Of a stretch of 57,120 nt of DNA, positions 1-57,120 are shown piece by piece (the stretch's first letter is position 1; each line of letters opens with the position of its first letter). The notes below the pieces were generated by a model that was not told where the DNA came from, ran no database searches, and was given only the letters and a program-made list of their open reading frames with translations. The stretch is from a virus. Taxonomy: Duplodnaviria; Caudoviricetes. Location: IMG/VR virus record IMGVR_UViG_3300028145_000159, positions 1 through 57,120 of that record; one strand, written 5' to 3'. The position numbers and the translations under genes are program-made.

Positions 1-230
1 TGCTGGAGTCCTGGCGTGGGGTTGCTGATCCGGGTGGCCTGGCGAATCGTGGCGATCAGGCGGCGCTGCGGGGCACAGACGGCGAGATACGCCAGCAGAC
101 GATCGGTGTGCACGTCGAGAAGGGGCAGCGTGGTGGGATCGCGTTGGGCTAATAAGAGTACCAGATAGGCCCGCGAGCGGTACAGACTGGCGTTAAAGAC
201 CGGGATCGGACTAGAATGCGGGGCGGCCAT
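1..230 (-). CDS. Hypothetical protein, runs off the left edge
   Basis: ATG at 230 with GGAGG RBS; frame open to position 1 (MAAPHSSPIPVFNASLYRSRAYLV...). Confidence 0.6.
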   Translation of the reverse strand, partial: MAAPHSSPIPVFNASLYRSRAYLVLLLAQRDPTTLPLLDVHTDRLLAYLAVCAPQRRLIATIRQATRISNPTPGLQ

Positions 231-311
231 GGCAACCTCCTCTACAGGTTGGTGTGGTGGGCCATGGCAGTGTGTCTGCGCTGGCATGGCCCGGCTTGAG
301 ATGGGGGCTGG

Positions 312-554
312 TTATTCTGGGGGCGGTGACAAGCGGGCCACATGGTCCGCCACTTGCCACAGCTCCGAGAGTCCCTCTATCGTCTCATATCCTTCAATCC
401 AATTTTTCACAGCTAGCAGTGCCGTGCCACCAGCGGCTGTTTGGCAGCGCTTGGCCTGGTCAATCAGCCGCTGGCGCATGAGCGCCCAATCAGGCGAATG
501 CGTCATGGCACGACGCATGTTTGCAATCTCTTCTGCTGTAAGCATGTAAGGCAT
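312..554 (-). CDS. Hypothetical protein
   Basis: 80-aa ORF with AAGGA RBS in the minus-strand operon. Confidence 0.65.
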   Translation of the reverse strand: MPYMLTAEEIANMRRAMTHSPDWALMRQRLIDQAKRCQTAAGGTALLAVKNWIEGYETIEGLSELWQVADHVARLSPPPE

Positions 555-620
555 AAGAATTCCTTCGGTGTCGCGTGTGGTGGGCCTCGCTCGTGGGCTC
601 GCACGGGGGAGGCCCGGCTT

Positions 621-818
621 CTAGGCTGTAGGCGGCTCGATCTCGGCGCGGCGTCTACGCCAGTCGACCATGGCGGCTCGACTGGCAAACGGGTACGGGG
701 ATGGGGTATCGTCGTGCGGCCAGTGCGGCGCCTCTTCCACGCTCACCCCCTCCAGCACATCGTCTGCCTGCTGCAGCAGCGCGGCCACGCCGGGGTACTT
801 ATGAAGCCAGGCGGCCAT
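621..818 (-). CDS. Hypothetical protein (MAAWLHKY...)
   Basis: TGATG overlap with the upstream ORF; GGAGGGG RBS. Confidence 0.55.
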   Translation of the reverse strand: MAAWLHKYPGVAALLQQADDVLEGVSVEEAPHWPHDDTPSPYPFASRAAMVDWRRRRAEIEPPTA

Positions 819-1009
819 CACGGCCCCTCCCCGGCTGGCGCCTCGGGGACGTGCGGCGTCATCAGGGCCGCGAGTTCCGCCTTGGTCGGCACGCGCGTAG
901 GAAAGAGGCGACGGACCAGCCCTCCCCAGCATATGTTGTTGCAGACGGTATGCCCCGCATGCTGGGGCACAAACGATTTCCCGCACCCTTTACAGATCCT
1001 GGGGTCCAT
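818..1009 (-). CDS. Small Cys-rich (CxxC...CxxxC) zinc-binding hypothetical protein
   Basis: MDPRICKGCGKSF...VCNNIC; AGGAGG RBS. Confidence 0.6.
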   Translation of the reverse strand: MDPRICKGCGKSFVPQHAGHTVCNNICWGGLVRRLFPTRVPTKAELAALMTPHVPEAPAGEGP

Positions 1010-1271
1010 CACTGCCTCCTGGCGTCCCGGCCTGCGCCATAAAATCTGGATTGAAGGGGCACATCTCCCCATCGGCGATAAACGACTGGAGATGGGCGAG
1101 CACCGCCTGAAAGGCAGCCTGCATCGTCGCAAAGGGGACGTCGTGCCGTGTATGCGCCCACATGGAGCATTGCCCATCAGGAAAGACATCAAATTCCAGG
1201 GCGAGTGTGGGCTCGCCTTTCGTGCGGTACATCATGCTCCGTTGCCGATTCGTGAACACCGGACTACTCAT
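990..1271 (-). CDS. Hypothetical protein
   Basis: 93-aa ORF with GGGAG RBS and ATGA-type start. Confidence 0.6.
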   Translation of the reverse strand: MSSPVFTNRQRSMMYRTKGEPTLALEFDVFPDGQCSMWAHTRHDVPFATMQAAFQAVLAHLQSFIADGEMCPFNPDFMAQAGTPGGSDGPQDL

Positions 1272-1537
1272 GCGTCACTCCCGTCCGTCCGCACCCCCAG
1301 CGCGGTGGGGGTTTTGGTACGTTTTCTGGCATGCGCCCTCACAACACGCGCTAGCCAGACAAGATAGTCCCCTGTCAGGTGCGCAGGCGCATCAAGGACG
1401 ACATAGACTATCATCGTTTGTTCTTCAAGGCCAACCGCCTTTTCCCATCGCTCGTCATCGCCCCAGTAGTCTTGCGCAATGGTCGAGGCGGCGGTGACAC
1501 CATCTATGGCTACAAGGCTCAGCGTCCCCGTGCAGCA

Positions 1538-1744
1538 TCACAGCGCATCCTCTACAGGTGTCTTGGGGATCACGACGAGTTGCCAGTAGCGCACCGCTGG
1601 CCTCGACTCGCGCCACTCAGTTTGTTCGTGGTACTGCGAGATATGATCGTAGCGTCCCAACCACACCTCGGTGCCGTCTGAGAACCAGCACAGGGCATTG
1701 TGGGGGGGCACTTCTTTGCTGCGGACGTGCCATGCGTCACTCAT
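1538..1744 (-). CDS. Small phage protein (DUF551-like)
   Basis: MSDAWHVRSKEVPP...VRYWQLVVIPKTP resembles the W..v.e.lP...vthWmp.p.pP pattern. Confidence 0.5.
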   Translation of the reverse strand: MSDAWHVRSKEVPPHNALCWFSDGTEVWLGRYDHISQYHEQTEWRESRPAVRYWQLVVIPKTPVEDAL

Positions 1745-1746
1745 CC

Positions 1747-1944
1747 CTACTCCTCGGCGGGCGCTTCGGGAGCGCGTGGTACTGGTTCTTCCTCGTCCGT
1801 AAAAACAAGCACAAGCTGTGTGCCTGTCGCGACCTCCGTGGCCATCCATCCCAGCGTCCCGAGGGACACCGATAACACACAGTCTTGCCCATCGGTCGTC
1901 ATGATGCGCTCCCCTTCGTGGTATCCGCCTTCAAACCAGGTCAT
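1747..1944 (-). CDS. Hypothetical protein
   Basis: 65-aa ORF with GGAGG RBS. Confidence 0.55.
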   Translation of the reverse strand: MTWFEGGYHEGERIMTTDGQDCVLSVSLGTLGWMATEVATGTQLVLVFTDEEEPVPRAPEAPAEE

Positions 1945-2033
1945 CCCCCACCTCCGTCCGCCCGCACCCCCACCGCGCCGGGGGGCCTACCAGGCACAAT
2001 GATCTTTCCCATAGATTCTCCCTCACTCCAAAA

Positions 2034-2372
2034 CTAGACCGTTTTAGCTTCATCTTCCCCGCAATAGAAACACTGCGCAACGTGCGGCGCATAACACCGC
2101 GCACAGCCGGGGCATTGCCAGCCCCTGCGGACAGGAGGGGGCACACACCGCGCGCAGTGACACGGCGGCACAGGTGCCTCAGGATGCAGCCACGCCCAGA
2201 CCTTGCGCAGGCTATGGCCTTCCCGCAGCGCTTCGCCCCGTTCGATCCGCGCCAGGACCGAAAAGCTCACCCCGACGACCGGGGCCAGGCTGCGCAGGCT
2301 ATGGCCTAACGCGAGGCGCTGGGCATGGAGCGCCGCGCCTACATGCAATGGGCGCGGGGGGCTGTCTGCCAT
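2034..2372 (-). CDS. XRE-type HTH protein with C-terminal zinc ribbon
   Basis: SLRSLAPVVGVSFSVLARIERG (HTH_3 pattern) plus GWQCPGCARCYAPHVAQCFYC. Confidence 0.7.
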   Translation of the reverse strand: MADSPPRPLHVGAALHAQRLALGHSLRSLAPVVGVSFSVLARIERGEALREGHSLRKVWAWLHPEAPVPPCHCARCVPPPVRRGWQCPGCARCYAPHVAQCFYCGEDEAKTV

Positions 2373-2424
2373 CGCGACGTCTCCCCCTGCTGCCCGTGCC
2401 CCCAGAGCGCCAGGCGGGCCAGGG

Positions 2425-2904
2425 CTAACCATTGGGCACCTGTTTACATCGCCAGTGCCCGCTTTTCCATTGCCAGAGTTCAAAGACAAAACAGCCATAG
2501 ATCCGTGCCGCAAACTTGGTCTTTTCCCAGTCCTTGGGCCGGATCAACGCGCCTTTGACTTCAACGAAAATCAAGGCCCCTTGCGCATTCCAGACAAGAA
2601 AATCAGGGGTATAGGACGTTTTAGCCGCGAGGTAGAGGCCCTTGCATGGGCTATACCACCAGTCTTTGATCTTCCCCTCATGCTTTAGTGGCTCAGCAAT
2701 CTCCTCCGCCCATCGCCGCTCGGTCTTGCTCTGGTAGCGGTCGAGTGCGTCAGGAAGGCTCCTAGGAGCCTCTAGGAGGGCTGTTGCCTGCTGCCCTGTC
2801 TCTTTGCCTTGCCTGGGTGCCCGCGTGTCTTCCTGGGCCTGCTGGGCGCCTTGCCTGGCCAGATACGCCGCATACTCCTCGTCTGTCCATCGCAGCCCTG
2901 GCAT
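2425..2904 (-). CDS. DUF1064-like PD-(D/E)xK nuclease
   Basis: YQSKTE...GKIKDW...YTPDFLV...IFVEVKG. Confidence 0.8.
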   Translation of the reverse strand: MPGLRWTDEEYAAYLARQGAQQAQEDTRAPRQGKETGQQATALLEAPRSLPDALDRYQSKTERRWAEEIAEPLKHEGKIKDWWYSPCKGLYLAAKTSYTPDFLVWNAQGALIFVEVKGALIRPKDWEKTKFAARIYGCFVFELWQWKSGHWRCKQVPNG

Positions 2905-3049
2905 TACTCTCCCCTCTCCCGTAGCCACGCCAGCCAGGCGCGGCAATCATGACACAGCGTCCACAGGCCCTGGGTGCGGCCCGGGTGGGTGATCACGACG
3001 CCAGCCCATCTTCTCGCCCACTCACAGCACCAATCACAGCGGCGGCGCA

Positions 3050-3292
3050 TCACACACCCTCCTCTGCCAGCAGGAACGCTTCCTGCTCCTGAAAACGCCC
3101 CAAGTAGTAGCGCCCTTCCGTGGGCACAAGGGCGATATCGTGCAAGGCGGTCACAAGCTGCTGTCCGAGACGCTCATTCCCTATGCAGCGCCCTGGCAGC
3201 CAGGCGCAGAGCGTGTTGATACTGGGCGCACTCAGCCAGGCGCAGGGCACGCCGGCGTCATTCAGGAGGAGCAGCAGGTAGCGGGTGGTCAT
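3050..3292 (-). CDS. Hypothetical protein
   Basis: ATGA overlap with the GH19 gene. Confidence 0.6.
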   Translation of the reverse strand: MTTRYLLLLLNDAGVPCAWLSAPSINTLCAWLPGRCIGNERLGQQLVTALHDIALVPTEGRYYLGRFQEQEAFLLAEEGV

Positions 3293-3837
3293 GGCGTCGT
3301 GTCCTGGGAGGGCAGCAGCACCTGTTTGGCCAGTGTGAGCAATCGCTGCCGATCTGCGAACCCACTGAGCCCCCCGTTAATGCGGCGGGTCAAGGTTCTT
3401 TGATCATCCTGATCGGCCCACTGATTGAGCTGGTGCGTCTCCCAGAACCAGCAGGCCACGTCGACCGCTAGGTGCGGATCGCGCGCCACGAGCGCCCAGG
3501 CGCCGTCTTTGGTCAGATCCACGCCGATCGCTCTGCCATAGGCGGCGTAGTTGGCACGCCCGGTGAGCTGTATCAGCCCCCTGCCCTTAAACCGCTTGCC
3601 ATCCCCCGGCTGCGTATTGCCGAGGTCCGTGCGGCCTTCATACGCCTCGCCGCTGGCGAGTTCTTCCGTGTAGCGCAGTTCGCCGGACTCGTGGCCTACC
3701 TGCGCTAAAAAGTGACAGTGCCGCAGCAGCGTATTAATCTCGCGGGCGGCCATGCGCTGGACGAGGTGGGGATGGTACAGGGCGATGTGCGCCGCGGTGG
3801 CGTGGTGGTAAATGCGGGAGAGCTGGTCTGTGGTCAT
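3289..3837 (-). CDS. Glycoside hydrolase family 19 endolysin (muramidase)
   Basis: FLAQVGHESGELRYTEE, YEGRTDLGN..GDG.RFKGRGLIQLTGRANY, WFW, TRRINGG. Confidence 0.93.
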   Translation of the reverse strand: MTTDQLSRIYHHATAAHIALYHPHLVQRMAAREINTLLRHCHFLAQVGHESGELRYTEELASGEAYEGRTDLGNTQPGDGKRFKGRGLIQLTGRANYAAYGRAIGVDLTKDGAWALVARDPHLAVDVACWFWETHQLNQWADQDDQRTLTRRINGGLSGFADRQRLLTLAKQVLLPSQDTTP

Positions 3838-4142
3838 GCCGGCGTCTCCTTGCACAGCGGTTTGACCTTCGCCGCCAGCCGCTGCGCCGCGTCGGGATGG
3901 TACAGCACCCACACCTCAACCAGCCGCTGCCAGGCCAACCACGAAAGAAGAACCGTATCGGTGAGGACGGGCTGGTCCTCCTCGTCCAGCGCGGTCAAGG
4001 AGCGCACCAGGGAGAGCCCCTCGGGGATCAGGAGGGCATCAAGCTGCCATGCCACGGTGCGCTCTAACGGCCAAGAGTCGTCCGTTGCGGCAGGCGGCTG
4101 CCCGTAGGCAGGCGGGTCGAGGGCACGGCCTTGTTCACTCAT
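3834..4142 (-). CDS. Hypothetical protein
   Basis: AGGAG RBS; ATGA-coupled. Confidence 0.55.
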   Translation of the reverse strand: MSEQGRALDPPAYGQPPAATDDSWPLERTVAWQLDALLIPEGLSLVRSLTALDEEDQPVLTDTVLLSWLAWQRLVEVWVLYHPDAAQRLAAKVKPLCKETPA

Positions 4143-4311
4143 GGTGTGGCTTCTCCTGGATCGCGTTGATAATATCGTGAATGACGGGGTCCACGTCCCC
4201 CGTATAATGCTCTGCACAGGCCCACATCCCTTCCACCCCGACGGCGTTCATGCGATGGAGGACCACGCCTGGGGTATCCCCGCGCACGTGACAGATATGA
4301 CAGTCAGCCAT
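4135..4311 (-). CDS. Small Cys/His zinc-binding protein
   Basis: MADCHICH...LHRMNAVGVEGMWACAEH; GGAGGAG RBS. Confidence 0.6.
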   Translation of the reverse strand: MADCHICHVRGDTPGVVLHRMNAVGVEGMWACAEHYTGDVDPVIHDIINAIQEKPHHE

Positions 4312-4576
4312 CGTGGCGCTCCTCCGCTGGGGTCTCCCAGGCCACCAGCGCCGTCCGGTGCACGCGCACGGGGCGGTCCTGCATCCAATTGCCCTGCGGT
4401 GTTGTCGAGATAATACTGTACCATTCCTCCACGCCTGCGCCGGCCTGCTCGATCCATTCCCGGCGGGTGATCCGGTAGACCTGTTGGCGCGTGGCCTGGA
4501 TACTGGGTACATCAGAGCGCTCCACCCAGCGCACCTGCTGGCCTAAGGCGAAGGCAAAGGGCAACACGTCATGCAT
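4304..4576 (-). CDS. Hypothetical protein
   Basis: GGAGGAG RBS, overlapping stop/start. Confidence 0.55.
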   Translation of the reverse strand: MHDVLPFAFALGQQVRWVERSDVPSIQATRQQVYRITRREWIEQAGAGVEEWYSIISTTPQGNWMQDRPVRVHRTALVAWETPAEERHDG

Positions 4577-4775
4577 GAGATATCTCCTCCGCACTCGCCC
4601 GCTTGAGGGCCAGCAGGGCACGGTGGGTTTGCCAGGCCCAGGACGGCGGGGTCTGGGGCGTCGCGCAACAGAGGGCCAGCATCAGGCAGTACCGGATCAT
4701 CGCCTGATGGTCGGTCTCCAGGGCCAGTGCCTCAGCGAGCGTGATGGTGTCTTCAGTGAGCGGATTCGTGGGCAT
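4569..4775 (-). CDS. Hypothetical protein (MPTNPLTED...)
   Basis: GGAGGG RBS, coupled. Confidence 0.55.
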   Translation of the reverse strand: MPTNPLTEDTITLAEALALETDHQAMIRYCLMLALCCATPQTPPSWAWQTHRALLALKRASAEEISHA

Positions 4776-5076
4776 GGCTCTCCCCTCCTTCTCCCGGCTG
4801 CACCCCGCGGTCGCTCCCGGAGAGCCCGTCTGGCCAGGCGCGTTCATGCTGTGCGAGATGGTGGGCCGCCAGGTCGGTAGACGTGAGAAACGTCGCCCCA
4901 CAGCCGACCGTGGGACACGGCAGCGTGTGGAGGCCCGTGTGCGCGGTATAGGCCGGGCGCACACAGGTGCAGCGGCGATGGGTGGGCAGGCCGCAGACGT
5001 ACTGCGGGGTACTGAGGTCGGCCTCTCGGAGCAGGGCGGGGGCGTGCGTGCCGTTGGGGGGCAACACATGAGGCAT
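4753..5076 (-). CDS. Protein with C2H2-like zinc finger
   Basis: CPTVGCGATFLTSTDLAAHHLAQH. Confidence 0.6.
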   Translation of the reverse strand: MPHVLPPNGTHAPALLREADLSTPQYVCGLPTHRRCTCVRPAYTAHTGLHTLPCPTVGCGATFLTSTDLAAHHLAQHERAWPDGLSGSDRGVQPGEGGESHAHESAH

Positions 5077-5090
5077 ACGGTTCCTCCCTT

Positions 5091-5303
5091 TTAGTCTGGA
5101 AATTTCTTCGTCGGCCAGGCATCCATCAGGTCCGCCAGCGCCTGGGCTTCGGCAATCTTCGCGGGGCCTGCGCCGTGCTCCTGCGCCAGGGTCGCCCAGC
5201 GCCGCACCAGGGACGCGGCGAGGGCGTCCTGGGCCCGCAACACAAAAATCGGCTCGTCGTCGCCCACTTTGGCTAAACAGGTATCGGTCGCTTTATAGCC
5301 CAC
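5091..5303 (-). CDS. Conserved small phage protein
   Basis: DDEPIFVLRAQDALA..LVRRWA motif recurrent in phages. Confidence 0.75.
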   Translation of the reverse strand: MGYKATDTCLAKVGDDEPIFVLRAQDALAASLVRRWATLAQEHGAGPAKIAEAQALADLMDAWPTKKFPD

Positions 5304-5682
5304 TGATGGTCTCCTTCTTTGTGGCCAGTCCCAGCAGCGCCATGGCCTCCTGGATGTGCGCGACGGTCACGCCGTCCGGGGGGCGATACCGGCCATAGAA
5401 GGCCGTGCGGAGGGCGTCCCAGGCGTCGCGTGCCTGCTGCCTGGCCGCGTGCTGTGCCGTCTGCTGAGCGCACGCATCGGGGCTCAGGTAAAAATGCCCA
5501 CTCAATTGCCCGAGCGTGTCTTTGATCGTGAACGTGTCCTTGTCGATAAAGCAGGGGTACCCACAATGCCCTGCCATTTGCAGCCAACGGCGGCCGACCA
5601 CCTCAATAGGCCGCCAGCTCGGCGCTCCATGCACGGGCACAAACCAGAGCGGTTGCCCCACGGTAAACGTCCTCACTGCCAC
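5293..5682 (-). CDS. Hypothetical beta-barrel-like phage protein
   Basis: TVGQPLWFVP...VVGRRW pattern; GGGGAG RBS. Confidence 0.65.
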   Translation of the reverse strand: MAVRTFTVGQPLWFVPVHGAPSWRPIEVVGRRWLQMAGHCGYPCFIDKDTFTIKDTLGQLSGHFYLSPDACAQQTAQHAARQQARDAWDALRTAFYGRYRPPDGVTVAHIQEAMALLGLATKKETISGL

Positions 5683-5691
5683 AGCTCCCCG

Positions 5692-6036
5692 TTACAGGTT
5701 CGCCTCAATCCAGTCGGCAATCTCGGTAAAGGATTGCCCGCTATCGTTCATCTCCATGAGCGTGGTTTGCTGCTGCCCATCCAGACCGATAGGGTGCGCC
5801 AGTTCAGGCGCGATCGCACTGCTCATGGTGAAACTTTTGGCGGCCGTATAGCCAAAGACTTCCGGGAACTCCCCGCTGGCTTCGTGGAGCGTCTGCCACT
5901 GCCAGGCTGGGAGTTGCTCACACAGCACGCCCAGGCAGCAGTATCCGTCTGTGGTATGGAGTTTGGATTTGATTTGTGGATACTGCCCAGACCGTAACGC
6001 CGTGAGCCACTGGGCTTTGATTGCTGGATCAAACAT
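5692..6036 (-). CDS. Conserved phage protein
   Basis: W.ALRSG.Y.Q...L....GYCCLGVLCE...MND.G.SF.EIADWIE. Confidence 0.8.
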   Translation of the reverse strand: MFDPAIKAQWLTALRSGQYPQIKSKLHTTDGYCCLGVLCEQLPAWQWQTLHEASGEFPEVFGYTAAKSFTMSSAIAPELAHPIGLDGQQQTTLMEMNDSGQSFTEIADWIEANL

Positions 6037-6192
6037 AGCCGTCCTCCTCATTGCCATTCTCTTGCGCCTAATGAGACATCCTTGCCACATTTCAACGCCT
6101 CACGTTGGACTTTCCCGAGGCTGATCCATCGCACGGCGCGCACGACAGTCACGGAAAGAATGAAGGTGCAGACCATAATCGTGAAAGCCAGG

Positions 6193-6405
6193 TCAGCACT
6201 CGTCATAGTCCGCATCCTTCAGAAACCACCCCGCCTGCGCCTCCAACACGGCATAGCGGTCCCGGTGGTCCCGGCACACCCAGCGCACATGCACCAGGAA
6301 CTCCCCGGTCACGTCGTCCACCAGCTCGGTGAGGCGCTCCGTGCCCGGTGCGGGACAGCGGCCCAGGCGGCTATAGGTGCCATGGGTGCATTGGGTATCA
6401 CGCAT
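6193..6405 (-). CDS. Hypothetical protein
   Basis: GGAGGAG RBS; Cys/His residues. Confidence 0.55.
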   Translation of the reverse strand: MRDTQCTHGTYSRLGRCPAPGTERLTELVDDVTGEFLVHVRWVCRDHRDRYAVLEAQAGWFLKDADYDEC

Positions 6406-6407
6406 GC

Positions 6408-6905
6408 CTATATATACTCCTCCAAAGAGTGTTGCTTGCTGATATAGAGCGGATGGCGTGGGGAGCCCTGCTTCGTCCACCCCAGGCAGTACAGAGGCTT
6501 ATCCGGACGATGCAGCGCAAAGAGCCGGAGGACGTCCTGATCCCGGTTGTGGTAGACGTGCCCGCCCCACGCTACGACCACAGTATGTGCGGTAAGCCCC
6601 GCCAGGAGTTCGCCATCATTGCGGGGATGGCCTATTGGATCAACGGCCTGCGCTAACGCCTTCGGGTCGGTCGCCCGATAGGCAAAGAGGTTACGGATAC
6701 TCAGCGTCGAGTAGCCCCAGTCCCGCGCAAAGCCCATGCACCGGCGGATGGTCGGATCGTCCATGGTGGCATCAGCGGTCGAGGGGTTGAGCATGATGAA
6801 GCAGACTACCCGTCCATCCCCATGGTGGGGGAAGTGGCGGCGCAACCACCACCGATACTGGCCACAGGGACTGATTTCCGCGCTGCGTTTGACGTCAATC
6901 CACAT
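6408..6905 (-). CDS. DUF1643 family protein
   Basis: SPCGQYRWWL...FIMLNPSTADA..DDPTIRRC...NLFAYRATDP...VVAWG...PRHPLY. Confidence 0.92.
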   Translation of the reverse strand: MWIDVKRSAEISPCGQYRWWLRRHFPHHGDGRVVCFIMLNPSTADATMDDPTIRRCMGFARDWGYSTLSIRNLFAYRATDPKALAQAVDPIGHPRNDGELLAGLTAHTVVVAWGGHVYHNRDQDVLRLFALHRPDKPLYCLGWTKQGSPRHPLYISKQHSLEEYI

Positions 6906-6984
6906 ACCTCTCCCCCTTCTGCCGGCTGCACCCCCCCCCGGTCGCTCCCGGAGCGTATGCCGTGCGTCCATTGCGCTGTGCGTG

Positions 6985-7209
6985 TCATCGTCGTTGCTCT
7001 GGTTCCTGCCCTTTCTGCGCACGAAGGGCGAGTTGGTTTGCCACATCCACCACCGCGGTGGCATGGCGTTTGCACAGGGGTCCCAGACGGCCGCCGTGCG
7101 CATTCACGGCCCAAAACGTACCGACCCTGGCGCACGCCACGTCCCCGTTTGTCCCGATACACCGCTGCGGAAATTCGCGCTCAATCCAGGCGAGAGGCTG
7201 CGCACTCAT
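6985..7209 (-). CDS. Small Cys-containing hypothetical protein
   Basis: ATGA overlap; C...C...LCKRH. Confidence 0.5.
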   Translation of the reverse strand: MSAQPLAWIEREFPQRCIGTNGDVACARVGTFWAVNAHGGRLGPLCKRHATAVVDVANQLALRAQKGQEPEQRR

Positions 7210-7478
7210 CCCCACGTTTCCTCCTCTCCAAGCGCCGCCAGACAGTCCCCGCAGCTCACCTGGGCGCGGTCTCGGGTGACGCGGAGCCTCACGGCCGCGC
7301 GGCCACACCGCGTCAGGCGCTTAAGGCGCACGCCATCCTGTCGCGTCGCCCCAGCGACCCAGCGCCGGCCGAGGAGCCAGTGCTGGGCATCATCGCGGGC
7401 GCTGCCCAGCGTCATCCGGTCCCGCCCCACCAGCAGCGAGCGCATGGCGGGCGTCCAGGCGGCGCGGTCAGTCGGCAT
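7206..7478 (-). CDS. Hypothetical zinc-binding protein
   Basis: H...TRCG...VSCGDCL pattern; GGAG RBS. Confidence 0.55.
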   Translation of the reverse strand: MPTDRAAWTPAMRSLLVGRDRMTLGSARDDAQHWLLGRRWVAGATRQDGVRLKRLTRCGRAAVRLRVTRDRAQVSCGDCLAALGEEETWG

Positions 7479-7872
7479 GGGGCGTCTCCGCGCTGGGCGC
7501 CCGTCTGCCCCGGTAAAAATCCGCACGCGACACCTGGCGACGGTCGGGCAGGAGCACGCGCTGGCCTTCGAGCTTCAGGAGGGCCCCATGGTCGAATAGC
7601 GCCACATACTCCGCTTCCCAGGGCGGGGCGTCATCGCGCGTACAACAGACCCCTCCACCTATCCCACTCATGTTGCTGGCGTAAAACCTCAGGGCGCCAT
7701 GAAAAGGAATCAGCGCTTGCTGGCCCTCCTGGCGCAGGCCACCCCGGTCGGTCAGAACATACCGGGACAAAAATTGGTCGGGCGTATCCTTGGTCTGAAA
7801 CCACGTGCCCTCGGGGGGTCTCCAGCCATCAGGTAGCAGCAGATCACAGCGCAACTCATCAAAGAGGCTCAT
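7468..7872 (-). CDS. Conserved hypothetical protein
   Basis: MSLFDELRC..LP...FQTKD...FHG.LRFY...EY.ALF.HG pattern. Confidence 0.75.
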   Translation of the reverse strand: MSLFDELRCDLLLPDGWRPPEGTWFQTKDTPDQFLSRYVLTDRGGLRQEGQQALIPFHGALRFYASNMSGIGGGVCCTRDDAPPWEAEYVALFDHGALLKLEGQRVLLPDRRQVSRADFYRGRRAPSAETPHAD

Positions 7873-7884
7873 GGATGCGATCTC

Positions 7885-8127
7885 CTACTCGTCTACAGGC
7901 TCGTAAGTCTGGAGAAAAATAGCGCTTTTGCAGGGATATTTTTCTCCGGCTACCCCCGTGATGATGTAATCGCCTGGCGTGACGATATGGCCGCCTTCGA
8001 GCGTCTGAATCCATCCTTTACTTGAATCACGGTTGAGCTGTTGAATCCCTAGCCCATCAGGGCCGTTCTCCCATCCATGCCACTGAGTAGCGTCAACCAC
8101 GACCGCCTTCTTGCGATACTTCGCCAT
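7885..8127 (-). CDS. Conserved small phage protein (PGDYG-like)
   Basis: KYRKKAVVVDATQW...IQTLEG.HIVTPGDYIITGVAGEKYPCK..IF..TYE. Confidence 0.88.
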   Translation of the reverse strand: MAKYRKKAVVVDATQWHGWENGPDGLGIQQLNRDSSKGWIQTLEGGHIVTPGDYIITGVAGEKYPCKSAIFLQTYEPVDE

Positions 8128-8300
8128 CCTTTGGTCCTTTCCTGGAATAAATATTTTCATGCTTTCAGTCCCCCGCCCCGCCTCCCGAGGATGCCATCAT
8201 CAATCCCCTAAAGAGTCGTGCGGGTTAGACACGACACTTTCACAGAGCAGTGGAGCACGCCGCAGCGCTGGCCACGGGGCGGGGGGAAAGAGTGATCGCC

Positions 8301-8813
8301 CTACACGGCAATAAAGAGTTGGGGCAGTCGCCTCAACCCCTGCCATTCCGCCTGCCACCAACTGACAATCTCCTCACGATACGGTTGCAGCACGGGGCGT
8401 TCGTCGCGACCGTAGGGGTCCGAGGCGTCCAGGATGGCCTGCGGTGTCGCCTCGTAGACGATATCCCGGTAGAGCCGCCCCTGATCGCACCAGAGCAGGT
8501 GGAGCCGCTCGCCACGATCAAAATGCAGCCGGCCGCTTGGGGTGAGATACTCGGGTTTCTCGCGGTCGTTCGCGTCCCACCAGTAATGGACATGCCCCCA
8601 CGGCGTCCCGCGCAGGTGGAGCGGGGACGGGTCTTCCTCGTCCCACCAGCCGTTGGCGGCGTCCTCGATCAGGGTCCACCAGGAAAACAGGGGTCGCAGG
8701 GGGAGCTGGCGAAACATACCCATCGTCACTTGTTTCTTCCCGACTTTGAGCACCTGAATCTCTACCTGCACCGTTTGGACCGTTGCTTCTTTCATCATCA
8801 ATGGTGACGGCAT
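8301..8813 (-). CDS. Hypothetical protein
   Basis: VQVEIQVLKVGKKQVTMGMFRQLP...PWGHVHY...LPQLFIAV; AAGGAG RBS. Confidence 0.75.
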   Translation of the reverse strand: MPSPLMMKEATVQTVQVEIQVLKVGKKQVTMGMFRQLPLRPLFSWWTLIEDAANGWWDEEDPSPLHLRGTPWGHVHYWWDANDREKPEYLTPSGRLHFDRGERLHLLWCDQGRLYRDIVYEATPQAILDASDPYGRDERPVLQPYREEIVSWWQAEWQGLRRLPQLFIAV

Positions 8814-9018
8814 CCGGGCTCCTTCGTGCGTGCGTGCCGTTCTGCTGGGTGTGCCTGGCAGACATGCGGTGCCCCGAGCAGACAGGAGCGGCTCGGGGTA
8901 TGCGGTTCGTACCAGCCCGCCTGTCCCGTGGTCCCGTGGTGCCAGGTGTGCACCAACACACATTGCCCGCACGCCGGGCAGGGCAGGAGGCAGGGCTGGG
9001 GCGGCACGTGCTCAGGTA

Positions 9019-9681
9019 TTAGAATGCCCCCACATGTTGCGGCACGGTATATCCTGCCGTCTGGAGCCAAGCCGTAACCCCGATGACGGCTTGCGTCAGT
9101 TCACTGGCATCCTTTTTCACAATCTTCAACATGACGGGGTAGCCTTGCGGAGAGACCGCTTCAATGCTGGCTTCATACGGATTAGACAGCACGGCAAGGC
9201 CGCCGTCATGCAGTTTTAGCAAGGCATCACTCATCTGATAGCTCGCGTGATCATTTTGCGCTGCCACGCTTTCCAACCGGCTCTTGCAGGCGGCATAGGT
9301 CACGTCCAGAACCCGCTCCATGTTCTTATGGTGATCCAGAATCCAATGACTGAGCCGCTCTTGCAAGGCCGTACAGAAGCCCTGCAGGAGGGCCTCATGC
9401 TGGAGCACCAGCGGCGGGAGAGGGGCGGGCGCCGGGGGCTGTGCGGTGGGGGCTGCCGTACAGACAGGGCAATCCCTGGGGTCTTGCGGGGCTGTCAGGG
9501 TGGGATAGGGGCATCGATCCCCGCAGAGTATTTGCCCATGGCATCTTGCACAGGCATGGTAATGGGTCATGGCCTCCGGTGGCACGGGGGGGTCAAGAAT
9601 ATCGGGCGTGCCGTCGTCATAGGGCGGCACGGGGGGAGGGAGAGGCTGTTGTTCTGGTTGTTTGGCAGTCATGTCAGGCAT
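9019..9681 (-). CDS. Hypothetical protein with CxxC...CxxC motif
   Basis: 220-aa ORF, GGAG RBS. Confidence 0.7.
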   Translation of the reverse strand: MPDMTAKQPEQQPLPPPVPPYDDGTPDILDPPVPPEAMTHYHACARCHGQILCGDRCPYPTLTAPQDPRDCPVCTAAPTAQPPAPAPLPPLVLQHEALLQGFCTALQERLSHWILDHHKNMERVLDVTYAACKSRLESVAAQNDHASYQMSDALLKLHDGGLAVLSNPYEASIEAVSPQGYPVMLKIVKKDASELTQAVIGVTAWLQTAGYTVPQHVGAF

Positions 9682-9706
9682 CAATGCGTCTCCAAAAAGC
9701 GTAGCG

Positions 9707-9913
9707 TTATTCGGTGATCCAATCGAGGCGACTGGCCTCCTGCGTGGCCTGGCCCTGCGCTTCTCGATCAGCGTGTTGCTTCGCCCGACGTTCGGCTTTC
9801 CCGGCGTCAATGGCCGCTTCATACTGGGCCACCGGCAGTTTGAGAAAGCAGCCTTTGCCGATACTGACCCGGACAAAGCCATCCAGCCCGCGACTGATCA
9901 AGCCATTTTTCAT
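9707..9913 (-). CDS. Hypothetical protein
   Basis: GGAGG RBS, 68 aa. Confidence 0.6.
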   Translation of the reverse strand: MKNGLISRGLDGFVRVSIGKGCFLKLPVAQYEAAIDAGKAERRAKQHADREAQGQATQEASRLDWITE

Positions 9914-9967
9914 ACACGGCCTCCGGTCCCTGGGCGGGGCGTTCTCAGACGTCCCGCAGGAACGGTG

Positions 9968-10639
9968 TTAGAAAATGCCGCCCTGCTGCAACTGTTTGCG
10001 TTGCGCGGGGCTCGCATCCAGATACCGTTGCATGGCCTCCCGGAACTGGTGGAACGCCGCCGGCAGTTTTTCGTTGGGGAACACCAGGACATTGCCGGGG
10101 CGAAAGCCGCACGCCTGGGCCACCGTGAGGGCCTCATCAAAGGCCCCGAGAAATATGGCCAGCCAGCCCCCGGCGTCTTGGAGCGTCGTCAGCACTTCAT
10201 GGACTTTCGGCGCGGTATACACCTGGCTTTCGTTATCCTGACCGTCTGTGTATACCATCAGGATATGCTGCCCGATGGGTTCAGCGGTGGTACAGAGGGT
10301 GCCGAGCGCATCATAAAGCGCCGTGCCGCCATACGTCGCCCGGTACGTCTCGGGATGCAGGTCCCGAGCCTCAGTGAGCGGGTGCAGCGTAGCCGCCTGG
10401 AGCGTGCTCCCGAAACACCGGGTATCACAGACGGCATAGCGGAGCTGCTGGCGCTGGAGATACCGCAGATACTGGTTATAGGCTTTCCGGAGGGCCTCCG
10501 CGTACTCCGCCATACTGCCGCTGGCATCCAGCAAGAAGTGAAACCGGAGGGCGTCCTGCTGCGCCTGGGCGAGATACTGGTGTTGTTTTGAGGCGTCCCA
10601 GGTCACCCCCTCGTTAGAACGGGATATCGTTGTGGACAT
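9968..10639 (-). CDS. von Willebrand factor A (vWA) domain protein
   Basis: MIDAS DASGSM, GGTALYDALG, VYTDGQDNES, IFLGA. Confidence 0.9.
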   Translation of the reverse strand: MSTTISRSNEGVTWDASKQHQYLAQAQQDALRFHFLLDASGSMAEYAEALRKAYNQYLRYLQRQQLRYAVCDTRCFGSTLQAATLHPLTEARDLHPETYRATYGGTALYDALGTLCTTAEPIGQHILMVYTDGQDNESQVYTAPKVHEVLTTLQDAGGWLAIFLGAFDEALTVAQACGFRPGNVLVFPNEKLPAAFHQFREAMQRYLDASPAQRKQLQQGGIF

Positions 10640-11120
10640 CAGGCGTCTCCTGTATGGGCGCGAGATACCGGCGAATCGTCGCCATGGCATCGTTGAGTCG
10701 TTGAAAGTCTTGGCTCTGGCCGCCTAGGTCGGGGTGCCAGAGTTTCGCCAAAAACTTATAGGCCGCTTCACAGAGACCCAGGGGTGCGTTCGGCATGACC
10801 CGGAGCACCGTAAAGGCGTCCTGCAGGTCCGGCGGCATCGGGGGGACCGGAATCAGGATGCCTTCAACGGGGCCTGGCCTGGCGTCCCCCGCACGGCTAT
10901 TGCGGTCATCCTGGATCGTGGCGCCATGCCGTTGCAAAAACGCAAGCAACTCGGTGGCGTAGAGCGCAGAAATCAGCCAGCGTTTCCGCTGGCCATCCCA
11001 GGCCCGGCCATCCCAGGGCAATTGCGTTTTGAAGGCGTCCAGGACCGGGGCGAAGTCCCCATACGGGGACTCCAGCACAATCCGGCCATCGGGGTCTTCC
11101 GTCAACCGACAGCGGAGCAT
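10614..11120 (-). CDS. J-domain (DnaJ-type) protein with N-terminal HARP-like region
   Basis: AYKFLAKLWHPDLGG...FQRLNDA (HPD motif); N-terminal PY...K....RAWDGQRKRW. Confidence 0.85.
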   Translation of the reverse strand: MLRCRLTEDPDGRIVLESPYGDFAPVLDAFKTQLPWDGRAWDGQRKRWLISALYATELLAFLQRHGATIQDDRNSRAGDARPGPVEGILIPVPPMPPDLQDAFTVLRVMPNAPLGLCEAAYKFLAKLWHPDLGGQSQDFQRLNDAMATIRRYLAPIQETPDVHNDIPF

Positions 11121-11131
11121 AGGGCCTCCCC

Positions 11132-11758
11132 TTACCACGTCGGCTTGACGGCTGCTGCCGGCGGCGTCACCGTGCCACCACCCCACGTGCTCTGGGCAGG
11201 CGGGGTCTGCGGCGCGGGTGGCCGTGCGGGAGCAGCCGGGGTCCCGTTACTGGGTGGCCCTTGATACGGTTGCTGGGGGGCCGTGGCCGGTTGGCTGAAG
11301 GCTTGCGTCAGCAGCGGCAGCAGTTCTGGGGTCAGATACTGCCTTCCGTCTTCCCAGCGTTCGACGTCAATGATATTGGCGTAGTCGTCTTTGCGGCGCA
11401 CTTTCACCCGGCACGGCAGCGGCATGAGCGGGTCGAGATTGACCCGTTCGCCGGGCTGGATCTGATGGCCCAGGAGTTCACAGGTCCAGACATAGGCTTT
11501 ACTCGGTTGAAACTTGCCCCCTGGGCTAAATTTCTGCGACGTGGGCGCCGTTTGCCGTTCCGGCTTCTGGTGGGGAATCAGCGTGGGCACTTCCCAGACC
11601 AGGAACGCCCAGCGCCAGAGCCGGGGGGATTGCTCGTACATCTTCCAGGTGTCCGGGGTGGCCTCGTCGGTAATGGCCATGAGGAAGGCCGGGTGCCAGC
11701 CATCGGTTAAAGAAGATTTATCGTTGAGGCTTTGTGGAGTAAACGTCATTTCAGGCAT
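11132..11758 (-). CDS. Putative single-stranded DNA-binding/replication protein
   Basis: Position in the replication module; DGWH.A...NLDPLMPLPCRVKV...YANI pattern; Pro-rich tail. Confidence 0.55.
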   Translation of the reverse strand: MPEMTFTPQSLNDKSSLTDGWHPAFLMAITDEATPDTWKMYEQSPRLWRWAFLVWEVPTLIPHQKPERQTAPTSQKFSPGGKFQPSKAYVWTCELLGHQIQPGERVNLDPLMPLPCRVKVRRKDDYANIIDVERWEDGRQYLTPELLPLLTQAFSQPATAPQQPYQGPPSNGTPAAPARPPAPQTPPAQSTWGGGTVTPPAAAVKPTW

Positions 11759-11872
11759 CGTCGTGGGTCCTTTTGCTTGGGGTGTCGGAGCGTCGAAACT
11801 GCGTATTCATAGCTTCCCTCTGAAGCCATACAACCTGGAAAGATAATATCATAAAACATTATTTAATGTCAA

Positions 11873-12412
11873 TTACAAATCATTACTGCCTTTCCCGCGA
11901 TTACAGGAGAAGCACAAGGCCCAGAGATTGGCAGGGTCGTTACTTCCTCCTTTGCTCACCGGGGTAATATGATCGACCTCAAGACGAACATGCTCTCCAT
12001 CACGGGGAGAGATTCCGCAGAGGCGGCAGCGGTAGCCATCGCGCTTGAGAATCTGAAAATGGAGGGAAGGGGGAAGGGGTAGGCGCGGCATACGTGGAGG
12101 AGGAAGGCTAAAGATTTCTTCGTTATTGTAAAGCAAGGTGCCCTCTTGAAGACTTTTTGCTGCGGCTTCTTGAAGCCCTGGAAGAATCCATTGCCAGATT
12201 TCATTTTTGAGCATTGCATCTAGCCATAGCCTGGGTATGGGGCCTGAAATCTCGACAATAGTAGCGACAAATTTTTGCAAAACATTGAGAGGGAGACAGG
12301 CGCGCATTTCTTGAAAAACCCGTTCCATCGTTGCGCGATGCTCTGGTGGACAATCCGTCCGTGCGAGCATTGTCCAACGTTCTTCCTCAGCTTCACTCCA
12401 TCTTGTTTCCAT
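11873..12412 (-). CDS. HNH endonuclease
   Basis: ILKRDGYRCRLCG...LEVDHITPVSKGGSNDPANLWALCFSCNRGK; AT-rich. Confidence 0.92.
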   Translation of the reverse strand: METRWSEAEEERWTMLARTDCPPEHRATMERVFQEMRACLPLNVLQKFVATIVEISGPIPRLWLDAMLKNEIWQWILPGLQEAAAKSLQEGTLLYNNEEIFSLPPPRMPRLPLPPSLHFQILKRDGYRCRLCGISPRDGEHVRLEVDHITPVSKGGSNDPANLWALCFSCNRGKGSNDL

Positions 12413-12467
12413 GAGTTCTCCTTTGCTGTGTTTCAATTGTTTCACTTTTATTTTTTTCATCTGATAC

Positions 12468-12831
12468 CGTTGCAACGTTTTTCTCTACGTCTGTGCCGAT
12501 TTTTCCTCTCATTTCTCTTGTGTGCAAAATTTGTTTTGCACGATTCTCTATACCCCTGCAACGTTTGCAACGTTTGACTTGTAACGCTTGTGTTTTCAAA
12601 GAAATACAGACGTTGCAAGCAACGACGTAGAAAACGCCATAACGCTTTCTATTTCAAAGTAATACAAACGTTGCAAACCAAACGTTGCATGAAAAAACGT
12701 TGCAACGTTGCAACGTTTTTTCCGTTGCAGAAAGCGTGCAACGTGCAACGTTGCAGCCACATGATTTTTGTCGCCAACGTTGCGCAGCGCACGATGCAAC
12801 GGCAAACGTTGCAAAAATTCCTGTGCAACGT
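12468..12831. repeat. Putative replication origin: about 18 TGCAACG/CGTTGCA heptamers including a perfect 32-bp palindrome (12691-12722)
   Basis: Hand count of heptamers; AT-rich; immediately 3' of the primase-helicase gene. Confidence 0.75.
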
Positions 12832-12840
12832 ATTTAGGTG

Positions 12841-14706
12841 TTATTGCCCTATCCAATAGTATTCCCCTCGCTTCGAGACGGCGACATCGCCGGCTTGTTC
12901 CGCACGGTACAAGATACTCCGGAGTGTACTTTTGGTTTGCTCGGTGGCTGGGAGCCCGAGACTGGTCATGATATCCACGACTTTCATGGGGTAACGTTTC
13001 GTGCGAAGTTCTTCGAGGGCTTTGGTTTTGATGGATTCGGCTCGCGTGGCGCCCAGGATCGCGTTCGCCCCTTTGTAGCCCCAGATCACCCGGTGCTGCG
13101 TTTCGTCAAAGGTCAACGTCAGGGCCAGTTCTTGGGAGGCGGCATCGCGCAGCGTGGTTTCCATGATAATGTCATCGCCTTCCCGGTGGACCATCAGGAG
13201 ACTATGGACGATCGCCGCTTTGATATGACTTCCGGCAAGCTGGTCCACGACACTCACATCCTCTTTGCTGCGTTTTCGCATATGTTCTGGGGCAAAGATG
13301 GCCACTTTGTTCTTGGACGCCATTTCCGCCAAAGGCCAGAGCAAGTCCAGCGTGGCTGACGCGAGATCGTCTTGACGTCCTAAACGGTAGAGATACGAGA
13401 GCGGATCAATAATGATGAGCCGGGGCTGATAATGGTCAATAATTTGCTCAAGCTGGTTTTGGAGCCCATTTTTGAACGTCGGGAGGGCCATCATGCCTGA
13501 AAAAAAGATGAGGGGGTTGGGGTTTGTATCGGGCTGATACTGAGGACGTAATTGATGCAACCGGTTCCGCAGTTGCATCGCCGGGGCTTCCAGCCCAAAG
13601 AAGACGACAGGGCCGTGATCTTCCACCGGGAAGGCCTCACACCAATCCCCTTCCCCAACCGTGGCCAACGCTAACGAGAGAGAGAAATACGATTTGTAGG
13701 ATTTGGCAGGCGCGGCAAGAATCGTCAGGCCATCAGGTACGAGCTTTTCTACTAGAAACCGGGGCGGGATCATCATGGTTTTGAGCAGGTCATTGGCCGG
13801 GATCGCCTTGGAAAAGTCAAACACGGTCCCCCATTGGCCTTCCGTACCATGAGAGGAACCGTTTTGGGATGGAGATGGAAAAACCGGCACATGGTCTATA
13901 CGTTGAACACTATTCATAGTCGGGCGGATATACCGTGCCGTACTTGCGGCAATGCGTTCAACTTCCTGCTGGGACAGTGGAGGTTGGCAGCATTGCTGAT
14001 TAAGGACGAGTAATGCGGCGGTAATGGCATCACGCCGAAAACCTAGATGCGCCATAGCGGCCCCACGGGCGGCCAGAGTTGCGTTCCGACTGCCTTCCAG
14101 GATAGGTGTTTCCGCCGCTAATGGTGCTGTGTGAGACGGAGAGGCTTTTGGTGTCGAGGCGCCTACAAGGTGCTGCAACCAATCAGGAGCAGGTTGCGTC
14201 GTGATATCATCTGGTCCGTCGACCAGATCCCAGCAGTACGGTTTCCCTGTGGTCGGATGAATGGAGGGCGGCAAAATGATATAGCCCCCCTCGGCAATGA
14301 TATCCAGCCCAGCGTATTCTGGACGCCCTTTCCAGGCTTGATGGGTAATTGTATGGCCGGCATCATCCCAGACAAAATGACAGCCACCACCGCCGCTATG
14401 GCTGAGCAGGGTATGGGGCAACAGGCCATAGCGGCGTTCCAATTCAAAGAGCGTATCGTCGCCCCCGTTCCGGGGATCTTCATCCAGCGCCCAGCGTCCA
14501 TGCCCCATCGGACTGCCAATATTGGCGTCCGGGTATTGACGCCACCAGGCGTCAATCGTCCAGGGCTCGTCACTGGCATCATGAAAGCCATGGGGCGTCA
14601 ACGGCGCTTTGCCCCGACACGGAAAGACCGGCCAGCCATGATGGGCATACCATTGTGCCCACTCATGTAACGGGGCATGGATGTCGGGGGTTACGGCTGG
14701 CAACAT
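12841..14706 (-). CDS. Bifunctional primase/polymerase (Prim-Pol plus PriCT-1) fused to an AAA_25/RecA-like helicase
   Basis: GWPVFPC.GK.P...GFHDAS, PDANIG, LDEDPRNGG, GGYIILPPSIH; EGSRNATL; Walker A APAKSYKS, Walker B IIIDP; H.RK. Confidence 0.92.
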   Translation of the reverse strand: MLPAVTPDIHAPLHEWAQWYAHHGWPVFPCRGKAPLTPHGFHDASDEPWTIDAWWRQYPDANIGSPMGHGRWALDEDPRNGGDDTLFELERRYGLLPHTLLSHSGGGGCHFVWDDAGHTITHQAWKGRPEYAGLDIIAEGGYIILPPSIHPTTGKPYCWDLVDGPDDITTQPAPDWLQHLVGASTPKASPSHTAPLAAETPILEGSRNATLAARGAAMAHLGFRRDAITAALLVLNQQCCQPPLSQQEVERIAASTARYIRPTMNSVQRIDHVPVFPSPSQNGSSHGTEGQWGTVFDFSKAIPANDLLKTMMIPPRFLVEKLVPDGLTILAAPAKSYKSYFSLSLALATVGEGDWCEAFPVEDHGPVVFFGLEAPAMQLRNRLHQLRPQYQPDTNPNPLIFFSGMMALPTFKNGLQNQLEQIIDHYQPRLIIIDPLSYLYRLGRQDDLASATLDLLWPLAEMASKNKVAIFAPEHMRKRSKEDVSVVDQLAGSHIKAAIVHSLLMVHREGDDIIMETTLRDAASQELALTLTFDETQHRVIWGYKGANAILGATRAESIKTKALEELRTKRYPMKVVDIMTSLGLPATEQTKSTLRSILYRAEQAGDVAVSKRGEYYWIGQ

Positions 14707-14834
14707 GCGCGGTCCTTTTGCATTTTCTGCTGTTATTTGCTATAACTTAACGCTAAATAGCATTATATATATGATGTTTTTTGATGTCAAGAAATATACC
14801 AAGCAATTACTTGACTAATAAGGAGTTGCCACCG

Positions 14835-15050
14835 ATGCCACGGCCAAAAACACCAGCGGCTGACTACGAACGCTTCGTGTTGCGTGTCCCTCAGCGGTTA
14901 ATGGCCGTGATTCGTGAACAGGCGGAAACATTAGGGCGTCCCATTAATACGCATCTTGTGCGCCTTCTCGAAAAGGCGGTCGCGCGTGATATCTCTACGC
15001 CAAAAAAGAGAAAGGTAGCGAAGAAGAAAGTAGTTCCTTCTCCTTGCTAA
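14835..15050 (+). CDS. Arc/ribbon-helix-helix regulator divergent from the primase
   Basis: RFVLRVPQRL...A...GRPINTHLVRLL; AAGGAG RBS. Confidence 0.8.
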   Translation: MPRPKTPAADYERFVLRVPQRLMAVIREQAETLGRPINTHLVRLLEKAVARDISTPKKRKVAKKKVVPSPC

Positions 15051-15166
15051 CTCCCCTCACCCCTGCCCCCGCCGCCCTCCCGGTGCCCCGCCCCCGGGCA
15101 CGCCCTGCCCCCCGGTGGGGCCCTGCAGGGGAACGAGGCCGGTGGGCAGGGAGACGTGCGGGCAGG

Positions 15167-15736
15167 TCATGGGGTCACCTCGTGTGCGGCGCGGGAGTAG
15201 TAGAAGCCTTCGCCCCCCGTCTGCCAATGCAAATGGGTGCACAATGCACGATAGGCGGCCAAGAGATGCCCACGGTTCCCCCAGTTGTTGCTTTCGTCTA
15301 TGACATCTGGTTGCAAAAATGTGCCATGCGCTGGATTGATGTAGCAGCCGATGCTGTCACGGTTCTCAAGCATTAATTGGGTAAAGTCCCAATCCCCATC
15401 AAAGACGAGATCGAACGTCCACAAAAACTCTTCAATCAGCCGATGTAGCGTCTCTTTATGGATACCCCGTTGGCGTGTGGCAAAAAACCGAAAGGAACGC
15501 TCAAGGACTAATTCAGCAATAATTGCTTCTTTCAGTGAGGGATAATACGGATAGGTATCAAGTGCGATATCATAGCCTTCTGGTGGAAGCCCAAAAATGA
15601 CGAGATACCCACGGGATGTATGAAAAATGGAATACTGTCCATCAAACTGTTTGTCCGCTTCAAGCGCAAGCAGTTTGAGTAAGCGATCGACTTCAAAGCG
15701 TTGAAGATGCTTTCGATGTTCATCAAGCGTCGTCAT
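15167..15736 (-). CDS. Hypothetical protein (lower GC)
   Basis: 189-aa ORF with AAGGG RBS. Confidence 0.7.
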   Translation of the reverse strand: MTTLDEHRKHLQRFEVDRLLKLLALEADKQFDGQYSIFHTSRGYLVIFGLPPEGYDIALDTYPYYPSLKEAIIAELVLERSFRFFATRQRGIHKETLHRLIEEFLWTFDLVFDGDWDFTQLMLENRDSIGCYINPAHGTFLQPDVIDESNNWGNRGHLLAAYRALCTHLHWQTGGEGFYYSRAAHEVTP

Positions 15737-15906
15737 AGATTACCCTTCTGCTCTGTCGCCCGTGCCAGGTTCTCTGTCGCCCACGCCGCCTCCATCTGGT
15801 TTGGCCCTACCGCCGTTCTACGTCCAGTAGGCGCTTGAGGGCCGCGCGGGCGTCTTTATAGGTGGATGCCTGGATCGTGATGGACCGGGCCTCCTGGCGC
15901 ACATGG

Positions 15907-16224
15907 TCAGGGCGTGGCATGCGTCTCGCCCTCCAGCGCCTGCTGCCAGCGCGCAAACGTCCCCCAGAGCCGCCGAATCACGGTGGCGTCCGGCATATTC
16001 AACTCGGCGCGACAGCGGTTCGAGGTAGGCAAGAGGCCATACGCCTGCTGATAGAGTCTGCCTAGTTCTACAGTTTCTGCCTGCGTCCAGGGATGGCGAG
16101 GCGTCCTGACCCCCACCATCGCTGCATAGCGCTGCTGGAGCTGCGCCAGGGCGGCTTTATCCTGGATGAGATACGTGCGGCTGGTGGCGTAGTAGCCCCG
16201 GCCTTGTTTGGCAATAAGCGTCAT
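15907..16224 (-). CDS. Protein with homing-endonuclease-associated repeat-like HTH
   Basis: WTQAE...LGRLY...G.LPT...MPDATVIRRLWGTFARW..AL. Confidence 0.6.
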   Translation of the reverse strand: MTLIAKQGRGYYATSRTYLIQDKAALAQLQQRYAAMVGVRTPRHPWTQAETVELGRLYQQAYGLLPTSNRCRAELNMPDATVIRRLWGTFARWQQALEGETHATP

Positions 16225-16640
16225 CCCTGTGCCCTTTCTTTGGCTGCCATGCGGACGCGGCGGAGCAGGGTATCCACGCCGCCTTTGGACATCCCACAGA
16301 GCCAGGCCAGCTCCGTCTGACTGAAGCCGTACAGGCTCCAGAGCAGAAAAAGCACCCGATCAAGCCCCTGCGGGGGGAGGAGGGCCAGCAGCGCCGCGAG
16401 CGGCCGGGGGTCGTGCCGCTGGGTCACCGCAGCCGGCGGCGCCGGCAGCCGGGCCTGGCGCCCGCCGACCGTGTCACAGGCATGCAGATAACTGATGCGC
16501 AGACTGGGCGTGCGGTGCGGCGTCTGGAGCCGGTCCAGGGCCATCGTTTGCACGAGATCCTCCGCGAGGGCCCCCACGATGCCCCGCCGCGCGACGTACC
16601 GCCGGGCCTGGACGAGAAAGGCCGGGCCGTCCATCACCAT
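16221..16640 (-). CDS. Sigma-70/ECF-like transcription factor
   Basis: Region-2-like AEDLVQ and region-4 HTH GFSQTELAWLCGMSKGGVDTLLRR. Confidence 0.7.
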   Translation of the reverse strand: MVMDGPAFLVQARRYVARRGIVGALAEDLVQTMALDRLQTPHRTPSLRISYLHACDTVGGRQARLPAPPAAVTQRHDPRPLAALLALLPPQGLDRVLFLLWSLYGFSQTELAWLCGMSKGGVDTLLRRVRMAAKERAQG

Positions 16641-16861
16641 CAGGCACTCCTTTCTGCTGCACACACATCGCAGGCCACCACCTCCACCGGCAGCGCACAC
16701 TGGCCGGCGGTGGCCCATGCGGCGGCGTGCTGGAGGATGCCCAGGGCGATCGGGCGCCAGTGGGCGGGGGTAATCGGTGTGAGGCGGCCATGGCGGCTGA
16801 GGTGGGCGAGGGATGCGGGCTGCAGAATTTGGCCGTGGGTGGCACAGTAGTGCATGGTCAT
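16640..16861 (-). CDS. Small zinc-binding hypothetical protein
   Basis: HYCATH...CDVC; ATGA and TGATG coupling on both sides. Confidence 0.6.
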   Translation of the reverse strand: MTMHYCATHGQILQPASLAHLSRHGRLTPITPAHWRPIALGILQHAAAWATAGQCALPVEVVACDVCAAERSA

Positions 16862-18282
16862 GGCGTGGCACCTCGGAGTGTTATAAGGACGATTTCTGCA
16901 TCAATACGCGGGGACCCCTTCCGCTCTGCCAAACGTCTGAAAAAACTTTTCTTGGCTACGGTGATGTGTTCTGCGTCACCAAACAAGGTTTCTTGTACTC
17001 CGCAATCCGACAGCAAGGATGCCTCGATCCATTCCGCCGTCTCGAAGCCGCACTGGTGACACAGCGCCTCCCACTGGCGGGGAAAATCGACGATTTTGCC
17101 CTTGGACACATACGCTTTCAGCACCCACACGGCTGGCGCGCCCGGCGGCAGCAGGTGCCACAGCTCCTGGAGGATTTGCGCCGCTGCCGACCAGAAGGTA
17201 TTGCCAGACGTGTTGCCGAGATTCTCTTTAGTCTCCCATCCGGCATAGTCATCTTTTAAGCGATTCATGCCCTGGGACAGGTCGGTTCCAGCGTAGGTGC
17301 CCTTCCCCTGCGTGCCGTTCATCTTGGGATTCGCATCTTGAAACGGCGGACTCCCCACCACCCCCGCCGGCAGCGCGCCGAGTTGGCCGGGCGTGGTGCC
17401 GTAGGTGGCAAGGTCAATAGACCGGCCTTGCCCAAAAGAGCTGCCGTCCGGCCTATGGCTTGGACACGCGCCTTTTCCGCTCAGCGATTCACTAAACGGG
17501 GGACTTCCGACCACGCCCGCCGGCATCGCGCCCAGTTGCCCAGGCGTGGTGCCGTAGCCCCCTTCGCCGATGGCATTCCGGGCCGGTGTCCTGCGCGTCC
17601 CGGTGCCCGGTTGGGACTTGCTGTAGTCGAGGCCGTTATGGGTGCCCAGGAGGGCGCCCGCGCCGGCGTAGGGCGGGGAGGAGACGATGCCTTGGGGGCC
17701 AGCTTTCATCGTGCCCAGTTGGCCCGGGGTCGTGCCGTAGCCTTTACCACTGAGCGTTTGGGTTGAGCCGCTATTGACTCCCCATCTTGCCCGTTTCAGT
17801 GCCGTCCCTGCTGCCTGTGCTTCTTGGAGTTTTTCTGGAGAGAAATCACGAACATCATCCCCTTGCAGACTTCCCTCATACGGTGGACTCCCTATGCAGC
17901 CCTGCACGCCCGCCCCCGCCAGTACGGCCCGGAGACAGCGCGAGTCGCCCTGGAGCACGGTGGCGCCCGTGAAGCCATACTCCTGGCGCCATTTGGCGAG
18001 ATTGGCCAGCCCAAGTGCGTGAAATCTGGGCTCCAATTCACACCCTACCCAGGACAGCCCGTAGGTCATCGCATCGAGTGCCCCGAGGCAGACGCCGGCG
18101 AAGGGGTCCAGCACGGTATCGCCCTTCTGAAGATACCCCTGCTCCAGCAGGTGGCGATAGATGCGATGAATCAGCGCGCGGCTGAATTTCGCACGTCAAG
18201 GGTGAGCAAAGGCGTCGGGAACGATCAACTCGTTCCAGCTCTCCTGGTAGCACGATTGCCACCGGAGAGGGCCTGTGCTCAC
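16858..18282 (-). CDS. Amino (N4C/N6A) DNA methyltransferase with in-frame TGA at codon 29 (recoded or pseudogene)
   Basis: GTG 18282 with AAGGA RBS; RWQSCYQESW..LIVPDAFAHP*RAKFS; motif I VLDPFAG, GCELE, GDSR; four SPP[Y/F]; C-terminal ELWHLLPPGA. Confidence 0.85.
17330..17910 (-). repeat. Four tandem units of about 50-70 aa (GSPP[Y/F]-variable-YGTTPGQLG) within the methyltransferase
   Basis: YGTTPGQLG coded near 17381-17404, 17534-17557 and 17717-17740; fourth unit ends YAGWETKENLG. Confidence 0.9.
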
Positions 18283-18356
18283 CTCAGTTTCCTTGTGGTT
18301 ATAGGTCATGTTATTTTTCATATACTCTAAATTAGCTCTTGTGCTATAGTAGCCAT

Positions 18357-26373: not shown

Positions 26374-27831
26374 ATGCCTCTCACGCGGCCACTCAGTGCC
26401 CCCTACAAAACAGCCTTGCAGACGTATATCCAACTCCGGGAACATTGGCGCGATAGTCCACGACTCTATGTGCGCCAACGGTTTGGCATCGAACCCACCT
26501 GGCAGCAAGCCAAGATTCTTGATGCGATTGCGCCACCTGGCGCCAAAGTGACGGTGAGAGCTGGCCATGGGATCGGGAAGTCCGGGGCGGCGTCATGGTG
26601 TATCTATTGGTTCATGGAGACCCACGACTTTGCCCGTGTCCCCTGTACTGCGCCCTCCGCCCATCAGCTCCGCGATATTCTCTGGGGCGAACTCGCGAAA
26701 TGGAAACGCCACGCGGACGAACTCAGCCAGCAACGCGGGGATCATCCTCGCTTGTGGCTGTCGCGGCTCTTCAAGCTGACCACGGATAGCCTCTATGATC
26801 CGCAGGCCCGTGACTGGGCCGCACTTGCCCGGACGGCACGGAAAGAGAACCCGGATGCCCTGCAGGGGCAGCATGCGACCCATATTCTGTACGTGATGGA
26901 CGAAGCGCCCGGCATCCCTGAGCCGATCTTTGAGACGGCAGAAGGGGCCCTCTCGACGCCGGATGCCCGGTCGCTCATGCTGGGAAACCCGACGCGGACA
27001 AGCGGCACGTTTCATGCCTCACATCACCAGAGCCGTGCTGATTATACCTCGCTGCATTTTCGCTCCCAGGATTCGCCACTGGTGGCGCCAGGCTACCGGG
27101 AACGCCTCGTCAGAAAATGGGGGGAAGGCTCCAACGTCGTGCGGGTGCGGGCCGATGGCGAATTCCCCAAACAAGAAGACGATGTGCTGATCTCGCTGGA
27201 GCTGACGGAGCCCTGCTTAACACGAGAGCGTGTCGCGGGGGAAGGCAAGCGGCGCTTGGGCGTCGATGTGGCGCGCATGGGGAGTGATCGTACAGCATTG
27301 GTGTTGCGGCATGGGCGCCTAGTGGAGCACATCAAAGTCTACGCCAAGCAAGATACCATGGTGACCGTGGGCTGTATCGTCGCGGTGCTCGAAGTCTGGC
27401 GGGTCGAAGAGATTGACGTCGATGTCATTGGTCTGGGCGCGGGGGTCTATGATCGGCTGGCGGAGTTGCGACGCCAGGGCGGAATTACGTGTGATGTCGT
27501 CGCCGTGAACGTCGCCCAGAAAGCGCCAGTGCCTAAGCCAGGCGAGCCCAAGCCGCGCTTGCTTCGGGACTATTTGTGGCTAGAGTTAGCCCGATGGTTA
27601 CGCGATGAGGCCCCCGTGTTTTGCGCTGAGGACCCGATAGCCTGCGAGGATTTGGCTGGGGAGCTGGCCAGCGTGAAGTATGGGCTGGATAGTGAAGGGC
27701 ATATCGTGGTTGAGGACAAGGACGGCATGAAAAAGCGGCTGAGGCATAGTCCAGACTTGGCCGATGGGCTCGGGTGTACGTTTGCGCCACCCATGGGCAG
27801 CCCCATGCAGACCCGGAAGTTCCGCGTATGA
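26374..27831 (+). CDS. terL: Terminase large subunit
   Basis: Walker A GHGIGKS, Walker B YVMDEA, GNP motif, nuclease GVDVARMGSD and SPDLAD. Confidence 0.96.
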   Translation: MPLTRPLSAPYKTALQTYIQLREHWRDSPRLYVRQRFGIEPTWQQAKILDAIAPPGAKVTVRAGHGIGKSGAASWCIYWFMETHDFARVPCTAPSAHQLRDILWGELAKWKRHADELSQQRGDHPRLWLSRLFKLTTDSLYDPQARDWAALARTARKENPDALQGQHATHILYVMDEAPGIPEPIFETAEGALSTPDARSLMLGNPTRTSGTFHASHHQSRADYTSLHFRSQDSPLVAPGYRERLVRKWGEGSNVVRVRADGEFPKQEDDVLISLELTEPCLTRERVAGEGKRRLGVDVARMGSDRTALVLRHGRLVEHIKVYAKQDTMVTVGCIVAVLEVWRVEEIDVDVIGLGAGVYDRLAELRRQGGITCDVVAVNVAQKAPVPKPGEPKPRLLRDYLWLELARWLRDEAPVFCAEDPIACEDLAGELASVKYGLDSEGHIVVEDKDGMKKRLRHSPDLADGLGCTFAPPMGSPMQTRKFRV

Positions 27832-28031
27832 GTCTCCCCATCGCCGCTGACCTCTGGCAGCAGCTCTGCCAGGTGCAAGCGCAGTTCCCCAGTTGTGTCG
27901 TGACCCTGTATAAGCATGGGGGCGTGATCGGGAAGGCCGAGGTGCTGCTGACGCTGAAAGCGGGGCAACCATTGCAGGAGTGTCCTGCCGTGTGTCAGAG
28001 AGAAGGGCGCGAGGTATGGCACGAACACTAA
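27828..28031 (+). CDS. Hypothetical protein
   Basis: ATGA overlap with terL. Confidence 0.55.
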   Translation: MSLPIAADLWQQLCQVQAQFPSCVVTLYKHGGVIGKAEVLLTLKAGQPLQECPAVCQREGREVWHEH

Positions 28032-28957
28032 AGACGCCTAGTGTGCTCGATCTCCGCTTCCAGTCGTTTGGCCAGTACCTGGTCTTGGGCAAGGGGAAGA
28101 AGACGAAGCATGGACAATTCTGGGTCTGCCAGTGCGCCTGTAATCAGCAGGCGGAGATCCATGAGGCGGCATTGCTAGAGGGCAGAGCGAAGAGTTGCGG
28201 GTGTGATTATGTCAATAGTCGTGGGCAATACAGAGGGCCGGGATACTATCGAGACTTAACAGGACAACAATACGGAAATATGCTTGTCCTGCAACGTATG
28301 GTAGGAAAGCATCTCAAAAAAACCTGGTGGCAATGCCAGTGTACCTGTGGTCAGGAAGCAGCCATCTTGAGGAGTAATTTACTGTCTGGAAATTCTCGGC
28401 AATGCAAACGATGCGCTTATTCCAACTTGTCCAACATTGTTACTCAACGTTGGTATGGGGCATGGTTTGTGCTAGAGCGTGGACAGTCAACACCGCATGG
28501 AGCGGCGCAATATTTATGTCGTTGTGGCCGTTGCGGGCGTGAGATTTTGGTTGCGTCGGAATCTCTCAGAACTAGGACATCGCAAAGCTGTGGCTGTCCT
28601 GGAAAAGGACAAAGAAGAAAAACATCTTTGCTTTATCATACTTTTGGGCGTTTATATGTTATTGAAAAAACAGAAAAAAATAAACATGGGCAAACATGTT
28701 ATTTGTGCCAGTGCGTTTGTAAAGCAAAAACTCTCAAAATTGTTCCCGCCTGTAAATTACTTTCAGGGAAAACGCAAAGTTGTGGTTGTCTTGCAAGAGA
28801 GAAAGCAGCCGAAAATATGAGGCAATATCATCTTGCAAAGGCCAACCATGCTCGCCTTGATTGGACGCTCGATATCCTACGGCGCCATGGCGCCATGCCG
28901 CCAGAGGACCGTGCGCCGCAGTCGCTTGACAAAAATGGTGCATGCGTCCACACTTAG
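28016..28957 (+). CDS. Protein of four tandem CxC.CG...SCGC zinc-ribbon repeats (homing-endonuclease-associated); no nuclease domain visible
   Basis: DLTGQ.YG.L.V...W.C.C.CG...L.SG...SCGC x4; AT-rich. Confidence 0.85.
   Translation: MARTLKTPSVLDLRFQSFGQYLVLGKGKKTKHGQFWVCQCACNQQAEIHEAALLEGRAKSCGCDYVNSRGQYRGPGYYRDLTGQQYGNMLVLQRMVGKHLKKTWWQCQCTCGQEAAILRSNLLSGNSRQCKRCAYSNLSNIVTQRWYGAWFVLERGQSTPHGAAQYLCRCGRCGREILVASESLRTRTSQSCGCPGKGQRRKTSLLYHTFGRLYVIEKTEKNKHGQTCYLCQCVCKAKTLKIVPACKLLSGKTQSCGCLAREKAAENMRQYHLAKANHARLDWTLDILRRHGAMPPEDRAPQSLDKNGACVHT
28926..28954 (+). promoter_or_regulatory. Putative sigma-70 promoter
   Basis: TTGACA-17-CACACT. Confidence 0.55.
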
Positions 28958-29025
28958 CGTAGGCCAGTTGTCTCTTTCCCCAGATTGCCACTCCGCGTGA
29001 GTGAGCCCAGGCCACCGGACACCCC

Positions 29026-29065
29026 GAGCCTCATTGCTGGATTGCCCAGCGATGGGGCTTTTTTT
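29026..29065 (+). terminator. Intrinsic terminator
   Basis: AGCCTCATTGCTGG-loop-CCAGCGATGGGGCT followed by a T-tract. Confidence 0.8.
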
Positions 29066-29081
29066 GTGTGTGGAGGCACGC

Positions 29082-29279
29082 ATGGCCCGCAAGAAGGTCT
29101 CGATGAACGTGGGCACGACCGCCCGCAAGGCCCGCAACAAGGCGGCCGATGCGTTGAAGGCGCAGGGCGATTCCCCCGAGAAAGCCTTTGCCATCGCCAC
29201 AACCATTGTGAAAAATGCGTCTGCGGCTGGTCGGAAGCGCTTGGCGAAGCGCGGCCTGAAAAAAGCCAAGAAAGGGTAA
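29082..29279 (+). CDS. Small basic (Lys/Arg/Ala-rich) protein
   Basis: GGAGG RBS; 65 aa. Confidence 0.75.
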   Translation: MARKKVSMNVGTTARKARNKAADALKAQGDSPEKAFAIATTIVKNASAAGRKRLAKRGLKKAKKG

Positions 29280-29606
29280 CGCCGTGACATCCTCCGCCAG
29301 CTAAGGCAGGCGGCTTCGAACATCGAAACCGGAGTAAGAGTCTCCGGCGGTTACGGTTACCAGCTCTCTGATGAGCCGAGAGGTTTCCCCGTTTCTGAGC
29401 GCTGTCACGGCGCTCTAGCCAGTCGAGATATACCCGACTGGCCGCGTGGACGTTCCACGCATTGCTCTCATTCGTCGGTTCAACTTTTACCCAGAGCCCT
29501 TTGCTCTGGAACCCGGCGAAGCTGAAATCTCAAAGAGCCGCATCCTTGACGAGCGGTGTACGGCGCTGGACACCAGCTATTCCTGACCGCTCAGGACCGT
29601 AGTGAA
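29265..29606 (-). ncRNA. Putative TnpB omega-RNA (reRNA) with 3' guide from the flank
   Basis: Extended -10 TGcTACACT at about 29610-29618; at least 8 hairpins; ends in the RE hairpin plus TCAC. Confidence 0.7.
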
Positions 29607-29763
29607 GAGAGTGTAGCATATTAGTTCACTCTAGAACAGTAAACAAAGTCTAAACAGACTGTCTACAACATTGAACAAAGTCTGCATAGGGATACAAGGC
29701 TGGTGCTGCGCACCCCTCAATTCCCCTGTCAGCTCAAGCAGACAGTACCCTTGAGGGTTTCTT
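29284..29763 (-). mobile_element. Non-autonomous IS200/IS605-family element (no tnpA/tnpB)
   Basis: LE: CCAT target, GGTA guide, hairpin CTGTC..GACAG; RE: GAAG guide, hairpin CCGCC..GGCGG, terminal TCAC; removal restores RBS-ATG. Confidence 0.88.
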
Positions 29764-29934
29764 ATGGCGACGACGACCCAGACTTCTCTGCCTGTCCGTG
29801 TTTCCCTGCCGGCGATGGCCATGCCTATGCCGATGGGCCCCACGACGGCGAGTCCCCAGACGATGGCGGAGCATGCCCGGCTGATGGCGGATGCCCACCA
29901 ACGGGCGATGCAGAACGGACGGAGGCAGGACTAG
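29764..29934 (+). CDS. Small Met/Pro-rich protein (56 aa)
   Basis: ATG coincides with the IS target; TAG just before the portal start. Confidence 0.6.
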   Translation: MATTTQTSLPVRVSLPAMAMPMPMGPTTASPQTMAEHARLMADAHQRAMQNGRRQD

Positions 29935-29938
29935 CGCT

Positions 29939-31372
29939 ATGGCCGTGGCTCCGCACTTTCCCCACCCCGACTATACTCTCATGGCGCCCACCTGGCGCAA
30001 GCTGCGGGATGTGTACGCGGGGCGGGAAGCCTTGCTCCGGGGCACCACGCGCTATCTGCCACAGCCGACCAACATGGATGATGAGCGCTACCAGGGCTAT
30101 CTCACCCGCCCCAAGTGGTTTGGGGCGACCAGGCGCACGGTGCAAGCCTTTGAGGGCCTGGCCTTCCGGCAGCCGCTCAGTGTGGCCGCGCCGCCCAAGG
30201 TGGAAGCACAGCTTGAAACGCTGACGTCTACGGGCGTGTCCCTTCAGTCTCTGGCCCGCCTCATCTTCCGGGAAACACTCTTGATGGGCCGCTACGGCGT
30301 GCTGGTGGATATGGACAGTATTGGGCAACGCCCCTTTTGGGCCGGCTATCCGGCAGAGCAGATCACCAACTGGACGGTGGGGATTGTGGAGGGGAGACGG
30401 CAACTACTCCATGTGGAGTTAGTCGAGTGTGATTACGTGCTCGGCGCCGATGGGCATACGCAAGAGCCGCTGGAGACGATCCGCACGCTGCAACTGATAG
30501 ACGGTATCTATACACAAACGGTCGAACTGGTGACCAGTGCCGGCACACGCCAGCAGATCACCCAGGTCGTCCCCCAGCGGCAGGGCGGACCGCTCACTTT
30601 TCTCCCCTTTGTCTTCTTTGGCGTGAACGATCTGGAGTCGCAGGTCGAACTGTCCCCGATCAATGACCTGGCTGATACCAACCTGTCCTACTGGCGGCAT
30701 AGTGCGGACTATGAATGGTCCCTGCATCTCACGGCCAGCCCCACGCCCTGGGTGACCGGCCATGATCCGAGCCTGGACCTTGGGCCGGATGGGCAGCCGC
30801 TGGCCGAGCTGGTGTTAGGCAGCGACATGGCCATTTTTCTGAAGGAAGCCGATGCCAAAATCGGTATGCTGGAGTTCCAGGGGCATGGGCTGGAGCCGCT
30901 CCGGCAAGCCATGCTCGATGATAAGGCGGAAATGGCCAGCTTAGGGGCCCGCCTCTTGGAGGGCCAGCCCGAGACGAATGAGACCCTGGGCGCCTTTCGC
31001 ATGCGGCAAGCCGGGGATACGAGTGTTATTGCCGCGCTCGCACAGGCGTTGAGCGCGGGCCTGACCCGGCTGCTCAGGATGCACGCTTTCTGGTTTGGCG
31101 CGGCGCAGACGGCGGAAGATACGCGGGTCCGGTGCAGCTTGCCGACGAACTTTGTGACCGTGAAGCTGGAGCCGCAGATGTTGACGGCGCTGTTGGCGGG
31201 CGTGCAGAGTGGGCATATCAGCCAGGAAACGTTCTATTGGAACATGCAACAGGGAGACATGGCCGAACCGGGCGTGGACTGGGAAGAAGAGATGGCAAGA
31301 ATAGAAAGTGCTACTCCTGCCATGGCCCGGCTCGTTACTCCGACAGCAGGAGGGCTCAATGGCACAGGATAA
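29939..31372 (+). CDS. Portal protein (DUF4055 type)
   Basis: HPDY...W....D.Y.G...YLP...Y..YL.R; GRYGVLVD; LPFVF.G; N.SYWR.SADYE. Confidence 0.92.
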   Translation: MAVAPHFPHPDYTLMAPTWRKLRDVYAGREALLRGTTRYLPQPTNMDDERYQGYLTRPKWFGATRRTVQAFEGLAFRQPLSVAAPPKVEAQLETLTSTGVSLQSLARLIFRETLLMGRYGVLVDMDSIGQRPFWAGYPAEQITNWTVGIVEGRRQLLHVELVECDYVLGADGHTQEPLETIRTLQLIDGIYTQTVELVTSAGTRQQITQVVPQRQGGPLTFLPFVFFGVNDLESQVELSPINDLADTNLSYWRHSADYEWSLHLTASPTPWVTGHDPSLDLGPDGQPLAELVLGSDMAIFLKEADAKIGMLEFQGHGLEPLRQAMLDDKAEMASLGARLLEGQPETNETLGAFRMRQAGDTSVIAALAQALSAGLTRLLRMHAFWFGAAQTAEDTRVRCSLPTNFVTVKLEPQMLTALLAGVQSGHISQETFYWNMQQGDMAEPGVDWEEEMARIESATPAMARLVTPTAGGLNGTG

Positions 31373-31391
31373 TATACCATTGACCCATGTC

Positions 31392-32042
31392 TTAACTCAG
31401 GGTCAACAGCAAAGGCTGGACCGGGCACAGAATAGCTCGTGCCCCTTTTTTGCAGTTACAGCTTTTACAGGCTGGCACGACATTCGCCACGGTATGGTTG
31501 CCACCCTGGGCAAACGGCGTGATATGGTCCTGCGTCAGTTTGTGGGTTTTCTTGCGACATCGCCAACAGGTAGACGGGCAATAGACGCAACGAAAATTGT
31601 ACGCCGCTTGAATTTCTTCCCATTGCTCAGCCGTCAAGTCGTTAATAGGCACAGCAAGTTTTCGCGCACGTCGGCGTTGTGTTTTCTCGCGTACCTTTTC
31701 CGGGTTCGCTCTTTGCCATGCCACCATGTTGGCAATCAGTTGCTCACGATGGGCAGCATAATAGGCAGCATAATACTCAGTTTTTGTTCCAAGCAACTCT
31801 TCACGGTGCTTCGCATACCAAGCCTTCGCCTTCGCCGATCTTTCTTCGCGATGCTCAGCGTGATAGATGGCCTTTCTTCTCCGCGTTTCTTCAGTGTGCG
31901 TCGCAGCATACCGCGCATTGTACAGACGGGTTTCTTCCAAGCGCGTCGCGCGATGTTTCGCTCTTTGGAGTCGAATAGCTTCCCGGTTGGTTTCCCGGTA
32001 GGCAATCATGTACGCGCGTTTTTCTTCAGGGGTTTTTGGCAT
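31392..32042 (-). CDS. HNH endonuclease with N-terminal helical repeats
   Basis: RRARK....NDLTAEQW...CVYC...LTQDHITPFAQGG.HT..NVVPACKSCN.KK. Confidence 0.92.
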   Translation of the reverse strand: MPKTPEEKRAYMIAYRETNREAIRLQRAKHRATRLEETRLYNARYAATHTEETRRRKAIYHAEHREERSAKAKAWYAKHREELLGTKTEYYAAYYAAHREQLIANMVAWQRANPEKVREKTQRRRARKLAVPINDLTAEQWEEIQAAYNFRCVYCPSTCWRCRKKTHKLTQDHITPFAQGGNHTVANVVPACKSCNCKKGARAILCPVQPLLLTLS

Positions 32043-32043
32043 G

Positions 32044-32141
32044 GGGTCCCTTTCATCTTGAGGGCATCATTGAAGAAGAAGTGGCAGGCAATTGATGAGA
32101 TTGCCAGCGTCGCGAACGCTTTGCCACTTCGCATGATTATA
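32044..32141 (-). promoter_or_regulatory. Promoter and structured 5' leader of the HNH gene
   Basis: TATAAT at 32141-32136; three-stem junction 32078-32130. Confidence 0.6.
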
Positions 32142-32221
32142 CAACATAAAGTTATGGTATACAACAAACTTCACGAAGATGAGCTGCCCTCTCCGCAGCA
32201 GAACGGCGTGGTGGCGTAACC

Positions 32222-32503
32222 ATGGCACAGATTCTCCCGTTCCCTGCGCGCAAAGACCCCTATCTCACTGGCGAAGCGCGGTGCTTGCACTGCGGGCATA
32301 TCTATGTCGCTGTGAGTCCTGTCGGGACGGTGGAGGAGTTGGAATGTCCCCACTGTGGGTTGTTCAAGTCCATTTACCAGGGGTTGACTGAGCCTCCCAA
32401 GGGCGTGCGGTGGGTCTGTGCATGCGGGGGCGATCTCTTCTATATCGTGCCAGCGGACGGGTGCCAATGTTTGAAATGTGGGCGTATCCAGTCAGGATTC
32501 TAA
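32222..32503 (+). CDS. Multi-CxxC zinc-ribbon protein
   Basis: CLHC, CPHC, CAC, CLKC. Confidence 0.8.
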   Translation: MAQILPFPARKDPYLTGEARCLHCGHIYVAVSPVGTVEELECPHCGLFKSIYQGLTEPPKGVRWVCACGGDLFYIVPADGCQCLKCGRIQSGF

Positions 32504-32513
32504 GGCATGCGTG

Positions 32514-33506
32514 ATGAGTGACCGCACCGACAAACTCACCAACGCGCTGCTGGGGCAGGCCGTGACGCTGGCCCGCCTCGAAGCCGGCGAGCAGCAACGG
32601 ATTACGCACCGGCTCTTCCCGTTGTGGAGCCGTCTCCGCACCCAAGTCGCCGTGGATGATCCGACCGCACCGCCGACCTTGCCAGAGCGGTTACGCCGGG
32701 TCAAAGCGCTGGTGGCGCTGGTGACCCAGCTCACCAATGAGACGTTTGGGGCGATTGCCGCCACGCATCAGGCCGTCCGGCAGGACATTGCGGACTGGGT
32801 GCAGCATGCGACCCAGCGTCTCTTGCAAACGATAGGCGAAGCGGCCCTGTTCACGCGCACCCTGACGCAGCAGGCCCTCACCCGCGTGGTCGATGCCGCG
32901 CTGGTGTTTGGCGCGCCGATCCGGGACTGGTGGGCCAGGCAAGCGGCCACGGTGCAACAGCAGGTGGGGGACCGACTGCGACAAGGGGTCCTGCACGAGC
33001 AGCGACTGCCGAGGCTCTTACAAGAGGTCGATGCGGTGCAGGCGACGACCACCAGGAACACCGAGACGTTGACGCATGGCAGCCTGGCGCGGGCGCAGCA
33101 AGCGACGCTGACGGCATTGACCGAAGCGAATCGCGCACGGCTGGACGGGGTCGCGTGGATCGCGACCTTCGATAACAGGGCGTGTCCCATCTGTATCGCC
33201 CTGAGTGGTCAGTCGTGGACCCTCAACCATGAGCCCTTGCACGGCAGCAGTCCCTGGCCGGGGGAACCGCCGATCCATGGAAATTGCCGCTGTATCCTGA
33301 GTCCCCTGCCCGAGGGCGAAACGGGGCCGCAGGATCAGACGTTTGCGCATTGGTTACGGCAGCAACCGGAAACCGAGCAACGGGCCATTCTCGGGCCTGG
33401 TCGCTTCGTGTTGTGGAAGGCGGGGAAGTTAAAACTCTCGCGCCTGGTGGATCAACATCACCGGGCGTTGACGTTGGAGCAGTTGCGGAGCGAGTCCGCC
33501 GCGTAG
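32514..33506 (+). CDS. Head morphogenesis protein (MuF/SPP1 gp7-like)
   Basis: WIATFDNRACPIC.ALSG...PPIHGNCRC; TF..WL..Q....Q..ILG. Confidence 0.92.
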   Translation: MSDRTDKLTNALLGQAVTLARLEAGEQQRITHRLFPLWSRLRTQVAVDDPTAPPTLPERLRRVKALVALVTQLTNETFGAIAATHQAVRQDIADWVQHATQRLLQTIGEAALFTRTLTQQALTRVVDAALVFGAPIRDWWARQAATVQQQVGDRLRQGVLHEQRLPRLLQEVDAVQATTTRNTETLTHGSLARAQQATLTALTEANRARLDGVAWIATFDNRACPICIALSGQSWTLNHEPLHGSSPWPGEPPIHGNCRCILSPLPEGETGPQDQTFAHWLRQQPETEQRAILGPGRFVLWKAGKLKLSRLVDQHHRALTLEQLRSESAA

Positions 33507-33597
33507 GGTGTTCCAGGGCTGCCAGGGTGATCCTGGTGGCTTGCAGAGTGAGTCTGCGGTATCTGCCAAGCGATTTGGCTGCACGAAAGGACCAAGG

Positions 33598-34353
33598 ATG
33601 GCGTTGCCTTTGACGACCGAGAAGCTAGAAGACCTGCCGGAAGTGGTGCGCGAGCATTATGTGGAGCGCAACGGGAAATGGACGCTGGAAACCGATGTGG
33701 ACCCGCGCCTCGTGACAGCCCGGAAGGAATCGGGGGAGGAACGGCGCAAGCGCCAGGAGCTGGAGCGGGAAAACCAGGCCATGAAGCAGCAGGTCGAAGA
33801 ACTGAAGCAGCGCCGGCAGAAAGAAGAGGGCGACGAAGAGACCGCCTCCCAGCGCTACCAGCGGCTCCGGGCCGAGGCCGACGAAGCCAAACGGAAAGCG
33901 GATGAGGACTTGCGCGAGCGCGATAGCCAAATCCAGCGGCTCCGCACCGACCTCACCAAAGAGCGCATCGGCGCCCGCATTCGCAACGAAGCGCAACGCG
34001 CCGGGCTGATCCAGCAGGCGATTGACGACGCGGTCTCGGCTGGCATGGGGGTCTTTCGGGAAGACGAGAGCAGTAAGTTGGCGGCCTTTGATGGCGGCAA
34101 TGAGCGGCTCTTCGGCCGGAACGGCGAAGACCTGACGATTGCCGAGTGGTTGACGGATCGCCGCGTCGATAAGCCGCACTGGTTTGGGGCAGCCCAAAAC
34201 GGCGCCGGCAATCAAGGCGGTGGCGCGGCCCATCAAGGGGGTGGGGCCCCCGCGCGGCCACGACCGAAGAACCGTAGTGAAATGACCGCAGCCGAGAAAG
34301 CTGCGTCTATTAGCGACCTGGGCATTGAGGGCTTTATGGCCCTTCCAGCCTAG
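33598..34353 (+). CDS. Capsid scaffolding protein
   Basis: LEDLPE..REHYVE..GKW.L, coiled coil, PHWF...GGGA, C-terminal MT..EKA..I...G...M.LP. Confidence 0.85.
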   Translation: MALPLTTEKLEDLPEVVREHYVERNGKWTLETDVDPRLVTARKESGEERRKRQELERENQAMKQQVEELKQRRQKEEGDEETASQRYQRLRAEADEAKRKADEDLRERDSQIQRLRTDLTKERIGARIRNEAQRAGLIQQAIDDAVSAGMGVFREDESSKLAAFDGGNERLFGRNGEDLTIAEWLTDRRVDKPHWFGAAQNGAGNQGGGAAHQGGGAPARPRPKNRSEMTAAEKAASISDLGIEGFMALPA

Positions 34354-34376
34354 CAGCACGCTGAGAAAGGACACGC

Positions 34377-35351
34377 ATGGCAGCCGGGGTATCGACGACC
34401 AATTGGAAAGTCTACGAAGAGCAGTTCTGGGGCGGCTTTACGGAGGTGCAGGAACAGAATATCCGCGCCTTTGATGCGGCCTCGGCGGGTGCCATTCGGA
34501 TTGTCTCGGCGCGCAAGCGGGGCAACTATGAGCAAGAAAGTTTCCTCAAAAAAGTCTCGGCCCTGGTGACACGGCGCGACATTACGTCGGTCTCCGCCGC
34601 CACCGATACCGGCCTGGTGACGGATGAGCTGGTGCGGGTGAAAATTAACCGCAAAATCGGTCCCGTGGCCGAAACGCTCGACGCCTGGCGGAAAATCGGG
34701 CAAGACCCGGCCACCATGTCCTTTCTCCTCGGCCAGCAAGCCGCGCCCGACATTCAAGCCGATTATCTCAACAGTGCCATCCGGGCGGTGCGGGCCGCGA
34801 TTACCGCCGTGACCGCGCTCAACTTTGACGGGACGGCGGGCGTGTTGTCGTTTGCATCACTGATTGCGGGCCTGGCGCTGTTTGGCGATAAAGCCACCTC
34901 GATTGTCTGCTGGCTGATGCACAGCAAGCCGTTCTTTGACCTGTTCAGTGATGGCATCACCAACTACAAGATCGATACGGTTGGGGGCTTTATGCTCGTC
35001 ACCGGTACACCGGTGAGCCTGGGGCGGCCGATTGTCGTCACCGACTCGGCCGCCCTCATCACCACGGGCAGCCCCAATCAGTACCATACCCTGGGCCTGG
35101 TGGCTGACGCCGTGACCGTGACTGAATCCGAGGAGCGCGTCATCGAAAGCGATCTGGTCACCGGCTTGGAAAACCTCGTGATGCGCGTGCAGGGGGAGTA
35201 CGCCTTCAACGTCGGCGTGAAGGGGGCCCAGTGGGACATGACCGCCGGCGGCGTGAACCCGACCGATGCGGCGCTGGTGACCAGCACCAACTGGGATAAA
35301 GTGGCCACCGACAATAAATCGTGTGCCGGCATTCGTATCTACAGCGACTAG
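34377..35351 (+). CDS. Major capsid protein
   Basis: Follows scaffold; EVQEQN..AF.AASAGAI; FGD.A..I..W.MHSK; LGRP.VVTDS; QGEY...V.G..WD. Confidence 0.93.
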   Translation: MAAGVSTTNWKVYEEQFWGGFTEVQEQNIRAFDAASAGAIRIVSARKRGNYEQESFLKKVSALVTRRDITSVSAATDTGLVTDELVRVKINRKIGPVAETLDAWRKIGQDPATMSFLLGQQAAPDIQADYLNSAIRAVRAAITAVTALNFDGTAGVLSFASLIAGLALFGDKATSIVCWLMHSKPFFDLFSDGITNYKIDTVGGFMLVTGTPVSLGRPIVVTDSAALITTGSPNQYHTLGLVADAVTVTESEERVIESDLVTGLENLVMRVQGEYAFNVGVKGAQWDMTAGGVNPTDAALVTSTNWDKVATDNKSCAGIRIYSD

Positions 35352-35360
35352 GAGGCGGCC

Positions 35361-35597
35361 ATGGGCGTTGTCGCCTATATCGACTATGAAGATGAGGACA
35401 ATGACGCGGCCATTGCGCTCATTGAAACGGATGCCGGCGTAGGCGTCAATGTGACCTACCGGATTCCGGCTACGGCGCAAGCGGCCGATCTGGACCCGCT
35501 CGAAACGGTGGTCTATGCCCTCGATGCCGATACCGACATTGCCGACTGGGCGACCGCCGTCGGCGTGACCGTGCTCTCGATTGATGATTTACCGTAG
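35361..35597 (+). CDS. Small acidic virion-associated protein
   Basis: AGGAGG RBS; paralogous to the N-terminus of 35844-36389. Confidence 0.8.
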   Translation: MGVVAYIDYEDEDNDAAIALIETDAGVGVNVTYRIPATAQAADLDPLETVVYALDADTDIADWATAVGVTVLSIDDLP

Positions 35598-35609
35598 CAG
35601 GAGACAGCG

Positions 35610-35702
35610 GTGATATTCTGGTTTGCCCTGGGCTTTATGACAGGAGTGGGGAGTTGTTGCATGGCGTTGTTGCTCGCCTCTCGCAAAGAAGCCCATCAGT
35701 GA
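35610..35702 (+). CDS. 30-aa membrane micro-protein (MIFWFALGFMTGVGSCCMALLLASRKEAHQ)
   Basis: AGGAG RBS, GTG start, one hydrophobic helix. Confidence 0.6.
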   Translation: MIFWFALGFMTGVGSCCMALLLASRKEAHQ

Positions 35703-35816
35703 GTGCTGACCTTATCGCACGGAGCATGGAAGCCCCGTGGAGACATGACACCTATGGAGAAAGCGGAAGCCATCCGGGCGCTCGGCATTGAGCAGTATAT
35801 GAATCTCCCAGCCTAG
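35703..35816 (+). CDS. 37-aa peptide homologous to the scaffold C-terminus
   Basis: KPRGDMTPMEKAEAIRALGIEQYMNLPA vs scaffold KNRSEMTAAEKAASISDLGIEGFMALPA (16/28 identical). Confidence 0.6.
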   Translation: MLTLSHGAWKPRGDMTPMEKAEAIRALGIEQYMNLPA

Positions 35817-35843
35817 CGCTGAGAGTCGCAGAAGGAGCATGCA

Positions 35844-36389
35844 ATGATTGTCGCGTATGTGAGTCCCCATGATGAAGAGACGCGGGAGAAAGTGAGCGCC
35901 GCGGCAGCCCCAGCGACCGTCGTGTTTCGTGACCCCGCCACGTTTACGACGGCGGATGCAGACCCGTTGGATCAAGTGGTCTATGCCCCAGAGAACGCGC
36001 GGCAGATTCGGGCCGTCTATGCCTCTCATGCCGAACGCCACGGTGCCAGCTATAGTGCCCAGGTGCTGACGCTGGGAGACGGCACGCTGGAGAAACCGCC
36101 GGTCCATCTGGTGGACCGCTTGTTTAAGCGCCAGCAAGCCGCCTTGCATCTGCCACCGGACCCGGCCTCCGCGCCGCAGATTGCGCCACCTAATCTCCAG
36201 AACCGTCCGCCTACGAAACGTGAACTACGGCAGCACGGGGAGCGGCAGGAGCTAGAGGTGTCCGCCCAGGCGTCCCTGGCCTCCGCCCAGCCGAGCCCGG
36301 CCATGGCGCAGGCGACCACGCCTACTGTAGCACCAGTTCCAGCGACCGCGGCGCCAGCCCCCAAAGTGCCGGCAGGGGAGAAAAAGTAG
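35844..36389 (+). CDS. Virion-associated protein with Ala/Pro tail
   Basis: AAGGAG RBS; VAY...V.R.PAT...AD.DPL..VVYA shared with 35361. Confidence 0.8.
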   Translation: MIVAYVSPHDEETREKVSAAAAPATVVFRDPATFTTADADPLDQVVYAPENARQIRAVYASHAERHGASYSAQVLTLGDGTLEKPPVHLVDRLFKRQQAALHLPPDPASAPQIAPPNLQNRPPTKRELRQHGERQELEVSAQASLASAQPSPAMAQATTPTVAPVPATAAPAPKVPAGEKK

Positions 36390-36392
36390 CCG

Positions 36393-36902
36393 ATGACGCT
36401 GATTGCCACGCCGGGTGGGGCCACATCCAATAGCTTTTGTAGTGTCGCGGACGCCTTTACGCTGCTGGGCACCGAGCTGGACACAGAAGACTGGACTGAG
36501 GCAAGCACGATTGACCAGGAGCGGGCACTCATCACGGCCACGCGGCTCATTGTAGAGCAGGCGGTATGGAAGAGTGATCCTACGACGGACACGCAAGCCC
36601 TGCCCTGGCCCCAAGAAGACGCGACCGACCGCTACGGCCGGGCGATTGCCGATACGGTCGTGCCGACGGATGTCAAGCGGGCCACGGCGCTGTATGCCGT
36701 GGCGTTGCTCGTGCAGATGCCGGTAGGCGATCTGACGCTCCTGGCCCAATTAGACCAGCTCTGGGTCGGGGATATGCGGGTGAATTTTCGGGCGCAACTG
36801 CCCGTGTCGCTCACGACGGCTATGCCGGCTTCTGTGCAGGCGCTCTTGGCCCCGTATCTGGTTTTTCGTTCCACGATCCAACTCCGCGTGGTCCGAGGCT
36901 GA
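36393..36902 (+). CDS. Head-tail adaptor (DnaT-like family)
   Basis: G...SNSF.SVADA...W.......ERALITATR...TQALPWP...VP.DVK.AT. Confidence 0.85.
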   Translation: MTLIATPGGATSNSFCSVADAFTLLGTELDTEDWTEASTIDQERALITATRLIVEQAVWKSDPTTDTQALPWPQEDATDRYGRAIADTVVPTDVKRATALYAVALLVQMPVGDLTLLAQLDQLWVGDMRVNFRAQLPVSLTTAMPASVQALLAPYLVFRSTIQLRVVRG

Positions 36903-36903
36903 C

Positions 36904-37263
36904 ATGGGGCGACACGGGCTCTTATCGCAGCGGGCACTGGATCGACTGGCACGGGTAAGCAAGCGCGTCTATGGCACCCTCCTGGAATGGATCGACTATG
37001 ACGTGACGACCGCGGCAGGGGTGGTGATCGCGACCCATGAGGTGCAGGTATACATGAGTCCCTGGAGTGGCGGCCAGCTGAGTACACCAGAGATTCTCCC
37101 AGGAGACTACCGGGTACGAAGTGCGGTGGAAGACATGCCGTGGACGCCAAGCCTCTGTGATACGTTTGTGCGGCGCAAGGACACCACCCGATGGAAGGTC
37201 ATTTCCCCCACTGGCGGCCCTGGCACCGCCTGGTGGGTCTTGCAAGCGAGACAGGTAGGCTAA
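36904..37263 (+). CDS. Putative head closure protein
   Basis: Synteny and size; C-terminal W.LQAR. Confidence 0.65.
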   Translation: MGRHGLLSQRALDRLARVSKRVYGTLLEWIDYDVTTAAGVVIATHEVQVYMSPWSGGQLSTPEILPGDYRVRSAVEDMPWTPSLCDTFVRRKDTTRWKVISPTGGPGTAWWVLQARQVG

Positions 37264-37266
37264 CGT

Positions 37267-37737
37267 ATGCCCACAAATATTCGTGTCACCCTGACCCTCC
37301 CCGTTATGGCGCTCTTTGATGACACCGCTACGCGCGCCATCCTGTATGACGAGTTGCGTAGCGAGACGGAGCGGCTTTTGGGCGATCTGGTCACGCAGAT
37401 TCAACAGCAGCTTCCCGAAGGACCGATGCGCGAAAGTATTGAGGCGCAGGTGGCATTGGGTCTGGATGCCTCCGCGTTGGTGGCTGGGCACATCTTTACG
37501 GAGGATCCGCGCGCCATCTACGTGGAGGAAGATACGCAGCCGCATGACATCGTGCCGCGCTTCAAGGCGGCGCTGTTCTGGCCAGGCGCACGTCATCCGG
37601 TACGCCGCGTGCATCATCCGGGCACCACAGGCAGGCACATGTTTCGCCAGGCCGAAGAGACCCTGGAGCGGGTCGCGCCAGCACGGGCACAGCAGGCGGT
37701 GGACCGGGCCGCGCAACGTCTCGGGGAGGCCCTATGA
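37267..37737 (+). CDS. Neck/tail completion protein (HK97 gp10-like)
   Basis: A.YVEE.T.PH.I.P....AL.W......V.HPGT....MF. Confidence 0.8.
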   Translation: MPTNIRVTLTLPVMALFDDTATRAILYDELRSETERLLGDLVTQIQQQLPEGPMRESIEAQVALGLDASALVAGHIFTEDPRAIYVEEDTQPHDIVPRFKAALFWPGARHPVRRVHHPGTTGRHMFRQAEETLERVAPARAQQAVDRAAQRLGEAL

Positions 37738-38264
37738 GTACCGGCATGCTGGGGCTCACCCTGGCCGATGCCACGGTGCACAGTCTGAGCGTGCAGGCCC
37801 CTGCTGAGGACACGGTGGCGCCGCTGCTCGCGTTTGTGGTCGATCGGCTGGCGGCGGTCCCTGGGGTGCTGCGCGTCCTCAGTTATCACCCGATTGCCAC
37901 GCCAGGCGCGCAGATCCCGGCGACCATGGGACCGAGCGGCCAGGTGCACTTCTGGAGTGTCGTGCGCGAAGCCACGCCAGAGCAGTACATTGGGAACCTA
38001 GAGACGCATCGCCAGCACCATGTCTTGATCAGGGGCTACCTCGAAGTCAATGATCCGAGCATGACATCCCCGCAGTTCCAAGGGCTCATCGAGCGGATCA
38101 TGGCGACATTTCGCGGGGTCTATCAGGTGGAAGCGGCAGGCGAAGGGGCGGAGATTATTGGCCCGATGCAGCTCAGCACCGTCGGACATCGCATCCTAGG
38201 CGCCACCATCTTAACGCACTACTGTGAATGTCGCACGTTAGCCAACGAGCGCACCAGCCCGTAG
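37734..38264 (+). CDS. Putative tail terminator
   Basis: Synteny before the tube gene; ATGA overlap. Confidence 0.6.
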   Translation: MSTGMLGLTLADATVHSLSVQAPAEDTVAPLLAFVVDRLAAVPGVLRVLSYHPIATPGAQIPATMGPSGQVHFWSVVREATPEQYIGNLETHRQHHVLIRGYLEVNDPSMTSPQFQGLIERIMATFRGVYQVEAAGEGAEIIGPMQLSTVGHRILGATILTHYCECRTLANERTSP

Positions 38265-38282
38265 GGCACGCGAGGAGACGAT

Positions 38283-39770
38283 ATGGCGAGTACCTTTGGG
38301 GTGGGGATTCTAGGCATCCTCGGAGCCGGCCAGGAGGGCGTGGCCCAGGGCACGCTGACCTTTACGGGCGTCGTGATCGATGCGCAAACCGTGACGATTG
38401 GCGCCGATGTCTACGAGTTTGATGTGTCTGGTGGCGTGACCAGTCCGAATATCTTGGTCGATGTCTCGGCCAGCCAGACCGCGCAAGCGGCGGTGACGGC
38501 CCTGGTCGCCCAGATTAATGCCAGCCATACGGAGCCGGTGAGTGCCGCGCAAGGGCTAGGGACGTCCGTGGTGGTGACCTCGACCACTGATGACGGCACG
38601 GGCGCGACGATAGCCACGACAGAGACCTGTACCAATGCGAGTTGGGGCGCCGTGACGCTGGTTGGGGGGTATGGCGTGGAAGCCACGGCCACGCAGCGCC
38701 TGCCGATGATCTCCGAGACCCTTGACGACGTGCAAGCCCTCAACCGGGATGTGTCGCTCCAAGGACGTGGGTTTGAACGGCCCCCAGACCCGGGCACCAT
38801 TGGGGTGCAAGGGGATGTGGCCTGCTACCTGCGCTATACCCCCAGGAAGCTCTTGCTCAAGCAGTTTTTTGGCCTCTATGCTTCCGGCAAGTACACGCTC
38901 TCTCCGCAACGTAAGGGCAAAGGCTTGACGCTGGCGGTGAATGAGCAAATCAGCGTCAAGACGGCGATCGGCTGCAAGGTGAGTCAAATTGTCCTGGCCT
39001 CGTCGCTGACCGATGTGCGCTTAACGGCCACGATCATTGGCCAAACGCTGATTCGTAATTCCAGCAAAAATACCTTAGCCGTGCTGCAGCAGTTGGCGGA
39101 TAGTGACCGCAACTTGCTGCACCGGCATTTGACATTTCTGATTGGCGATCAGGTCAACGCCCTTAACACGACCGATGACCACACGTTCAGGCCAGGCACG
39201 TATACGCTCACCATGGCCATGCCGCATGATCAGGTCTTCATCGATAGCCCTTATGCCGATGAGCCGCTGGACAATGGTTTCCCGACGTATACGCTCGCCA
39301 TTGCCGTGCCGCGCCATCTGACCGACGTGTTCAAGACGTGGCAAGCGGCCAATACTGGACTGCAGGCCCAGGCGACCTGGACGAATGGCACCAATACGCT
39401 AGTCGTGCTGCTCCAGTCGCTGAACCTCCAGACGGCACCGATTACGACGCCTGGACCTGGCGTGCGAGCTATTACGTTGACGCTGCATGCCTCTGAAGGG
39501 CTAGTGGTCTATACGGCTAGTACGATTAGCGCGGCCAGTGGAGATAACAGCTATAACGATAGTGCCACCGCGCTGCCGTACTGCCAGGCCGGGGATCAAG
39601 TACAAATTACGGGTTTCACGGCCCACCCAGAAAACAACAAAATTGCGACCGTGGTCTCGTACACCACAGCTAAGATAGTTGTTTCAGGGGTCACGTTAGT
39701 GACGGAAGCGGCTGGGGCACCGATCACGCTCAGAGTCCTCAAGCAACCAATAGTAATCACGGAAACCTAG
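38283..39770 (+). CDS. Tail tube-like protein with inserted and appended accessory domains
   Basis: GQE...YGVEA.....LP.ISE.L...G.I.V.GDV; GCKVSQI; synteny. Confidence 0.7.
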   Translation: MASTFGVGILGILGAGQEGVAQGTLTFTGVVIDAQTVTIGADVYEFDVSGGVTSPNILVDVSASQTAQAAVTALVAQINASHTEPVSAAQGLGTSVVVTSTTDDGTGATIATTETCTNASWGAVTLVGGYGVEATATQRLPMISETLDDVQALNRDVSLQGRGFERPPDPGTIGVQGDVACYLRYTPRKLLLKQFFGLYASGKYTLSPQRKGKGLTLAVNEQISVKTAIGCKVSQIVLASSLTDVRLTATIIGQTLIRNSSKNTLAVLQQLADSDRNLLHRHLTFLIGDQVNALNTTDDHTFRPGTYTLTMAMPHDQVFIDSPYADEPLDNGFPTYTLAIAVPRHLTDVFKTWQAANTGLQAQATWTNGTNTLVVLLQSLNLQTAPITTPGPGVRAITLTLHASEGLVVYTASTISAASGDNSYNDSATALPYCQAGDQVQITGFTAHPENNKIATVVSYTTAKIVVSGVTLVTEAAGAPITLRVLKQPIVITET

Positions 39771-39779
39771 GAGGGGCCT

Positions 39780-39920
39780 ATGGGGCGCTTCTTGAGCCTC
39801 CTTCTCCTGGTCCTGCTCGCCGATGCGGCGCCCTTAGCTGCCCTGGCCGCCTATCTCCTCTGGTGGCGTGCGCAGCGAGAGGCCCGCACACATCTGTTGA
39901 AGGGCTGGGGCCATGGCTGA
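39780..39920 (+). CDS. 46-aa hydrophobic micro-protein
   Basis: AGGAGG RBS; MGRFLSLLLLVLLADAAPLAALAAYLLWWR... Confidence 0.6.
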   Translation: MGRFLSLLLLVLLADAAPLAALAAYLLWWRAQREARTHLLKGWGHG

Positions 39921-41067
39921 GACGATCTCCCACGGCCTGCGCACTATCGCCGCCTGGCAACGCGAGCCCTTGGTTGCGACACCCACCTGGCCGGCTGCAG
40001 CGCCCGTCGTGGTGACCCGCCGTATCCCCGTGCTCAGCGTCCAGCCCGTGGAAGGGGCCCAGGTCGTGACCGCAGGGTCCACCCGGCAAGGCTATGGCCG
40101 TGAGAGCGCCGATGTCCGCGCCATTCAGCCGGCAGAGACCTGGCCCTGTCAGTTGCGTTATCAGGGCTTTGAGCAGCTCCTGGCCTGTGCCATGGGCTAT
40201 ATGGCGAAGCGGCTCAGCGGCGTGCTGCAACCGGCCGCGCTCGGCAGTGGGGTCTACCGGCATCTGCTGGAAATGGATCAGGGCCTCTCCACGGTCATTC
40301 CCTGGACCACGGCAGATGGTTTTACCGGGGGCGAGTTGGCGAGTCCGCTCTACCGGGTGCGGCGCGGAACAGCCGCCGTGGATCGGCAGGTGAGCGTCTG
40401 GGAGCACCGCAGCACCATGGTCAGCTCGCTGACGATAGCGGCCACCCTGGAGCGCGTGACGGTGACCGTGGGCCTGGTGGGCTATCGACGGGTCAGAGAT
40501 TCCGTGGTGAATACGTCCGCCGTGTTGCAACAGACCACGCTGATGAGCAGTCCTAATGTGTTATTCCGGCATGGCGTATTGCGCCTGGGCGCCTACAGCA
40601 CAAGCACGCCATTGGGCCCTGGCGATATCCTGCGGCCCTCGACGTGGCAATTGACGATTGACAACCATCTAGGCGCTGGTCCTGGGCCACGGACGGGGCT
40701 CTACAGTGAGGAGTATGAGAAGCCGGGCGTCTCGACACTGACGCTGAGTCTCGGGCTGGCGCGGTATCGCAATGACACGCAGTTCACGCGCTTGCTGGCG
40801 GGGACGCTGCTCATGGGTGACGTGAAGCTGACCGGGCCGTTGATTGGGAGTACGGGCGTGCACTATCAGCACAACCTGTACTTTCCCCAGTGCGTGCTGA
40901 CGGACGTGGCGTCTCCGGTGCAAGGCGCGACCGTGCCAGGGATCACCCATCAGGCCACGCTGTTGACGCCAGAGACGCAACCAGCTTCTTTCCCTGTTCC
41001 AAACCATTTAGGGCCATTACAGATAGAGCTTATTAACCAGGAAAGCCAGCACCCGCTACTCGACTGA
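39913..41067 (+). CDS. Second tail tube-like protein
   Basis: LRYQGFEQLLA.AMG; D.QVSV...S.MVS.LT; LTIDN; YFP...LTD; I.L.N; resembles 38283-39770. Confidence 0.65.
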   Translation: MAETISHGLRTIAAWQREPLVATPTWPAAAPVVVTRRIPVLSVQPVEGAQVVTAGSTRQGYGRESADVRAIQPAETWPCQLRYQGFEQLLACAMGYMAKRLSGVLQPAALGSGVYRHLLEMDQGLSTVIPWTTADGFTGGELASPLYRVRRGTAAVDRQVSVWEHRSTMVSSLTIAATLERVTVTVGLVGYRRVRDSVVNTSAVLQQTTLMSSPNVLFRHGVLRLGAYSTSTPLGPGDILRPSTWQLTIDNHLGAGPGPRTGLYSEEYEKPGVSTLTLSLGLARYRNDTQFTRLLAGTLLMGDVKLTGPLIGSTGVHYQHNLYFPQCVLTDVASPVQGATVPGITHQATLLTPETQPASFPVPNHLGPLQIELINQESQHPLLD

Positions 41068-41081
41068 GAAGGAAAAGCCAT

Positions 41082-41678
41082 TTGCCCCCCATGGTGGAGA
41101 TTCAAGAAGACGAAGAACTGGAATACCCGGTGGGCCCTACGCCAGCCGCAGGCCAGCCCGATGACCGCACGGTCCTGCTCTATCGCCGCATTCGCTACAG
41201 TGAACGCCGCTTGTTGATTCAGCTTTTTCAGGAGCGCGGGCGGTTTGACGACGATGGCTACTACATGGCCGTGATTGCCACGGGCTTGACCGGGTGGCGT
41301 CACTACTATCGCCGCAGTGGCCCCGTGCCATGGCCCGCCCTGGGAGAGGAGACGCCCCCGCCTGGCATGACACAGGCATTGGTGCCTTCGCCCCAGGCGG
41401 CGCACGTCGTCTCCTTGCTCCCCGAGCAGCAGGCGCGGCTCGCCCAGATGCGTCAGGTGTTAGCGCTGGTCGAACGCATGCCGCTCACCGTGCCGCAAGA
41501 TCTGGCCCAGGCCATCCTCTCGCCCTCCCCCGAGGCGTTGCTAAAAAACTGGAACGGGCTGTCGAACGGTCCCAGCACTTCACCAGCCCCCTCACCGGAC
41601 GCGAGTACACCTGCTGGGATTGCCGGAGAGAATGCCGCGACGAAGGAGAGTCCGTTCCTTGCGACAGCGGCGGCGTAG
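41082..41678 (+). CDS. Tail assembly chaperone (gpG-like)
   Basis: Upstream of the tape measure gene; contains a slippery site. Confidence 0.75.
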   Translation: MPPMVEIQEDEELEYPVGPTPAAGQPDDRTVLLYRRIRYSERRLLIQLFQERGRFDDDGYYMAVIATGLTGWRHYYRRSGPVPWPALGEETPPPGMTQALVPSPQAAHVVSLLPEQQARLAQMRQVLALVERMPLTVPQDLAQAILSPSPEALLKNWNGLSNGPSTSPAPSPDASTPAGIAGENAATKESPFLATAAA

Positions 41679-41926
41679 CGGCGTGCTTCTATATGGTGAG
41701 TGATGGCTTATCGCCCGGGGAGCAGACGAGCGCCGCTGACCTCGTGGCGATGGACTTACACAGCCAAACGCAGCGGCTCGGCTGGGAGAAGGTGCAGACC
41801 CTGCGGCCTCTACGGTTGAGTCGATGGGACGCAGAAATGTTGCTTCTGCGATTGGACTATTTGCAGATGGCGGAGCGTGCGCAGCAGGCCGAACGGCTCG
41901 CGGCACAGATGCCTCCGCTGGCGTGA
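41543..41926 (+). CDS. -1 frameshift extension (gpGT-like); slippery A AAA AAC at 41543-41549
   Basis: CTA AAA AAC in frame 0; -1 frame open to 41926 (...KLERAVER...CWDCRREC...). Confidence 0.85.
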   Translation, partial: KKLERAVERSQHFTSPLTGREYTCWDCRRECRDEGESVPCDSGGVAACFYMVSDGLSPGEQTSAADLVAMDLHSQTQRLGWEKVQTLRPLRLSRWDAEMLLLRLDYLQMAERAQQAERLAAQMPPLA

Positions 41927-41956
41927 TGCTTGCGGCGTCAGGAGCACCAGCGCTGC

Positions 41957-42466
41957 TTAGCGCTGGACTTTCTCCTTGCTGATAATGACGCCATCGGCAA
42001 AGTGGATAAAGCTATCCAGCGTGGTCGAGTCCCCATAATACACCCAGGTATATTTGTGCACTTCTTTGAGGTTCACGTTGCGAAAGCCCCGCCCGACAAT
42101 CTGGGTTCCATCATCCGTGATGGCATCTGGCTCCCCCACGCGTGCCAGCACGGTGGCTTCGCTCATGCCCAGGGTGAGCATCCCGAACTGCTTAGTGTCG
42201 AGAGGGGTGTGGGTGGGAGGCCGCGGGACGTCTGGCACGACGGCCACGAGTGGCGGCGGGGGAGGCGGTGGGCCTTTCGGTTCGACCTGCCGCACTGGCG
42301 GGGTGGGCAGGCTCCCTGGGGGGAGGCTTTCTACGACAGGCGCCGCATCGTTACACGGGGCATCCTGATAGATCGGCTTGCCTCGACTGTCGAGACATTT
42401 GTAGACATCAGCCGCCGCAGGCAGCGTGAAGCCTAGGCAGAGCACGAGCAGCAATGTGCGAATCAT
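41957..42466 (-). CDS. Secreted DUF4124-type protein with C-terminal SmpA/BamE-like domain (moron)
   Basis: Signal peptide, DVYKC.D..G...YQD.PC; L.LGMSE..V....GEPD...WVY...F.DG. Confidence 0.82.
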   Translation of the reverse strand: MIRTLLLVLCLGFTLPAAADVYKCLDSRGKPIYQDAPCNDAAPVVESLPPGSLPTPPVRQVEPKGPPPPPPPLVAVVPDVPRPPTHTPLDTKQFGMLTLGMSEATVLARVGEPDAITDDGTQIVGRGFRNVNLKEVHKYTWVYYGDSTTLDSFIHFADGVIISKEKVQR

Positions 42467-42552
42467 GGGAGCCTCCTTTGTGGAACACCAGGGCATGATG
42501 ACGTCAGAGTATACCTTGTCTCGTCCGCAAAGCGCGAGCAGGAGATGGCGCG

Positions 42553-45500
42553 ATGGCTGAACCCTTACGCCTCGGCTTCGTGGTCGAGAATGCCGACGCG
42601 CTCAACGCCTTGCGCCAGACCCGGCAAGCGCTCAGTGGGGATCTCACCGACGCGGCGAAGCAAGCGCAGCAGGCGCTGACCGGCTTGACGGCCACCACGG
42701 ATAGCACGGGCAAAGTCTTTAACAGCCTGGGGCAAGAAGTGACCGGGCGCGCGGCGGAAGCCCTGAAGCGGATGGGTAGCGAAGCCACTAGCGCCGCGCA
42801 AGATATCAAGACAGTAGGCCAGGCTGCCGATCAGACGACGGTTTCAGTGAGCAAGCTCAGCGACAGTGTCAAATCGGCCTCCTCCTCTACTAGCGCGGGC
42901 AGTACCTCCCTGGATACGTTTGCCGGCAGTGCCCTCAAGGTGGCTGGCGCTATTACGGGTGTGCATCTCGGCGTGCAGACTATTGGGCAAGTGGTGAGTT
43001 TTGCCACTGATCGTTTCCTCAGTTTTGATGATGCGCTCAGTAAACTCAATGCGACGATTCCAGGCCAAACCGCCTTACAAAAGACCTACCATGACGCGCT
43101 GCAAGCCCTCCCGCCGCTCTATGGCGATGCAGCCACACAAGCGGCAGCGCTGCAGCACATCCTCAGCTCGGGGATGACAGAGCCTACCCGTGCCCTAGAG
43201 ACACTCAAGGCGGCCTCTGAGCTGAACGTTGCCGGCTTTGGCGATCTCAACTCTACTACCAATCTGCTTATCAAAACGCAAGCGGTCTATGGCAATCAAG
43301 TCAAAGACCTCACCAAAGTCTCAGACGACTTCATAACAACCACGCATATTGGTGGCGCCAGTCTGCAAGACCTGGCACGGGTCTTCCCAAACATTTTGGC
43401 GCCAGCCAAAGAGTTGGGTGTCTCCATTCGTGATGCCAATGCGATCTTTGCCCTGTTCAATACGGAGCTGAAAGATAGTTCACGGACGGGGGAAGTGGTG
43501 AGCCAGTTCTTCCGGGCCTTGATCCGCAACAGTGATGAATTTGCAGCCCGCGGCGTGAACCTACGGGAAGTGATCGGGCAACAAGGCTTGGCTGGCGCGC
43601 TCAAGGTCATCGAAGAACTGACGAACAATAACGCAACGGCCTTACAACACTTGCTGCCTGGCCTCGATGAGGGACTGGGGCTCATCAAGTCGCTCGTCAA
43701 TGATGGCTGGCAAAAGCTCAACGCGGAAGAGGCCCGCTACCGGGACAATACGGGCGCAACGAAAGCCTCGGTGGAAGAGCGCACCAAAAGCGTCACGGTC
43801 GCATGGCAGACTTTCAAGAATCAGGTCGGCAACGCCTCAACGTCCCTCTTGGAGACGTTTGCAACCGGGGTCCTTGGGATTGAGACAGCGGTCACGAAAA
43901 GTGGCACCATCATTGGGGAGACGTTTGAAACAGTCGGCAAGAAAGTCGGGCTGATCACGCCTCCCCTCGATATGGCCGCCCATACTATCGCTGAACTGGA
44001 GCAACGCCAACTGAGTGCCGGGCAAACGGCTGCCGATCTTGCCAAGGCCATGGAACAAAGCGCGGGGTCCGTGACCAAGGTGGCCGAGGCAGCGCCCAAG
44101 GCGAAAAGCGGGCTCGAACTCGTCCAAGATGCCGCCAATGCGCTGGATAAAGACATTACCCGCCTCGCTGGGCGGGAGATTATCCCCACGGAGCAACTCC
44201 AAAAGCAGGTGGATGCTGCCGTAGGCTTTTTGACGACGCTGAAAAACTCCAATGCCCTTACCTATGATGATCTTTTGGCACGAGCTGAACAGTTTACGGA
44301 TGCCGTACAAAAACGTCTCGGGACGCTCCCCGACGCCGTCCGCAAAGTCTATGATGAGATTCGAGAGCAATCTGAACCAGACGTGAACGCGCTTGCCGAA
44401 GCCTGGAACCGGTTTGGCATTGAGTCCACCGGGGTCACGCAGCAGTTTGGCAAGCAGGCCGTCCAGCAATTTCAGGAAATTTTGAACGCGGGGGAAGGCA
44501 CCACCAAGCAACTCCAAGATGCCTTTCATCAGGTTATTACCGAACTGAACGAGGGCGATTTTAAGCGGCTTCCTGAGGGCTTCGAGCAGCAGATGGAGCG
44601 CATGAATGCGATTGCCGAGCGCACCGGCGGTACGATCTACAAGACGTTTCGGGATGCGTTTGGCAATATCCGTATCGTGGTGGACGAGTTCAATACGACG
44701 ATTAACCGCGCACTGTCTGGACTCAGTTCTACGATTCCAGGCGCGATCCTCCCCACCTTCGACAAGACCTATGCCGCCGTGACAGCCGCTACCATCCAGT
44801 GGGGCAATGACTTTGCCAGCCATCTTTCGAAGGCTGAGCAAGACGCCGCGCTTCAGTATGGCCTGATCAGTCAGCATGCCGTGGATGCGGCGCGCGCGCA
44901 AGGGAAAGCGGCGGGTGATGTCGGCGAGAGCGTGACTTCTGGCTATGGCAAAGCCCAACAAGCCCTGCTGCGCTATGACGATGAGCTACAGCGGACGATG
45001 GGGCTGGCGGACCTGACGTCCGACGCCACCCGCAAGCTCATGGACTGGAATCCCACCTTTACGCAGCAACTCGCCCAGACGCCGCAGGGCCTCTTTGACC
45101 AACTCCGCCAGGCCCGCACCGAGCTGCAAAACCTGCAATTCTCTCCCAACGTCTCCGTACCGGGCTGGCTGGAGTTTACCCGCAAGGCGCTGACGGAGTG
45201 GGTTGATCAGATTACCGGGAAGCTCAAGAGCCTCGGCGTCAACGACCTGGGCCAGCCGCTCAAGGGCGTGCAGGACAGCGCCACCGCCTCCACGGATGCC
45301 GTGAAGGGCTTGCGCGATGCGGTGCAGTCCACCAGCGCGGCGGCGCCCACGCTCACCCAGCACGCGGCCAGCCTGGCGGGGGGCTTTGCGCAACTGACGC
45401 AGAGCGCAGGGGAAGCGTCCAAAACGATTGCCGCAGCGCTGAGACCGCCCAGCGTGGGGACGGGGCCCATTGATGTCGGGGGGAATCGGCTGCCGTTGGC

Positions 45501-46158
45501 GGGGGATGTGTCCAGCGGGGCGGCATTGTCGCTGCCGCCATCACTCACCCCACAAAATAAAGACGCGCTGGTCGAGTTGGGCTCTCGCTTTGCTGAAAAT
45601 CAGCGTCTCCAGAATACCGCCATGGTGCAGGAGGTATTGCAGGAGATTGCGAAGCTGAGCCAGCAGGGCACCAATAATGCGCTTGTGCAGTTAGGCATGC
45701 AACTGGACGCTGCGCAATTGGCAGGAAACCAAGCCGCCCAGGATGTGCTCATTCAACAAATTACCCAGGCGACAGGGGTCCAAGCCACAGGGGCAATATT
45801 GACGCCGGATGTCGTAGACCGCTTACGGCAGACGGGCCGCTTGACTGGTGCTGGCGCCAGCACCAGTGACGGCGCACGCTCGTCTGGCTTTATCGGCGGC
45901 AACGTTGGCGCCACTGGCATGCGACCTTTCAGCGGTGGCCTGCCCGCGCTGCCGGGCGTCATCACGCCGCAACAGGTCCCCACGTTTACGCAGCCTACAC
46001 TGTCCCAGCCCACTGCCGGCGGCGTCAGTCGGTTTGGCTCACAAGTCCACGTGACGGTGCATGTCCAGCAGAGTCCCCTGACCCGCATGGACCATGAAGA
46101 CATCGCGCGGCAACTGGCGCCCGCGATTCAACAAGAACTGAACCGGCAGAGGTTTTAG
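42553..46158 (+). CDS. Tape measure protein
   Basis: 1201 aa, Ala-rich helical; TP901-like core (LSSG...A...L...GF.DL). Confidence 0.93.
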   Translation: MAEPLRLGFVVENADALNALRQTRQALSGDLTDAAKQAQQALTGLTATTDSTGKVFNSLGQEVTGRAAEALKRMGSEATSAAQDIKTVGQAADQTTVSVSKLSDSVKSASSSTSAGSTSLDTFAGSALKVAGAITGVHLGVQTIGQVVSFATDRFLSFDDALSKLNATIPGQTALQKTYHDALQALPPLYGDAATQAAALQHILSSGMTEPTRALETLKAASELNVAGFGDLNSTTNLLIKTQAVYGNQVKDLTKVSDDFITTTHIGGASLQDLARVFPNILAPAKELGVSIRDANAIFALFNTELKDSSRTGEVVSQFFRALIRNSDEFAARGVNLREVIGQQGLAGALKVIEELTNNNATALQHLLPGLDEGLGLIKSLVNDGWQKLNAEEARYRDNTGATKASVEERTKSVTVAWQTFKNQVGNASTSLLETFATGVLGIETAVTKSGTIIGETFETVGKKVGLITPPLDMAAHTIAELEQRQLSAGQTAADLAKAMEQSAGSVTKVAEAAPKAKSGLELVQDAANALDKDITRLAGREIIPTEQLQKQVDAAVGFLTTLKNSNALTYDDLLARAEQFTDAVQKRLGTLPDAVRKVYDEIREQSEPDVNALAEAWNRFGIESTGVTQQFGKQAVQQFQEILNAGEGTTKQLQDAFHQVITELNEGDFKRLPEGFEQQMERMNAIAERTGGTIYKTFRDAFGNIRIVVDEFNTTINRALSGLSSTIPGAILPTFDKTYAAVTAATIQWGNDFASHLSKAEQDAALQYGLISQHAVDAARAQGKAAGDVGESVTSGYGKAQQALLRYDDELQRTMGLADLTSDATRKLMDWNPTFTQQLAQTPQGLFDQLRQARTELQNLQFSPNVSVPGWLEFTRKALTEWVDQITGKLKSLGVNDLGQPLKGVQDSATASTDAVKGLRDAVQSTSAAAPTLTQHAASLAGGFAQLTQSAGEASKTIAAALRPPSVGTGPIDVGGNRLPLAGDVSSGAALSLPPSLTPQNKDALVELGSRFAENQRLQNTAMVQEVLQEIAKLSQQGTNNALVQLGMQLDAAQLAGNQAAQDVLIQQITQATGVQATGAILTPDVVDRLRQTGRLTGAGASTSDGARSSGFIGGNVGATGMRPFSGGLPALPGVITPQQVPTFTQPTLSQPTAGGVSRFGSQVHVTVHVQQSPLTRMDHEDIARQLAPAIQQELNRQRF

Positions 46159-46162
46159 CCCT

Positions 46163-46570
46163 ATGAGTCTACAGCTCTCAGTCGCAGTTAGAAATGCCGA
46201 GTTGGATGCGCTGGAAACGGTTATTGGCACCTCCCCCATTATGCGCATCCGTACCGGCTCCCCGCCGGCCAACTGTGCGGCAGCCGATACCGGGACGGTC
46301 CTGGCCACGCTTAACCTGCCGTCTGACTGGATGGCGGCGGCGTCCAGTGGGAGCAAGGCGAAATCGGGCACCTGGCAAGATACCAGTGCCGATAATACCG
46401 GTACGGCAGGCCATTTTCGCATCTACGATAGCGGCGATACGACCTGTCATGTCCAGGGCACGGTGACCGCCAACGGGGGCGGGGGTGATATGACGGTGGA
46501 TAGTACAAGTTTTACCTCAGGGCAGAGTTTCACGGTTACTATTTTTACTATTAGTTTTGGAAATTCCTAG
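46163..46570 (+). CDS. Virion structural protein
   Basis: RNA.LDA......IRTGS.PA....DTGT.LA.L.LP.DW..AA.SG; GTAGHFRI. Confidence 0.75.
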   Translation: MSLQLSVAVRNAELDALETVIGTSPIMRIRTGSPPANCAAADTGTVLATLNLPSDWMAAASSGSKAKSGTWQDTSADNTGTAGHFRIYDSGDTTCHVQGTVTANGGGGDMTVDSTSFTSGQSFTVTIFTISFGNS

Positions 46571-46582
46571 CCAGGAGGCGCT

Positions 46583-47173
46583 ATGGCCATTACCAAAACA
46601 GTCCAGACCGCGCTCCTGGCCTGGCAAGATGTGGCCTCTACCGCTCAGGCCATTGCCTCCGCGTTCAACTGTGCCTCCCATGGCGGCGCGTCCTGTGCGA
46701 TCCGCCTGGGGCGCCGCACCGGCACGGCGTTTACGGCAGGCTGGCCCACGGTGCGCTTGGAGGTGTCCCCGGCAACCAGCGGCAGCGTCTGGATACCGAT
46801 TTTTACCTACACCATGGCGGTCGGAGCGAGTATCGTCAATACGACACTCAATGGGGCTGTGAGTGCCAACGCCAGTACGTTTGTCGTCACCTCGGCCACG
46901 AATATCGCCATTGGAGATATCTTGTTCCTCGGCGATACCTCGACCAGTAATTACGAATTGGTGCGCGTGAAATCGCTGTCCGGGACGACGATTACCCCGG
47001 AAGAAAACGTGGTCAATGCGCATGCGAACAGTGCGCTGGTAACCGATCAGGCCGAGATGCTCGATCCGAGTTTTGACCTGTCTCCCTATGTCCGGCTGCG
47101 TGCCGTCGTCGATAATGCCAATAGCGGGCAGGCCATCAGTGTCGATATCCAACTCTGTACGGTGGATGGCTAA
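46583..47173 (+). CDS. Virion structural protein
   Basis: AGGAGG RBS; Thr/Ser/Ala beta-rich. Confidence 0.75.
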   Translation: MAITKTVQTALLAWQDVASTAQAIASAFNCASHGGASCAIRLGRRTGTAFTAGWPTVRLEVSPATSGSVWIPIFTYTMAVGASIVNTTLNGAVSANASTFVVTSATNIAIGDILFLGDTSTSNYELVRVKSLSGTTITPEENVVNAHANSALVTDQAEMLDPSFDLSPYVRLRAVVDNANSGQAISVDIQLCTVDG

Positions 47174-47176
47174 CGC

Positions 47177-50100
47177 ATGCTTCTGCCACCTAGTCAGTGG
47201 GTCGATCTCGGCAACCCGCTTACCGCGCACTGGCTCAATGCCCGGCTGCAAGCGCGCTATCTGGTTCTGCCAGGCTTGACCAGCCCCAGTCGCTGGCCCA
47301 ATCTGGTCGCCCCCACCCTGCGTACCGCGCTCCCGACCAATATGGCGGCGGCACTCTCTGCCACGAGTGGGCTCAGTTTCGTGACCACACGGCGCGGCGG
47401 GCAGGGACAATGGAATTATGATGGCAGTGATGACCGCCATGCGGCCACGCAGTCCTGGACGCTCCAAGATTGGACGGTCAGCTGCTGGTTTCGCAGTGGC
47501 GATACCAGCAATCAAAAGGGTATGGTCTGCCTCACGGATACCACATGGTCCACCAACAGCAACCCCGCAGGCGTGTTTCTCATTCTCAATGGTCAGGCGC
47601 TGCAGATTGGGCTCCGCCTGGCCAATAGTGGCAGTTTTGAGGGCGCCTCGGCGGGCACGATTCCGATCAATGTGTGGCATCAGGCCGTCTTTAGCCGGCG
47701 GGGGACCTCCTGTGTCGGCTATGTGGACGGCGAGGTGATGACCACCTTTACCGCCTCGGCAGCGACGGCCATCACGCTGCCGGCAGTCCCGCTGGGGATC
47801 GGCGCCTTCTGGGGTGGGTCCGTAGGGTGGACGGGGTTCTATACGGGCGCCCTCGATGACGTCGCCCTCCATGCCTATGGCATGAGTCTGGCCGACGTGC
47901 GGGCCTGGTATCAGGAGACAGCGAACGGCTCACCACTCACGGTGCGACGGGGCGCACGCCGCCGACTGCCGCTCCCCATCGCGAGTGCGGGAGAGGTCGT
48001 CAGCACGCAAGAGGCGCAGACGCTCGCCAGCCAAGCCAGTACCGGAGCGACGGGTGAGGCGAGCCTGACGCAAGCCGATCAGACGCTGAGTAGTACCGGG
48101 ACCCTGGCGCTCCAGGGGAGTGCGAGCCTCACCCAAGATGCACAGATGTTTAGTGCGGTAGGCGGCCTGGAGATTGCCGGGGCCGCCATACTCACCCAAG
48201 CCGATCAGACGCTAAATAGTACGCTGTACGGCGGGGCCTCACTCCTCGCCACCCAGGCGGACCAGACGCTGAGTAGTACGGCAGTCCTAGCGCTCACCGG
48301 AACGCTGACCAGCACGCAGGCGGCGCAGACCCTTAGTAGTACCGGGCTCTTTCCGCAAGCCGGCAACCTGATGCAGACCCTAGCCGGCAACACGCTCGCC
48401 AGTGCGGGCGTGCATCAAGGACTGTCGGCCACGCTCACTCAGGCCCAGGCCGGCAACACGCTTGTCGCCCGCGGGCTGCGTCCTACGCCGACGGCCGCCT
48501 GGCTCACGGCGGCAGGCCATGGCGCCACGCTGGCCGGACTTTCCTGGAGCTACAGCCCCGTGATGCGCCTGCGGTTTCCTCAGCTCGGGCGCACCTTTGC
48601 CACGGTGACCGACGGCGATGCCGAGTTGCTCATTGCCGATCTCCGGCAAGGCGGGATCGGCACGATAACCCGCGATCTGGACGACACGACGGGGGAAGCC
48701 CGTCTCGGCCAGTTGAGCTGTGCGCTCGTAAACACGGAAGGGCTCAACCAGACCATCACCGCGTTGCAGCACCAGCCGATTGTGGCTGATATCGGCTTTG
48801 TGGGGCTCACTGAGCGCCTGATTCTCTTCACGGGCGTCGTGGATCGCTATGAAATCATGCAAGAGACCATCCGACTTAGCGCTATCCCGACCACGTTGCG
48901 TAACCAGACGCCGGTGAGCATGACCATCCGGGAGCTGATTGCGCAGGTGACCCAGGAGACAGGCAGCAATCCGTTTCCCGATATACCGGACGATTCCCTG
49001 AACGTGACGCTGCCGCTCTATTTGGGGCAACTCCTCAGTGTGCCGTTCTTTCCGGTGGGGAATCATGCCTATCTCTCAGGGTTTGGCGTGGCACAACTTA
49101 ACAGTGTGCGCGATAACAACGAAGCACTTATTACTAGGGACCGGATTCCGTTTCTCGCCTATCACTTGCCGGTGGGCGAGAAAGATGTGACCGTGCTCCA
49201 GGTACAGTATGATGTTGAGGCGGGGCATGTGATCACGGCGGACCTCAATAACCCGGATGATCCGATCCAGCAGACCTATGTGGGCACCTGGACCGGGAGC
49301 AGCCCTCCCCATTTTGCCTCGCCGCGTCCCCGGCTCAACCTGCTGGCCGCGCCAGGGCTGGGCGACTTTGACGGGACCAGCACCCCCCTTTGGGTCGAGT
49401 CAGGCACTGGGGCCGCAGTCACCATTGTGTACTTTGGCGCGGGGAGTGGCCATGTGCACAGCGGGCAAGCCTCTTTGTCGGTGACCAGCGACAACAGCAA
49501 CCCGTCTGATCACCGGTTCTCCGTAACGCTCTCCCTCCCAGGCACGATCAGTCAGCCCGAATCGTCGTCGTTTGTGCTGTCGTTCTGGTACAGCGCCGGC
49601 ATCTTTGGCGGCAGTGCCTCGGCACTCAGTATCCAGCTCAGTGGCGGCGAGTGGATACCGCTCCCGGCCACGCCCAGTCCCGACACCCTGCGCGAATACA
49701 CCGCGCATTTTGTGGCCCTGGACGGCGTGCTGGATATTCAGCTCAAGTGCGAGGGACTCAGCACCGTGGACAGCGGACAGCTCTATCTTGATGCCTTCGT
49801 GTGTTACGGTGAAGATGGCGTACATCCGTTTGTCGATAATGGGGTCTCCGCCGTCGAAGCGATCCGCGCGCTCAATGGGCAGATCCCGACGCTCATCATG
49901 GACGAAGGCTCCCTGGAAACCCTTGATGGCCAGCGCACCAACTGGCGCCTGCGCAGCTTGCTCACGCCAGGAGCGAATCTCGACCCGCAATTCGTCATGA
50001 AAAATCTAGTTCTTCAGTCCCAGGCATCGCTTGTCAGAGATGCGCAAGACGTCGCGCATGTCCTGGCCAAGGAAGGCACCGGCAGCCCTACATACACGTT

Positions 50101-52288
50101 TACCGAAGCCGCCAACATTGTCGAAGGCACCATGCAGCGGGTGAGCCGTCCTGCCGATGCGCAACCCACCAGCTTCAAGGCGACCGCCAGTGCCGCCGGG
50201 CCACACGTCTACCCCGTCCAAACACCCTATAACGGGATTGTATACCTCGAAACGCCCACACTCCAGGCGCCGAAAATTGAAAACGGTGTCGTGTTCCTGA
50301 ATGCCACCAGCACCAACCTGGATCACCCGGCGTTGACTGCAAGCGCGCAAGCCCTGGTCGACGCCCGTGGCGGCGACAAAACGCAGCAGGTGCCTGCCGA
50401 TCTCTTGCTCGACAACTTCACGACCAAGGCGGCCGTCACGAGTGCGCTCGCCCAACAGACCCTGTTTACCGATCTCCTCCAGTGGCAGACCTGGTTGGAT
50501 GCCCTCCCGGTACAGCTTGGGGATATGGTCAGTGTGCAGCATACGATTCTCCCCAGTGGTGGCACGGTCGATGCGAAAGTGACCGGCTGGCATTTCTCGC
50601 CGAGCACGATGCTGCTGGAGTTGGTGGCGAAAGCGCTCAGCGATGCGACGCCCCCTGATGCGCCTGTCCAGCACCGGGGCCCAGTGGCCCATCCGATTAC
50701 CCTCGCGACCGTGGCAGGCGTGCCGGTGGGCGAGTCGCTACCGCTCCATGTCACCCCTGCGCCCAACACCACGTTGAATGTCGCCTCCGGGCTCGTCTCA
50801 GACCCTGGCGCGGCGGGAAGCATTGCGGTGAGCCTGGTGGGTGTGGCCGTCTTTACCCCTACGGGCATGTTTGTGGGCCTCGTTCATCTGACCTATACGA
50901 TGGCCGATACCGATGGCAATGTCTCCAATACCAGTACGATCACGATTACGGTGGGCGATCCGGTGCAATTTGTCTTTGCGAATCCTGACGAGGCGAGTAC
51001 GACGGAGAATATCCCCGTTGTGATTGCTGTGCTCGACAATGACGCTGTGGTAGCTCCAGGCACGATTGACATCACGAGCGTGGACCTGGACCCGGACACC
51101 CCAGGGCAACAGACGACCTTTGAGGACACCGGCCATGGAACGTTTGCCGTCGATGGGAGTGGCGTCGTGACCTTCACCCCGGATGTGGGCTATACCGGCG
51201 ATGCGCTCGCCAGCTATACCATCCAGGATGATAGCGGCCATACCGCGCTCCCCGCGACGATTACCGTGCATGTGACCCCCGCCATCCCGCTCGCCTGGCA
51301 TTTCAGCTATACCACGAGCGCCGACCCCTCGGCGTCGGGCGCGCTCGGGTTTGGCCTCTTAGGCGGGCAGGGGTATTTCGGGGCCGGGTATCTGCAATGG
51401 CAGATTTGGCGGGCGAGTGCCGCAGCCCATACCGTTGTTTTTGATGGCGCGGGTGGGGCGGTGAGTGCGATCTATGACGATGCCGAGACCTGGCTGGCGG
51501 GCTTTGAAAGTAGCGTCGGGGTGGGGGGGCCGACCGAGATTGATTTTTCGACCGATAGCGGTGCCACCTGGGATTTTGCCACGACCGATGCGACGCAGCG
51601 CGTCGTCTGGTGCATCGTGCCGTTTGCGGGAGCGATCTATGTGGGGCAAGAAGCGGTGTCGGGCAGTGGCCCCATCCTCTCGACGTGGGAGACGGGCACG
51701 TTCACCACGGTTCAGACCTGGGATGCGTCGTATAGCGCGGTGCGGCAACTCGTCGAGTTTGGCGGCGTGTTGTATGCGGGCCTCTCGCGCTCAGGGAGCG
51801 ATGGGGCAGAGGTGTGGTCCTCGCCCGATGGCAGCACCTGGGACGTCGCCCATACGTTCCCAGCAGGCGTCTCACAATGCGCAGACCTGTGTGTCCATGC
51901 GGGTGCCCTCTATGCCGCCGTGTATACCGTAGGCAGCACCCGGTCAATTTATCGCACGACGGATGGCGATATCTGGACGCTGGTCGAAAGCCTGCCGACG
52001 CATGCTGATGGGGTGATGAGCCGCATGGCCAGTGATGGGAGTAATCTGATTGTCGGCGTCGGCGTGACGCCAGCGGCCAGCACGAGTGACGCTCGGATTT
52101 ATGCCTATGATGGGCTGACCTGGGCGCTGGCGGTCGATTTCAACGATACGCCATTCAGCGACACGCGCCGTTCAGTCACGGCAGTCGGCTTTGTGCCTGG
52201 GAGCGGCAAACTGTATGCCTGCGTGGGGACGTTTGCCGATGACGGCAGCGGGACCGCCCACATCTATGTCAGTCCGACGGCTGATTAG
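47177..52288 (+). CDS. Large multidomain tail protein: LamG/ConA-like domain, repeat stalk, hub-like core, Ig-like domains, C-terminal beta-propeller
   Basis: WTVSCWF...WHQ....R.G...YVDG...G.LDDV; TQA.QTL.S repeats; A.PD.A.T...V.I.VLDND...FTP..G.TG; S.DG.TW boxes. Confidence 0.85.
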   Translation: MLLPPSQWVDLGNPLTAHWLNARLQARYLVLPGLTSPSRWPNLVAPTLRTALPTNMAAALSATSGLSFVTTRRGGQGQWNYDGSDDRHAATQSWTLQDWTVSCWFRSGDTSNQKGMVCLTDTTWSTNSNPAGVFLILNGQALQIGLRLANSGSFEGASAGTIPINVWHQAVFSRRGTSCVGYVDGEVMTTFTASAATAITLPAVPLGIGAFWGGSVGWTGFYTGALDDVALHAYGMSLADVRAWYQETANGSPLTVRRGARRRLPLPIASAGEVVSTQEAQTLASQASTGATGEASLTQADQTLSSTGTLALQGSASLTQDAQMFSAVGGLEIAGAAILTQADQTLNSTLYGGASLLATQADQTLSSTAVLALTGTLTSTQAAQTLSSTGLFPQAGNLMQTLAGNTLASAGVHQGLSATLTQAQAGNTLVARGLRPTPTAAWLTAAGHGATLAGLSWSYSPVMRLRFPQLGRTFATVTDGDAELLIADLRQGGIGTITRDLDDTTGEARLGQLSCALVNTEGLNQTITALQHQPIVADIGFVGLTERLILFTGVVDRYEIMQETIRLSAIPTTLRNQTPVSMTIRELIAQVTQETGSNPFPDIPDDSLNVTLPLYLGQLLSVPFFPVGNHAYLSGFGVAQLNSVRDNNEALITRDRIPFLAYHLPVGEKDVTVLQVQYDVEAGHVITADLNNPDDPIQQTYVGTWTGSSPPHFASPRPRLNLLAAPGLGDFDGTSTPLWVESGTGAAVTIVYFGAGSGHVHSGQASLSVTSDNSNPSDHRFSVTLSLPGTISQPESSSFVLSFWYSAGIFGGSASALSIQLSGGEWIPLPATPSPDTLREYTAHFVALDGVLDIQLKCEGLSTVDSGQLYLDAFVCYGEDGVHPFVDNGVSAVEAIRALNGQIPTLIMDEGSLETLDGQRTNWRLRSLLTPGANLDPQFVMKNLVLQSQASLVRDAQDVAHVLAKEGTGSPTYTFTEAANIVEGTMQRVSRPADAQPTSFKATASAAGPHVYPVQTPYNGIVYLETPTLQAPKIENGVVFLNATSTNLDHPALTASAQALVDARGGDKTQQVPADLLLDNFTTKAAVTSALAQQTLFTDLLQWQTWLDALPVQLGDMVSVQHTILPSGGTVDAKVTGWHFSPSTMLLELVAKALSDATPPDAPVQHRGPVAHPITLATVAGVPVGESLPLHVTPAPNTTLNVASGLVSDPGAAGSIAVSLVGVAVFTPTGMFVGLVHLTYTMADTDGNVSNTSTITITVGDPVQFVFANPDEASTTENIPVVIAVLDNDAVVAPGTIDITSVDLDPDTPGQQTTFEDTGHGTFAVDGSGVVTFTPDVGYTGDALASYTIQDDSGHTALPATITVHVTPAIPLAWHFSYTTSADPSASGALGFGLLGGQGYFGAGYLQWQIWRASAAAHTVVFDGAGGAVSAIYDDAETWLAGFESSVGVGGPTEIDFSTDSGATWDFATTDATQRVVWCIVPFAGAIYVGQEAVSGSGPILSTWETGTFTTVQTWDASYSAVRQLVEFGGVLYAGLSRSGSDGAEVWSSPDGSTWDVAHTFPAGVSQCADLCVHAGALYAAVYTVGSTRSIYRTTDGDIWTLVESLPTHADGVMSRMASDGSNLIVGVGVTPAASTSDARIYAYDGLTWALAVDFNDTPFSDTRRSVTAVGFVPGSGKLYACVGTFADDGSGTAHIYVSPTAD

Positions 52289-52296
52289 GAGCGCGA

Positions 52297-52683
52297 ATGC
52301 CCTACCCCACCTTTACGCAGAGCGGCGTTACGACGGTAGTGCTATCTCGCGCTGATCAATGGCCGAGACCCGTCGAGGGGGACGAGGGCCAACTGACCGG
52401 ACAGACCGCGGCCGCCGTGGTGCGGATCGCCACACTCCGGCCTCCACTGGAATTTCTGACACTCAACTATACCGGTGAGGCAGCGATCACCCAGGCGGAC
52501 TATGTGGCGCTGGCGGCTTTCCTGAAAAACCCGCTCGTGAACTTTCGCGCGCTCCCGTTCACGTTTACCGATGTCGATAGTACGAGCTATGCCGTGCGAT
52601 ACTGGTCGGGATTTTATCAACTGCAACGGGTCGCAGTGAATGCCTGGCAAGGCCGGCTCCAATTGCGGATTGAGCCGTCCTAA
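52297..52683 (+). CDS. Putative distal-tail-like protein
   Basis: AGGAG RBS; L.Y......Y..L.AF......PFTFTD....Y.VR pattern. Confidence 0.55.
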   Translation: MPYPTFTQSGVTTVVLSRADQWPRPVEGDEGQLTGQTAAAVVRIATLRPPLEFLTLNYTGEAAITQADYVALAAFLKNPLVNFRALPFTFTDVDSTSYAVRYWSGFYQLQRVAVNAWQGRLQLRIEPS

Positions 52684-52782
52684 CATGCAACAAACCTCGA
52701 ACAGATACAGGGTAGATTTCTGAAAAGACGTAACAAACTTGGTACAATAGAGCAAGAGTATGGTCACGGAGAAGGACACGAT

Positions 52783-53073
52783 ATGCAACGGCTCACCGGC
52801 ATGTTTGCGGACAAGCAGTACATCATAGAGATAGATCTGGCGACTGGGCACTGTCAGCTCCTGAGCGAGCCACCAACGCCTATCCATGTAGGGGTAGTGC
52901 TCGCGTTAGAAGATGCCATTACAGACCGCGCCCGGCTGTTGTTTGGGGAGTCGTTCCGTGCGGCCATTGAGCCGCCAACTACTGAACCGGTGCGCACAGA
53001 GACTGCAGGCCCTGGCTGGCCATCTGGTGCACATCATGACGCAGAAGACACCGCGCACGAGCCGAGTGCCTAA
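52783..53073 (+). CDS. Hypothetical protein with its own extended -10 promoter
   Basis: TGgTACAAT near 52740; AAGGA RBS. Confidence 0.65.
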   Translation: MQRLTGMFADKQYIIEIDLATGHCQLLSEPPTPIHVGVVLALEDAITDRARLLFGESFRAAIEPPTTEPVRTETAGPGWPSGAHHDAEDTAHEPSA

Positions 53074-53136
53074 CGAGCCAACCGCCCCCGGTGCCTCCCT
53101 GCACGGGCCGGCGTTTCCCTACAAGGAGTATGCCCG

Positions 53137-53439
53137 ATGGCGACCCAATATCTGCCCCTCGACCAAACGAAGCCGCTCGGCGCCGCCTTGTTTCAGGGCG
53201 TGCGCCAGCTCCAGGAGGGCATTGCGCAACTCGTCGCGATTCAGCAGACGATGGTGCAAATGTTGACACCTTCGAATGATACCACCGTGATCGATGCCGC
53301 CTTTTGCGTCAATAGCGGCGAGGGGGCCAATGTGAAAGGCGAGTTAGATTCGCTGCTGGGGAAACTGACGACCGATGCCAGTGTGGATCATGTCTTGGCC
53401 GCGCGCAATCAGATTGCAGCCAAGTTTGGGGTGGTCTAG
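53137..53439 (+). CDS. Hypothetical protein
   Basis: AAGGAG RBS. Confidence 0.75.
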   Translation: MATQYLPLDQTKPLGAALFQGVRQLQEGIAQLVAIQQTMVQMLTPSNDTTVIDAAFCVNSGEGANVKGELDSLLGKLTTDASVDHVLAARNQIAAKFGVV

Positions 53440-53443
53440 TCCG

Positions 53444-54220
53444 ATGGCGCGCACGTTTACGAAAAATACGAGTAATTTTATGAACCTGGGGCAGAACACG
53501 ATTGGGACCATGCTCCAGGGGGCGAGCCAGGCGGCCGTGATGCTCTGGGCGAAACCCGCGAGTTTTACGGCGACGGCCGGCACGAATCAGGCGTTCGCCT
53601 CGCAGATGGGGGGCAATGCCACCGCGCTCGCGTTTGGTTTTTATGATAGCGCCAGCACGAGCAACAAGATGCGGATTGCGGCTCGCAGCCAGGCCAGCGA
53701 TGGGGGCCAAACAGCGCTTAGCACCACGGTGCTCTCCACGGGCACGCTCTACCATCTCGGGGCCCGGATCGATTACGGCGGCAGCAAAATCTATGTGTAC
53801 GTCAATGGCGTGCTCGAAACGACGCAGACCGTGACCTTTGGCTCGGCGACCTATGCCCATACGAATGTGACCGGGGCCTATGAGGATATGCTGGGTGCCT
53901 TTGGCGCGCCGTTCAGCGTCCCGGCCAGCACCACCCAGCAATTTGATGGCGAACTGTCGGAGCTGGTCCTGTGGAAATTTGCCGGCGGGGATGTGGCGAT
54001 GGCCGATGCGGACTTCGCGTTTGTCGCCGCAGGGGGCCACCCACGCCGTGTGGCGAAGGGCACTATGATCTATTATCAGCGGATCCTGGGGACGGCGAGC
54101 CCCGAAGTGCCGGACGTGGGGAGCGGCAATGGGACCATCACGGGCAGTCTCCCGCAGGCGACGCACCCCACGGTGTACGGGGGCCCCAGCGTCTTCAATC
54201 GCCGTCTGCGCGCGGCTTAG
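53444..54220 (+). CDS. LamG/ConA-like domain virion protein
   Basis: WAKP...YHL...D......YVYVNG...FDGELSEL.LW. Confidence 0.85.
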   Translation: MARTFTKNTSNFMNLGQNTIGTMLQGASQAAVMLWAKPASFTATAGTNQAFASQMGGNATALAFGFYDSASTSNKMRIAARSQASDGGQTALSTTVLSTGTLYHLGARIDYGGSKIYVYVNGVLETTQTVTFGSATYAHTNVTGAYEDMLGAFGAPFSVPASTTQQFDGELSELVLWKFAGGDVAMADADFAFVAAGGHPRRVAKGTMIYYQRILGTASPEVPDVGSGNGTITGSLPQATHPTVYGGPSVFNRRLRAA

Positions 54221-54229
54221 GAGGGGGCA

Positions 54230-57120: not shown

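What the first reader, a model, noticed from the sequence alone, without database searches (positions are those of the whole stretch)
29265..29770. Protein-free IS200/IS605 element carrying only a promoter and a large omega-RNA-like transcript aimed at its empty site
Seen (minus strand): target CCAT, then the left end with guide tetranucleotide GGTA before hairpin CTGTC-TGC-TTGA-GCT-GACAG; right end GAAG plus hairpin CCGCC..GGCGG plus GGATG-TCAC. Both guide/cleavage pairs (GGTA/CCAT, GAAG/TCAC) obey the IS608 pairing rule (AAAG/TTAC, GAAT/TCAA). There is no tnpA or tnpB ORF in 480 bp. An extended -10 (TGcTACACT) precedes about 320 nt of near-continuous hairpins (TCCTGA/TCAGGA, GCTGG/CCAGC, CCAGAGC/GCTCTGG, GCGTGGA/TCCACGC, GCCAGTCG/CGACTGGC, GAGCGC/GCGCTC, CTCTC/GAGAG, CCGGAG/CTCCGG). 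The predicted guide is the flank GGCGTTACCCTTTCTTGG, which in the empty allele directly follows CCAT. Inference: an RNA-only selfish element that borrows host TnpA/TnpB to move and to cut element-free sibling phages, or a domesticated phage guide/decoy RNA.
Basis: partly seen in the sequence, partly recalled or inferred. Interest (0 to 1): 0.85.

Follow-up and report, generated by a model that had tools for sequence, protein, structure and literature searches.

The report
Protein-free transposon carrying a guide-RNA gene
A 480-base mobile element with no genes of its own sits between two phage genes and carries only transposon ends plus a conserved structured RNA that resembles the guide RNAs of TnpB nucleases, a kind of element already described in bacteria and archaea but here found in phage genomes.

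Summary
Window 29284-29763 (minus strand) is a discrete 480-bp insertion. All 3 sibling phage contigs that span the site lack it, and one has exactly the predicted empty junction. There is no target duplication. It lies 3' of CCAT and ends in TCAC, with IS608-style subterminal hairpins. It holds no tnpA, tnpB or tnpB remnant.

Full-length relatives in a phage-like metagenome contig (L012) and in L013/L014, the same locus on two viral records, also start after CCAT. Compensatory changes occur at 14 of 43 and 11 of 49 pairs.

A covariance model of the last 141 nt, built only from these protein-free copies, gave its best hit at the tnpB 3' end plus right end in 5 of 5 tnpB-bearing loci. It predicts the omega-RNA pseudoknot.

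So this is a non-autonomous IS200/IS605 element (PATE) with a TnpB-type guide-RNA scaffold and a conserved 5' RNA domain of unknown role. Transcription, the trans-acting TnpA/TnpB and homing between phages are not shown. PATEs encoding omega RNAs are already published, so this is a new, phage-borne member of a known kind.

The parts
29764..29767 (-). Target tetranucleotide CCAT (the presumed TnpA target and TnpB TAM). On the + strand it is ATGG, which includes the ATG of ORF 29764-29934.
   Evidence: CCAT also precedes the left end in L012 and L013, so 3 of 3 independent loci have it.
29284..29763 (-). The whole 480-bp non-autonomous IS200/IS605-type element (PATE).
   Evidence: It is absent from 3 of 3 sibling contigs that span the site. 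Similarity to L012 and L013 stops at these ends. Other contigs lose similarity exactly at 29284 (table 7).
29746..29763 (-). Left-end linker of 18 nt, ending in the guide tetranucleotide GGTA (29749-29746). Its reverse complement gives GAGGG 7-8 nt before the displaced ATG.
   Evidence: L013 also has GGTA; L012 has GGGA.
29726..29745 (-). Left-end subterminal hairpin: CTGTC / T / GCT-TG-AGC / T / GACAG.
   Evidence: It has the same build as the right-end hairpin (5-bp foot, T.T mismatch, GC-rich tip). The hairpin is kept in L012 and replaced by a different hairpin in L013.
29610..29618 (-). -10-like box TGcTACACT. The putative transcription start is near 29603.
   Evidence: TATACT in L012 and TACACT in L013 sit at the same distance from the RNA. 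It was not called by the consensus scan, and no RNA data exist.
29459..29603 (-). Conserved 5' RNA domain of unknown role: a long helix enclosing GCTGG/CCAGC, then a second sub-domain with the CCAGAGC/GCTCTGG hairpin and GTAAAAGTTGAACCGACGAATGAG.
   Evidence: 11 of 49 pairs have changes on both sides, with 0 of 500 shuffles reaching that. The second sub-domain recurs at the start of a second RNA in L013. There is no Rfam match.
29284..29424 (-). 3' RNA domain, a TnpB omega-RNA-like scaffold: stem 1, a two-level stem, two hairpins, the right-end hairpin and a 10-nt tail.
   Evidence: Model R1 scores 153.4 bits here. The same model gave its best hit at the tnpB 3' end in 5 of 5 tnpB loci. HgcC scores 31.3 bits. 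14 of 43 pairs have changes on both sides, 0 of 500 shuffles.
29397..29415 (-). Stem 1 (GAGCGC/GCGCTC). Its loop GUGACA (29408-29403) can pair with the 3' terminal UGUCAC (29289-29284) to form the predicted pseudoknot.
   Evidence: helix 2: 94.4% of cells paired, one G-C to G-U change. The analogous pseudoknot in ISDra2 omega RNA is described in PMC10097598.
29284..29317 (-). Right end: GAAG (29317-29314), hairpin (29313-29294), and the tail AGGATGTCAC ending in TCAC.
   Evidence: 4 of 7 hairpin pairs have compensatory changes (helix 7). The terminal GGAGGATGTCAC is identical to the right end after insQ/tnpB in Escherichia phage RCS47.
29264..29283 (-). Predicted guide (flank GGCGTTACCCTTTCTTGGCT), antisense to the last codons of ORF 29079-29279.
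   Evidence: Position only. The same 22 nt follow CCAT in the empty site of L002. No RNA evidence.
29079..29279 (+). Upstream flanking small basic ORF (stop TAA at 29277-29279). It is not part of the element.
   Evidence: No family match.
29764..29934 (+). Downstream flanking 56-aa ORF, followed by the portal gene (29939-31372). It is not part of the element.

Best explanation
Window 29284-29763 (minus strand) is a non-autonomous IS200/IS605-family element, a PATE.

**What is shown**
- It entered a phage genome 3' of CCAT without a target duplication, in the gap between a stop codon and the next ATG.
- It encodes no protein.
- Between the two IS608-style ends it carries a -10-like box and a ~320-nt RNA gene with two domains.
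- The 3' domain (about 141 nt, ending exactly at the transposon boundary) has the build of a TnpB omega RNA: stem 1 whose loop can pair with the last six nucleotides (pseudoknot), internal stems, and a terminal hairpin that is also the right-end hairpin.
- The 5' domain (about 145 nt) is even better conserved and has no known counterpart.

**What is inferred**
- A Y1 transposase (TnpA) supplied in trans by the unknown host moves the element as single-stranded DNA.
- Transcription from the internal promoter runs across the right end. The RNA would then carry the flank as a guide.
- With a host TnpB this RNA would direct cutting of CCAT-flanked empty sites, such as the one in sibling L002. Repair from an element-bearing genome would then copy the element in.
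For: **Insertion polymorphism.** 3 of 3 sibling contigs that span the site lack the 480 bp, and L002 has the exact predicted junction.

**Ends.** The geometry is 18 nt plus hairpin on the left and hairpin plus 10 nt on the right.

**Family.**
- L012 is 76% identical over 491 aligned columns.
- L013/L014 share the 5' block at 88% over 123 nt and the 3' domain.
- All copies begin after CCAT and end in GATGTCA(C/T).
- Short contigs in two other metagenome runs lose similarity exactly at 29284, with differing flanks (tables 7 and 8).

**RNA-level selection.**
- 14 of 43 and 11 of 49 pairs changed on both sides; 0 of 500 shuffles reach this; slid controls give 0-2.
- 21 G.U pairs against 2 A.C pairs favour the minus strand as the sense strand.

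**Link to TnpB.**
- R1 was built only from the protein-free copies. With filters off over 26 kb, its best hit in each of 5 of 5 tnpB-bearing loci was the tnpB 3' end plus right end (17.7-27.8 bits, E 3e-7 to 3e-4).
- A sixth locus, a deletion derivative of such an element, scored 16.2 bits. The next best hits had E > 0.2.
- The right-end hairpin of L013 is 31 of 33 identical to the sequence just after tnpB in a tnpA+tnpB element on a Komagataeibacter plasmid.
- Sub-threshold HgcC hits occur in all copies: 31.3, 37.4 and 40.8 bits. HgcC shares the right-end tetraloop with tnpB-overlapping RNAs (PMC4615843, passages read).

**Pseudoknot.** It matches the ISDra2 arrangement (PMC10097598). The loops of L022, L025 and L027 are complementary to their own 3' termini (read by eye).
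Against: - No RNA evidence exists for this locus. The promoter lacks a -35 box and was not called by the scan.
- No TnpA or TnpB is known for the host. None is in this record, nor in the complete record that holds L014.
- No close autonomous parent was found. Exact-pattern scans of genome contigs gave 0 hits twice, and blastn against phages and plasmids gave no match for the window element.
- The R1 scores on real tnpB loci are modest (18-28 bits), and part of them comes from the DNA-level right-end hairpin.
- HgcC stays below Rfam's cut-off of 50.
- The 5' domain is unexplained by the omega-RNA model.
- Covariation rests on only three independent sequences.
- The stem-1 loop of L026 is not obviously complementary to its own 3' end.
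Confidence: 0.7

Rival explanations
1. The element is a PATE, but its RNA no longer serves TnpB. It has been taken over by the phage or by the element itself. Possible roles are an antisense regulator of the late operon, a decoy that soaks up host TnpB or TnpA, or a device that aims host TnpB at competing phages without homing. The conserved 5' domain would be the working part.
For: - The 5' domain is better conserved than the omega-like scaffold and has no counterpart in tnpB loci.
- Every full copy fetched lies in a viral or phage-like contig.
- In the window and in L013 the RNA is antisense to the flanking genes.
- An overexpressed PATE-derived RNA altered growth in Halobacterium, and a TnpA-competitor role was proposed (PMC4615843).
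Against: - The omega-like scaffold, the pseudoknot partners and the exact 3' boundary are still kept, with compensatory changes. That is what a working guide RNA needs.
- The element is polymorphic among siblings, as expected for a selfish insertion and not for a fixed phage function.
Confidence: 0.17
2. The element is a decaying relic. It moves, or once moved, through its ends only, and the RNA-like structure is a leftover of the parent element with no present function.
For: Deletion derivatives that keep the tnpB 3' end and right end arise readily. L023 is one, with tnpA and tnpB fragments.
Against: - Unlike L023, these copies hold no tnp fragments.
- At 76% identity the helices are kept by changes on both sides at 25 of 92 pairs.
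- The G.U/A.C asymmetry points to selection on an RNA.
Confidence: 0.07
3. It is not a transposon. It is an RNA gene (moron) gained by ordinary recombination, or a self-splicing or IStron-like intron.
For: The site lies in a variable stretch between terminase and portal that also holds a low-GC HNH-like ORF.
Against: - The boundaries are exact at CCAT| and TCAC|, with IS608-like hairpin geometry, at three unrelated loci.
- The right end matches tnpA+tnpB elements.
- No group I or group II intron match appears, even at E 10.
- The element is antisense to the interrupted transcription unit, so splicing would not help.
Confidence: 0.03

Closest known systems
PATEs (palindrome-associated transposable elements): protein-free IS200/IS605 derivatives. 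Examples are those of haloarchaea, including the transcribed VNG_R0052, and the PATE-like elements of Geobacillus stearothermophilus said to 'often encode omega RNAs' used in trans.
   Same: [quoted passage not shown] It carries a right-end-proximal RNA (PMC4615843; PMC10055086; passages read, supplements not seen).
   Different: - It is 480 bp with an internal -10-like box and an extra conserved ~145-nt 5' RNA domain.
- It has no tnp remnants.
- All full copies found are in viral or phage-like contigs.
- Presence/absence polymorphism among sibling phages is documented.
Autonomous or tnpB-only IS605-family elements. Examples: the tnpA+tnpB element on a Komagataeibacter saccharivorans plasmid (L022), the insQ element of Escherichia phage RCS47 (L026), and the tnpA+tnpB element of Saccharomonospora phage PIS 136 (L027).
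   Same: The right-end hairpin and tail are shared: L013 versus L022 is 31 of 33 identical, and the window and L026 share the last 12 nt. The stem 1 / internal stem / terminal hairpin order is detected by R1.
   Different: In those elements the region upstream of stem 1 is tnpB coding sequence. Here it is a non-coding conserved RNA domain plus a promoter-like box. Similarity outside the right end is weak (18-28 bits).
ISDra2 TnpB omega RNA (cryo-EM structure, PMC10097598)
   Same: The scaffold is about 116-140 nt and ends at the transposon boundary. A pseudoknot forms between the last nucleotides before the guide and the loop region of stem 1. The last hairpin carries a UUUA-type tetraloop about 20 nt from the end (compared).
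   Different: No sequence similarity was tested. The TAM would be CCAT and not TTGAT. No protein partner is known.
Rfam HgcC (RF00062)
   Same: It gives full-length, sub-threshold matches to the 3' domain in all copies. They share the terminal hairpin, the GAGGAnGUCA tail and loop/tail complementarity.
   Different: Scores of 31-41 bits are below the cut-off of 50. HgcC is an archaeal family whose function was described as unknown in the papers read.
Free-standing homing endonuclease genes of phages (intronless homing)
   Same: If the inferred mechanism is right, the outcome is the same: an element-free sibling genome is cut during co-infection and repaired from the element-bearing genome (concept in PMC13565253).
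   Different: The nuclease would be borrowed from the host and aimed by an RNA. The element itself encodes no protein. Nothing of this was shown here.

Membership tests
IS200/IS605 family element (non-autonomous, PATE) | Insertion 3' of a fixed tetra- or pentanucleotide with no target-site duplication. | tested here: met
   The filled and empty sites were compared. CCAT precedes the left end in 3 of 3 independent loci.
IS200/IS605 family element (non-autonomous, PATE) | Asymmetric ends with subterminal imperfect hairpins and no terminal inverted repeats. The cleavage sites lie about 19 nt 5' of the left hairpin and about 10 nt 3' of the right hairpin (the IS608 values are recalled, not from a call). 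| tested here: met
   The spacing is 18 nt (19 in L012) and 10 nt. Both hairpins share one build.
   On the left, GGTA/CCAT gives 4 of 4 in the window and in L013, and GGGA/CCAT gives 3 of 4 in L012. On the right, GAAG/TCAC follows the IS608 GAAT/TCAA pattern, with the fourth pair changed on both sides.
IS200/IS605 family element (non-autonomous, PATE) | Right end shared with elements that encode TnpA and/or TnpB. | tested here: met
IS200/IS605 family element (non-autonomous, PATE) | No transposase of its own (this defines a PATE), with mobilisation by a trans Y1 TnpA. | tested here: inconclusive
   Absence of tnpA and tnpB is shown. The trans TnpA and the host are unknown.
TnpB omega RNA (reRNA) | The RNA scaffold ends at the right transposon boundary, and the guide is read from the flank. 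| tested here: inconclusive
   The scaffold model ends exactly at 29284. No transcript data exist, and contigs of one RNA run touch only 29467-29542.
TnpB omega RNA (reRNA) | Structural likeness to the RNA encoded at the 3' end of tnpB genes. | tested here: met
   The R1 best hit in 5 of 5 tnpB loci is the tnpB 3' end plus right end (E 3e-7 to 3e-4). The next best hits have E > 0.2. The scores are modest.
TnpB omega RNA (reRNA) | Pseudoknot between the nucleotides just before the guide and an upstream loop. | tested here: met
   Six predicted pairs are kept in 3 of 3 copies, with one G-C to G-U change and one mismatch. The arrangement is as in ISDra2. This is a prediction only.
TnpB omega RNA (reRNA) | A cognate TnpB protein, and RNA-guided cleavage next to the TAM. 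| not testable with these tools
   No TnpB is in the record or in the two related viral records. The host is unknown.
Rfam HgcC (RF00062) | Score at or above the curated gathering threshold (50 bits). | tested here: not met
   31.3 bits in the window, 37.4 in L012, 40.8 in L013/L014.

The most novel reading that the evidence does not exclude
This is a phage-borne, RNA-only gene drive. The 480-bp element uses a host TnpA to jump and a host TnpB, loaded with its own promoter-driven guide RNA, to cut element-free sibling phages during co-infection and copy itself in.

Its left end supplies a Shine-Dalgarno-like motif, so insertion right at an ATG stays harmless. The conserved 5' RNA domain is a new accessory module, for example for stability, processing or TnpB capture, and it is shared with a second RNA type nested in L013.

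One hint: in run X3 the element pieces are identical to the window (0 differences in 377 nt) while the flanking pieces differ by about 7% (44 of 633, table 8). However, no contig bridges a boundary by 31 nt.
Probability: 0.25. Interest if true: 0.8.

Novelty: new member of a known kind. Interest (0 to 1): 0.5.

Why it matters
This is a clean natural case in which the guide-RNA half of a TnpB system travels without the nuclease. The filled and empty alleles are both in hand, and the predicted 22-nt target with its CCAT motif is present in a sibling phage. That makes the proposed modularity (trans TnpA, trans TnpB) directly testable in a phage setting.

It raises the question of whether phages compete through borrowed RNA-guided nucleases. 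It also defines a small RNA family, including a conserved 5' domain of unknown function, that current RNA libraries do not hold.

If the RNA proves inert, this is simply one more miniature IS200/IS605 derivative.

Tried and rejected
**Pattern scans that gave only chance matches.** Right-end patterns in viral-contig hit inside coding regions (L006, L007; L008-L011; checked).

**Searches that found nothing.**
- blastn of the window element against phages and plasmids: no match.
- blastn of the L013 element against phages: no match.
- Two genome-contig scans: 0 hits. Exact patterns miss diverged copies, so this is a weak negative.
- The one metagenome scan gave only L012.
- The three later viral scans re-found only L013/L014, and one search found none.
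- The cyanophages nearest by portal protein (Pan1, Mwe-JY26) have no TnpB and no credible R1 hit (best E 0.05).

**Ideas discarded.**
- tnpB remnant in the element: none.
- The long-range pairing in the single-sequence fold between GGCUCUUUGAG and the 3' domain is not kept in L013.
- The TCCTGA/TCAGGA hairpin is not conserved.

**PHROG and Pfam scans of neighbours.** For L012 and L013 they gave little: an SU10 adaptor and a beta-helix in L012 only.

**Sequencing runs.**
Their shares alone are no evidence.
- In the laid runs, bins without cover mean nothing.
- The RNA run X20 touches only 29467-29542, with unlike sequence on both sides. It shows at most that a relative of the 5' sub-domain occurs in an RNA library.
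- X3 records 5 and 7 cross the boundaries by only 11 nt, below the 31-nt rule, so linkage of the identical element to the diverged flanks is not proven.

**Literature.** Searches and the passages read turned up no description of a phage-borne omega-RNA-only PATE. Supplements were not seen and may hold such cases.

Full report
**Setting.** The window is a whole 57,120-bp virus record. Runs labelled soil metagenome hold the stretch in full, and two of them may be its source. Around the finding all genes run on the + strand:

| Coordinates | Feature |
|---|---|
| 25849-26370 | small terminase-like ORF |
| 26374-27831 | large terminase |
| 27980-28957 | low-GC HNH-like ORF |
| 29026-29060 | terminator-like hairpin |
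| 29079-29279 | 66-aa basic ORF |
| 29280-29763 | gap |
| 29764-29934 | 56-aa ORF |
| 29939-31372 | portal |

**Observation.**
- CCAT at 29767-29764.
- An 18-nt linker ending in GGTA.
- A hairpin at 29745-29726.
- At the other end, GAAG, a hairpin at 29313-29294, and a 10-nt tail ending in TCAC at 29284.

The two hairpins differ in sequence but share one build: a 5-bp foot, a T.T mismatch and a short GC tip.

A portal-protein search in viral contigs returned 4 sibling contigs with 93-96% amino-acid identity. Three of them span the site. In all three the flanks align at 86-90% but window 29289-29769 is missing.

The insertion is therefore 29284-29763, 480 bp, with no target duplication and unambiguous boundaries. 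L003 and L004 differ at the junction and lack the ATGG/CCAT.

**No protein.** Pfam models for TnpB (PF07282) and the Y1 transposase (PF01797) find nothing in the record. All six frames of the element are full of stops. tblastn with five TnpB proteins finds nothing better than E 0.65.

**Relatives.** Direct similarity searches mostly failed. Laying contigs of four runs on the stretch helped. Contigs of a soil run and an aquatic run match parts of the element at 80-100%. In the aquatic run three contigs lose similarity exactly at 29284, with unlike flanks. This pointed to conserved blocks.

A 24-mer from one block found L012, on a 138-kb metagenome contig.
- It holds a 478-bp element (8566-9043), 76% identical over 491 aligned columns.
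- It is preceded by CCAT and ends in GGAGGATGTCAC.
- Its neighbours include an SU10-type adaptor and a beta-helix protein, so it is phage-like.

Another block found L013 and L014, the same locus on two viral records.
- There a 960-nt element (L013 9330-8371) again starts after CCAT, with GGTA before the left hairpin, and ends in GAGGATGTCAT.
- It has the same 5' and 3' RNA domains.
- The two domains are separated by a ~500-nt insert with a second copy of the promoter region, a second RNA, and right-end-like hairpins.
- The record holding L014 is rated 100% complete and has no tnpA or tnpB.

In the window and in L013 the element lies between a stop codon and the next ATG and is antisense to both genes.

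**RNA structure.** RNAalifold on three independent sequences predicts seven helices in each domain. Counting gives:

| Domain | Cells paired | Pairs changed on both sides | Shuffles reaching this | Slid controls |
|---|---|---|---|---|
| 3' domain | 93.8% | 14 of 43 | 0 of 500 | 0-2 |
| 5' domain | 93.8% | 11 of 49 | 0 of 500 | 0-2 |

G.U pairs outnumber A.C pairs 21 to 2 on the minus strand, so the minus strand is the sense strand. The structure was derived on that strand, which biases the total but not the asymmetry. Three sequences are few, and related sequences can beat shuffles, so this is good but not final evidence.

**Link to TnpB guide RNAs.** Rfam finds nothing at gathering score. 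HgcC (RF00062) matches the last ~150 nt end to end in every copy: 31.3, 37.4 and 40.8 bits against a cut-off of 50. The paper that described RNAs overlapping the 3' end of tnpB notes the same right-end tetraloop in HgcC and in a transcribed PATE (PMC4615843, passages).

I built model R1 from the three protein-free copies only. A 33-nt blastn match of the L013 right end led to a Komagataeibacter plasmid. There it lies directly after a tnpB gene that sits beside tnpA. With that TnpB I fetched four phage loci with tnpB.

R1 was run with filters off over these six loci (26 kb). In each of the 5 tnpB-bearing loci its best hit was the tnpB 3' end plus right end, at 17.7-27.8 bits and E 3e-7 to 3e-4. 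The sixth locus, L023, is an internal-deletion derivative with tnpA and tnpB fragments and scored 16.2 bits. All other hits had E > 0.2. The insQ element of phage RCS47 ends in the same 12 nt as the window element.

The loop of stem 1 (GUGACA) is complementary to the last six nucleotides (UGUCAC) in all copies. This mirrors the pseudoknot seen in the ISDra2 complex (PMC10097598). By eye, L022, L025 and L027 keep loop/terminus complementarity with different letters, while L026 does not obviously do so.

**What stays open.**
- The 5' domain (29603-29459) has the longest invariant blocks and a covarying hairpin, but no Rfam or tnpB counterpart.
- Its second half recurs at the start of the second RNA in L013, so it is a module of some kind.
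- The promoter is only a conserved -10-like box.
- No RNA data bear on this locus.
- No host, TnpA or TnpB is known.

**Mechanism.** The structural facts fit the published model in which TnpA moves such elements and TnpB, guided by the right-end RNA, cuts the empty site so that recombination restores the element. They also fit the statement that PATEs often encode omega RNAs used in trans (PMC10055086).

For a phage, the empty site is a sibling genome in a co-infected cell. L002 carries CCAT followed by 22 nt identical to the window's flank. Run X3 gives a hint of recent spread. Its element pieces show 0 differences in 377 nt, and its flank pieces show 44 in 633. No contig bridges a boundary by 31 nt.

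**Verdict.** The identity as a PATE with a TnpB-type guide-RNA scaffold is well supported. The function is inferred. The kind is already described, so this is a new, phage-borne member with an unexplained extra RNA domain.

Noticed in passing
window 27980-28957 (variable part 28210-28918): An HNH-endonuclease-like ORF (PHROG 374, E 2.7e-39) with GC down to 0.29 lies between the terminase and the small basic ORF. Siblings L002 and L004 align on both sides but carry different, shorter sequence in between. The sibling in run X3 diverges before 28948. It looks like a free-standing homing-endonuclease island next to the transposon site.
   Followed up: partly
L013 about 9045-8545 (minus); the same locus in L014: A ~500-nt insert splits the 5' and 3' RNA domains of the L013 element. 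It carries a second copy of the promoter region, a second ~430-nt RNA whose start resembles the second half of the 5' domain, and two copies of a right-end-like hairpin (CCCCTGGCTTTAGCCATGGGG). The second hairpin copy is followed by AGGTTCAAAG. The UUGAAC of that RNA is complementary to its own GUUCAA tail. It is probably a nested second PATE of a related type.
   Followed up: partly
window 29746-29763; L013 9313-9330: Read on the strand of the displaced gene, the left-end linker places GAGGG (window) or AAGGGA (L013) 7-8 nt before the ATG that is part of the CCAT target. The insertion may therefore replace the lost ribosome-binding site. L012 has GAAGGA but no long ORF at that ATG.
   Followed up: partly
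L023 2539-3036 (Acetobacter persici plasmid): This is a ~500-bp internal-deletion derivative of the L022-type tnpA+tnpB element. It keeps the left end, a tnpA fragment, two tnpB fragments (aa 101-158 and 373-406) and the whole right-end RNA region. It is an example of how miniature derivatives that retain the guide-RNA region arise.
   Followed up: yes
L022 2923-2965: The RNA region at the 3' end of a genuine IS605-type tnpB gives a sub-threshold RAGATH-18 match (30 bits, cut-off 44.9) and a weaker HgcC match (18.5 bits) than the protein-free elements do.
   Followed up: no
window 29467-29542: Two contigs of a soil metatranscriptome run (X20) match this part of the 5' domain (49 nt with 2 differences; 66 nt with 12) and continue unlike on both sides. 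A relative of this RNA module may therefore be present in RNA libraries. Neither strand nor expression can be told from contigs.
   Followed up: no
window 29026-29060 (+): A strong terminator-like hairpin with a T run lies between the HNH-like ORF and the small basic ORF. It was the only terminator-like site called in 28800-30100.
   Followed up: no
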